64,000 nucleotides of DNA from Okamejei kenojei (Eukaryota), in contig CM069134.1 in assembly GCA_035221665.1 (NCBI GenBank), positions 86,862,001 through 86,926,000 on the forward strand, in the 5' to 3' direction. Below are positions 1 to 64,000 of the stretch, in pieces. The notes under the pieces are model-generated. The model was not told where the DNA came from. It did not search any database and saw nothing but the letters and a program-made list of their open reading frames with translations. How positions within the stretch are numbered: position 1 is the first letter of the stretch; the number at the start of each line of letters is the position of its first letter. The position numbers and the translations under genes were made by a program.

Positions 1-200
1 TGAGAGGAAGGAGTTTTAAAGTTAATCTGTGGAGTAGGTTTTTTACACACAAAGTGGTTGACATCGGGAACGCTCTGCCTGAGGAGATGGTGGAATCAGA
101 TACAATCACTGCCTTTAACAGACATTTGGACAGACACTTAAATAGGCATGGCTTAGAAGGAAACAGACCTAATGTGGACTGTGCTGTACAACTCTGACTG
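1..200 (+). mobile_element. Degraded CR1/HER1 LINE 3' fragment
   Basis: Resembles the CR1 3' end (ttttacacacaaagtggttg...tttaacagacatttggacagacac) seen in better copies in this window. Confidence 0.6.
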
Positions 201-325
201 TCACTCCTTTTTGTTTTTAGCCCTATCATGGACCCACCAAAAGTTGCCGGGGTGATGTGTTCTTGGATTATAGAAACTGCAAGATTAAAGAGCAGATTAA
301 AGAGCAAGATCCTTATTTGCATTCT

Positions 326-540
326 GTGTAGGAAGGAACTGCAGAGGTTGGTTTACACCGAAGATAGACACAAATTGCCGGAGTAACTCAGCAGGTCAAG
401 GTCAGGCAGCATCTCTGGAGAAAAGGAATAGGTGAAGTTTCAGGTCGAGACACTTCTTCAGATTACTTCGTCACCTATTCCTTTTCTCCTGAGATGTTGC
501 CTGACCCGTTGAGTTACTCGATCATTTTGTGGCTATCTTC
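326..540. mobile_element. Penelope-derived short element, fold-back (inverted dimer) form
   Basis: Arm gagtaactcagc..ggcagcatctctggagaaaaggaataggtga is mirrored by tcacctattccttttctcctgagatgttgcctgacccgttgagttactc. Confidence 0.7.
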
Positions 541-1316
541 CTTATTTCCACTCTTATCAGTCATAATCAGATATTGACATTAATGAACAGAAGCCAGCAC
601 ATTGATGGCTGAGTGTACATTTAATACTTAACTGTGAGGTCAATAACAGGGACCAGAAGTTTAAAGACAAAGTTACAAGGACAGGGTAGGGAAAGAAATG
701 GGGGAGCTAGAAACCCTCATGACTTTTTAAAAATTACCTTTGAGAAGATCTCCAGGTTCCGTAACCTAAAGGTTTATGGACAAAACAGCTTGGAGGTGGG
801 ATTTGTATCAATGGCTCTTAATCAGCACATGTATAATGGTCCGAATGGTCTTCTTTGATTCAGATTGTTAGCCAGGATGGGGGAGGAGAAACAGGCTGTG
901 CAAAAGGCACCAGTCAGACAGCAAGACAGCCATAATTTGTGTGGACAAGCCGTTAACATTTTTAGAATAAATATCACTAGACTTGTCTGTCTGGTGTTCA
1001 GGACATCAAAGCTTCAGTCTCATAAATCAATGATATTAACACAGTTTACACTGATGTAAACCAGGGTCTGCTTAAATCAGCACCAACTGTGTCATGTTAC
1101 TTTGACATGGAGTCCAATGCAGTACAAATTGATAAAAGATGTGAAATTCATCCTTTTCAAATTCCTCATGGCCTCTTTCCTCCTCGTCACCAGAGCCTCC
1201 TCCAGCCCACTGTCCACCGAACTCGCCGCATTGCTCCAATTTTAATTGATTCACCAGTGTTGCCCAGACCGCCAATCACTAAGGCCTTGAGCTATGGAAT
1301 TTCCAAACCTCTCTTA

Positions 1317-2114
1317 AGGGCCTGTCCCACTTAGGCAACTTTTTAGGCGAGTGCAGGAGACTGCGCTCGCCTCATGATCGCCGCATGGTCACCGCATGTT
1401 CGCTGGTGGTCTCTGGTGAATCTCCTTCATGGTCGCGAGGAGTTCCCGCTTTCTGGGAACTAGTCGCGGCCTCAGTATGGTCGACGCAAATTTTGCAACA
1501 TGTTGGTCGCCATGGAGAAAATCAATAATCCTGCAGTCGTAGGTGCATTTGAGTTGGGGTCGCCATCTAGTTATGGGTAGTCGAGGCAGTTGTAGGTATT
1601 TTTTTTAAATCGCCTTTGCTGACCGGGCATTTTCATTGGCTCATTGGGGAAAAATACGTAAGCACGAGTTTTTAGAACCAAGGATAACCGACCGTTAATG
1701 TTAAATGCCCGCCAAACTTCACAGCTGTGAATCTCTGGCTTATTAAAAGTTGTCTGGCTTCTTAAAAGTGTCTCCACTCCTTCTCACCCCCCCCATCTCT
1801 CCCCCTTCTCCCCCTTCTCCCCCTTCTCCCTTCCCCCCCTCCCCCGTCTTTTAAAGGACTTACTGTACACTGTGCCAGCACTTAACCTTCATGTTCATCG
1901 CAGTGTGTGTCTGTATCATCTTGGCTTTGCACCGTGTGAATTTCCGACAGCACTCCCCTGCTTTCCCTGGCCCCCGTCTTTGCGGGGTGGGTGTGTGTGT
2001 CTTTTTTCTCCACTCTGACAGTCGCCGTTCCAGTTCCCGGTTGTTCAGGCGAGTGCCTCGAACTTGACATTCGCCGGGAGTCCGCTGAAAAATCGCCCAA
2101 GTGGGACAGGCCCT
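1317..2114. mobile_element. Non-autonomous PIF/Harbinger MITE, both ends intact
   Basis: About 27-bp TIRs (agggcctgtcccactt... / ...aagtgggacaggccct) with TTA target duplication at 1314-1316 and 2115-2117. Confidence 0.85.
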
Positions 2115-3741
2115 TTATTCATCCCCTTTCTTTCTTCTTTCAAAGCTCTCCTTAAAATCTTTCAAGTTGACCAAACAATTGGCCTCTGTTCTGGTATCTC
2201 CAGATGTGGTTTGTTCTCAAATCATCATGGGACTTGTTGAATTAGGAAGTGCAGTATAAACTCAGCTTGAGCAGTCAGCCCTACCATATCACATCATTAT
2301 AACACTGGGAACTTTGAATCATCGCTTTCTTCACATACTTGACCATTCAAATGGCTGACAATATCTCTAACCTGTATTGCCTTTAGATCACAGGATCTTG
2401 GCACAGAACTGTTCTGAACTCTCACTTCCTCTTCCTTGAGATCCTACGCAACACAGTGCTGATGTGTGAGACAAGCTGGAGGTGATGCATACCTCACTGT
2501 GTTGGAGGAAGAGGAGAGAACGGGACCTTTTCTACATATCCCATAGAGAAACAGCTGGGTGGTTTGAATCCACCTGGATTGCCCTGGCCACACACCTTAT
2601 ATGAAGTGACTTGAGTTAAAAGAAAAGTTGTTCAAAGTGGGGATGGATTTAGCCAGATGAAAGAGGGTGTTGCAGGATGGGGACTGCTCGAACCTCTAAT
2701 CAAGGAACCTTAACACTGTCCTGCTGAAATTTGGATGATGGACGATGGTGATGGTGGGATTAGACACCTGTGGTAAGGGTAAGCCATTTGGGAGCAAGAA
2801 ACTGGAATTTTCCAAGAGGAAGATGCTTTTGGAAGAAGCACAGTTGTGGCCGGGATGAGATTCGACGAGGAGGGAAAAATTGGAGTTGAAACTGGAAGAC
2901 ATTTATTTCCCAGGATATATACAGGCGGAAACAGCTATTCTACCAGGTCCTGTTTGTGGCTCCTAGGAATGAGGAATAGGGGGATTGTGTGAAGATGGGG
3001 AACTGGGAAAGTAATGGAAAGGTGCCAGAGGAGATGAGGTGAGTGACAGTGTGGGGAAATGGTGGTTAATGTTCTAACCTCAATGCATGAAGACTTTCCT
3101 GGAAGATACCCTTTTAATGCACTGTTTCATGCTGTCAAACCCAATAAGTAAGCTGTTAATCAGAATTAATAAGATGTAGGGTTTTTTTTTTTGCTTTCTG
3201 TCTGGTTAGATATTTTTCTAAATTATTAAGAAGTTGGCTCTCTGCCGAGAAATAGCTCATTGATTGCAGATTGAAACGGTGGTTGGACTTGATTTCTCTG
3301 AGGCTGACTGACACACAGAGCTGTCTGCTGTCAGTTGTCCTGCCAAGGTTGCCGGGCGACCGTGGCCAATGGTAACACATTCCAAGACCGGCAATGTCCA
3401 CCACACAGGAGCATGCTATCTCGTCCCGAATGAAGCTTACGGCCCATGTGAGCCTCCTCCAGATCTGCACCATCCCAGCTGACATCCTTCTTTTCACTCC
3501 TGAGCTTATGCAGGCTCACCTCAAGTGCATTCCTCTCATCCCCTATCCAGTGAGTTTACATGCTACTCTCCACAGGCCTCTGGGGTAGAATGGTTCCGCT
3601 GAATCAGTTAAAAGGCTGGGTTTACCTCCCAGGCAAAGAGGTGACATGAGAGATGAATCCAAATTTTGAGGGGGACAGATAGGGTAGACTGTCAAAACCT
3701 CTGTGCAAAGCTGGTTGGTTAATCAGCAAGTGTAAATTAAG

Positions 3742-4825
3742 TGTAGACAAAAATGCTGGAGAAACTCAGCAGGTGAGGCAGCATCTATGGAGCGAAGGAA
3801 ATAGGCAACGTTTCGGCTCAAAACCCTTCTTCAGACTGATGTGAGGGTGGGGTGGGGGAGGGGGGGGGGCGGGCAGGAGGAAGAAAGGAAGAGGTGGAGC
3901 CAGAGGGCAGAGGGAGAGCTGAGAAGAGGAGGAGAAAAACCCACTGACTCCCATGGCTATCTGGACTACACTTCTTCCCACCCTGTTTCCTGTAAGAACT
4001 CAATCCCCTACTCCAAATTCCTCCGTCTAAGCTGCATCTGCACCCAGGATGAGGTGTTCCACACCAGGGCATCGGAGATGTCCTCATTTTGCAGGGAACG
4101 GGGCGTCCCCGCTTCTTCCACAGATGAGGCTCTCACCGGGGTCTCTTTTATACCCCGTGACTCTGCTCTCACTCCCCACCCCCCCACTCGTAACAAGGGC
4201 AGAGTCCCCCTTGTCCTCACCTTCCACCCTACCAGCCGTCACATACAACAAATAATCCTCCAACATTTTCGCCACCTCCAACGTGATCCCACCACTTGCC
4301 ACATCTTCCCATCTCCTCCCCTGTCTGCTTTCTGCAGAGACCGCTCCCTCCGTAACTCCCTGGTCAATTCGTCCACCCCCTCTCCGGGCACTTTCCCTTA
4401 CAACCGCAAGAAATGCTACACTTGTCGCTTTACCTCCCCCCTCGACTCCATTCAAGGACCCAAGCAGTCTTTCCAGGTGCGGCAGAGGTTCACCTGCACC
4501 TCCTCCAACCTCATCTATTGGATCTGCTGCTCTAGATGTCAGCTGCTCTACATCGGTGAGACCAAGCATGGGCTTGGCGATCGCTTCGCCATACACCTCA
4601 GCTCGGTTCACAATAACCAACCTGATCTCCCGGTGGCTCAGAACTTCAATTGACTTCTCTAATTTCAGGTAGTCCTTACTTTCTGCTCCCATTCTAAGCT
4701 CTCCCTCAGCCCACTGGCTCCGCCTCTTCCTTTCTTCCTCCCACACCCCCCTTCCCTCCACCCTCACATCAGTCTGAAGAAGGGTTTAATCCCGAAACAT
4801 TGCCTATATCCTTCGCTCCATAGAT
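3742..4825 (+). mobile_element. 5'-truncated Penelope-like retroelement with inverted pseudo-LTR copy
   Basis: About 150-bp inverted repeats (3785-3935 vs 4680-4825) flank a PLE ORF fragment; each arm carries CTGAAGA..GAAAC. Confidence 0.85.
3937..4672 (+). pseudogene. Penelope-like RT C-terminus plus GIY-YIG endonuclease fragment
   Basis: KPTDSHGYLDYTSSHP..KNSIPYS.FLRL..IC (PLE RT thumb), Cys linker, NLIY.I.C..C.LLYIGET...L.DRF..H (GIY-YIG); truncated and internally deleted. Confidence 0.9.
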
Positions 4826-5129
4826 TTCTTATGTTTATGTTATTGAGTTCCTTCCAAATCTTAAGGATCTTCATCGGGATAAATTCTTGCCCTTCTCCCA
4901 TCAAGAGAACAGGGCCTGGCCTGTTTACTGTGTCTCTGGTTCACATCAGCTCCTCCTCAGTACATTACCTTCGTTTGACAGTGACCTTTACTCGGAAATT
5001 CAGAGTGGAAACCTGCTCCCTGTAACCCGTGGACCCTCCTGAGCCTCGCCTTCTCCACCATTTTTAATCAAAACAGCTCCATGTTACATTTTGACAAAGG
5101 CAAGCACAGAGCATTACGTATTCTAGATA

Positions 5130-5600
5130 GTAGAAATTGCATAGACATGTGGGTACACCCCAGACCATCACAGGAACCAGCTCCCCATCGACAATCTGCA
5201 ATTCAAGCTATCTTGCCTTTTCAGCCAGCATAATCAAGGATCACTCACACCCCAGTTGTTCCATCTTCTCTCATGTCGGGCAGAATGTGCCAATGTTTGA
5301 AAGCACATACTACCAGATTCAAGAACAGCTTCTTCCCCTCTGTAAGTTAACTCTCGAAGTGCCCTCTCCGATGCCAAGGATGAATTCCCAATCTTCCAAT
5401 CTACCGCTTTGTGACCCAAGCACTCTTTGTTAATCTGCACTTCCCCTGTAGCAGTAACACCATATCTGCACTCTGTTTCATTTCTCTTTTTGCATTCCTG
5501 CTGCACTCAGGTATGGTATGATGTGCTTGGAGAGCAAACAAAATAAAGATTTTCACTGTACCTTGGTGCGCCTGCGAATAATAAACAAATACCAAAACCA
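5130..5600 (+). mobile_element. Rex1/Babar-like LINE 3' fragment
   Basis: cagcataatcaagga..accagattcaagaacagcttcttcccctctgt and 3' tail tttcactgtaccttggt..aataataaac. Confidence 0.65.
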
Positions 5601-5659
5601 GGAGTGGCCAACTTGGTAGATACAGATACATTTCTGAATGTTGATTGATGTGTTGATTG

Positions 5660-5990
5660 ATTCAAGTCAAGTCACTTTTATTTCCATAGCACATTTAAAA
5701 AATAACTCTTGTTGACCCAAGTGCTTTACATTGGTGGAGGTACTAACGTCATACAACAGTGGTTTATAGATTGAGTACATACATAAATACATACATATAG
5801 CCCTCCCTCACAGGACGTCAAGAAAGGCTTGAGAGTAAAGATGAGTTTTAAGTCTGGACTTAAAAGAGTTGATGGAGGTGGCAGTTCTGATGGGAAGAGG
5901 GATGCTGTTCCACAGTCTAGGAGCTGCAACCGCAAAGGCGCGGTCGCCCCTGAGCTGATGCCTAGACCGCGAGATGTTCAGTAACCCCAT
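5660..5990 (-). mobile_element. L2-clade LINE 3' end
   Basis: Encodes RGDRAFAVAAPRLWNSIP..IR...SINSFKSRLKTHLYSQAF, typical L2 ORF2 C-terminus; (ttgac)n tail. Confidence 0.85.
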
Positions 5991-6424
5991 GGTTACTGAA
6001 CATTCCCTGGATGTAAGTATGCAGTAATGGCAATGGACAGTAGGAATCCTTAGGGAGTAAAATTAACAAACATTTGAAAGCTCTGCCAGTGACTCGTGGC
6101 TCCTTGGGTGTTAAACAGGCCAATAAGTCCTCCCAAATGGAGGCAACAAAAATCTGGGACTAATTCTGAAGTGTATAGTAGTTCTGGATCTTTGCACCAG
6201 ACTGAATCTGTTTGATGAAGGGTCACCAACCTTGACTCTGTGTTCATGCTGTCTCACCAATTGGGTTTTCCAGCATTCTCTGCTTTTATTTCAGATTGCC
6301 AGAATTCGCAGTGTTTTGTCTCTCACAGTTTTAACACTGTTTTTCTTGCTGACTCCTGTTCTGCACTCATTCATCTCCTTCTACTTTCACCTCCTGTGGT
6401 GTGCACGATCTGGAGGGACTGGGA

Positions 6425-6940
6425 TAAAGTGAACATGTAGTTTTTTTCCCAGGATAGAGGATTCTAAAATTGGAGGTTATAGGCGTAAGATGCGAGGGGA
6501 GATATTTAAGAGGACCTCAGGGGCATCTTTTCACAAAGAGGGTAGCCCGTATCTGATATTTATCCTTATCTGGTAATTTTATTTACTGACCCAGTGTGGT
6601 CTACTATCTAACACTCTTGCATTTAGTATGATTATGCCTAATGTATAGGAGGATTGTCACTGAACTGTATGCAAAAAATAATTTTACTTTACGTACGTAC
6701 ATGTGACAAAAAAACACCATTGAACCATTGAATGAACTGCCAGAGAAAATTATAAAAGCTGATAAAAATATGACTTTCAAAAGACAACTGGACAGATATA
6801 TGGATAGGACTGGTTTCGAAGGATATGGGCCAAATGCAGGCAAATGGGAATCACCCAGAATGCCAACTTAGTCGGCATGGACCATGTGAGCCGAAGAGCC
6901 TGTTTCCATGCTGTATTGCTTAATGACTCTATGATTCTAT
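6425..6940 (+). mobile_element. CR1/HER1 LINE 3' fragment interrupted by a short Rex-like tail (about 6590-6730)
   Basis: CR1 end motifs (ggatatgggccaaatgcaggcaaatgg..gcctgtttccatgctgtat..gactctatgattctat). Confidence 0.65.
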
Positions 6941-7578
6941 AACCTCCTCCGGATAGCTTATCTGTCATGAACCACCTCCCTCTCTCAGGCAGCATTTTCA
7001 CCATTTGTGTCATTATGTTCCTTTCACCCTATCACAAATTTTCTATATTTGTTCTCTCCATCCCACCCCTTTTCCTGAAACTTCCAACATATCTGATTAC
7101 TATTTCTTTCTCAGTTCTGCTGAGACGCCAATTATCTTAAATGGTTGTCCTGTTTTCCCATGCAGAGGCTGCCTGTTCTGCTGAGTATTTATAGCATTTC
7201 TGAAATTTATTTTGGATTTGACAGTTTGCTTTGTTTTCTGAAGAATAGTCTGTCCTCTCAAAGTGTTCTGGCCGCTATTAACTCCTTAGCAAAGTCACAA
7301 AATGAGATTATCTGTTTCCATGACATTTCTATTTGTGGGAACTTGCTGTAACTACCACATTTTCTCTATTAAATTATATTTAATTAAGTACATCAGTGGT
7401 TGCAGAGCACATTGGAACATCTGGCACCTTTTCCTTCCAACTCGAAAGGTTTAATGTGAATCACAATGTGGTCTTCATAGTTCTGGAGCCTGACCAGAGA
7501 TTCCTTCTGGTAAATTGTGTACTGAACCAATAGCCATTATGCTGGGCCCAGGGATAATGACAGGAAACTGAAGATAGA

Positions 7579-7712
7579 CAGTCTGAAGAAGGGTCTCGAC
7601 CAGAAATGTTACCCATTCTATCCAGAGATGCTGCCTGTCCCGCTGAGTTGCTCCATTTTTTAACGTCCGTTTTTGGTTTATACCAGCATCTGCACCTCCT
7701 TCCTACACATAG
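7579..7712 (+). mobile_element. Penelope-derived short element with hammerhead core
   Basis: cagtCTGAAGAagggtctcgaccaGAAAtgtt followed by the family body. Confidence 0.75.
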
Positions 7713-7739
7713 ATAACTCGTTTGTTGCATTGGCAATAG

Positions 7740-7975
7740 TTGGAGTCCATTTCAGAATCGCAGTTCATAAATGATTACGAGCAGGCAAAGCCTCCAAGAA
7801 AACATCTTGCAACATGACTGCTGACAGTAGGGTCTTTGAACACTTGCAATTATCACATGCCACGATTGTCCCATGACCTGGTGTGTGTGTGAGATCATCA
7901 CATAATGGTTGGGTTCCTCCAAAAGAAGCTTTATCAATTCCGAGAGCAACTCCTATTGATGAATCAAGGTATCCC
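7740..7975. promoter_or_regulatory. Candidate conserved non-coding element
   Basis: Repeat-free; CATAAA/TGATTA at about 7766-7777 and TGACAG at 7822-7827; conservation not verified. Confidence 0.3.
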
Positions 7976-10209
7976 ATTAAGGGTAAGGGGGAATAGATTC
8001 AGTGGGGATATGAGGAGGACCTTTTCCACCTCAAGTACTAAGTATGTGACCACACTGCTTGAAGCTGGGTGTCTGAAGCATATTTGTCTGGACGGACAAT
8101 TGAATTGCTTAAACATAGATGGCTATGGACCAAGTGCTGGGTAATATGTTCAATGTGGAAGATTTCCCATCAGTCAATGGTCAATGGTTTCTTTATTATC
8201 CATATACCCAGGTACAGTGAAATAATTGTTTTCCATACAGCTCAGCAAGACTATCCGCGTACGTAAGCACATTTGTGCCGGTCAGTACAGCGTGCACAGA
8301 ACAGCCCAATAAGCCCATATGCAAGATGTGCCATTTTGGTGCCGTATCACATTCCCAGCTACAGCTGACCACAAAGGCCCGTTGCAGTCATTGCCTCCAT
8401 TTTGGTTGCCCTGCGAACCAAGGTCCCTCTCCTCACCCGGCCATCTCCAGGCCTCGTTCCCCGGGGGCACCTCCCGTAACCGACCTTGAGGGTGCGGAAG
8501 GTAATGATCCCTGGTTCTTCTCACGGGCCCTTTGTCCATCCCTTCTCTGATTCCCGATCCACAGGGTGAGCAGGGGCCGGGCTCGGCAGCCTTCCCTCTA
8601 CGAGCGAGCTGGGTCTGCGGTTGGGATGAAGCCGCGGCTCGTCAGTGTGGATATGTTGGGCCGAATGGCCTGTTGTGGTGCTGTACGATCCTATGATCCT
8701 ACATGGGGATCAGGCAGGAAAATATTGCGATAAGTGGCAAAGCAGGTTGAAGGCGGCGAATGGCATATTCCTGTTCCTATAGTGCCCTGTGTGCCTCACC
8801 AATTGTATGCTTCATAATTTGTACATTCATCTACACACAACTTTAAGATGCTTCAGATTGACAAACATCCTTATTTTAATTTCCCATCTTCCTTGTCTCG
8901 TTTATCACGTTACTGTTTGCTGACTCTGCTCTGCCTCCCTCTGTGTTGATGCATGATTTTTTTTTTCTCCCCTATTAATTTAAACCCTCCTGGCTGAGAT
9001 CATCCTTTCAGCTTTGTTTAGGTGAAGCCTGGTGTTCTGGGCAGGCCAGTCCTGTCCTAGAACTGGACTCAAAATCACAGATTTCGAAACATTCCCTTCT
9101 TAGCTGATGGTTTTTGTTGCATTTGAATCAGCATGCTGTCAGTTTTTGCCAAGATTAGGGTATAATAATCTAGGCTCGCACCATCAGGAATGCTGATGAA
9201 GATAAGGAGTTAAACGGAGGTGCCTTTGTTTTGCTTAGTTGGGTGTGGACTGGTGGTTTGTCAGACCATCAGCCGAGTATATTGACCGTATGGGTTAGAC
9301 TGGGTATGAATGATAGATTACCTTCTGTGAAGGACAACTCATTAGTTTTATGGTCCGTTGTAGAAACTTTCCAGATTTGATTTTGTTTCTTTGGATCAAA
9401 GTTCCAGGCATCTGCCACTGGTCCAGTAACCCAAGCATGGAAATGTGATTTGGACAATGAGTCCATATGAATTCCATTAGTAGATTGATTGTTGTCATTT
9501 TGTCAAATCAACTCAAGTTCCGCAAGTATAAAACACTGGGAAACAGGACAAATGGTTCCAGTTGGGGACATAATTCGATTTAAAGGTTCTGATGGCTAAT
9601 CTCTCTAGGACATAAATGAACCAGACATTTGATTGAAACATTTAGCAATCATAAAACTGCAGTAGAGGTTAAATTGTTTTGAGCTATAGAAATGAACATA
9701 TTAAAGGTTATATTTCCAACTGCGAGCCACGCACCATTCAGTGATTCTATGGCAGAATTATGTGACGCAGAAGGAAAAGGTCTAAAATGATTGTGGAATC
9801 ATTAACAAGAGCAAAGGCAGAAGAAGACATTTCACAGCAGGAGGTTCACGAAGAAGAATAAAGCCATACAGCGAGCTCATTAAGGATGAATCAGAGACCA
9901 CAAACATAGTAAACCACTAAGTGTGGAACATATCTAGTGTCTAATGGCTCCGTTATAAACAAAAAATGATCTCCAGGCAAGTCATCACTCCAGGTTACAG
10001 CACCCAACATTTGCTCTTGGAGTTTTCCAGAGGGAAATTATCCCATTGAGTGCATGTTGTTTTGTCACATGTGTACGTGCGTTACTAACACAACTTAGGT
10101 TGAATAGAATTTATGGCAGAACATTCGGCTCAGCTGCTAGATTTTCTTCTTACTTCACTTCACACTAATCGAGATCCAGGTGGAGTTCATTAATTACTGG
10201 GTAATTAAT

Positions 10210-10860
10210 CGGTAGTAAAGAAAGCAAACTCAATGCTAGCATTTATTTCAAGATACATGAGGCTGTAATGCTGAGGCTCTATACGGCGCTGGTAACGCTG
10301 CATTTGGAATATTGTGAGCAATTTTGGGCACCATATCTGAGGAAGGGTGTGTTGGCTCTGGAGAAGGTCCAGAGGAGGTTTACAAGAACGATCCCAGGAA
10401 TGACTAGGTTAACCTATGATGAGCGTTTGTCGGCTCTGGGCCTGTACTCGCTGGAGTATAGAAGAATGAGGGGGGACCTCATTGAAATGTACAGAATAGC
10501 GAAAGGCTTGGATAAAGTGGATGTGGAGAGGATGTTTCCACTAGTGGGAGAGGCTAAGACTTGAAGTCATAGCATCAGTATTAAAGGACATTCATTTAGA
10601 AAGGAGATGTGGAGAAATGTCTTTAGTCAGAGGTTGGTTAATCTGTGGAATTATTTGCCACAGAAGGCTGTGGAGGCCAAGACAGTGGATATTTTTAAGA
10701 CAGAGATAGATAAATTCTTGATTGGTACAGGTGTCAGAGGTTATGGGGAGAAGGCTGGAGAATGGGGTTAGGAGGGAGAGATAGATCAGCCATGATTGAA
10801 TGGCGGAGTACACTTGATGGGCCAAATGGCCTAATTCTACTCCTATCACTTATAACCTTA
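10210..10860 (+). mobile_element. CR1/HER1 LINE 3' fragment (RT C-terminus)
   Basis: LRLYTALV..HLEYCEQFWAPYLRK...LEKVQRRFTR.IPGM..L.Y.ERL..LGLYSLE.RRMRGDLIE. Confidence 0.9.
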
Positions 10861-12357
10861 TCTCTGAGATGCTCTGCCCCTGAGGGTGGTGGATGACACA
10901 TCATAAAGTGGAGATAGATAAAATAGGTTATGGGGAACTGGAACAGGAGAGGAATTTTCAGGCACCTGTGCCTGATTACAAATAGTAGTAGCAAAATTAT
11001 ACCTAGGTGCTGTGGGTGTTTGATGAAATTTGCTGCCTTTTGAGGCTGCAACTCTTGTAGATAAGGTAGATAAGACCTAGGAATAAGGCACCCACTCACT
11101 CCCTTAAGTATCAGGAAATGTGATAGGTTTACGGTTGTTTCAGTGATGAACGGTTTTGGGGTAAAGGCTGAATGGTCTCCTACTGAACTGCGACTTGGTT
11201 GGTTTAACTACTCCATGAAAAGTCATAAGAGGCTTTGTTATGTTTTGAATTATGAAGAAAGGTTCTTTCTGTAATCTAATGCTCCAGAGGATTAGATCCA
11301 TTGAATATTTTCGACCCAGTTTGCAAAAGAATTCCATTACATAGAATTTACTGCGCAGGAGTAAGTCATTTGGTCCAACAAACCTGTATTAATGGTCCAC
11401 AAGTGCCTCCCACTCTATTTACTTCATCATAACCTGTCAAAATATCATTCTATTCTCTTTTCCCTCTTGCTAAAAAAAAGCATCTACGATCGTTGATTTT
11501 ATAGTGTGCAAGATTTAAAAGTAAGCAAGTTATGCCTTACAAATAACTAGTAAGACCTCAGTCAAGGCACTATCTAATTCATACACCATATATTGTACGA
11601 GAAAAGAAAGATGAATTTGCCCATCACCTTTCATGATCTTGTTGAATTTTTACCATAGGAACATAGCTTCATTCAATTGAATCAACACCTTATAATGTCA
11701 AGAATGGCAGAGAATACCTGAAACAGCAGAAACCGTGGATATTAATAACATCCCCAATGTAGTGCTAAGGATTAGTGTTTGAAAACTGACCTTGCTCTGG
11801 CCAAATTGTTCCAGTACCTTGGCATCTACCCTACAATATCAAGAATTGCCCAGATATGCCTTATTCGGCAATGTGTCTAAATTGAATGACATCCATGAAG
11901 GCAGAAATTGGATGTCATAGTGGTACAGCTAGTGAACATTTAAAAACAAAACGAATAAATGAAAATATCAGTTTTAGAAAATGACTACGATTTTTCTTCC
12001 TGAAATTGCTTTGAAAAGGTTCTTTACGTAAATCCTCTAATTCATGGAGGTCTTAATTCCAAATGTAATCGTTCTACAGCTGGTGCTTGTGCTTTCAGCT
12101 GCTTGGACACCAGGTTCTGGAATAATTACTTCAAACCTTGCAACCTCTACCATTTTTCTTCCTTTCAAACATTTATTAAAGCCTATCTCTTAGGCCGATC
12201 TTTTGATGAGGGTATAATAGAATCATAGAAATGAAGGGACTGGAAGTAGGTGATTGAGCCGCAAAAATTTATAAATGCGGTGAGAATTTCTTCTCTGGTA
12301 CCCTTTCAGGCATTCAGGTCCATACCCCCACTGAGTGAATAGATTTTCTCTCTATTG

Positions 12358-12790
12358 AAAAGACTAGGCTTGTATTCACTGGAGTTTAGAAGGATGAGGG
12401 GGAGTTCTTATAGAAATATATAAAATATAAAAGGGCTGGACAAGCTAGATGCAGGAAAAATGTTCCCAATGTTGGGTGAGTCCAGAACCAGGGGCCACAG
12501 TCTTAGAATAAAGGGGAAGCCATTTAAGACTGAGGTGAGAAAAAACTTTTTCACCCAGAGAGTTGTGAATTTGTGGAATTCCCTGCCACAGTGGGCAATG
12601 GAGGCCAAATCACTGGATGGATTTAAGAGAGAGTTAGATAAAGCTCTAGGGGCTAGTGGAATCAGGGGATATGTGGAGAAGGCAGACACGAGTTATTGAT
12701 TGGGGATGATCAGCCATGATCACAATGAATGGCGGTGCTGGTTCAAAGGGCCGAATGGCCTCCTCCTGCACCTATTTTCTATGTTTCTGT
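12358..12790 (+). mobile_element. CR1/HER1 LINE 3' fragment
   Basis: MFPMLGESRTRGHSLRIKG..FKTEVRKNFFTQRVVNLWNSLP, 3' UTR and ctatgttt tail. Confidence 0.9.
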
Positions 12791-13139
12791 TACTCCCCTC
12801 TAATCCTTCTGCCACTTATCAAACAGTTGCATCCCTGCTATTGCCTTTTCTCCTTAGGGGAACAAACCCTCTGTTCTTAATATGTGGCAATGCTTTGGTT
12901 GTTGGTATATCATTCGCACAATGTGTTTGATGAGTGCAAATTCTTGTGCTCAAAACTCCGATTAATGTAGGAGAATTTGATCGCTCCGGTCATGGCTAAA
13001 ATATGCACTGCTGTGTCACATTGATTTAAACAGCCATATTTGCCCTCAGTGCACCAGCCCCAATTAATAGCAGATGGGATTGTTTATGAAACTTTCAACA
13101 CCAATACCAGAAAATGCGGTAAATGGAATTAGTTTAAAT

Positions 13140-13680
13140 AGGTACGCGACTAAGGAAATTCGGCATATCTCCGATGACTCGTACTAATTTCTACAGATAC
13201 ACATTAGAACGCATCCTATCCATCACAGCTTGGTATGGCAACTGTTCTGCAGAGAGTAATGAATGCAGCCCAGTCCCATCGACTCCATTTATACTTCACA
13301 CTGCCCTGAGAAAGCAGCAGGTATAATCAAGGACTATTCACACCAACTCTCTTTTCCCCTTTCCTGTTGGACAAAAGTTTCAAAAGTTTGAAAGCCAGAT
13401 CCACCAGATTCAAGAACAGCATCTTCCCCTCTGTAATCAGACCTTTGAACAGACCTCTCATGTGCCAGTGATCAAATCCAGATCTTCCAATCTACCTTGT
13501 TGCAGACCTTGCTCTTTTTTAAAATCTGTATTTTCTTTTGTAGCTGGAACGCTATTATCTCGTTTGCACTACCTGATGTAATCTTGTGCGGTATGATTTG
13601 TCCGGATTGCATGCAAAACAAAGTTTATCACTGTATCTCGGTACACATGACAGTAATAAACCAATTCCAGTACCAGTAGT
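13140..13680 (+). mobile_element. Rex1/Babar-like LINE 3' fragment
   Basis: Same motifs as 5130-5600; tail ctcggtacacatgacagtaataaac. Confidence 0.65.
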
Positions 13681-14157
13681 CAGCATAGGCATTGTGGGCC
13701 GAAGGGCCTGTTTCTGCACTGTCTGGCACTGTATCTCTATGACTAACCTCTGTAACCCACAACTGGAATAAAAGCTGAGGCAGCCATGTTCCACAAACTT
13801 ACAAAGAACATCAATAGGTTTTAAGTTGAGAGAAAAATGTCAAACCTTATTGCCCATGGTCTTAAATGTGTGTTTAACAGAAGACTGTCGGATAAGATTC
13901 CTTCACACCCTTTTGATAGCAATGCCGTGAAAGGCAGCTCTGCACCTTTCATGAAAGATAATTGAAGGGAGACAGGGACAGAGTGCACATAAAACTTTTA
14001 TTGAAGCAATAACTACTTCACTTTTGATTCACAAACTGCCTGAGTGCTGGGCAAAGTAAAAGTACATTGAGGATTAAAATGAGCTAATATGTCCATCTGT
14101 ATCACTCACCATCTCACATGCATTCTGAGTCTCATATCATATCTTATCTTTGAAAGG

Positions 14158-14358
14158 AAGGACACAGAGTGCTGGAGTAACTCAGTTGGTCAGGCAGCAT
14201 CCCGAGAGAACATAGATAGGTGAATGTTAAGGTCAAGACTCTTCTTTGACCGTACATTCACCTATCCATGTTCTCTGAGGTGCTGCCTGACCTACTGAGC
14301 TACTCCAGCACTTTGTGTCCTTTTGTGTAAACCAGCATCTGTAGTTCCTTGTTTCTAT
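14158..14358. mobile_element. Penelope-derived fold-back element
   Basis: About 70-80-bp inverted arms 14158-14227 and 14254-14322 with a short loop. Confidence 0.8.
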
Positions 14359-15149
14359 TTATTTTCTTAGTGTGAGGCATATTTAAATAAACCTCTCTTT
14401 GTTGTGGTAGAGTATCATAGTCATAAAGCTGTACAGCACCTCACTACAGGTCCTTTGGCCCACCTTGTCTACCCTGAGAAAAAGACTGTGTGTTCACTTT
14501 GTCCTTGTAGGGTACATTGTTATTGTTGCAGAGGGGCAGCCAATCATTTGATTTTGTCCAATTCTGAGAAATTGCTTGCTTTTTTTTTTACAGTTGGAGG
14601 AATTCTTGTCACTGAAAGAGACCTTTCAACCCATTTTTTTCTTGCTGTCCTAAAGAATTGAATTGAATCCTTGTTCTCAGTCTGTGCTCTTGGAGTTCTG
14701 CCTTCATATCCTTCCAATCACAGAGCACCATATCTCAACCATTATCTGGGTGAATGAAATCTTTGCGGCAGGGCAGCATGGTGGCGCAGCAGTAGAGTTG
14801 CTGCCTTACAGTGCTAGAGACACGAGTTATTCCTTGAGCCCTGGGACCAATATTTAATTCCAACATCACCCAAGAAAATCTGATGATATAACGTATTATA
14901 CATGCAGGAGCTTGATCTACACAAATTATGGAGTCATACAGCACAGAAGCAGCATGCTGTCCATGAAGTACCTTTCGATACTAATTCCATTACCCAGAAC
15001 ATCGGCCTAAGCCTTCTATGCCTTGGCAATTCAAGTACTAGTTGTTGCATTTCCTCCATTACAATAGTAACAACACTTCCAAGAATTCTTCATTGGCTTC
15101 TAAGGGAATCGTGGAAGGGAGACTACTTGAAACCAAGTCAGTCTTCTCC

Positions 15150-15357
15150 TAGCTCGTGGACAATTTTCATCAGGCCAGAAAAGCGCCCCGACCTACTTGA
15201 TGCCACGAGTACCTACGACCAGCATCACGACCTACCTACGACCTACCTACAACCTCCTACGCCCTCCTATGACCTCTTGACGACCATGCTGCGAGTATGA
15301 GTCAAGGGCAAACTCGGCAGAGGTCGTGAATTAGGTCGTGAAAGTGGGACAGGCCCT
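15150..15357. mobile_element. Right end of a Harbinger MITE
   Basis: Ends aagtgggacaggccct followed by TTA, identical to the terminus at 2114; internal cgacctac repeats; left end absent. Confidence 0.75.
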
Positions 15358-15497
15358 TTATACTGGTAATAGTCACGTGCAATTGGACTGCTTAGTCACA
15401 TGTAAAAAAAACCCCTCATTACTAATTAAAGTAACTTCAATTATTACAGAAGGAAACAAAAAAAATTGCATGTAGCGAAATTATGAATGAAGAATCT

Positions 15498-17890
15498 TTA
15501 GAATTTATCATCACTATCTGTGTCTTTGTCTGACCCATAGCATTGGTCATTGTCATCTGGATCGTACTCGTCATCACTTGAATCCTCTTTTTCTTCCAAG
15601 GAGTCAAGAATATTAACCAGCCTAGAGGGTAGGATCTCAGTTGTTGTCCATTGTGGTCCCAACTTGTCTCCATTCTTCATCCAGCCATCTGTTGGTGCTG
15701 GAATGGCGGGTTGGGCTCATGAGCCCTCTTCCATATTGCCACTTGGTAGTTTACCGTTCTGATGTGTTGCTCTCGACTGTCTTTGCAAGGTGGAAATGAA
15801 GACAAATCCACGTGAACGGACCTACTGATTTCCTCTCCATCACCTTTGCACCTTTCTTTCATCATAACGAATCTAGCTTTGTCGACATCAGTGAATCTTG
15901 GTTTCCCGTACAAGGCACATGTGAACTCCTCCAGGTTTGACATCAGCTCTTCTGAGACAGTCCAGGATTCCCCAAGCTCTGCCAGAGGTTTCGCAAATTT
16001 GTTACGCTGTTGCATCAGTTTGATTGGCTTGACTTTGCCGATTCCTTTGAAGGCACTTGTTGAGTCACAGCCTGAGAACGCATGCAGTCCAAGTACTGCT
16101 GAGCAGTATTCTAAGGAGGACTGCTTTGCAAAATGGGTGACATCTATTAACCTTTGCCTGTTGCCTCTCCCTGTGTCAAAGAACACTGTGGTGTCTTGAA
16201 TGCTGTTTGCACAGTGAAGCAATGCAAAAAAGATATCGCTGTCTGGGCTTTTGACTTGAATGTGGACATATCCTTGCTCTTTCCCATAGTTGCAGTACAG
16301 GATGACTCGCGAGTCTGTTTCTTCTTTGTTTGACATTAGGGATTAAATCTCAGATTGCAGTGCCCCTTTCCCATTCTGAGAAGTAAGAAGTGTGGCCTCT
16401 CCTTCCTTCATGAAGATCACTTTCCTTCCATGTAGCCTTTGCCATGTCATGCTCACTCCACACATCAAGTTCAATGAGCCGTTTCTTGTTCTCATCATTG
16501 GTCAAGAGCTGATTCCAATCTCTTGGTTTTTTGGTCTTTCCTCCTCTGATTATTCTCTTCTCCGCACACCCACGCCGTGTCCGTTCACTTGACTTCACTG
16601 AATCTGGTTTGTACATATCGGTACTGAAGACTACATCATTAGATGACAATGCATTGAAGATTTTGATGCCAATCTTTTTGAAGTTTGCAGGAATCTCTTT
16701 GAGATAGTAGAATGCAGCATTGCCATCTTCCACTATCCATGTATTGTTACTGGCAGGAGGTTGTGAGTTGTCTACATTTTTCAATAGGTAGTGTAGGGCC
16801 TTGAATTTATCAGTCTTTGCAAAGAAGTTGTCTGATGTACTAACGGAGGGATGTACAGGGGTCAGAGAGCACTTCATAATCTCCTGTAGATTGAGTTGAC
16901 TGAGAACTTTGTGCTTTGACCGTCAGTTGAAAAGCAATATCTCCTTGTTGCTTGTACTCTATAACCTTTCGTTCAGATGTTTTCAGTTTCACTCTTTTCT
17001 TTTTCTGCCATGGTTTTGAACTTCAGATTCTTGATGGGTTCGGAGAATGCGGTCTTTTTCTCAAGTCGTTCTCTGATGAACTTCTCTTTTTGTTCTTTCC
17101 CTGTGGTAAGTGCCTTTATGACATCTTTCTCAATTTCAGCCGGAACACGTGCACCAGTCTTGTCATCTACGTCAAAAGGATTCAGGAAGCTCTTTACAGC
17201 ATCAATGCCTTTACACATGCCTCACTTTTCCTTATCTCAGTTAGTTGCTGATCTCTGTGTTTGCTTCCGCGATTGGTATCAGAAGTCATGTCTGCGAGGC
17301 TGAGAGTTGCAGAGAAAAAGTGTGTCCTTTCTGTTGAAGTCCGAAACCATCTCTGATAAGCACTGTGTTCTCCAAAATGCCAGAGAGCCCAACACCACTA
17401 CCACCACCTCGAGGTTTGCCATGCAATCTCGAGGTGGTGGTTCTCAGTCAACTCAATCTACAGGAGGTATGAATGACCTAGCGACACTGATGGCACCTCC
17501 TTCGAGGAAAGCCAGGATGTGATTCTTCGATGTTTCCCAAGAACACAGCAAGGTAGGTCAGATAGCGGGAGTAATTGTGACCACCAAAGGTGAAGAAGAG
17601 ATCGGGCATAAGGAACAGACAGTGCAAGTACAACGGAAGGTTGTTCTCTTTCACAGACCTAATCAATGAGAGAGCGACCCGCACAGAATCCATGTACGAC
17701 AACCAAAATTGTGCAGTCTTCCCGAGAGAACCTTTTCGAACATCAGCTTTGAAGCTCTCATACGACTCCATCAATGTGTTGAGATCTGCATTGGTCATGA
17801 CTTCAGCAAGTGCCTGCTTTGTTGGCAATCGGATTAGCTCTTGAAAGATGCCCTTTGATGTTTCTGGTATACCGGGCTGCACTGCATCTT
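15498..17890 (-). pseudogene. Fragmented transposase/XPG(FEN1)-like nuclease gene
   Basis: FWLSYM..V...LSLIRS.KE.N..L.L......FF.FG.HNYSRYL; IVEDGNA; VFSTDMY...SVKSSERTRRG; EETDSR; SPDSDIF; LHAFSGCDSTSAFKGIGK (H3TH); NYQVAIWKRA; acidic C-tail. Confidence 0.85.
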
Positions 17891-17892
17891 TT

Positions 17893-18000
17893 CCAGGCAT
17901 GGGTACAATTACATTTTTAATTAAAATTACAATTAAATCTGCTTCGTATGTTTAATTACACTTACAATTACAATTAAAACTAGACTCAATTGCAAGTACC
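17893..18000. mobile_element. Possible hAT-like MITE fragment nested in the Academ remnant
   Basis: Starts caggcatggg, then repeated aattac motifs, exactly where the ORF breaks off. Confidence 0.35.
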
Positions 18001-18213
18001 AAATTCACAGACCACAAGAATGAGAGCAAAGTGTGAAAAAACACAATTTTGACATAGGTTGAAATAAAGGGTTAAAAAACATAGTCTAAATGAGTTTTTT
18101 TCTTGGAAACATCATTTTTCCGACAGAAGAGATACCATTGAACAAAATGACACCCAAGAAGTAGGATCATAGGGGAGGGCGGTGCATGGTAGGCCCCTCT
18201 GACCCACGGACTA

Positions 18214-18400
18214 TTTCCTCCATGTGCTCTGGTTTCCCCCACATTCCAAAAACGTGCAGGTGTGCAGGTTATGTAGCTTCCATAAGTTGTCCCTAGTGTG
18301 TAGGTTAGAACTAGTGTAGGGGTGATCGCTGGTCGGCGCAGACCCGATGGGCCGAATGGCCTGTTTCCATGCTGTACCTCCAAACTAAACTAAAACTAAC
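18214..18400 (+). mobile_element. HE1-type V-SINE, 3' half
   Basis: ctctggtttcccccacattccaaa..gggccgaatggcctgtttccatgctgtacctccaaactaaac. Confidence 0.8.
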
Positions 18401-18509
18401 AAAAGTTTCAGAAGGATATGGTCCAAATGCAGGTAAATGGGATTAGGCATATTGGTCGGTATGAATGAGTTGGGCCAAAGGGCCTGTTTCTGTGCTGTAT
18501 GACTCTGTG

Positions 18510-18745
18510 AACCTTTGAATTACTTCATGCATCGTGAACCCAGTGTTTATCCCTCAGCCAGAACATCACGACAAATTAACCTGATTATTTGTCTTGCTGC
18601 TGTTTGTGGGATCTTGCTGTGTCACCAGATGCCCAATGTTACCACAGCGACACGGGGTCAAATCCGCATCTTTGATCCCCGAGGAGCTCTCAGAGTTCTT
18701 GAATTCGTGAGGAGTGCCACAGAAATGCAAGTCTTCCCTTACAAT
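18510..18745 (+). mobile_element. Deu-domain SINE fragment (SacSINE1-like)
   Basis: ttgctgctgtttgtgggatcttgctgtg..aaatgcaagtc; related copies near 7290, 25450, 27250, 30150, 40900 and 63760. Confidence 0.55.
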
Positions 18746-19159
18746 TGAGGACAGAATGGGATATGCAGTACTCTGCACCTGTGGTTTTCTAACATTTTTT
18801 CAGCTGACCGCATTCAACCAAGCCAATCGCCTAAGTGTCCCAAAATTGTCCAGTCTGTAGACCGGCATTTATTTAAAGGAACGGATACGGTGTCAAATTT
18901 CTAATGTCCTGTAACCCACATAAGAATTGTGGCTCCCACTTTGAAATTACCACCCTTTACTGTGTATAAGGCTCTCCTCATATACAGAATTGAATTTTAA
19001 TATGAAGAAAGCAGTAACGGCTGTAATCAATGGCTGAAGATTAAGGTACAGTACTGAAGTAAAGACATCAAAAACTACTTTGGATTTACAAACCTTGACC
19101 TCCAAATACAAAGCCTGATTTGGTATTTTCATGAAATATAATGCTTGTAATCTTTAGAC

Positions 19160-19900
19160 TGTGGTGCATTATGATTTCTTACTTGGAACCACATACCTAG
19201 TTGATAGCCTTTTATGGAATATCTATAATAACACCCAAATCATTATTAAGCTTCAAATTCCCAAGCAATTTCTGATCTATGTGACATTCACACTCCTTCA
19301 GGGTCAAACAACATCTTGTAGCCTTCATAAAATGATTAAATATTTTAAACAGATCATGCTTATACATCCATTGCCCCATGAGACTGATACTGTTATCGTT
19401 TTTGTCAGAGGCTGTTTCCATCTGCATTTGTCATTCCAGCTCGCATTTATGAGTTATCAATCAGTATGTCAGAATGCAAAGTAACTGATGTTCTTGGGGT
19501 AGTTCTTGCATGGTCTATCTACAGCTTTTAATCAATGGTGATTTTTATTTTCCAAAGTTGCCCATAAATCTTTGCTCTTGCTGGTCATATTTTATTATTT
19601 GCACAGAAGCTGTGACAGAAGCAGTGGTTATATTGTCAGCACCCTACCTTTGTGCTAACTGTGTAACAAGGGCTTTTAAGGGAGATCACGGTGAATTGAC
19701 GCTCAGTGAATTAAAGACCTCAGCATCTGCCGCACTCACAGAAGATCTATTCTGCACACTTAAACGTGATCTCCCACCTCCCCTTACGGATATTCACACT
19801 GGGCCCCTGCCAAATGGGGACTTTAATCGGCTCAGAATAAGTATGATTAGCCTCTCTTTTTTGGATAAAGTTGTTTAAATTTTTTTGAGCTTGGTGGGTT
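19160..19900. promoter_or_regulatory. Candidate conserved non-coding element(s)
   Basis: About 700 bp repeat-free; CCCATAAA 19561, TGACAG 19613, TTGTCA 19633, several TAAT/ATTA cores. Confidence 0.4.
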
Positions 19901-21049
19901 TTGTATCTTGTTTGCTGCAGGGAGCGAGCGGGTAATCTTTGACTCCTCTCACCCTGGCCACAAACTCTCTGAAGCACTTTCCTCAAGAAGGTGACTCCGA
20001 ACTGTCAAAGCCACCACAGCCAGACATAAAAACACGAGCAGTAGCTCTACTCAACAACCAAAAGTCTGCAGCCTCCTTTTGCTCTGGTATTTTATTTAAT
20101 TCTTCACATGTTTAAATTATAATGTTTTATTCTTAATTGTTTACTGTATATCATGGAAACATAGAAACGTAGAAAATAGATGCAGGAGGAGGCTATTCGG
20201 CCCTTCGAGCCTGCACCGCCATTCAATATGATCATGGCTGATCATCCAACTCAATACTGAACCCCCAATACCGTGTGCTTTAAGTTTGTATACTAATCTC
20301 TTATGTGGGACCTTGTTGAAAGGTCATGATGTTACTTGCGAGCAAAACACCATGGCAAATTCCTTGGCTAATAACATTTATTAAATTCAATTCAATTCAA
20401 TACAGGGTTTTTTTCATGCTAGCTGACCCAAGGGACATGTAATGGAGGAGTTGTGAGCAATCACTATTTTTAATAATTAATTTCCAGTAAATAAATGACA
20501 GGGAATTACCAGTAAATGAATGACCGAGGAGAATTTGGTTGGGATTACAGACCCATTCAACATTTGTGCTAGTAGCACGATTGGTGGAGATCTTCAAGAC
20601 CATAGAAGTCCCATAGCAGGTTTGTTCTACATCCCAAGGAAAAAGCAAACTAGTGGAGGAACTCAGCAGGCCATGCAGCATCTGTGGAGGGAAATGGACA
20701 GGTAATGTTTGGGATCAGGACCCTCCTTCAGACTGAGTTAGGCCTGAACGAGGAGGCCTAGAAACTGAATGGGAAACCACGCTGCACAATTCTTTGCCTC
20801 TTCCCATGTTGTATGGGATCTCAAACAGTCTGGCAGGGGCCAGTAATCTACATTTAAAATGCTAGCACATGGAATAATGGCCAGGTTTCTGTTTTTCTTA
20901 GTAAAATGTGCAATGGGATCTATGAGATTGAGCTAAAGACAGACAAGAACTTAGTTTAATCTTTTATTTTAAAAAACAGTACCTCCGGTGATCTAGAACT
21001 CTGAGTACTGTACATTATTTTGGCCTCATGCTTCTAACAGTAGTATTGG

Positions 21050-21530
21050 TTTATTATCGGTTTATATATGTGTGTGGCAGAGCCACATGTGCATCAAAAT
21101 ATAATGAAAACCACGGATAAATCATACCATACATGAGTGATCAGGCAGTGCAAAAGAAGAAATTAACGGTATGCAGAATACAGTGTTACAGCTACGGAGA
21201 AAAAGTACAGATAAAAAGCACAAAGGCTGCAACCAGGTAAATTGGAGGATTGGGAAATTCCTCCGCAGCATTTGAAAGGAAAATTCAAAAGTCTGATAAC
21301 AGGAGAGAAGAAGCTGATTTTGAATTTGGTTGTACGTGCTTTCAAGATTTCGTATTTTCTGCCTGATTGGAGAGGTGAGTGGAGTGAATGACTGGGGCGT
21401 GAGTGGTACCTGGTTATATTGGCTGCTTTCCCAAGGCAACGTGGCATAGATGGAGTTGATGATGGGGAGGCTGGATGTATGATGGGCTGGGCTGCGTTTG
21501 CAACACTCTGCAGTTTCTTGTCATCTGGGG
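21050..21530 (-). mobile_element. Rex1/Babar-like LINE 3' fragment
   Basis: Minus-strand translation KKLQSV.NAAQ.I...CLGKAANI....S.P.HSL.SPL.SGRKY..LKARTT.FK.SFF..VIRLLN. Confidence 0.75.
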
Positions 21531-22434
21531 TGGGGCTTGAACTCACAACTGCCAGATGCAGAGCCAAGATTGCTTCCTACTAGTTGAGATGGAAGAGGAG
21601 CACCGTTCACCTCCTCCCACATTGTGGGAAAGTCATAAACACATCTGATGATCAACTAGAAGGCAGCTGTTTTTTGATCAACACACATTCTGTATGAGTG
21701 CAGTATATTATCCACTTGCCCGCCCCTTAATCAGATACCATCTCCGTGCGATTATAAATTCCATCAAAAACATCAATTTTCTTTTTACAATCTAAATGAC
21801 AAAATAAAGTGTTACTTCATATCATAAACTTGATAGCATAGATTCACACAAGGTTCTGCAAAATCTGTATCATCTGAAAAGGCTCAGTAAGTGTAGAGCT
21901 GTCTTTCTCTACAGCATGACATGTAGTGTAATGTATGAGACAGAGTGTTGTCAGTCACAGTTCCTTGGCACTCAAATATGGCTCTTAACATTAATACTAA
22001 ATCAAAAGAGAGATGCCCCACTTATACAGCAGGAATTATTTTAAATGCTACAAATGAATTAAGAATTGATGGAACCATGATGTTTAAGATTATTAATGGA
22101 TATGATAGAGATATCTTAAGACATAAATGAAAGGAACAAGGTGAGGAAGAGGGCCAGAGTGATCTAAGAAGGAAATTACAAAGCTTTGGCCCCAAGCAGC
22201 TGATATCCAGCAATGGTGCAGCGATAGATATCAGGAAAGTACAAATAGCCAAGAGTTGGAAGAGCAGGGAGATCATGGTGGTCTGGAGGAAATTGTAGGT
22301 TACGCAAGGGAAAGAAGCAACTATTTTCTGTGGTGGAGAATGCAGAATTAGGGGGAATAATCTTTGAAGCAGAGCCAGCCTTTTCAGGGATGATGTTGAG
22401 ACTTGGTTTTTCATACAAAGAGAAGTGGATGTTT

Positions 22435-22725
22435 TTTTTAGTTTTGAGATACAGCGCAGTAACTGGCCCTTCGGCCCACCGAGTCCACGACGACCAGCAT
22501 TCCCCGTACACCAGCACTGTCCTACGCACTAGGGACAATTTACAATGTTTACCGAAGCCAATTAACCTACAAACCTGTATGTCTTTGGAATGTGGGAGGA
22601 AACCGGAAACCACGGGGTCATGGGGAGAACGTACAAACTCAGTATAGACAGTAGTCAGGATCGCACTCGGGTCTCTGGCGCTGTAAGGCGGCAACTCTAC
22701 TGCCGCGCCTTCATACCGCCCCAAA
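22435..22725 (-). mobile_element. HE1-type V-SINE, near full length
   Basis: tRNA-like head (gcgcggcagtagagttgccgccttacagcgccagagacccgag), V-domain, CR1-derived tail. Confidence 0.85.
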
Positions 22726-23379
22726 TTCTGGAGCCCTCTTCTCCCCAAATTACAGCTGAGGTTGGGGGGTGGGGCACCTGATCATTTAAAAACTGACAAG
22801 AATCAAGTGTTTAATTGCAACATGCACCAGGACCCGAACAATTACATTCTTATTTGTTGTAGCTTACAGGCAATAAACGCAACAACACAACAAATAAATA
22901 TGCAATAAATGGTCAGTTTTTCTAAATAAACCAGACCATGATAATGCAAGCTGATGAATGCAATGCAACCTTAATCAAATTCCACAGTACTTTGGTTGTG
23001 GTTAGGGTTGAGCAGGTGATTCAAGAGGCTGATGGTTGATAGGAAGAAGCTGTTCTTGAGCCTGGAGATATCAGTTCTCAGGCTCCCGTTCCTTCTTCAC
23101 GATGGTAGTAGAGAGCGTGGCAAGGAAGGGGATGGGGCTTTGCTTATGTTATTAGGGGCCAGAGAACCAATAAGGGTGGACGGAGTTATGATGCACATTG
23201 GTGATGATCTAAGTAAATAGTTGCAAGCACTTGAAGGAATGAACAACAAGCCCAGTCACTGTGCTGTTGATGCAAACCATTTTAAAACTCTCTTCCTGCG
23301 AAAATTGATTTACACTACTTGGAATCCATCAGGTGTACACAAGTGAAATGTTGAATGATTCCAGCAATGGTTTTATTCC

Positions 23380-23620
23380 CCTTTCAGTCATTTTGACTCA
23401 GGTTGCTCATTGGTAGAGAACAAAACATGCTTATTGAAAATGAATTTTTTTGCTGATAAACTTATTTGCATAAATCTTCAGCAAGGTCAGTGCTCTCTAT
23501 ATATAGAAATGTCTTTTAATGGAAAGGATACAAATGAAATCATCACATTTTATTTCACTGTCTAATTGCACAGGTTCACGGATGATATTAATGTGTTTGT
23601 TTACGCAATTATATTTTCTC
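23380..23620. promoter_or_regulatory. Candidate conserved non-coding element
   Basis: Repeat-free AT-rich block with octamer ATTTGCAT at 23464-23471, TAATTG and TGTTTAC. Confidence 0.35.
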
Positions 23621-23621
23621 A

Positions 23622-23925
23622 GCGTTTAGTTTACAGATAGAGCATGGAAACAGGCCCTTCGGCCCACTGGGTCCACGCTGACCATTGATCACCTCCTTTC
23701 ACATTAGTTCTATGTTATCCCACTATTGCATTCATCCCTACACACAAGGGCCAAATACAGAGGCCAATTAACCTAGCACCCGCATGTCTGTGGGAGGAAA
23801 TTGGACTCCCACGCAGTCACAGGGAGAACGTGAATACTCTATACAGACAGCACCCGAGCTCAGGATGTAACCTGGGTCTCTGGAGCTATGGGCAGCAGCT
23901 CTACCAGCTGCACCACTGTGCCTCA
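23622..23925 (-). mobile_element. HE1-type V-SINE
   Basis: Head and tail match other HE1 copies. Confidence 0.8.
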
Positions 23926-24280
23926 CTCAAAGGTGGTGATTCTTTGGACTTCTCCTCATAGCATGGTGGAAATTTTTATTGTTTTGTGTCAAATAGGTCC
24001 TTGACAACCAAGTAGGTGAATGGTTACCATGGATGGGTGGGAACATGGAGGGGAGGTTACAATCTTCATCTTCCAGAAGGATTTACAGTTCTAGGAACCC
24101 TGACTGATTCATTGTGCCACCAACTCTATTCTAGGTTCCATACTCTGGTTCCTCACATGCATCATCATTCATAGCAAGAGGTGCTGGAGTATTTGTGAAA
24201 CGCAAAGATCTGGAGTACTGAGAGGATCAGGCAGCGTTTCTGGAGGGAATGGACAGGTAACGTTTCAGGTTGGGACACTT

Positions 24281-24845
24281 AGAAACATAGAAACATAGAA
24301 ATTAGGTGCAGGAGTAGGCCATTCAGCCCTTCGAGCCTGCACCGCCATTCAATATGATCATGGCTGATCATCCAACTCAGTATCCCGTACCTGCCTTCTC
24401 TCCATACCCTCTGATCCCCCTAGCCACAAGGGCCACATCCAACTCACTCTTAAATATAGCCAATGAACTGGCCTCAACTACCCTCTGTGGCAGAGAGTTC
24501 CAGAGACTCACCACTCTCTGTGTGAAAAAAGTCTTTCTCATCTCGGTCTTAAAGGATTTCCCCCTTATCCTTAAGCTGTGACCCCTTGTCCTGGACTTCC
24601 CCAACATCGGGAACAATCTTCCTGCATCTAGCCTGTCCAACCCCTTAAGAATTTTGTACGTTTCTATAAGATCCCCTCTCAATCTCCTAAATTCCAGAGA
24701 GTATAAACCGAGTCTATCCAGTCTTTCTTCATAAGACAGTCCTGACATCCCAGGAATCAGTCTGGTGAACCTTCTCTGCACTCCCTCTATGGCAATAATG
24801 TCCTTCCTCAGATTTGGAGACCAAAACTGTACGCAATACTCCAGA
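24281..24845 (-). mobile_element. Young CR1/HER1 LINE 3' fragment inserted in the loop of a Penelope-derived hairpin
   Basis: Uninterrupted about 155-aa RT C-terminus (LEYCVQFWSPNLRKD..RRLRGDLIETYKIL..FFTQRVVSLWNSLP); (ctatgttt)n tail; PLE arms at about 24200-24280 and 24880-24985. Confidence 0.9.
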
Positions 24846-25202
24846 CACATCTTTACCTGCCCAATACTCCAGACACTTCTTTACCTGCCCATTTCCTCCA
24901 GAGATACTATCTGACTGGCTGAGTTACGCCGGCACTTTGTGTTTCACTCAAAATTCCTGCATCGGCATATTCTTGTGTCTCCGCGCCATTTGTGTGGGAT
25001 GGGGCACTCAGAAGATTGCATCTTTTTCCCATGCCAGACACAGCAACATGAAGGTCTGGCCTAACCTCAGTTCAAATAATGGATTGATGTCCTGTCAGGG
25101 CACTGCCTTACATTCGAGATATTAAAGTCCATTTTCCCTGTCACGTGGCTGTACAAATCCCTCAGAAGAGCGCAATGGTTCCTTTCAATACCCTGCCAAT
25201 AT

Positions 25203-25416
25203 TAGGCACAAAATGCTGGAGTAACTAAGCGGGACAGGCAGCATCTCTGGATGGAAGGAATGGGTGACTTATCGGGTTGAGACCCTTCTTCAGATCTCGT
25301 CTTAACCAGAAAAATCACACATTCCTTCTATCCAGAGATGCTGCCTGTCCGGCTCAGTTACTCCAGCATTTTGTGTCTACGGTGTAGACCAGCATCTGCC
25401 ATTTCTTCCTAAACAC
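25203..25416. mobile_element. Penelope-derived fold-back element
   Basis: Inverted arms 25203-25267 and 25315-25379. Confidence 0.8.
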
Positions 25417-25789
25417 CCAGCCAATATTAATCCCTTTACCACTCTGTCTTAAACAAAACAGTTTAGATGATCACTAATACATTGTTGATGGTGGGAACCT
25501 ATTGACTTATTGTGCTTAAATTGAGTGGGGAGAGATTGTTTTAACTATGGCTGTGAAGTCCTTGGAGAGTGACTCAGATCTTACAAGCTGCTGTAGAAAT
25601 ACAGACCCCTTTATCTCTGAAATGAGCGAACCTCAAAGAAAACATAGCAAGCCTTTCCGAGCCCAGTTGCTGGAATTCCACATTGCCGTGCCATTGTTAT
25701 CTCAGCCACCAGGAGAATTTGAAAAGCAAATATTTTGTAAAGATGAAATGTGTAAATTTCAATTTAATGCAATGTGAAACAGTAGCATA

Positions 25790-26430
25790 GAGTGCTAGCA
25801 GTCAAAGTTCTGGACCATTGATCCATACACATGAGTTCAAATCCCACCCTGGCAGCTGGGGAATTAAAATTCAAGTAATTAAATAAAACGGGAAGATGAA
25901 AGACATAGTAACTCTCAGTAACTACGATACCTCCAGATTGTTCTGAAAACCTATATCATTCACTAATTACTTTAGACTTCAGAGATAGGGCGTGGAAACA
26001 GGCCCTTCGTCCTATCATGTCTGTGCTGACCAGTGATCCCCTGTACACTAGCACTACCCTGCACACTATGGAAATGTATAATTTACAAAACCCAATTAAC
26101 ATACGAACCTGTACATCTTTGGAGTGTGGCAGGAAACTGAAGCACCCGGAGAAAACCCACGCGATCATAGGGAGAAAGTACATTTTCCGTACAGACAGCA
26201 CCCGTGGTCAGGATCGAACATGGGTGTCTGGTGCCAGAAGCCAGCAAATCTACTGCCACGCCTCTGTGCCGCCCCTTCAAGTAATAAAATCTGCCCTTCC
26301 TAACATGAATGTGACTCCATACTCACCAATGTGGTTGGGTCTGATCTACCTCCTCAATTCAGGGGCAAATAGAGATGGATTATAAATATTGGTATTGCCA
26401 GCAATGTTCCAGTGAATATTCTTGTGAATA
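25790..26430 (+). mobile_element. Old tRNA-head SINE split by an HE1 insertion
   Basis: gagttcaaatcccacc B-box, then body that resumes after 26280 (aatctgccc..gtgactcca..caatgtggttg); related copies near 9230-9450, 28300-28610 and 55740-55980. Confidence 0.55.
25966..26277 (-). mobile_element. HE1-type V-SINE, full length
   Basis: gggcggcacagaggcgtggcagtag head through gggcctgtttccacgccctatctct tail. Confidence 0.85.
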
Positions 26431-27699
26431 AATAAATATTCTAAATTCCTCATTAATAACTGATGTAAACAAATAGTAAAGTTTTCTATTTGAGAACCTC
26501 TGCCCTTACTAAAATGCAGCACAAACACTTCCACATTTGTTAGTTTTAATAGAGAAGATTTGATTTTTACAGGGGATTGCTTCTATTACGCTGCATCTCT
26601 ATTTGTCTGTGCCACCCGCATACGAAACAGAATTGATTTTAGTGGGGTAAAAATCAATTGAGTTCATTCCTTCCAGAAGACACTTTGCTGAAAGTTAATT
26701 ATTGATTTGTGTGAGTGAAAAAGTTAAATAGTTTGGAATCTGTCATCTCTGGAGTTTTGTTTCCATCTGTTGCCATTGTGAAATAGGGGCTCATTCCATT
26801 ACAGATGGTTAAGTGGTTATGATTAAAGAGAGTTTTAAATTTGTGCTGGTTGGGCAAAAACTGAGTGATTATAAAATTACCAGTGGTATGCTTAAACTTA
26901 TACTACAGGGAGGCACTTGCAGCACAATAAGATCTACTCAGAGGAACTAATTAAATGCAATTATGTGTTAATATTAAAAAACAATTACTTGTATTTATAT
27001 AACTCTCTGTGTGGTTAGCTGGGGACTCCATGGATGGTGTTCTCACCTTATGGTTCTAGGTTTAAATTCCAGTCCACAGATTTGAGCAGAAAACCTGCAG
27101 CTGATACTCCAAGTGTAACTTGAAGGGAGTGTTGCATGGTTGAAGTTGCTGTCATGTGGACAAGATGTTAAGCTCAGGCTCTGCCCATTGTGGGGTTGAA
27201 ACATTTGAAGAACTGGAGTATCTTCCCCAGTGTTTCAGCCAATATAAATCCCCCTACTAACATTTCTAAAGCAATTTTGCACTGGTGTTTGAGGCAACTT
27301 GCTCTGTGCATTTTGGCTGCTACATTTCCTATACTACAGCGGTGTCCACAACATCACAGCTCTAAGGTGTTTTGGGAGAGCCTGGAACAGATTTGAAAGT
27401 TGTTGCAAAAATGCAAGCCTTTCCATCTTTTGCACCATTTTTAATGAAGTAATAGGGCACTTCCTACATATTTACAACCTGGTGGATATGCTGAAGAGTT
27501 GTGCCAGGTGTGGAAATAGGGTCGTACAAGACATTTGCATTTTCCTTGGTCCCTACATTCAGTGCAATTAAATCTGTGAACCTCAGGTATGCTGTCCCCT
27601 TGAGGAAGATGCCTTTGGGTGAGGGAGTGGGAAACCCTATGAAAGACAGAAAGCAAGGAACATGTATTTTCTACAGCACCAAATAATGTTGTCCATGAC

Positions 27700-28070
27700 T
27701 GAATTAGCAAAATTAGTTGAGTGTGCAGGTTCCAGTGAGTGACATGTGATTGGTGTTGTCACTTGATAGTCAAGGGTTGCCGTTCGTTTAATTTTGTTAA
27801 TAATAGGTAAACAGAAACAAATTCACCAAAATGCAATGAGTGCATAAATCATGTGATTGTGATCAAAGTATTTAGAATGATGGCCTTAACAAAATTGCCT
27901 TTGTTGATATCAATGCTGGAAAAAATGTGTTACATTTTGGAGCAGTTTTCATTACTTTTCATTAAATGGATTCAATTTGCAAACAATTAATGAATGAGGA
28001 GAAGAAATCTAAGTTTGAGGGGTCATTATGTGGTCCCATTGTGAGTTTGGCAGTTCATTAATAATAGGTA
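27700..28070. promoter_or_regulatory. Candidate conserved non-coding element
   Basis: Repeat-free; GTAAACA, CATAAATCA, CCTTTGTT, ATCAAAG and CAATTAAT motifs. Confidence 0.4.
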
Positions 28071-29547
28071 GAGTTGTATTTTGCTTATTGCTGGAATTTT
28101 CCTCAGCCTTCAAATCCAACTACTCCCCCTTACACAAGCATAATTTTCCCTTTCTTTAAAAACCGGGACAGGCTCGAACATTTAAAAAGAATCATTAATA
28201 TTCTGGAAACGTTAATAATGATTTTTCAGTTGATCATTGCATGGCCAGTAGAATTTCATCACTGCATGGGTTTAAATTTTTTCTATTATTTATTATTTAT
28301 AGGATGTTGATATTACTGGCAATGCTTGCATTTATTGTCTATTGCTTATTCCTCTTGAATTGAGAAAGAGTTTAAGAGGCAGTCACTAAGGTGTGGGTTT
28401 TTGGAGTCACATGCAGTCCAAATAGGGTAAGAATAGCAGATTTCCTTCCTTGGAGAACATTCAAACCCAATGGGCTATTGCGACAATCCACTGGTTACTG
28501 TTACAAATGGTTTTTTTTTAAAATCCAGATTGATTTAGCTACCTGCATTGAAATTCCCCGTGGCAGGATTTGAACTTGAGTCTCTGAATCAATGGTTCAC
28601 ACCTCTGGCTATTTAGCTGTTTCACAGTCCTGTTGGGTTATATTCTTCTCATGTGCACTCCTACATTGCAGCGGTGTCTATACTTGGTAGGTACTTCAAA
28701 AGAATTATTGCCTGGAAATTCATCCCTGCTCATTAATGCTAAATTCCCTACATAGTAGCATCATCACGCTCAATTCTACCTCTGAAATCGTTTCCATTAA
28801 AGTCAATGGAATGTATCAGAGGGAGGGAAGGAGGTGCTGATGCTACTCTGTGGCATGATTAGTTGCAACGAGCTGGGATGAATTTTGAGGCAATAATTAT
28901 CTTGAAGTGCTTCCCAAGCGTAGCCATAGTTGCAGTACAGGAGGTTATGCTTGAACACTATCACCCAATGGCATTCATTCATACTGGGGGGTTTCCCGTT
29001 TTCAAGAGAGAGTTAGATTTAGTTCTTAGCGCTAAGGGACTCAAGGAATATGGGGAAAAAGCCAGAACGAGGAACTGATTTTGGATGATCAGCCATGATC
29101 ATATTGAATGGCGTTGCTGGCTCGAAGGACCGAATGGACTACTCCTGTACCTTGTTTCTATGTTTCTATGTTTATAAGCCTATGAGTGTATATTACGAGC
29201 GGGAGTAGGCCAGTCGGCTGCTCAATCCTGCTCCACCCTTTCATAAGATCAAGACTGTTTTGATTGTAACCTCAACGCCGCATTCCAATCTACTTGCAGT
29301 CACTCTTCATCGGTTTGTTTAACAAGAATCTATCTTCCTCTGCCTTAAAAATATTCAAAGACTTGCATTGTGCTTTGAGAAGAGAGTTTAGAAACTCATG
29401 AACCTGCAGGTTACTGTACTCTGATTAATTTTCCATGGGTGGGCCTCTGAGGATTATGAACAGACCTTTCATCTAATCCTCTAGAATCCCTGGATAATAT
29501 AATCTAGAAGCTCCGAAAGTCCCAGAAAACTCTATATACTGACAGAT

Positions 29548-29682
29548 GTTCTGAAGAAGGGTCCCAACCCAAAACATCACCCATTCTTTCTCTCCAGAGA
29601 AGCTGCCTGTCCCGCTGAGTTACACCAGCATTTTGTGTCTATCTTTGGTTTAAACCAGCATCTGCAGTTCCTTCCTACCCAA
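29548..29682 (+). mobile_element. Penelope-derived short element
   Basis: CTGAAGA at 29551 plus family body. Confidence 0.75.
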
Positions 29683-30537
29683 CATTTTATTGTTTACTCC
29701 AGAACTGAAAGCAGCATTCTTTCCTCTGAATCTGATGGTCCTGAGTTCAAATCCTGGTATCAGCAATCATAAGATCATTCTTGTGTTGGGTGTAGAATGT
29801 TGTACAGTTGGAAGCGCTGCCTTCCAGATGAGACATTAAAATCTAAACCCCAAATAACAGCCAGCTGGATATAAAAGATCCTGTGGCCCATTTTTCGCAT
29901 AAGTGCACCTGAGTTTCATAAGTTCATAAGTTTTAGAAGCAGAATTAAGTCATTCGGCCATTCAATCATGGCTGATCTAACTTTCCCTCTCAACCCGATT
30001 CTCCTGCCTTCTCTGCATAACCCCTGACACACTTACTAATCAAGAATCTGTCAATCTGCACCTTAAAAATATCCAATGACTTGGCCTCCACAATCATCTG
30101 TGGCAATGAATTCCACAGATTCACCACTCTCAATATTCTGCCCAATAGTTAGGCCTTCATCAATAACAAATGAAAGTGTATTGCCTGATCAGCATCTCGT
30201 TGCTATTTGTGGGAGCTTGCTCTATGTAATTTGGCTGCTAGGTTTCTTTCATTGCAAATAGCTACATCAGCACTTTTTTGGGCATGAAGAGATTGGTAAA
30301 AGTGTAATGTACTCACAAACGTTTTCTATCGAGTGTCAAGGCTCTTACTATATTTGGTTATTTCTAAGGCTTTTCATACCCACTGATTGTGGAGATTGAC
30401 AATCCAGGGATATTGGGCATTGGTCACAATGGAGCCACTACGCTCGTTCAGGTTGCAGGCCTTTTTTCAATTGGTTCTGGGGACTCTAGACTCTCTCTCT
30501 TTCTGGGCTTTTGGCTTCTTCCCTGGATGCTCCACTG

Positions 30538-31730
30538 GGCACAAAGTGCTGGAGTAACTCAGCAGGTCAGGCAGCATCTCAGGAGATAGGTACCGTTTCG
30601 GGTCGAGACCCTTCTTCAGAGGGTTTATTTGAAAGAGTTCTTGGTGAAGTGATGGAACAGAACAGATAGGATCTCCTACCTCCAACTTTTTAGTTTGGTT
30701 AGGTTTAGAGATACAGCGCGGAAAAAAGCTCTTCAGCCCACCGAGTCCGTACCGACCACTGTTATATACACACCAGGGACAGTTTACGATTATACCAAGC
30801 CAATGAACCTACAAACCTCTACGTCTTTGAAGTGCGGGAGGAAACCAAAGATCTCGGAGAAAACCCACATGGTCACGGGGACCCGGGTCTCTGCTGCAAG
30901 CGCTGTAAGGCAGCAACTCTATGTCTGCGCCACGTGCCGCCCTTTCGTCTACAGTCTTCAGCCTCCCTTGTATGCTTCTGGGTTCCTTGTCCATCCTTTT
31001 GACCTCTCTCCATAGACTTCCTTTTGGGCTGTCACAAGGCCCTCAGCCTTACTGTTTATCCATCCAATACCGGAGCCCAGACACGCCTGCAGCCGCCCCC
31101 CTCAGCCCAACTAATCACCTCCCTAGACTGGAACAGTGATTGGCAACGTACCAAGGGATGTGTGTTGAGCAATCAAGATTCACGGGCATAAAACATCCCA
31201 CTGACAGGAATGAATGATGTGATTCAATTGTGGTAAAAAATCTAAAATATATTTATATTGCTTAAGATATTTTAACCCTGGAATCTAACACAGTGACTGG
31301 TATTTACATACCATTGCAATTAGTAAAAGTAAATATGAATCTCTGCAATTTGCCTGCTCCTTAGCTCAAATGTATTTTTCTTTGATTCATCTCATAATTG
31401 TTTTAGGCCTTAGTTATCTCCTATCTCTTGACCAATTATCCATTCTTTTCAGTTGATATATTCTCTGCTCTCTCTCAGTCCTCGTAGTCAATGAGCTATT
31501 TCTTTGGCTGTCTATCTCATTCAGTGTGATAACCTGTCCTCTTGGTTCAGGTTACTCAGTAGTCCAAATTGGTCTGTTTCCATATACCCTGTCTCATCTC
31601 TTCACCAAGAACTCTTTCAAAGCAACCCTCTAATGTCCGAAGAAGGGTCTTAACCTGAAATGTTACCTATCCATTTTCTGTAGAGATGCTGCCTGACCAG
31701 CTGAGTTACTCCAGCACTTTGTGTCCTTTT
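30538..31730. repeat. About 130-bp inverted repeats enclosing about 0.9 kb
   Basis: PLE arms extended by a further shared about 45 bp (agagggtt..tttgaaagagttcttggtgaag.gatg) at 30618-30660 and 31590-31631. Confidence 0.65.
30690..30945 (-). mobile_element. HE1-type V-SINE, internally deleted
   Basis: Head and tail motifs of HE1. Confidence 0.8.
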
Positions 31731-31800
31731 CTCTAATATTCTCTGTTCTACTAAAACAGTCATGAGCCCCCTAGGGAAGAAATACAATCCTAGTCCTGGT

Positions 31801-31930
31801 CTTCTTCTTCTTCTTGCACAGCCTAAAGTTGTAGGTCCTTGTTCTATTTGATCTATTTGTTTGTGCACGTCGGGTTATTTGCTTTAGTCGAAACAGGGTG
31901 GACCACGTGAAGGTTGCAATATCCCACCCC
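31801..31930 (-). mobile_element. 130-bp ribozyme-headed retroposon with (AAG)n tail
   Basis: Perfect 12-bp TSD CCTAGTCCTGGT at 31789-31800 and 31931-31942; 3' (aag)n tail; no pol III A/B boxes recognised. Confidence 0.85.
31876..31930 (-). ncRNA. Minimal HDV/CPEB3-like self-cleaving ribozyme fold
   Basis: GGGGUGG(P1) GA UAUUGC(P2) A ACC(P3) UUCACGU(L3) GGU(P3') CCACCCU(P1', G1.U wobble) GU UUCG A C UAA A GCAAAUA(P2'); catalytic-position C at 31887. Confidence 0.75.
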
Positions 31931-32479
31931 CCTAGTCCTGGTAAAAGTGAACAAAAATCACAACTTGTTCACTCATGGCCTTTTTCAAAGAAAAACTCAG
32001 CTTTACATCTTTCACAATCTTTCTGAAGAGTGGTCTCAGTTCTATTGTGGGAAATGCAGCAGTATATCTGTCACAGAAAGATACCACAAGCAAACAAAGC
32101 AATAGTGCCCCAATCATCTGATTAAGTGATATTGTTTGAGGATTTCACTTGTTCCCTCATCTGCAAACTATTGGAAGTTGCAGCAAAAGTAATTTAGTTT
32201 TGTAGTCCCACTCCACTGGTATTATCAGTCTTGGAAGGAAGTAATGGGCTTACGTTTGTCAGTGAAAAATACATCATGGTAACAAGAGGTATTCATGCAG
32301 TGAGGCAGGAAGAATGCATTCTCTGTTAACAAATCTGAGTCAATTCCTCATGCAAATCCTGAGAAAGCTGAGCTAAACTCTGGGCTCAAGGTGGGAATAT
32401 TTAAAGAGGTAAAAATAAAAAAGGCATTGAGATTCCCTCCTATCCCTTTTTTATTCCTAAAACAATCCTTAAATCGCAA

Positions 32480-32965
32480 GAGAAGACGCAGAGTTCTGGA
32501 GCAGCTCATTTGGTCAGACAGCATCTCAGCAGAACATTGATGAGCGTCCTTTTCGGTGGGACCCTTCTTCAGACTGTTTGTGAGGGGGTGGTGGGAAAGA
32601 AAGCTGGAAGAGAGGAAGGTCAGGACGAAGCCTGCAGGTAATAGGCCGACAGGTGAGGAGGGTTATTTGAAAGGCAGACGGTTGGACAAAGGTCAGAGAT
32701 GAAAAGACAGAAGGTGTAAGACAAACGGAGTTGTGAATTGTGAAGCTCGAGAAAAGGAATGTAGGTGGAAAGGGAAGGGGAGGGAAGAAATAGGTGCGAG
32801 TTCTGATGGCATATGGGGAAAGGGTGGGGGGAGAAGAGGAAGGTATGGAGGATAAGAAGGGAGAGGGGAAAGGTTATGTACTTTCCTAAATTGGAGAATT
32901 CAATGTTCATACTATTGGGTTGTAGGCTGCCCAAGTGGAATGTGAGATGTTGTCCCTCCAGTGTG
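32480..32965 (-). mobile_element. Penelope-like element 3' end with pseudo-LTR
   Basis: LE.QHL.F.LGSLQPN.MNIEFSN (end of the GIY-YIG ORF), pyrimidine-rich UTR, CTGAAGA..GAAA. Confidence 0.75.
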
Positions 32966-33484
32966 CATGTGGTCACATCCCTTGTGGGATTTTGTCCCTC
33001 TCCTTTGCTACAGCGCCACTCCTTGTTTTCTCTCCAGTTTGCTTGTTAACTCGGTTTGATGGCGAGAAAAGGAAATTGCTGCAAACAAGTCACCAAAGGC
33101 TGCCCTTCTAGTGAAAAGGAAAATCAGAGACCAGCATCTCAGGATTGAGTTGACCTGTGATTCTTTTTGCTCCCATATAGCCCATAATCTTGACCCGGCT
33201 ATTGTTGCCTGTTGGCAAGGTGTAGGAGGTCTATTATATGTGCAGCATGAATTGCAACAATCAAGCAGAGGTGTGCTTGGGATATGATGGGGTTTAGTTC
33301 AGTTTAGTTTAGTTCCCATGACTTTGCACGCGTGAGCATCCTTCACAATTTAAATAATTATAGGAGGAGGGGGTCTGTTCCTGCTACTTTGTCTTTGCCT
33401 ACCACTGCTTTTTAGGGAAGGTAAATGGTACACAAAACAAGTGATTGAAGAATTCCATTAATGACAATCACAATCTGTATTAGT

Positions 33485-33830
33485 ACAGCACAGTGGCACA
33501 ACTGGTAGAGCTGCTGCCTTACAATGCCAGAGACCCCGGTTCGATGCTGTCCTCGGGTGCTGTCTGTGTGGAGTTTGTACATTCTCCCTTTTATCACATG
33601 GGTTTCCTCCAGGTGCTCCGGTTTCTTCCCACATTCAAAAGATGTATGGGTTTGTAGGTTAATGTGCCTCTGTAAATTGCGCTTAGTATGTAGGGAGTAG
33701 CTGTGAAGGAAGTAGATGTGAAAGTGGGATGACTAGAAGTAGTGTGAAAGAATGATTGATGATCGGCATGGACTCCGTGGGTCAGACGGTCTATTGCCAT
33801 GCTGTACCTCTCAACTAAACTGAATTAAAC
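33485..33830 (+). mobile_element. HE1-type V-SINE, full length
   Basis: cagcacagtggcacaactggtagagctgctgccttacaatgccagagaccccggttcgat head; aactaaac tail. Confidence 0.85.
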
Positions 33831-34389
33831 ATGTACAATTCATTAGTATAAATCACCCACGTCCTTAGAAATGTATTTTAGTTCAGATGCATGTTTATGC
33901 TTATATGTTTATCAGTAAGAATTGAATTGGTGGGTCGAAGGCCTGTTTCCATGCCATATCTTTCAATTATTTATGAAATCATATAAATGCAGTAAAATCA
34001 ATTCCATTCAGCCCAGCGCAGTTCACGCCACTAGCAATTATGTTCCATCCAAACTTCTTCCTGTCCTTCTTCCTCCAAAGCTGTCAATGTGACACCCTTT
34101 TCTTTCACATGCCGATCCAGCCTCCCAGTAAGTGTCTGCACCGTGGGCATGAAATGTGGCTCACAGTCGGTCGTCAGTGTGGGATAGATTGCCAACGATT
34201 TGCTGTACACCCACGGGTTGCCCCAACACTGAACCTTCTTATCGCTGCTACACAAGAGTGCGCTGAACCAGTTGATGGCCGACACTCAAGATACTTGTGC
34301 AATAGCTTGTTCCAAGGTGTTGGAAGAGTGTGGAAATGGACGCAGCACCAGGAGTGAACGTGCCACTTAACTGGGTGGGTGACGAGCAG

Positions 34390-35130
34390 AGATCAGCTCT
34401 GGAGCTTGTTAATTACGAAACCCATTAATATTTTATTAGCCTCTTATCAGTAATGAATCTACCACTTTGATGTAAAGTTCTCCTTACAAAAGCACAAGGA
34501 AATTGTCCCTCAGAAATAAACCTGCCTTCACCAACAGTTGGATTTCACACTATTGGGGTTAATTCCCCTGAGAAGTAAAGGATGTTTTATCAAAAGAAAT
34601 CAAATGATACTGTTGAAAGATCTTAGTGACATGAAGCTAAGCAAAATATGTTCAGTTGCATGATGCAAATGAAAATGCAAAACAGAATGCTCTTGCACAG
34701 TAAATATTATCATCTTTAGTCATTCATTAATTAAGTTGCTTAATTGCAGCTGTCAAACGACCCTTGAGTTTGCAATTGGGCTTGTTGCGCTGTTGCTCTG
34801 ATTTCTGCTCGTGGAGAAATATTGTATCGTTTGTTCTTCCTTTAGATCTGGAGACTAGAGAGAGATTCACACAGAGCCACAGCATTTGAAGCTCTTCATA
34901 GAGAAACTAGCAGAGTTTACACAGCCGAGATCATTTACAATAAAAAAAAACAAAAATGGCCAATTTTATGAAACCCATCAGGTTTTATTTCATTGGCTGA
35001 TTGATATGCCTTCAGCTGAGTATTATCATTTTAGTCACTCATCTAACTGGTGCTGTATAAAATCCATTTTTATGCAAAGTCGTTCCTCTTTAATGTAGTT
35101 CCCATGAGGGGTCTACATAATGGAAATAGA
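34390..35130. promoter_or_regulatory. Strong candidate conserved non-coding enhancer
   Basis: Long repeat-free block; TAATTA, TTAATTAA 34727, CTGTCA 34750, TTTATG, TGATTGAT 34998. Confidence 0.5.
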
Positions 35131-36042
35131 CTCAAGCCTTTGTGAATCCTCTTTGTTATAAATGTTTTTATTTTCCTTTTTATAGGATTTATACATTATT
35201 TTTGTCTATTTTATTCCTGTTGGAGATCTCTTGGGGAAAGTGTATGTACAGAAAGGCCTGTTCACTACCACTACCCAACCCCCAGATGGTAGTAACCTAT
35301 GGTAATCTCTCCGGCTAACTGAGTTTATGTGTGAGGGTACAAGTGACAGCAGTCTGGCCCAGAAACTCTCTCTGTTCTTACTGTTGTAGTTAAGGAGGCT
35401 GTAGGCTTCGCTGGTCGCTAGGCCCCTGTGGGGTCACACAACAGCGTTTGCCTGGGTTGAGACAAAGGTCGGCGGGGTGAGAGAAAGTTCAGCGAGAAGT
35501 TGACTGATTGTAACCGTGAGACGTCTAGACCCCGGAAAAGTCACTGGAGGTTCAGATTGCTACAGAAAGTGCGTCTCAGCAGCCAGCAACCATTGATGAA
35601 TAGGCCTCTGCCCTTGTGTGGACAAGGAGGGCTACCGCTAGCTCATTTTAGCACAGTGGCTGAAAGATTCTCTGCTTAGACAGATGTGCTGCCAAGTTTA
35701 GCTGCTAAAGATCAGTTGCCACCCAGTGTGAAAAAGAACTACTGTACCTGGAAGATAAATGAAAAGCAATGAAAATATGCAGAAATGACTGCGTGTTACT
35801 TTCTTTCTATTACTGGAGGAAATAAATTAATAATCCAGCCCTCTCATTGACAGAGGGGGGACTCTCCACAATGGAAAATAAAATGCAAACCTTTTTAATA
35901 ATAAAGTTGTGGATTAGATTATTTCTGGGACTGAGAGCGTGCTTTTTCCAGTACAGTGCAAGCATGTATAGTTTAAACTTGTCTAAAATCAGCCTCCTGG
36001 TTGTTTGCAGATAGCTTTTAAATTAAGAACAGGAAAGCACAT

Positions 36043-36295
36043 TTGTGTGTGTGTGTATGTGTGTGTATGCGTGCACGCGTGTGCATGTTCATGCGTGTAT
36101 TGGTCTGTGTGTTTTGTCATGATCCAAATGCTTTTATGTTTGCATTGTGTCTGTGCGTGTGTGCCTGCCTGTGTTTGTGTTGTGTGTGTGTCTGTCTGTG
36201 CCTGTGTGTGTATGCCTGCCTATCTGTGTGTTTGTGAAAATGTGTGTATCTGTTGTGTGCGTGAGCATGTTGTGTCTGCTTCTGTGCACTTTTGC
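36043..36295. repeat. Degenerate (TG)n microsatellite
   Basis: Direct inspection. Confidence 0.9.
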
Positions 36296-38739
36296 ACACA
36301 TCGACAATGTTGTTGCTGTGGATCCAGAATTTTTCTTGGACCTAAAACCAGGAACAAAGTCACTTTCAGATAATCAATAATTTAGAAATTAGTTCTTGGT
36401 CGCTTGCGTTAAACATGTAATAGCACAAATTACTCACTTTTGGACTTGAGGAAGCAGAGTACAATATGTAGACAGGGCATGTTTTGTGTGTGTGTGATGC
36501 AAGGGGGCAAAAATAAATCTCTGTCCCGAGTGTTTTGTCAATGCTTATCCTCTCTGTTAATTTTGCCGTGGCTACAATATTACATTTGGGTGGTGTAGGA
36601 TTGTAGGGACCAGAACTTGCTGACATTCTAAGGCCACTCATTGTTACTACTATATAAATCATTAGTGAAAAGACAGGGAAGGGAACAAGTCAAGGAAAAT
36701 CTGCAGATGCCTCTCTGGCCCGATGGATAATGTCACAGATGCATGTGCTAGTTTGCATTGGAATTTGAACAAAATTGGACTTAATATTGTCTAATGGTGG
36801 AAAAGCAACTAATTGTAGGAACTGCAAGCTGCAACAGAGTCTTGGACACTGTTCCTGACTGTCATTGGGGCCTCATCCTCTGAGTCTCATGATTTCTCTC
36901 AACTTGTTGAACTAATTCCTCATTAAACTTGTCATAAAACGTTGAGTAAATAACAGTGTGGCTTATGGCATTATTGTTATTGATTGCTAGTTTCCCTGGC
37001 CCAGATAGTGATTAACTCTGGAGACATTCTCCTTTATTCTCTAAAATTTTCAGAAGGTTTTCAAAATGCTAGATTTTAGAAGTAATTGTTTCTTCCAATT
37101 CTGATGGGTTTTTTCATTCCTTTCTTTCACTCACTTTGCTTTTCTTTCTGTATTTGATTTAAGACTAAATTCACCACGGAATTCTGTTTTGTTTGTCAGA
37201 GTCCTAGATTGATTTATTGAAAGATACAGCATGGCAGATACAGAGGCCACCAGGCAGCACCTTCATTGAACCCGAGTCCTTGGCATTGTACCATATCATG
37301 CAAGGAAACACAGTGACCATCAACCACGAGGCCTTCATGTCAACCAAGCTGCCTTCCAGCGCTAGTCCCTGGTGTCTAAATGGTTTTTAAATGTTATAAT
37401 TATACTTTACTACTTCCTCTGGATGTACGAACCACTATCTGTGTGAAAAGGTTCTGAAGTCTACTTTAAATCTTTCTCCTCTCTTAAATCTGTGCCCTCT
37501 AGTTTTAGACTTTATGATGCATTCTATAACAGACATGAATATAACTATATTCCTCAATATCCAGGAATATCAGGCCCAGGAAATGTATCTACCTTCATAC
37601 GCCTCATGTCCAGTCCCTCCTTGACTGTAAAACGGATTGTCCTCAAGGCATCTCTGTTAACTGTTCCAAGTTTCCAAATCTTCCTGTCTTTCTCCATGGT
37701 AAAATCATAGAAATACTCATTGAGGACCTACAATTCCACAGGGAGATGACTGCTTTAGTTTCTGAGGAGCCCTATTATCGCTCGTTAGCATCTTTCCCTT
37801 TGGATTTTTTCCTTAATATTATCTGTAAGAGCTTTTTTCCTGCCCGTTTTTTGCCCCACTTATCTCTTTCAAAGTTTGCCCCTATCACCTTAAAAGTATG
37901 TCCTCTAGTTTTTGATTTTTGCATCCTGAGAAAAAGATTCTGACTATCTTGATCAGTCTGCAGAAGTGTCATGACCCGAAACGTCACCCATTCCTTCTCT
38001 CCAGAGATGCTGCCTCTTCTGCTGAGCTGCTCCAGCATCATCTACCTTCTGACTATCTACCCTATCTATGCCTTTCGTAATTTTATATACTTCTATCAGG
38101 TCTTTCCGCAACCTCCAGGGTTCCAGAGAAAACTTTGAAATTGCAATGTTGAAACTGGCCATTCAGCCCAACATGAACTTTCTCCAACCCCTCACCATCT
38201 CACTTCATTGGCTTCTCCTTCGCTTCCTTTCTCCCTAAGGCACATATTTAGCTTCCCTTTCAATCCTCTTTAAAACACATACTTTATCTTTGAACTGAGA
38301 AAATGGCCATGTTCCTTCTTGAACGTCAGGCTTCCTGTTGCGTTTTGATTTTGATGAAAGCTGTTGAGAGAAAAGACGTTTCCCTTAGCAACTTTACCCA
38401 TTGTTAATGTGCAGAAGCATCAGCATCAAACATAGGCTTTTAAAATAATCGCTGGCAAATGCTTTCCTAGATATGATCACTGGTGTAGCTGACAAATAGA
38501 CTGGTATTTCAATGGTGATGAGCTTGTGACTTTTTGTTTATGTCTGTCACAGAGGCAGATGTACTCACCAACTGAGAATGTGGATACCAGTGTACTTACT
38601 TCAGTCATAAGCTTTTGATTTCTCTTTGATTTATTCCAGTGTTTCCTGCAAAACTAGGAACTGAGAAGGCACAGGGAAATAAAAAAGATTGGTTTAAATG
38701 AATGTTTGTCAAGGGTAGGATATAATATCCATGAATGGA

Positions 38740-39085
38740 ATCAGGCCGGAGATGCAGAAATTTGAAAACACATACCTCCAGATTCAGAAATCGTTTTTTT
38801 CCGAGCTATTAGTCAGCAACTGAATGGTCCTCACACCAGCTGTAGTGTGGTTCTGACCTCCCGTCTACCTCATTGGGGACCTTTGAACTTTCGTTAATCG
38901 GATTTTATTGGAATTCGATGTTATATCTTTTCACTACATGTTGTACCCTTTAACCTTTATCTTTTCACTGTGGGCGGCCTGATTGTATTCATGTATAGTT
39001 TTTTTTTTACTGGATAGCATGAAACAAAAGTTTTTTTGCTGTACCTCAGTGCACATGACAATAATAAACTAAACTAAACTAAAAT
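38740..39085 (+). mobile_element. Rex1/Babar-like LINE 3' end
   Basis: catacctccagattcag..acatgacaataataaactaaactaaac tail. Confidence 0.7.
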
Positions 39086-41499
39086 ACAGCTACTCATATG
39101 CAAAGCCTTAATCAAATACAGGGTGCACACCTTGGTAGGCGTGTAATGTTAAAATACTTCAGAAATTCCAGGCATTAAAAGTTTAAGTTCCAAGCTCAAC
39201 AAGATGACAATTGAATGAGTTCATGGAACAATTGGAGGGAAAAGAGGAGCGCAGAACATGTGGCTATTGCCTAAAGGTTATGTCCTGGCCATTGGGCAGA
39301 GCTTGGTCACATAAAAGGGAGTGAGAATCTGGAACTCCTGCCCTCCTAGAAGGTTGTTGAGGCTGTTGGAAACTTAAGAAATGAGGGTGACATTTTTTTG
39401 TTGGGAAATACCTTGATAAAAACAAAGCAGATGGACTGAGTAAAGAAACAAGTCTGCCATTTTATAATTGAATGCAAAAAAAATACAAGTTCAAGGGACA
39501 AATGGCCTCCTCCTGTTCCCCATGCTCCTTCAATCCTTATCTTCTTTGATGCTGGGAGGTTTAATAAAGAGCGTCACATGCAGCACTGTAAGCCTGAATT
39601 CAGGTGCAAGTTGAACCTCCCTCAATCTGTTGAATTTAATCAGCAATGAATGGCTGGCACTTTAAACCTTGGGTTTAATCCAGGGAAGCAGCAGAACTTG
39701 GTCTCTGTGGCTTTGTGCTGGAATAGCGATCTGCGAGAGGTGACGTGATCCACACATCAGCCACACGTAAAACCACGAGGCTTAACAGCTCTTGTTAGGA
39801 ATTGAATTTGCCAAAATAAAACGAGTGCTTGAGAAATGCTATGCAGAATGCTGTGCACTCCTGCATCAATTCCACAATGCCTTCTGTCAGGCCAATTTTA
39901 CTTATGTCTATTTCGATTTATACTTAAAGTGAGCAGAATAAAGAAAAGCGAAAAAGAAAAATAAGACTAATAATAAAACAAATTGTAGGAAAGAATGTGC
40001 CATTAAATCTGAACTACAAATTGCCCTTTTGTCTTATATGACTGGTATTTGAGTAAATTTGTTTTTAACAGTGCTGCCCCAATAGTACAAAACAATTGGA
40101 TTTTTAGAGTTAATGAACAGTATTTCTCCAAGAGTTAAAGGGCTTTATTTTATGCTAATCAAAAGCTTGGTTACCAGTACGGGGTGTCAACCTTTTTATT
40201 ACAGGATCGTAGTATCATAATGCACAATTCTGCCTAATTAGTTCCATTCTGGGCAAGCTGAATTAAGAGCTGCTCACAACCTGAAGTAATGATCAATCGG
40301 AAATGAATTTAGGAAAATAACTGATCTCTTTGGGTAGACATATGGATATGCAGGGGGGGAGGAATATGGGTTAAGTGCAGGTAGATAAGTGATGGTCTTG
40401 GCATTATGTTTGGCACATACATCGTGGGCCGAAGGGCCTGTTCTTGTGCTGTACTGTTCTATGTTGTATGTTCTTCACATTGAGTCGTAGCAACTGTATT
40501 GACAAGGCAGCACTAGCATCCCATCTGCCTGGTAGCCTCTGAGGTGATCAGTAATTCCTTAAGAGATTCAGTAATATTATTACCTTGTGTTGGAAAAATA
40601 TTAGATCATGCTCCTTTTCATGTTATTTCAGTCTGTGTTATAAATGATAAATTGCTCTCTTTTGACTATTATTGAGGTTAAAAATTATTATAAACTAATA
40701 CAGGACTGTTTAGGAGCAGAATGAGCCTTACTTTGACTCGCTGGAATTGCAGATCTTTTGAAGCTGGAAGTAGTTCCTCTGGTTTCTATTACACTGTTAA
40801 GTTATCAACCACTGCACAATGAAAAATGTGAATTCTTTGAAAATAGACTATCAAGGGTTAAAAAAAAGGGATGTATCTTTCTGGACTGTTCTTCAACCTT
40901 TGTGCATTCAAAGTGTTTTGTAGCCAATTAAATAGATTTTAAACATAATAATTTTGATTGCTGAAATCCTGGCAGACAATTGTGCATAGCAAGCTCCCAC
41001 AAACAACAGTGAGATTATGATCAAATGATCTCCCTTCTGGTGATGATGACAGTGGGGACACTCTCTGTGCTCTAAAGTAAATGCAGGAAACACTCAGCAG
41101 GTCGGGCAGCATCTGAGGAGAGAAAGACATCAGTTAACATTTCAATTGCTGTTTAATCTTTTACACTCATCTCAGATAGAGTCTCAGTTGAACACCTCAA
41201 ATGAAGGGCTGTGCCTCTAACTAAGAAACACTCCTTCAACACACCACACCATTTTATCTTCAGCTATGAATATTCATATGGTCATGTGATAGGAGCAGAA
41301 TTAGGCCATTCGACCCATCAAATTTACTCCGCCATTCAATCATGGCTCGTAAACCCACTCTCCTGCCTTCTCCTCATAATCCCCGACACCGGTACTAATC
41401 AAGAATCAGCCTTGTAAATATCTGTTGACCTGGCCACCAGCAAAATTCAATATTCAACGCCCTCTTCTTGCCTGGCACTTTGCTGCAGTTTCTCACTAG

Positions 41500-42320
41500 G
41501 TTTGGATTTGGGTTTATTATTGTCACGTGTACCGAGGTACAATGAAAAGCTTTGTTTTGCATGCTATGCTAATAGATCAGATATATCATACATAAATACG
41601 ATCAAGTCAATAGATAAAACATAAAGGAAGATACAGAGTGCTGAGTATTGTTCTCAGCATTGTATAACATCCATTCCATCAACAAAATTCACTGTCCACA
41701 ATGGGTAGAGTGAATTGGACTCTACCCTAGCTTATGGAAGGACTTTTCAGAAGCCTGATAATGGAAGGGAAGAAGCCTGTTTCTGTGTCCGGTGGTGCAT
41801 GCTTCCAAGCCTCTGTACCTGCTACAAGATACAATACAATATAATACAAATTTATGCAATACAATACAATACACATTTATTCATCACAATACACAATAGC
41901 TTTTAACATAGACATCCACCACAGCATTCTTCACCGTGGTGGAAGGCAACAAAGTTCAGTCAGTCCTCCTCCTTTGTTCATCCGTAGTCAGGGCCATGAA
42001 CCCTCCGTAGTCACCGCTACGGACGGCCAGATGTGCATGCCCTCTCGTTGGGATTATCGAAACTCCCACGTCGGGATGGTCGAACACACTCCACGGCTTG
42101 GAGTGCCAGAATTGGCCACTTTCTTACCGGAAACCGCGGCTTCAGGATGTTATAGGCCGCAGGTCGGCAGTCGGGGCTCTTCTCCGGCGATCCCCGGCAA
42201 GGGATCCCCGGCATGGGTGCAGGGAGGAAAAGGAAGGGTGGGACAGGTCTTTGATTATGTTTGCTGCTTTTCTGAGGTAACGTGAAGTGTATATGGAGTA
42301 AATGGCGGGAAGTCTATCAA
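41500..42320 (-). mobile_element. Rex-like LINE fragment interrupted by a GC-rich retroposon (about 41825-42212)
   Basis: LINE sequence resumes after 42212; insert has an (ATTGT)n tail and shares gccttccaccac.gtga with the 48340-49031 element. Confidence 0.6.
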
Positions 42321-42470
42321 ATCAGTAGTTTGTTAATTCATCCACAGTACATCAGATTGCCTGCTATTCCGCACCAACGACAACACTACAAAACTAATGC
42401 TTCCAGTATGGAGCTGGGGACGTATTAACCCACGCTAGCATAGAATTAACATGCGAAGGAACTAAAGAGA

Positions 42471-42570
42471 AACTGAAGAAGGGTCTCGACCCGAAACATC
42501 ACCGATTCCTTCCCTCCAGAGATGATGCCTGTCCCACCGAGTTACTCCAGCATTTTGTGTCTACCGAAAG
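42471..42570 (+). mobile_element. Penelope-derived short element with hammerhead core
   Basis: CTGAAGA(42473) a gggt-ctcg-accc GAAAC ATC. Confidence 0.75.
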
Positions 42571-44254
42571 ATAAACTTAGATTTATGTAGTACCCTTCAT
42601 ATCCTTTTCCTGTTTTGGTGTTGAATGAGAGATAAATGTTGGCCAGCACACTATATGAATACCCCTGGTCTTTTCCAAAATAGTACTTTGGGACCTCCCA
42701 CCTCACCAGGAAGGAACAGGACCCGCCTCAGCTTTATGTTTCTTTGTTTCTATGGTATTTGTCGTGAAATAGATGGAAGAGAAAGCTGTTTGGCCCCTTA
42801 AGCCTACATTTCCATCCTCTGAGACTGTGGCTGTGCCTCAACCTGGTCCAGAAATTCCTCAGTTCCCTCGAATATACTCTATAACTAAATACCTCAGGAG
42901 CAGAGAATTCCAGGATCTGAGTGAGGACATTTCCTCTCCTACCTGTCTAACTTTCTCAGTTAACCTGACTGTGCCTCAACCCTAGAATCTTTAGTCAGAT
43001 GGAACAGTATCAACCCTGATAATCCCGTTTGGAATTTTATATGCCTCATTGCAGTAGTCTCCCACTTTTGCCGAGTATAGGTTTTCCCCACTCAATCAGT
43101 CCTCGTTGGACAACCCCACATTTCAGAGTACATATCATGCACACAGGGATGATGTTTACTCTGAAAACCCCCACAAAGTCAGAAACAGGCCCTACAGCCC
43201 ACTTAGTCCATGGTGATCATCAATAGCCCATGACCACTAATCCTATTTTTATTCTACTCTCAACTACCTTCAGATTCTTTCATTCACTTACACACCAGGG
43301 GCAATTAACAGAGGCCAATTAACCTACCAAACGGGACTTTGAAATGTGGGGAAAGCAGAGTGCCTGGGCGAAACTCACACAGTCACAGGGAGAAGGTACA
43401 AACTCCATACAGACAGAGCCAGAGGTCAGTTTTGAACGTGGGTGGCAGTTAGCTGTGAGGCAGACGCTCTACCATAGGTCATAGCAAGCATTCTGGATGA
43501 TAAATCAACAAACCACTGGCTTTATAGTAAAGAACAATGATGCAGTGGTTAGAAAGTGCAGCAGAATACCAGGCATTAAGAGGTCGAGTTGCATATCAAA
43601 TAAGTATTTTCCTGGTTTTGAAAATTCCTCCAGATAGTGGAAAATATAATGAAAGCCCTGGAGTATACAATAGCATTTGAAAACATGAATTTGTGACTGC
43701 TTTGAATCATCATTCATAACATGAAGACAGAAAATGAGCAATCTGGGAGTAGCACAGGATAGTTTGCTTGTGTTTGTTTTGTCTTATTTCCTGCATATTA
43801 CAGAGTGGTTTCATCTGTAATATTTGGATTCTGTCAAACCTCACTGAATCGTTGAGAGTTTGGCTCATTTTCCTTTCTCCTGTGCTGTTTATGATTTCCT
43901 CCCTTGTAAAATGATCACTGTTTTGTTAAAGCAGGTCATTGTGATGTTCAGGATCCTAGTGATGGGTTTAAAAAGAACCACCCTCCCTTCCACTCATCCT
44001 CTGTTGAGACGGATGGCATAGAATAGAGATCACTTCAAAAATGTCCAATATAATCAAAACCACATTTAGTGCTATTTTCTTACTTTAAAAAATATATATA
44101 TATATTTTGCACACCACAATGTGTCCCATATGGCTGGTACAGTTAGATTTTAATGTAAACTTTTCAGTTCTTAAGTCCAAAATATTGTGGTTAACTATGC
44201 GAGGGAAATGGTTCACTGTATGATACATGGAAGGCAGTTTGGTCTCATAAGTAG

Positions 44255-44757
44255 ATTCATAGAGTCTTAGAGCCATTCAGCACAGAAACAGGCACTTGTC
44301 CACATTGCCCATGCCGACCAAGATGCCGACCATTCCATATACTCACCACCCTCTGTATGAAAAGGTTGCCCCTCAGGTTCCTATTGAATCTTTCTCCTCT
44401 CACCTTAAACCTGTCCGCTAGGTTTTGATTCCCCCTAGTGTGGGTAAAATACTGTGCATTCACCCTATCTATTCCCTTCATATCTTAACCACCACTAAGA
44501 TCACCGCTCATGCTCTTACACTCCAAGAAATAATGTCCTAGCCTTCCCAACCTCTCTCAATAGCACAGGCCCTCGTGTCCTACCAATGAACCTCTATGTC
44601 TTTGGGATGTGGGAGGTAACCAGAGCATCCAGATGAAACCCATGCAGTCACAGGGAGAATGTGCAAACTCCACACAGACAGCACCCGAGGTCAGGATCGA
44701 ATCCGGGTGTCTGGCTCTGTGAGTCATCAACTTTACCAGCTGGGCCACTGATGTCCA
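44255..44757 (-). mobile_element. CR1 3' fragment followed by HE1 SINE 5' half
   Basis: RFKVRGERFNRNLRGN.F.QRVVSIWN, then HE1 head near 44750. Confidence 0.75.
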
Positions 44758-45207
44758 ACTTTTTATGTTCAAGGTGTGACTTCATATCCAGACAATAAAC
44801 CATAAAAAAGTGAGATTGATATATTTTTTATTTAATATCATCCTCCGTATCCTTGAAAATCTGCAGCATTATGATGGGGGTAAGAGCTCCGTGGGAGCTT
44901 TCATTGATTCCACTCTATTACTTCAGATTGCACCTCAATTTTTGAACCATTCTGCTGTTTTGGATTCATCATTGATTTATTGTTGTGTTGATCATTATCA
45001 TACATACTATGAGCTTCATGCAAATGAAGAATTATATTGTATTTTATTTTTGGTGTATATGACTATATACTAATGTGAATCTAAGTCTTGCAATGATGAT
45101 TAGATAACTGGCAAGTTTATGACTGGACCATGTGGTCTTTACAGCTGACATTATCCAGAGACCTCGTCTTAACCTAGGTCAACAGTGAGGATACACAGTG
45201 TAGTGGT

Positions 45208-45555
45208 TAATTTAGTTTAGTTTCATTTAGTTTAGTTTTGTTTGAGATGCAACGTGAAAACAGGCCCATCGTCCTCCAACCATCCCCCCCCGCGTCCACG
45301 CCGACCTTCGATCACTCGTCCAGACTAGTTTTATGTAATTTCACCTTCATATTCATTCACTACTCACTAGGGGAAATTTACAAAACTTACATACCTGTAC
45401 ATCTTCAGGATGTGGGAGGAAACTGGAGAACACAGAGGAAATGCACAGGTTCATGGAGTGAACATGCCAACTCCATACAGACGGAACCTGAGGTCTGGAT
45501 TGAATCCGTATCTCTGGTGCTGTAAGGCTCTACCAGCTATTCCACAGTGCCATGC
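45208..45555 (-). mobile_element. HE1-type V-SINE, diverged
   Basis: (tttag)n tail and HE1 body; further diverged copies at about 43180-43475 and 51930-52250. Confidence 0.7.
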
Positions 45556-46396
45556 ATTAATAAGCAAGGAAAAAAATCTGGGACAAAAAAAAAGAAATTG
45601 CAAATAGATCATCATTCATTTATATAACTGTCTTAACAAAGGAAAACCTCTCAGGGCACTTCACCTTAACATTGCGAACAGGGTCAACTATTTTTTGTTT
45701 TGATTTGGTTGTTTTTTGGGGGGGATTTTATTCAAGGGTGTTAAAATAGGGTGTTTTCACAAAGGCACTCAAAATGTCCATCACCTTTCAGCTTCCATAA
45801 AGAACTAGCAAATCAAAATCATTAATAGCAATTGCAGAGTAGCTCAGGCATAGTTATTTCTTTGACAAAATATTTTCTTTCAAATAATCATGTTTGCCTT
45901 TTGTTTTTTGGCAATGCTTTTATTTCTTGCACTGTTTTCTGCTTTAGTCATGCCATAAACCAGTGCATTCTGCAGTCACATGGGATTGATCAGTAGTCTG
46001 GATGAGGTTTTTAAAAGCCATGTCCAAGATTACTGAAAGCAAAATATATGTAAATGTAAATTCTGCATGGTTGACATTCACTGTTGGCACAGAGTTTGAT
46101 GCAAAGTTCCTTTGCGAGTGTTTGTTTTACAGTCTTTAATTGGTTAGAACCAAAATGTTCAAAACCTAGATATAAACAGAATTTGGCAGCAGATCGGTCA
46201 GGATAATTATTAGGATAAATGGCCAAAGACTTGTTCAAGTAGAGTCGTATGAAGGAATGGCTTAACGGTGTAGAAGGAGGTGGAGGGTCAGAGCGGCTTA
46301 AGGAGCTTCCAGGCTGCCAAAGGTGTGGCATTAGCGTACGGATTAAATTTGTAAATTTGGAATTGGACAATGCAGATATCATGGAATGTTGTAGGG

Positions 46397-46814
46397 CAGG
46401 GGTTAGCAACCTTGTTCTGCATAGGAGCCATGATGTGGTGGACCACATCTATCGCCATAGTTATTAAATAATTAATGATCGTTTAAAGAAATTGCAAGCA
46501 AAAATGTAACAATAAGACAATCACCCCCGCGACTAATTACACCTAAAGTGCAACACTGTAGCCAGAGCGGAATTCCTCACCGACCCCGCTGATGCTTCAC
46601 TTTGCACCAGCCCGCCCGCCGCTGGGCTCCCGAGGAAACCACTCCAGCACCGCCTCGCCGAAGCCACTCGCAGCCCGCTTCAGTTTCACACATGCCACGT
46701 GGAGGGCGCTTTGACTCCGGGTGGTCAGAAGGATGGAAGAAGGGGGTGGGAGGGTAGGGACGGAGAGAGATAGGTGTCATGATATGGAATTGGCTGTAAA
46801 TTTTCCGACCCCTG
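46397..46814. mobile_element. Non-autonomous hAT MITE
   Basis: Termini caggggt.../...acccctg; 8-bp TSD ttgtaggg / ttgcaggg (7 of 8 match). Confidence 0.8.
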
Positions 46815-48339
46815 TTGCAGGGCTTTAGGAGGTAAAGGAGGGCGGAAGTGTGCGAAGCAATAGGGAAGATTTGGGTAACATCTGGAAACTAAGCCCCAGA
46901 GGCATTTGCATTCAATCATTCACAATTGATATCTTTAGCTGGATATGTTGTCTCTTTGGATCCAAGGGGATAGTCAAGGGACAATTGATAGATGGAAGGA
47001 AAAACGCATGAGAATACCAGTATACCAACCCACTCATCTTAGTGCACGGACAAGTGACATTCGCGAATCTTGAATTTGCTGCTTGCTACATTTAGTGAGG
47101 TATGCATGAACAAGTTGGCATGGCAACGTTACAGTGTCCTGGTGCAACACTTAGGCCATTCAGAAAATTTGTAAACATTTGTCAAAGTCATCGTGTTAAT
47201 CAGCTGCTTGAGCAGGGGCTGCTTATTTTTCCAACAAATATCACGTAGAAATATAGTTATAAGGTAGTTAGTATCGTCTGTCTGTTTTTATTTGCTACTA
47301 ATGTTGGTGCATTTAGCTCACAGTCTGGGAGTAAACTATCATTGAGGTATTAAGAAAATGCATTCATTCGCACGATGCATGCATGCATAATATGCACAAA
47401 CTCGCGCACATACATGCATCCACACATGCACATACACACACACACATGCACATACACATGTGCACGCACACACTTGCACTGATTGTTTTCTCAAGTCAAG
47501 TTGAGTTTATTGTCAAATACACAGCTACAATGAGGTACAGGTGCAATGAAAATCATGCTTGCAGCAGCATCAAGGCATATAGACAATATGCAAAAACATA
47601 AATTGAACATAATTTACACATAAATTCTGCAAGGCAGTGAAAAGTATAACACTGTGTAAAAAACATCATATCTAAATCTATATAATTGCTTGTTCTGCGC
47701 AATTGATCATAGCAGAAAAAATCTGAAATTATATCTACTTAATAAAACCATGTGGACCAATAGCTAGATGCAAAAATAGGATTTCCATTAATATGAATGT
47801 GCTGATCAATGTTGAGAGATGTCCAGCCAATTTGGTTTTTAAATAGGATTACAGGGATCGTATAGGCCATTTGGTTCAATTTCTTCATGCTGGTGCTTTT
47901 GGTGCACCTCTCTACCTTCTCCATTTCACTGATCACCTTCCCTATTCCTCTCTTCCTTATGCATTTCATACAGCTCCCTTAAAACCCATCTTGGCTTTCA
48001 CTTCAGAGTAAAGGGCTGTCCCATTTAGGCGACTTTTTCGGCAACTGCCGGCGACTGTCATATTCGCAGCAGGTCGCCGAAAAACCGGCGACGGGACCCC
48101 CCCTACAGCAATGTCTGCTACAAGCTACAAAAACCTGTCACCTAGTCGACGTCAAGCTACAGCAAGCTACCAACAACCGGCGACCCATTAGCACGTCCAC
48201 CTAAAACCACACCTACGACAACCTACGTCCACCCGCGACAAGCTACAACCCTGTCGGCGACAACTGAAGACAACTTAAGACAATTCAGTTGCCGCTACCT
48301 GTCGCCGGTTGACGTAGGTTGACGTAGATAGTCGGCAAG

Positions 48340-49031
48340 CGCTGGCTGGCAGCTGCGGCTCACCTGCAGTCCGTCTGTTTTTTTCTTTTTTTTGTTGTCT
48401 TCTAGTGTTTGTTTAGTAGAATTTTGTTTTATTAGGTTGTGGAGTGTGGGGGGGTGGGGGGGGTGGGAGAAACAGATTTTTAGTTTCACCCTTCGGGGGG
48501 GATGCGTGTCCCCTGTCACCATCTGTGCTGAGGCCTAATGGCGGAGCTGTGGCGGCGGCCTGGTTTGGAGCTGTGGTGCTCCAGCGGCGGCGGCGGCCCA
48601 GCTTAGAGCTGCGGTGCTCCAGCGGCGGCAGCGGTCCAGCTTAGAGCTGCGGTGCTCCAGTGGCGGCGGAGGCCCAGCTTAGAGCTGCGGTGCTCCAGCG
48701 GCGGCGGCGGCCCAGCTTAGAGCTGCGGTGCTCCAGTGGCGGCGGCGGCCCAGCTTAGAGCTGCGGTGCTCCAGTGGCGGCGGCGGCCCAGCCTAGAGCT
48801 GCGGTGCTCCAGCGGCGGCGGCGGTCTGGATCGCATCAGCGCAGAGGGAGAACTAGGAGGGATGAAGACAATGACTTAAGTCTTTTGCCTTCCACCACAG
48901 TGAGGAGGTGCCTGGTGAACTCATTGTGGTGTATGTTGGATATGTGTTTATTGTGTGTTTTTTTTTAATATGTTATGACTGTATGGTAACAATTTCGTTC
49001 AGACAATAAAGGAATCTAATCTAATCTAATC
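48340..49031 (+). mobile_element. GC-rich non-coding retroposon
   Basis: Ends AATAAA plus (ATCTA)n tail; carries a 38-bp array; left boundary approximate. Confidence 0.6.
48565..48824 (+). repeat. 38-bp minisatellite, about 7 copies
   Basis: Unit cccagcttagagctgcggtgctccagYggcggcggcgg starting at 48597, 48635, 48673, 48711, 48749 and 48787. Confidence 0.95.
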
Positions 49032-49350
49032 AATGGAATTCCACGAAGTCAGCATAGGCGACAACCTACGTCACCTGGCAACAACCTATGTCATCCTAGC
49101 ATTAACCTACTTCATCCTGGCGACAACCTACGACAGCACCTACGTCAGGAGAAGTCAAGCTACGCTCTTTCTGTCTACCTGGAATCCTACATCTATCTCT
49201 CTGTCAATCGGTTTATTTGAGTATCTATCAATCAATCTAATGTAAAAGCAGCAAATGTTAGAAACACACAAAAGGTCAAGCAACATGGAGAAAAAACATT
49301 AATGTTTCAGGTAGATGACCTTACCTTAATTAATCAATCAGTCCAACTAT

Positions 49351-49445
49351 CAGTCCGAAGAAGGGTCTCGACCCGAAACGTCGCCCATTACTTTTCTCCA
49401 GAGGTGCTGCCTCACCCGCTGAGTTACTCCAGCATTTTGTGACTA
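49351..49445 (+). mobile_element. Penelope-derived short element with hammerhead-like core
   Basis: cagtCCGAAGAagggtctcgacccGAAACGTC (core U changed to C). Confidence 0.75.
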
Positions 49446-50239
49446 CTAACTAGCTGGATATCTGTCTATCTTTCTGCCTCTCTTTTCCTTTGTCTCTCTC
49501 TCAACTTATCCATTCATTTATTCATCTCTCCATTTTTTTCTGCCTATTTGCCTGTCTGTGTCTGGGCATAGGTGTCAGGCCTCCAACTGGAATCGACCTT
49601 GAGGGCTCTGGTCGCAGAGCCTGTGGACTTACCATCACGGAGCTGGCTGACCAGAGGCTGTGATGGAGGTTTTGCTGCAACATGTTTCACAAATCATGGG
49701 GCGGGGGGGTGGGGGGGGGAATGTCCGCCAGCTCTCAAAGCATGGGGGGGACAGCCCCCCCCCCCCCGTTTCCCCCCAGGATTTCCGTCCATCTATCAAT
49801 GTTTGCTAATCTCTGCATCTGTCGCCCTACACACCTGTCACTTCAGTTCACCAGTCTTTCACTGTTTGTCCGATTATCTGTATCCATATATCAATCCGTA
49901 TCCCGCTCTCTCTATCCATACATCTATCCACCTCTCTTTCTCTGTCTACCTCTCTCTCTCTTTTGCTATCTTTCTTTGTCTAGTTATCTAGTTATCTCCC
50001 TCCCTTTCTTTTGGTCACTCAGCTTACCTATCACCCTTTCCATTTCTCAGATAATCAATGTAAATATATTTATCTGTCCCTTCTTTCTTTCTGTTTATCT
50101 GTCTTTGCATGCCAGCTATCCATTTGCCCCTCTGCTTTGTCCTTATTACACCGTGTCGCTTTAGACAGAACACTGTACAGGTAGAAACAGAAACATATTG
50201 CTACTTGCTGATTCCTTTGGTTCCTGTATCTCGATCGAT

Positions 50240-50500
50240 GGCGAGTGTGTAATCAGAACCACTGATTCTATCTGCTGCTGCAGAGGGCTGAATGGCGGCA
50301 GGCTGTTTCGTATATTAATGAAGTTACTCATCAGCTGTTAGAAGCATTAGCGGTAACACCTGGATGAGATAAGGCCATTCAGAGAGATAACGAGCAAGGT
50401 AATAATTCCCAAAGGCCTTCATCCCTGGTCAAAAATATAAACCCTGCGTTATACACCTCTATGGCCACTTCATCCTTTGATCCTTAGTTTAGGAAGAAAT
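50240..50500. promoter_or_regulatory. Candidate conserved non-coding element
   Basis: Repeat-free; ATTAAT, CAGCTG, CACCTG and two AGATAA sites. Confidence 0.4.
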
Positions 50501-50787
50501 ATCCCACTTGAATCGATTATGAACAAAGGTTTTTGGATATTCTTTTCATCAGAGCTTGTAACACAGTTTCTATTTTACGTCTTCCCCGTGCCTTCCCGTG
50601 TCTCCACATAGCAATCAGAGAGAAGTCTTTATACTGTGAGGGTTGGCTGGGGAGGGGGTGTGTGCTGTTGTTGGGGAGAGGAGGGGGGGGGGGGAGGGGG
50701 GTGGAGATGTGGGCTGCGGGGACAGAATAAAAAGAAAAGGGCTTCAGGCTTCAATGCATCTTTCCAGGTGCTTTATCCTGCATGATT

Positions 50788-50919
50788 NNNNNNNNNNNNN
50801 NNNNNNNNNNNNNNNNNNNNNNNNNNNNNNNNNNNNNNNNNNNNNNNNNNNNNNNNNNNNNNNNNNNNNNNNNNNNNNNNNNNNNNNNNNNNNNNNNNNN
50901 NNNNNNNNNNNNNNNNNNN
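50788..50919. other. Assembly gap (N run)
   Basis: Direct inspection. Confidence 1.
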
Positions 50920-52839
50920 CGACATGACCTTTCATGATTAAGTTTCATGGTGGAATTTTTGATGGATTGATTTACCCGCAGTGATGGGGACCCAGCACGT
51001 GAATGGCTGTCACTTTCATTTCTTTCTTAGCCGGGGGAGAGCAAAGTGATGAGAAGGCAGCCGAGGGTTGGGGTTGTGCTGGGTGGTTGCGGTGGGTGGG
51101 TGGGGAGGGGAGTTGCTGAAACATGTGGAAGACTGCACCATGTCCAAGCCCCTCTTCACGTGTCTGGAAAATGCCATGTAATTGACAAGAGATCTTAAAG
51201 CTGCAATCAGCACTGTTGTCCGTCAGATTAAGCTGAAGCCCATTTTGAACACTCAGTGGTATTTTAGAGGTTGGCGAGTCTCTTATCAGCATCATTGCTC
51301 TTATAAATGCGAAAACGTGCAATACAGTACGGCTCCCATACCACTTTCAAAGTCTTTTGGAAAATGGGAGCAATTTAACAAAATGCCGTAAACCTTTAAA
51401 ACAAATTCCAAGATTCAGACGTGAGATTGACATGTTTGTGAGAAATCGTGCCAATCTCAGCAACAGGTGATGTGTGTATATGCACATAGTTTTTTTGGTA
51501 ACAAAGGAAGACAAACCAGTATTTAAGTTCACCTGCATTAATTCCTACCCTGATAGGAATATTTGCTTGCATTACTCTGAACTGAGACCCTGTCCCCACT
51601 TCATTGATTAACCCTTCATGCTCAGCAAAACTGACCAACTTTAGAAATGAATTCCTTCCATTCTGTCACATGAATTGTGGAATTCACTCCCCCCCCCCCC
51701 CCGGTCCCCCACTCCCACCCTTCCCCACATCCGACATCAAGGGTTAGGGGACAGGCCTTTCAGCCCATCAAAACTATTCCAAATTCAGATTCTGGTTGAT
51801 GAGCACCTTATCTCAACCCACCTGACTTGTTTCTGTAGCTCCCACTAAACCTGCTTACCTACTGACCCTCCCTCCACCACAACTTTTCTGATGGAGGAAG
51901 TTCCTGAGTTATAATCATGGAGCCGCAGAACTTGAAAACAAGCCCTTCGGCCCTTCGAGCCAGTGCTAACCTACGAACACCAATTTTCACTAATCCTGCA
52001 CGAACCCCATTTTATTCTCTCCACATTCCTCCCAGCTTTTCCAAGTTTCTAACACTCACAACATACGAAGGGCTCAGAAAGATCAATTAAGCTGTCCAGA
52101 ACTACTTGAGTTATGTGGGAGAAAACTGGGGCACTTGTTAGGAACAATGCAAACACAGGGAGAACGTGCAAACTTCACAACGACAGCACCTGAGGTCAGG
52201 ATGGAATTTGGGTAACTGGAGTTGTGAGGTAGCATCTCATCTGCTAACTCTCTGCTGTTTCAAAAGCCTTTGAGCCAAGGACTCATTACTGACACCTAAT
52301 TCTAATTTTCTACCTTTTGACCTGGACTTGCCCTACTAGTGGATATTGGTTCACTCCCTTCACGTATGATCAACCTAATGACCATCACAAACAGCTCAAG
52401 TAATCATCCTTTAATCCTCTTAGGGTTAGTAGACAATTTGCTGATTTAAACATATTTTGCTTCAAAAGGAACCCTTTCACATCTGGGTTTGAAATTCTGG
52501 GAACATTCAGGCAGCATCTGTGGAGAGAGAAACAGAATTAACACTTTGTGTCAGAAACTTTTCATTAGAACCTGAAACCTTAACTATGTTTCTCTTTCCA
52601 CAGACTGTCTGAACTGCTGAGTATCTCCAGCATTTCCTGCTTTTATTGCAGATTTTCAGTATCTGTGGACTTTGATTACCTGGTATTGAAACTCAGGTCC
52701 ATGGGGTTTAGTGGGACTGACCTTCAGAAGCAGAGGAAGGTTACACTAGCACACGTTTCATTTCTATTAAGTTACTTCAAATATCTCCAATCTATCAATT
52801 CCGAGAAGGCATCTGAAAACATATGGCATGTCCAAGAGG

Positions 52840-53920
52840 ATTCCCTCGAACCTCTACCGATGCGCTATAGAAATTATTCTGACAGGATGCATCAGCTTGG
52901 TATGCCAACTACTTTGCTATTGATTGCTTGAACCTGCAGAGGGTGGTAAACACAGCCCTGGTTGTCTCAGGCTTGTCACTTCATTCCATCCAGCCCATCC
53001 TCACGGTGCTTTGTTTCAGGAGGGCCAGCAGAATCGTCAGCGATGCCTGCCACCCTGGCTATTTTCTTTTCCCTCTTCTACCCTATGGATAAAGATACCA
53101 GCTTGAAAAATCAGATGTCCAGACTTAAGAACAGCTTCATCTCCATTGCTATCAGACCTACGAACCGATCACCTCTTTCACACCTCCTTCCCGGAGGTGC
53201 TGCCACGTACGCTTACCCTTAACTCAACCTCATTCAATTTTCCTGTTATAGTATATGTTTTCTTGCACTACCTCAGATTACACTACAATCCTGCACCATT
53301 CTACTATTTTGCACTCGAGGTTGTATTTATTGTTGTGTTTATCATTACTGTTATGTAAACTCATTACTCTGTAAGATTCATGTGAACAAGGGATGTCATT
53401 GCACCTTGGTGTATATATTACGATCATTGGGAACAGCTCTATCCAAGATCACAAGAAATTGCAGAGAGTTGTGGACGTAGCCCAGGCCATCACGCAAACC
53501 AACCTCCCTTCTATTGAATCCATCTACACTTCATGCTGCCTCGGCAAGGCCACCAGCATAATCAAGGACCAGTCTCACCCCAGTCACTCACTCTTCTCCC
53601 CTCTCCCATCAAGCACATACCTCCAGATTCAGGGACAGTTTCTTCCCTGCTGTTAACAGGCAACTGAAGCGTCCTCTCACTAGCTAGAGTCCAGTCCTGA
53701 CCTCCTATTAACCTCATTGGAGATCGTTGAACTATCTTTAATTGGTCTTTATGGTACTTTATCTTACACAGAATGTTGTACCCTTTATCCTTTATCGGTA
53801 ACACTGTGGGTGGCTGATTATAATTATGTATAGCCTTTTATTTGACTGGATAGCAAGCAAGGAAAATGCTTTTCACTGTACCTCAGTGCATGTGACAATA
53901 AGCTAAACTACATTAAACTA
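52840..53920 (+). mobile_element. Two tandem Rex1/Babar-like LINE 3' fragments
   Basis: GNSSIQDHKKLQRVVDVAQAITQTNLPSIESIYTS.CLGKA.SIIKD.SHP.HSLFSPLPS. Confidence 0.75.
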
Positions 53921-54196
53921 ATATATCAACAAACTACTCTGAAACAGAATCTCTGAATCCATTGAGAATTCATTGAGTACCTGATAGAGAAGTGAGGCGA
54001 CCTGTGCCCCTCTTTCTAGGCAACAGAATGGATGGATTGTTGTAATGTAGGCTACAATCCAACACATGATCATTGATGTCTTCCATAGGTGGAGTAAAAG
54101 TACAGAAACTGCCCCTTCAACCCATTGGGTCCATGTCATCCCTTGACACTGACCAACCGACATGACTCTGGGATGGTGGGATCAATATGGAGCACT

Positions 54197-54324
54197 NNNN
54201 NNNNNNNNNNNNNNNNNNNNNNNNNNNNNNNNNNNNNNNNNNNNNNNNNNNNNNNNNNNNNNNNNNNNNNNNNNNNNNNNNNNNNNNNNNNNNNNNNNNN
54301 NNNNNNNNNNNNNNNNNNNNNNNN
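54197..54324. other. Assembly gap (N run)
   Basis: Direct inspection. Confidence 1.
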
Positions 54325-55186
54325 ATGCAGTCACAAGATAAACTCCACATGAAGTATGGGAGGCAGCTGTACCACATATCACCAATGCAGCCATAGGGCA
54401 GAGGCCTTGGTGAATTTGGTTCAGGGAGCTGACTGTCTGCAGGAAGGGGCTCTACTGTGGGACTAGTGACAAAGTAGTTGTCCTCAGATTAGATACATCC
54501 CACTGCACAAACAGTATTACAGGAATTTTAACCAGAGAAATATTTACTATCAGATATTCAAATTCAGCTCACTGCGAAGCTGTTTTTTTGCACTGGCCGA
54601 TTTGACGTACTGGGTGAATGTCTGAACCCTCATGGTTTACAGAATCTTAATCCCAGGTGAGCAGTGTGTGGACAACATGGCAGTGAAATAAATGCCTCCA
54701 TATCTCACCCTTCATGTGCATGTTCCACTGCGAATGGCCTTTGCTACGTATCATGCTGGGCAGATGAGAAGTATGTCATCTCTCAATCCCAGGGAAACCA
54801 TGCAGACTGCTGAACTGCTGCTGATTTAAGGATCTGAGCACCTTACAAGAGCAATCAGCTCAAACTGGCTTACGCTACTTTATGGATTGGGTCACTGGTA
54901 GTGTGAGCTATCATCATTAACTCTGTGATCATAGCAATGAGTGCCATTTCACGACTTCCCGCAGTGATGGTCCTAATCGATGATCCATTTTTAAAACTGC
55001 TTTCTTTCCATTCCTTGAACCTGAGCCACGCAGTCCACTTTAATACAGCTGTAACTTTACATGTTAAAAGGAAGGAAGGGCACTGAAATATTAACTCCAA
55101 GAATTGATCTGCGAAACAAAATTGTGAATATTATGTATAGTGAGTGTGAGGGCACCAGGTTCAGCAGCCCTATAATTTCTTGAGAA

Positions 55187-55267
55187 AGAGTTGCGTTTGC
55201 TAAAATTATCCCATGATACTTCAGAGTTGCGTTTGCTAAAATTATCCCACGATACTTCAGAGTTGCG
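55187..55267. repeat. 36-bp tandem duplication (2.25 copies)
   Basis: agagttgcgtttgctaaaattatcccaYgatacttc at 55187, 55223 and 55259. Confidence 0.95.
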
Positions 55268-55336
55268 GCATCAGTTTAAAAAAAAAACATCTTTCAGGAC
55301 CTCAATTGTCACAGAGAAGGTTAACATTTAATGCTC

Positions 55337-55715
55337 CTAGAAACATAGAAATAGGTGCAGGAGTAGGCCATTCAGCCCTTCGTGCCAGCACCGCCATTCA
55401 ATATGATTATGACTGATCATCCAAAATCATTATCCCGTTTCTGCTTTCTCACCATATCCCTCGATTCCATTAGCCCCTAAGAGCTATATCTAACACTCTC
55501 TTGAATCATCCAGTGAATAGGCCTCCACTACCTTCTGTGGCAGAGAGTTCCACAAATTCACAACTCTCTTGGTGAATTTTTTTTCCTCATCTCAGTCCTA
55601 AATGGACTACCCCTTATTCTTAAACTGTGACCCCTGGTTCTGGACTCCCCCAACATCGGGAATATTTTTCCTGCATCCAATCCCTTAAGAATTTTATAGG
55701 TTTCTATAAGATTAT
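55337..55715 (-). mobile_element. CR1/HER1 LINE 3' fragment
   Basis: LIETYKILKGLDAGKIFPMLGESRTRGHSLRIRG and ctatgttt tail. Confidence 0.9.
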
Positions 55716-56479
55716 CATTAACGGCCCCTTGAGAAACTAGTGAGGGCAAGTGGATCACATGCTGGATTTTAGGAATCAAACACATGTTGGGTCTGGAGTT
55801 ATATGTGAGCTAGACTTGGTAAGGATGGCTAATTTCCTTCTATAAAGTGAACCAGATAGGTTTTTAACAACAATCTGGTCATTTTTAAGGGCATTATTAC
55901 GAAGATTGTTTTGTCTTCCAGATTATTAGCAGATAAAAATATGAGATCTGTGGAAATCTGGTGCAGAGGTGGAGTCCAGGTTAAGATTCAAGTTTTTGGT
56001 TTATTATTGTCATGTACAGTGAAAAGTTTGTTTTGCATGTTATCCAACTTGATCAGGTAATAATATACATAAACAGTATCACGCCAAGTTTGAATACAAT
56101 AGAGAGAGCAAAATGGAAGCTACAGTGCAGAATATGTTCTTTGCAATGTCGAGCATCAGTTCCAGAGACAAAGTCCAATGTCCGCAATGTGGTAGAGATG
56201 AATCGGACAGTACCCTAGCTTATATAAGGATTGTTCAGAAGCCTGATATCAGAGGTGAAGGTCTGGGCTAGTTGTGTTATAATCATTTTCAATGGTGGGC
56301 AGGTTTAAGGGGCCAGGTGACCACCCTCTGCTCCTATTTCCTTATGTTCCTGAGTTTGGTTCTACAGCTGCTATCTTGAATAGCTGCACTCTGTCTGGTC
56401 TAGGCATCCCTGCAGCAATGTTGGGGAAAAAAGTTCTGAGACCCAGCAATGGTGATGGACATCAGGATGTAGAAACATG

Positions 56480-56950
56480 GAACTGGAGATGCTGATTAAT
56501 ACACAAAAGAACTCAAAGTGATGGAATAACTCAGCCGGTTGGGCAGCATCTCTGGAGAACATGGCTAGTTGATATTTCAGTTTGAGACTTTTCCACAGAC
56601 TGATTGTAGGGGGAGGGGGAGAAGAAACCTAAAAGATGGGAGAGGCATGATAAAGCGTGGCAGGTAATTGATGGACATAGACTAAGTGGGGGGGGGTGGT
56701 GGTAGGGGGGTGCGGGGTGGTATTGATAGGCAGACGATTGGAACGTAGACCAGAGATAAAAGCAGAAGATGTGAGACGGGGTTGTAGAATTGCAAATGTT
56801 GACGCTTGAGGGAGGAACATTGCCGGGGGGGGGGGGGGATGTAATATATGGGAGTCTAGCTTTACAGGGGAAGAGAGGGGGAGGGGAAAATAAAGGGGGG
56901 TGTGGAAAAAAAGTGGGGGGGGGGGTTGTGGGGGGACTTAGTAGGAGGTT
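56480..56950 (-). mobile_element. Penelope-like pseudo-LTR/3' UTR fragment
   Basis: Similar to 32480-32880. Confidence 0.65.
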
Positions 56951-57120
56951 ACATGGAGAGGAAACTGCAGGTGATGGTATTCCACTGCACCAGCTGCTCT
57001 TGTCCATGGTAGTAGAGGTCAAGGGTTTGCGAGTAGGGTTGGGAGTGATAACAGCATCTATTTTAGATGGTCCTTAGTGGATAGAGTGACAATCAAGCAG
57101 ACTGTTGAGCTTCATCAGTG

Positions 57121-57412
57121 CAGGCCATCCCCAACTAACGAAGAGGTTCATTTTTACAGCTGTTCATATGTCAACCATGTCTGTAAATAAGAAACCTCAC
57201 TTTTTATGGTAAACAAATGGTAAACACTGTAATTGTTATATGGTTATATGAATGTAATCTGAGAAGCTGAGAGCGCGAGGAAACCAATTCCGCCATTCGT
57301 AGGAACTAATGTATGAAGGTACGAAGGATTTCTGAACGTAATGATATTATGGGAGCTTGTTTCTATGTACAGGTGTCCATAAGCTGTATCTTTGTAACCC
57401 GGGGATGAACTG
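57121..57412. mobile_element. Possible old Tigger/Tc1-mariner-like MITE
   Basis: Degenerate TIRs caggccatccccaactaacgaaga vs revcomp cagttcatccccgggttacaaaga; TA TSD not preserved. Confidence 0.45.
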
Positions 57413-57914
57413 CACTGTTCGAGCTCCACTCATCGAGGAATGGACAACACCAACGTCCAATATATGATCAGAATAGGAATAATCTGCAAATCTACGTCAC
57501 TCACATTCAGCACAGTTTGTTTTGACAAAGTGCAGTTACACTACAGTAACTTTTCTTTCAGTTTGAAGAATATCTTACGAGGACATGGTGAGAGTCACTC
57601 AGCTCTGTGGGTCACATTTGTAAAAAGAGGTCTTATTTCTTTACTTAAAAGTATTAGATGTGTCTCTAAACTAACAAGAAATTACCTGAATTGTGGTGAT
57701 ATACTGCCGTTAACAACCATTTATATGGATTGACACAAAACTTATTTTGGAAATTCATGTTCTAAACTATATTTCATCCCTGTTCGTGGCATATCTCGTG
57801 ATTAAAAGAGTACTGACGAGAGAATTTAGCAACCTGTATATTGTGAGCCTTTTTTGCCCTGAAAAATTGCTAATGACAATTTGTTGAGTTAGCAATTCAA
57901 TTGTGTCTGGAGAC

Positions 57915-58010
57915 AAATTCTGATGAAGGGTCAATGGCCCGAAAAGTTGACCGGTTTCCCTCTCCACAGATGCTGCTTTACTGACTGATCCCCATCAGCA
58001 TTTCTGTTGT
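57915..58010 (+). mobile_element. Penelope-derived short element with canonical CUGAUGA hammerhead core
   Basis: CTGATGA(57920) a gggtc-aat-ggccc GAAA. Confidence 0.65.
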
Positions 58011-59089
58011 TATGACAACTTCTGAGCCAGTTGTATTGGGCCAGATTTGATGCAGCAGTTGTTCCCGTGTTAGATCTGTCTGGATGGGCTTAGCATGTAA
58101 AATCGTCTGTCATGTGAGGGGAGATTCATCAGAATGGGCCGAACTCTCATGAATTTAGCAGAAAGAGTGTTGACCTTATTGATCCAAAATTCATCTCAAC
58201 ATCCCTGATTGCATACAGTGTTGATGTTTCTGTTGGCTGGGATATCTGAAACCAGGGATCATAGTCTTAAAATCAGGAATCAGCCATTCAGAATGTAGAT
58301 GAGAAGAGGTTTCTGTACTCAGACAGTCTTTGGAGTTCTGAATCTCTGGAGTTCTCAGTCCATGAAAGGCAACAGCGGCTCAGTTGCTGAGTATATTCAA
58401 CATTGTGATCAATATATTCTTAGATATTAGGTGAATCTTGGATGTGGGGTTGGAGCAGCGGAGTAGCGTCATGATCTAAGCACATGATGCATCAGGAAAA
58501 AGGGACCAATCTTCTGTTTGGAAGCCTTGGAAGGGGAGAGTGTAGTGAGGGTAAGTATGGCATCAGGGAACAACAACATCAGTGGTTCAATTCCTCAACC
58601 AGGAGAAGAAAATGCTTGAGAAGTAACCTGGTGAATTCAGAAAAAGTGATTTCAATGAAATTGTCTTGTATTCACTAATGTGATATGAGTACCCCTGGCA
58701 AGGCCAACATTTATTGCCCTGGATGATGAGCCAACTTCTTGGGCTGTTGCGAACCCAGTACTCACATTGGGAGTTCCAGGATTTATACCCAGTGACAGTG
58801 AAAGACCAACGATAAATTTCCCAGTCTGGATGGTGCGCAACTTGGAGGAAACTTGCAGGCGGTGGTGGTGCTCCCATCTGCCTGCAGCCTTTGACCCTGT
58901 GTTGGAGGTCACATATTTTTGGAGATAGTAGTCTGGGTGAGTAACAGTAGTGCATTTTGTAGATGGCACAAGGTGCAACCATAGTGTGTGGCGGTAGAGG
59001 GAATGGACCTTCTGGCTGGTGGATGAGGTAGAGATAAAATGTAAACAGACTAAGAAAAAAACTGGACATTATGGTTTAAAACAATAAAT

Positions 59090-59930
59090 CTATTAAATGA
59101 GAGAATGAAAATCTTACTTCAAACTATTTATAATCTCGGAAGGGAGTGATTGATTGGCAGTCATTATGAATTATTTCATCATCAGGATGTTTCTTGCACT
59201 ATTGTTAGAGTTAATTATTTTACAGCCAATTTAATGATAATTAGTGTCCAGACAAAGGAACAGGGAGGTAAAGATCCATTTTCTCTAAGCTATTGCCTTA
59301 TCCAGTGATTGGCAATGATATGCAGCGATGTCTTCCCAAAACAGAGTATCTGATGATTTTGTCAGAAGGACGAGGGAAGAGAAACTGTCTCCGCGAGCTT
59401 GGACTCCTACCCACTGCAGACCCCAGTCCGCAGTCCTCACATCAGTGGCCAGTGTGTTACGAGCGCATTGTAACAATCGCCCATTACCCGAGGCCTCGCC
59501 ACAAGACATGATAGGGACAATTTCTGATGCCAGTGGATGTAACTCTGAAATAACAAAATTCCAAATCGTCAGCGTCTGTGAGACTCGCCAGAGGCAAGAG
59601 CTTTGATTAAAAAAAGTGTCCTTTTTTATACCTTCACAATTAATCCATGATTATCTCCAGTAAGTTGAAGCAGGGAACACTGACAGCTTTTTTTTTTTGC
59701 AGTGTGTATTCTGGAGATGAACTGACTGTCAGTACAGATCCATCTGGCAAGCAGCTTTTAAATTCAATTTTTTTTTCAATAAAAAAGATTGTACATTTTC
59801 TTTTAAAACTATGAACATTTTGCATCTGAATTTGCCTCAATGTGACCAGTGCAAATGAAAAATATATAATTGGAGTGGCTTGTTCAAAATCTGAGATGTT
59901 TTCTGCGTCCTAATGTGTCCCATTATTAGC
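59090..59930. promoter_or_regulatory. Candidate conserved non-coding element cluster
   Basis: TGATTGATTGGCAG at 59147-59160, TTAATTA, TAATTAG and ACAAAG; repeat-free. Confidence 0.45.
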
Positions 59931-60115
59931 TAGAGAGAGAGAGAGAGGGAAGGAGAGACCAGCTCTTGGAGAATGCAGAAAAGGAAATTAGGCCACAGTA
60001 GCTGAATTGGCATTGGATAGAATCTCCAAGAGTTTATTATTCGTAGCAGTACTCCATCAAATCTGCCCCCCACCCCGATGAACAGAGCTATCATCCTAGC
60101 CTTTTTTATTTCTCC

Positions 60116-60117
<2 letters not shown>

Positions 60118-60186
<69 letters not shown>

Positions 60187-60196
60187 TGTGTGTGTG
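60118..60196. repeat. (TG)n microsatellite
   Basis: Direct inspection. Confidence 0.98.
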
Positions 60197-61293
60197 TTAT
60201 TCAGCTGCCAGTACTAGTGGGAGAGGTACAGAACTGTCACTTCTCGTCAGCTCCTGTTTGTGAGGCCCTTTTTTTTCACTTCTTGCAGCTGCTGTGCAAC
60301 ATTCTGTCCGCACTATTGAAGACCTGAATGGAATTGTATGCGGAAGGGAAAAAAAAATCCCACACACTATGCAAGGATTGCTGCCCATCCTACTCAGGTG
60401 GGCCTGTGTCGCAGGGACCACGAGCCATTCTCTGTCTTTTATCTTTCCAAGTGGGGAGCCCGTTTGGCAAAGACTCACTCTCTCTCGGTACCCTGTCTAA
60501 AACCTGTTTACACAGGCCGTCTTGCGTTAAGTAGTCACCACTGAAAACCACAATTATCAAGAGCCCAGCTCCTGATAATTGCTTACACGAGGCAGGAGCT
60601 GTCATTTTGGGTTCAAATGTCACAACAAAGTGCCCTCATTATTAAACTGTAGAGAAATCTCATTGTTTGTGTATATGTGTGTATGTGTCCGTGTGTGTAT
60701 GCGTATGTGCATGTGTGGTAGGTGGGAGTTGTTTTTTTGTTTTCCCATCCTAGCCAGGAATTTTAAAATGCTTTTTTTTCCTCTTTTTTTGGGAGGGAGG
60801 GATTTGGGGGTAAACCTGTTGATGTTGTTTAGAGCACACGTCTGCTTTAAAAGCTACCCTCACGGTATAAATAATGGACATTTTTTGACAAGCTTCACTG
60901 TGAGAATCCTTGAACATCAAACGTGCATCACAGCTTGGAGGCAAAAAGATGGGCATGTGTGATCTAGCTGAGAGAGAGAGAGAGACAAATGGTTGATGGA
61001 ACAACTCCATCTAGGGATTTGTGACAAGGAAATGGCATTCAAAAGCTCAGACATCTGTCGGGGTGGAGAATATTGGCACCTGTCATGCCGTTTCAGTCAT
61101 GACTTTTAATAAATCCACTTTCCCTTAGGTAAAATTGGAACTATGTGTAATATTAGCTCCAAGCGTATCTTGTTCTTTCCTTCAAAGCCCTTCCAAGTAT
61201 GTAAGGTGCTTATATGAATATAAGAACAATAATATATTTCTGAATTGCATTTTATTCCTGTTCTGGGCAATTTTTCTTTGTTTCCAAAGCATG

Positions 61294-61314
61294 CCCCCCT
61301 CCCCCTCCCCCCCC

Positions 61315-61357
<43 letters not shown>
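61294..61357. repeat. Poly-C tract
   Basis: Direct inspection. Confidence 0.95.
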
Positions 61358-61361
<4 letters not shown>

Positions 61362-61494
61362 TATCTTTTGCCAAATGCCTCCTCTTGCTTGGGGAAAGAA
61401 ACAGCCATTGCCAACATATTGTAAGAGAAAGAGAGAGAGAGACTGTTAATAGAGTAAATTTAGCCTAGGGAAGTATGAATGTCATAAAAAAGCT

Positions 61495-61800
61495 GGTTGG
61501 GATTTGTTGCTGTCAGTCAATAAATCAGTCAGGGTTTAATTACCCATCGCATGATGGGGAGCAGTGACAGGCACAGTGTGTATGTGCCAGCGTTTCTTGT
61601 TTGCCAAACGTTGGGAGAAAAGAAACGGGGGAGAGGGGTGGATCCCGTTCCGCAATTTGCTTGCATTCCCCTCTGCCCCCCTCCCCACTTTATTTGTTGT
61701 CAGTTTAAACCATTTTAAATCCCTTTCTTTGTCAAATTTATGGTTATCTCTTATGGGCGATGCCGAAAAATTATGCTGACTATATACACGACTTGTGAAC
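61495..61800. promoter_or_regulatory. Candidate Hox/Pbx/Meis-responsive element
   Basis: Minus strand TGATTTAT-TGACTGACAG at 61510-61527, TGACAG 61565, TTTATGG near 61737. Confidence 0.45.
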
Positions 61801-61949
61801 CACACTTCTGCCTCTCTGCTGCCTGCACCTCAAAAGATCTGCTCCCAGTATCAGACTGGAGGTTCTAGTATATTTTGGCTCTTTGAAGGACCCTGTGGTA
61901 ACACCTTGGTGTAAGGAGACTCAACAACGTGTTAAAATTCCTTAGAAAG

Positions 61950-62385
61950 GCTGCAAAATGCTGGAGTAACGCAGCAGGTCAGGCAGCATTTCTAGATCGC
62001 ATAGATAAGTGACGGTCGGGTCAGGACCCTTCTTCAGACTGATTGCAGGGGTGGGGCGGGAACGAAAGCGGGAAAAGAGGAGAGGCATGAGATAGCATGG
62101 CTGGTAATAGGTGAACACAGGCAAGGGGTTTTTTTAGATAAGCAGATTATTGGACAAAGTTTCACTTATTACCTATTAAATAATAATAGTAAATATTAAA
62201 TGTTAACCTATTACTGGCTGTACAGCTTTTTTCCCACCCCCCTGCAATAAGTCTGAAGAAGGATCCTGACTGGAAACATCACCTATCCATGTTCTCCAGA
62301 GATGCTGTCCAACATACTGAGTTACTCCTGCAATTTGTTTCTTTCTTTGGTATAAACCAACATCTGCCGTTCCTTGTTATTGCAT
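61950..62385. mobile_element. Penelope-derived fold-back element
   Basis: Minus arm from 61950 and plus arm 62225-62385, each with CTGAAGA. Confidence 0.75.
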
Positions 62386-63079
62386 TTGACTGTTAAAATT
62401 CCTTGGTGTTTTCACTCCTCCTGCCCGTTCAAACTTGCTACAAACCCTCCAGTGATCCCAGTGCTCAGCTTTCTGGCTGATGATACTCACCTACCTTCCA
62501 TCAGGTCATTAGTGGCGACTGTGACCTCAGCTGCCTGAGCACTGATTTCCTGTATCTCCTCCCCAACTCTGTGTGTCTCCCTCTCCCTGTGCTCCTGTAA
62601 GTCACGCCATCAAATAAAAACTTTAAAGAACATCATATGACTCTGGACCACAGGAGATCAAGCTTTAACCAAGCTAGTGGCAAAATCTCGTTAAGTAGTT
62701 AGGTGTTAATATTTGTTAACGAGGAACTTTGGGGCCTATTACTGCAATGTACAGTAAGTTGTTGTTCATATGACATACAATGACAGCACACTCCATACAG
62801 GCAAACAACACGTTGTATGTTCTTACCTTGAAATTCACCGCAAGTTTTGAATTTGCAATGGACTTTCAGACAGAAATAACGAACATGTAGACATACAGGC
62901 CTAGAAATTGTGTTCTACAAGGCGAGACCTATTAAACAGGCAGTAGACAGCAGGCCAGAATACTTTTGTGCACAACCCCGAGAACATGTCCACCATGTGG
63001 AGTGTTTTCAGGCCTTTAGGTTTGCCTGGATTCAGCAAGATTCAAACTTGTCTGTGGAAAACAATTGAGATGAGTATTG

Positions 63080-63740
63080 TGTGCATTTCTGGTTGCCTCG
63101 TTATAGGAAGGATATGGTTGAGATGGTGGGAATGCAGAGGAGATTCACCAGGATGTTACTTGGATTGGAGGACTTTGGTTGTGGAGATAGTTTGGATCGG
63201 AGGGGCTTGTTTTCCCTGGAGCACAGGAGTCTGAGGTGCGTAAGATAGAAGTGCATAAAGAGTCGATAGATAGGGTAGGGAGTCAAAATAATTTCCCCAC
63301 GATAGGAGAATCAAAATCAAGCGTAGCTTTGAGGTGATAGAAAGTAGTGCTAAAGGGGATCTGAAGGGAAAGCATTTTACACAGAGTAGTTGATATCTGG
63401 AACTCGGTAGAGGAGATGATGGAATCAGTTACAATCACTATGTTGACGTGACATTTAAACAGACAATTGAATGCGCACGGTACAGTAGGATATGGAGGCA
63501 CAGGAGACTGCAGATGCTGGAATCTTGAGCAAAAGACAAAGTGCTGGAGGAACTCAATAGGTTGGGCAGCATCTGGGGAGGGACTGGCAAGGTGGTGTTT
63601 TGGGTCGGGACCTTTTTTCAAACTGGAAAGATTTGGACCTAATGCGGGCAAATAGGATTAGTGTAAATGGGCACAAAGGTTCGATATGGATGTGGTGAAT
63701 TGAAGGGGCCGTTGCTGTGATGTGCAATCCGTGACTTTAT
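63080..63740 (+). mobile_element. Degraded CR1 3' fragment interrupted by a PLE short element (about 63495-63625)
   Basis: CR1 motifs on both sides of the insert. Confidence 0.7.
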
Positions 63741-64000
63741 GAGTAAGGGTGCAGAATTCATGCTGACAATTCAGTGCAGAACAAAAGGAGTGCTGCACCA
63801 TCAGAGGTAGCTTCCATTGCATGTGATATCAAACCAGACCATCATCTGCTGTCTCAAGCAGCTAAAATAAGGTGCCACAACAAGGTTTTGCCTATTTCTA
63901 CCCAGTTTACTGGACAATATTTATTTCCCCCTCCCCAGCAGACAAATTGCCTTGTCTGGTCATGTTTTCATTAGTGTTCATATGTGCAGGGTTAAGTCAT

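Follow-up and report, generated by a model that had tools for sequence, protein, structure and literature searches.

A short retroposon family sharing both ends with a Vingi-type LINE and headed by a predicted minimal HDV-like ribozyme

Internal-deletion elements headed by a ribozyme are already known for R2 and for the L1Tc/ingi group (PMC3414825, PMC4035085). In Drosophila, the SIDEs of R2 and the R2/R1 hybrid SIDEs combine an HDV-like ribozyme as 5' end with the 3' end of the parent LINE and are moved in trans (PMC3414825), and both R2 SIDE and NARTc/SIDER heads cleave in vitro (PMC3414825, PMC4035085). Vingi LINEs, the sister group of Ingi, are compact single-ORF elements of APE-RT type without RNase H, and they spawn bipartite derivatives, e.g. 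Vingi-1_EE (PMC5786205, PMC13708176). As for the ribozymes themselves, the minimal HDV-like drz-Mtgn and theta ribozymes of metagenomes and phage tRNA loci are active without P4 (PMC10879173).

The locus described here lies in a 64,000-nt stretch of contig CM069134.1 of Okamejei kenojei (hereafter the window), where a 130-nt element on the minus strand (31801-31930) is bracketed by a perfect 12-bp direct repeat (31789-31800 and 31931-31942; read directly from the sequence). We document the structure of this element, the copy number of its family, the precision of the family's 5' ends, the ends held in common with a LINE, and the domains of that LINE. It is highly probable, in our view, that we are dealing with a Vingi-type LINE copy that has lost its interior and its autonomy, and that the predicted minimal HDV-like ribozyme at its head likely frees the RNA from longer host transcripts by a cut at the first nucleotide, G1.

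A preliminary description of the window, made from its letters alone, had claimed a 12-bp target site duplication (TSD) around a minus-strand element ending in (AAG)n, and direct reading agrees, the tail being (AAG)5 (Table 1). The helices that it had proposed were recovered as well: P1 with seven pairs (31930-31924 with 31901-31895) opening on a G.U, a 3-bp P3, a 7-nt L3, GU after P1', a UUCG-containing loop in place of P4, and a C at 31887. P2 had been called imperfect in this copy, and so it is: relative to L004, a typical copy of the family, four substitutions (31921, 31883, 31878 and 31877) leave 4/7 family pairs in register. Deletions of 2 nt and of 8-10 nt near the 3' end are also apparent against L004. 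Being three P2 pairs short, the window copy is probably impaired, and its predicted ribozyme is probably weak or dead. The minimum free energy structure given by ViennaRNA, a program without pseudoknot modelling, includes P1 and P3, and the fold z-scores are uninformative (0.14 for the window copy, not significant, and 0.28).

Table 1. Coordinates of the element, its predicted ribozyme and its flanks in the window.
Feature	Position	Strand	Remarks
TSD, copy upstream of the element	31931..31942	-	Adjoins G1; likewise in 46 of the 59 family copies whose TSD could be scored
Predicted minimal P4-less HDV-like ribozyme, 54 nt	31877..31930	-	Predicted cleavage 5' of G 31930
P1, 5' strand	31924..31930	-	Pairs with 31895-31901; first pair G.U
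P2, 5' strand	31915..31921	-	Pairs with 31877-31883; 4/7 family pairs left in the window copy
P3 (3 bp) closing the 7-nt L3	31902..31914	-	L3 is that of the Rfam CPEB3 consensus
P1, 3' strand	31895..31901	-	
J1.1/4 GU and 5-nt loop instead of P4	31888..31894	-	P4 region 15-41 nt in relatives, 5 nt here (window family)
J4/2 with predicted catalytic C at 31887	31884..31887	-	C kept in 57/62 full-length copies and at the equivalent place of related LINE heads
P2, 3' strand	31877..31883	-	Three substitutions in the window copy
Part contributed by the 5' UTR (first 80 nt) of the Vingi-type LINE	31851..31930	-	
Subfamily-specific 13-nt linker	31838..31850	-	Largely duplicates the preceding 8-9 nt (read directly); junction 22-mer with 365 exact matches
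Part contributed by the LINE's final codons, its stop codon and its short 3' UTR	31816..31837	-	Partly deleted in the window copy
(AAG)5 tail	31801..31815	-	Common to mini-element and LINE
TSD, copy downstream of the tail	31789..31800	-	

The 5' junction of the insertion and its flank are bridged by contigs labelled as three different organisms (a fourth leaves the junction unresolved), which indicates that the insertion is common to relatives. A Pfam search with all 107 frames of at least 85 aa in the window returned no family and identified no host gene whose pre-mRNA the head might cut, as the preliminary description had suggested for intronic copies; short exons would escape such a search. 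Copies of a very abundant SINE-like repeat lie beside the element (31636-31726, 30537-30620 and 32485-32579), and there are contigs in which this repeat and the ribozyme head are linked, one on each strand. The repeat at 31636-31726 presumably resembles a ray or skate SINE.

The multicopy family that the preliminary description had supposed is present in the source genome (2.76 Gb). A DNA search with the element gave 2,598 candidates, of which all 40 that were scored match, and exact occurrences of a 25-nt head motif number at least 8,387, the reversed control having 0, so that the family cannot be put down to chance. Scaling the 8,387 by the 19/70 copies, picked by another motif, that keep the head motif exactly gives a rough family size of about 3 x 10^4. 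The window's own subfamily, defined by its junction type, is a minority within the family; the larger subfamilies (L276-L305) carry a G at position 32, making a U.G in P1, in 26/30 copies, along with other body variants.

The 5' ends were scored in a sample chosen against bias, namely 70 of the first 71 copies listed among the 365 junction matches, the window copy being excluded. Fifty-six of these 70 internal-motif copies align from G1 and 61 from positions 1-3, the remaining nine being truncated, which is the predicted pile-up at G1. A TSD, mostly of 10-12 bp, could be scored in 59 copies drawn from these 70 and from 30 head-motif copies; it adjoins G1 in 46 and is offset by 1-3 nt in 13, and 23 of the 46 have a G microhomology. 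Upstream of G1 the copies have no sequence in common. Base -1 of the 46 TSD-abutting copies is T in 23 and G in 2 (flanks: 30% T, 20% G), and since this base falls within the TSD, the excess of T represents target preference.

In 25 distinct rows drawn from the 30 best copies, 96% of cells are paired in P2, a helix of 7 bp, and 96-99% across P1-P3, and the first pair is G.U in 25/25; the P2 that is damaged in the window copy is perfect in most copies, as had been anticipated. The C at the catalytic position (57/62 copies) and the G.U opening pair (25/25 rows) are those of an HDV-like ribozyme. Every helix and core base is intact in 19/62 full-length copies of the window's subfamily and in 21/30 of those chosen through the head motif. 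The head differs between subfamilies by three changes, each of them neutral to the fold (J1/2 position 8, U-A to U.G at 32, and a variable J4/2 base at 45), and double-sided, compensatory changes number 0 in the 25 rows, the family being too uniform. Neither a single-copy element, nor heterogeneous 5' ends extending past G1, nor a consensus devoid of P2, which the preliminary description had named as sequence-level evidence against itself, was found.

The 3' end of the mini-element reads like the close of an ORF. A degenerate motif of such LINE-type 3' ends, drawn partly from Ingi/Vingi C-termini, occurs at 47 places in the genome, upstream of which the translation yields an RT with a Cys/His C-terminus; LINE and mini-element have the last ~44 nt and the tail in common. 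Extension of 35 LINE 3' copies toward the 5' end gave mostly truncations. From the other side, a 5' UTR motif with one mismatch allowed had 166 matches and led to copies in which the same head is followed by an ATG near nt 110 and by an APE domain. One of these LINEs, L118, is a full-length copy of 3,046 nt that starts at G1, has an 8-bp TSD and an ORF start at about nt 110, and it provides the LINE with both ends in common for which a search had been advised. Identity between the mini-element head and the first 80 nt of those LINE copies that continue into the ORF is 92-99%; several LINE copies start at positions 7-15 instead of G1.

By this comparison of sequences the mini-element is an internal-deletion derivative (SIDE) of the LINE, with bases 1-80 from the 5' UTR and the last ~44 from the 3' end, i.e. 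the two ends of one autonomous LINE joined by internal deletion and flanked by a TSD. The earlier picture of a SINE-like family that borrows a LINE is thus right about the LINE partner but wrong about mere borrowing, as both ends, the ribozyme included, are pieces of that LINE. Mini-elements account for 21/30 loci sampled via the 5' UTR motif, and among them the two ends are joined in at least three additional ways, which implies that the internal deletion arose repeatedly. Complementarity between the 5' and 3' ends (8 nt in the mini-element, 6-9 nt in a sister family) was considered as a feature and dropped, as it amounts to only 4 nt in L118 and is ambiguous in the sister family.

Pfam searches with pieces of decayed LINE copies returned APE, RT and a weak zf-RVT domain, and no RNase H was found by Pfam in five post-RT pieces, in four full-length homologs or in the listed domains of the best 120 homologs. 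These homologs are mostly APE-RT proteins of ~1,000 aa without RNase H, the nearest intact one having 1,019 aa and 75% identity. RNase H is present in the more distant metagenome elements L263 and L268, which form a separate branch in the RT tree. In the RT trees the RNase H-less elements form a clade (support 99/98), which joins the rows that bear RNase H, a CR1-like and an RTE-like row lying outside (support 99); the RTE row is a single fragment of ~143 aa, the CR1 row is one ORF, no named Vingi reference is included, and the labels Ingi, RTE and CR1 come partly from domain content. In a first RT tree, the RT of L121 came from an inserted CR1-like piece and that of L212 may not belong to its head. 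A PDB search retrieved L1, R2 and group II RTs only, and no clade information. The partner LINE matches the published definition of Vingi (compact single ORF, APE-RT, without RNase H; PMC13708176) and fits a Vingi-type, single-ORF element of ~3 kb, an assignment made by domain content and this definition, not by a named Vingi sequence. Of the partner types suggested beforehand, Ingi/Vingi or RTE, the former is retained as Vingi-like on the strength of the APE-RT layout, the lack of RNase H and the RT trees, and RTE is not. The LINE copies found are decayed and about 87-90% alike, which makes present activity doubtful.

The ribozyme head is often inserted in inverted orientation, directly against a truncated sense LINE body. 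This arrangement occurs at 9/46 LINE 3'-end loci (L035, L038, L039/L040, L047, L053, L065 and L077; seven independent events after one duplicate and one complex locus were dropped), at 7/9 sampled LINE-type heads (L090-L092, L096, L102, L106 and L109), and in the CPEB3-like family discussed below (L322 and L325). Such inverted heads resemble twin priming focused near the head, and suggest delivery of the 5' RNA to the second nick. Other rearranged loci include L076, where two or three mini-elements in both orientations are clustered within the 3' end of a LINE copy, and L119 (262-1581, minus strand), where frames that we take to be Gypsy-like gag/protease are inserted into a Vingi-type copy.

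Relatives of the LINE were taken from metagenome contigs (75 loci, 24 of which reach the ORF N-terminus). A strict HDV descriptor had six matches in the 543,960 bases of these loci, one elsewhere and five just upstream of the ORF, the latter representing 5/24 N-terminus loci and four distinct heads. The typical family copy L004 passes the same descriptor. The claimed nested order P1-P2-P3-L3-P3'-P1'-J1.1/4-P4-J4/2-P2' is accordingly present in the family type, the window copy having only 4/7 P2 pairs. Seven heads were added by a looser search or inspection (L259, L212, L201, L208, L235, L240 and L216), and 12/24 loci have no clear head (three too short, three Ingi-like or distant, three partial, three none). 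Pairing was compared in ten heads, with the window copy, L201 and L216 dropped as near-duplicates and L245 omitted. P2 is paired in 69/70 cells with 38 double changes, P3 in 30/30 with 15, and P1, which is off by one in L208 and L235, in 66/70 with 19. Helices pair with their own partner strands at 0.94-1.00 as against 0.57-0.79 across families, figures that are inflated by the selection of the P1 5' and P2 3' strands for best score, P3 being fixed by position. The covariation proposed as a check on the fold is therefore absent within the family (0 double changes) but evident between families, and the predicted HDV-like fold is conserved across distant Vingi-like LINEs.

How such copies might arise can be outlined as follows. 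A longer host RNA would provide the source transcript by read-through, and the predicted ribozyme would cut the element RNA free precisely at G1. Once released, this RNA would be copied in trans into new sites, by target-primed action of the LINE endonuclease/reverse transcriptase, whose protein may recognise the common 3' end and the (AAG)n tail, and insertion would leave the 8-13-bp duplications. An internal promoter starting at G1 would yield the same junctions, and some well-folded SIDER heads are inactive in vitro (PMC4035085). It could be, then, that the P4-less head folds without cleaving, that an internal RNA polymerase II promoter at G1 sets the 5' ends, and that the fold binds or protects for the LINE protein. 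Pr77 of the L1Tc/ingi clade is indeed both promoter and ribozyme (PMC8256844; PMC3383444), the dispersal of tens of thousands of copies points to a dependable source of transcription, the heads inserted inverted next to truncated LINE bodies suggest that the LINE protein handles 5' RNA, and a possible 2-bp hairpin, seen in the sequence and with ViennaRNA, could sequester the catalytic C. We nevertheless consider a non-cleaving head unlikely, given that the catalytic C, the G.U first pair and the L3 core are kept in the family and in distant relatives, and that P4-less HDV-like ribozymes do cleave (PMC10879173); a promoter role, moreover, is compatible with cleavage, so that only the "no cleavage" part competes.

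The SINE-like size, the TSDs and the simple-repeat tail would also suit a classical polymerase III SINE that has a head derived from a small RNA and has borrowed only a LINE tail. A head 92-99% identical to the first 80 nt of a LINE running into its ORF contradicts this, a simple regex finds no A or B box in the element, and Rfam gives no tRNA, 5S or 7SL match in the window stretch at E <= 10; this identity was rejected and is extremely improbable. Just as improbable is a pseudoknot that merely reflects functionless chance pairing in a G/C-rich 5' end, to which the near-zero fold z-scores and the lack of covariation within the family would lend themselves. Descriptor matches fall upstream of the ORF five times against once elsewhere, helices re-pair with different sequences in different families, and sister heads exceed the Rfam cut-off for CPEB3, all of which argues against chance.

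A ribozyme head of Vingi type, the reading that we prefer, bears on the mammalian CPEB3 ribozyme (RF00622), which has the same 7-nt L3 and the same GU after P1' as the window head. To this extent "CPEB3-like", as the preliminary description had called it, is apt, but the window head falls below the Rfam CPEB3 gathering threshold of 35 bits. No match to RF00622 was found for the window stretch at E <= 10, nor for the L004 and L118 heads at E <= 1; the best Rfam match of the window head, to RF02682 (19 bits, E 0.82, cut-off 44), spans exactly 31877-31930. The head of the metagenome LINE L244 scores 55.6 bits on RF00622 (L244 and L245, both metagenome contigs, represent a Vingi-like LINE). In the source genome, 42 of 59 candidates scored match RF00622, 30 of them above the cut-off with a best score of 66.8 bits, and they belong to repeat families other than the window's. 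One of these, L321 (347-3445; contig C14, from 7155346), is a near-complete APE-RT element with a CPEB3-like head and a 10-bp TSD adjoining G1, and its RT groups with that of L244 at 100 inside the RNase H-less clade. Counted by eye against the RF00622 consensus, L307 agrees at 44/46 of the first ribozyme positions, and L308 at 56/67 with the P4 stem included and a compensatory change in P2. As P2 and P4 vary freely among other heads, common descent is much likelier than convergence for the CPEB3-like heads. The groups above the cut-off also include L313, L318 and L319, and one consisting of L307, L308, L312, L314 and L317, which is nearest to the mammalian consensus and has no sense-strand ORF tied to it; L327 (444-790) is a bipartite derivative of the CPEB3-like family, of ~350 nt and with an 11-bp TSD.

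On these sequence comparisons, the CPEB3 ribozyme likely originates from a Vingi-like LINE head, where we infer the direction to be from LINE to gene. A Vingi relic, X12_LINE, exists in the human genome (PMC5753468). More broadly, it seems probable that Vingi elements as a rule start with an HDV-like ribozyme, that one lineage has led by shrinkage, in a vertebrate, to the 54-nt P4-less form with its tens of thousands of mini-copies, thousands of them intact, that another carries the CPEB3 sequence including P4, and that the CPEB3 ribozyme of mammals, which is linked to memory, was domesticated from the 5' end of a Vingi element.

In the accessible parts of the literature, PMC6765202 and PMC10919898 included, no published report was found of a Vingi ribozyme, of the mini-element family or of CPEB3 descending from a LINE; some of this may already be contained in Ruminski 2011, Kojima 2011, Webb 2009, Webb and Luptak 2011, in their supplements, in Repbase or Dfam, or in patents. 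The accessible portion of a 2026 preprint mentions neither Vingi nor shark nor skate, the strings "retrotranspos", "transpos" and "origin" do not occur in that of a paper on ancestral forms of CPEB3 (PMC8233481), and a review proposes ribozyme domestication, in the part available, in general terms only (PMC7761336). If the present interpretation is true, Vingi joins the ribozyme-bearing LINE clades, and an animal genome harbours a natural HDV-like ribozyme that lacks P4, in thousands of copies mutated in nature and open to assay, while the Vingi link provides a concrete and testable origin for the CPEB3 ribozyme. Vingi-1 of Anolis is under development for gene insertion with its native UTRs (PMC13708176), and template design for such insertion would be touched by a predicted self-cleaving 5' UTR, by a minimal cis-module of ~125 nt and by the tendency to 5' inversion.

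Compared with described systems, the mini-element is like the R2 SIDEs in being non-autonomous, with an HDV-like 5' head (predicted here) and the parent LINE's 3' end. Whereas R2 SIDEs occur in 28S rDNA only, are few, measure ~500 bp and have a large ribozyme, the mini-element is dispersed, measures 130-140 bp, numbers many thousands of copies, and has an APE-type parent and a 54-nt P4-less head. NARTc, RIME and SIDER of trypanosomatids (L1Tc/ingi, Pr77; PMC4035085) are likewise dispersed, bipartite derivatives, of the sister clade, with a ribozyme in the first ~77 nt; here, in contrast, the parent is a 3-kb LINE without RNase H, the host is a vertebrate and P4 is missing. The partner LINE shares the layout of Vingi elements and their production of bipartite derivatives, a likeness that holds by description and not by a named Vingi sequence. 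The head differs from the CPEB3 ribozyme, a single conserved intronic copy, in its P1, P2 and P3 sequences and in having no P4. With the drz-Mtgn and theta ribozymes it has in common the absence of P4, a short J1/2 and a catalytic C placed first in J4/2, and it differs from them in heading an animal retroposon rather than residing in a metagenome or at a phage tRNA locus.
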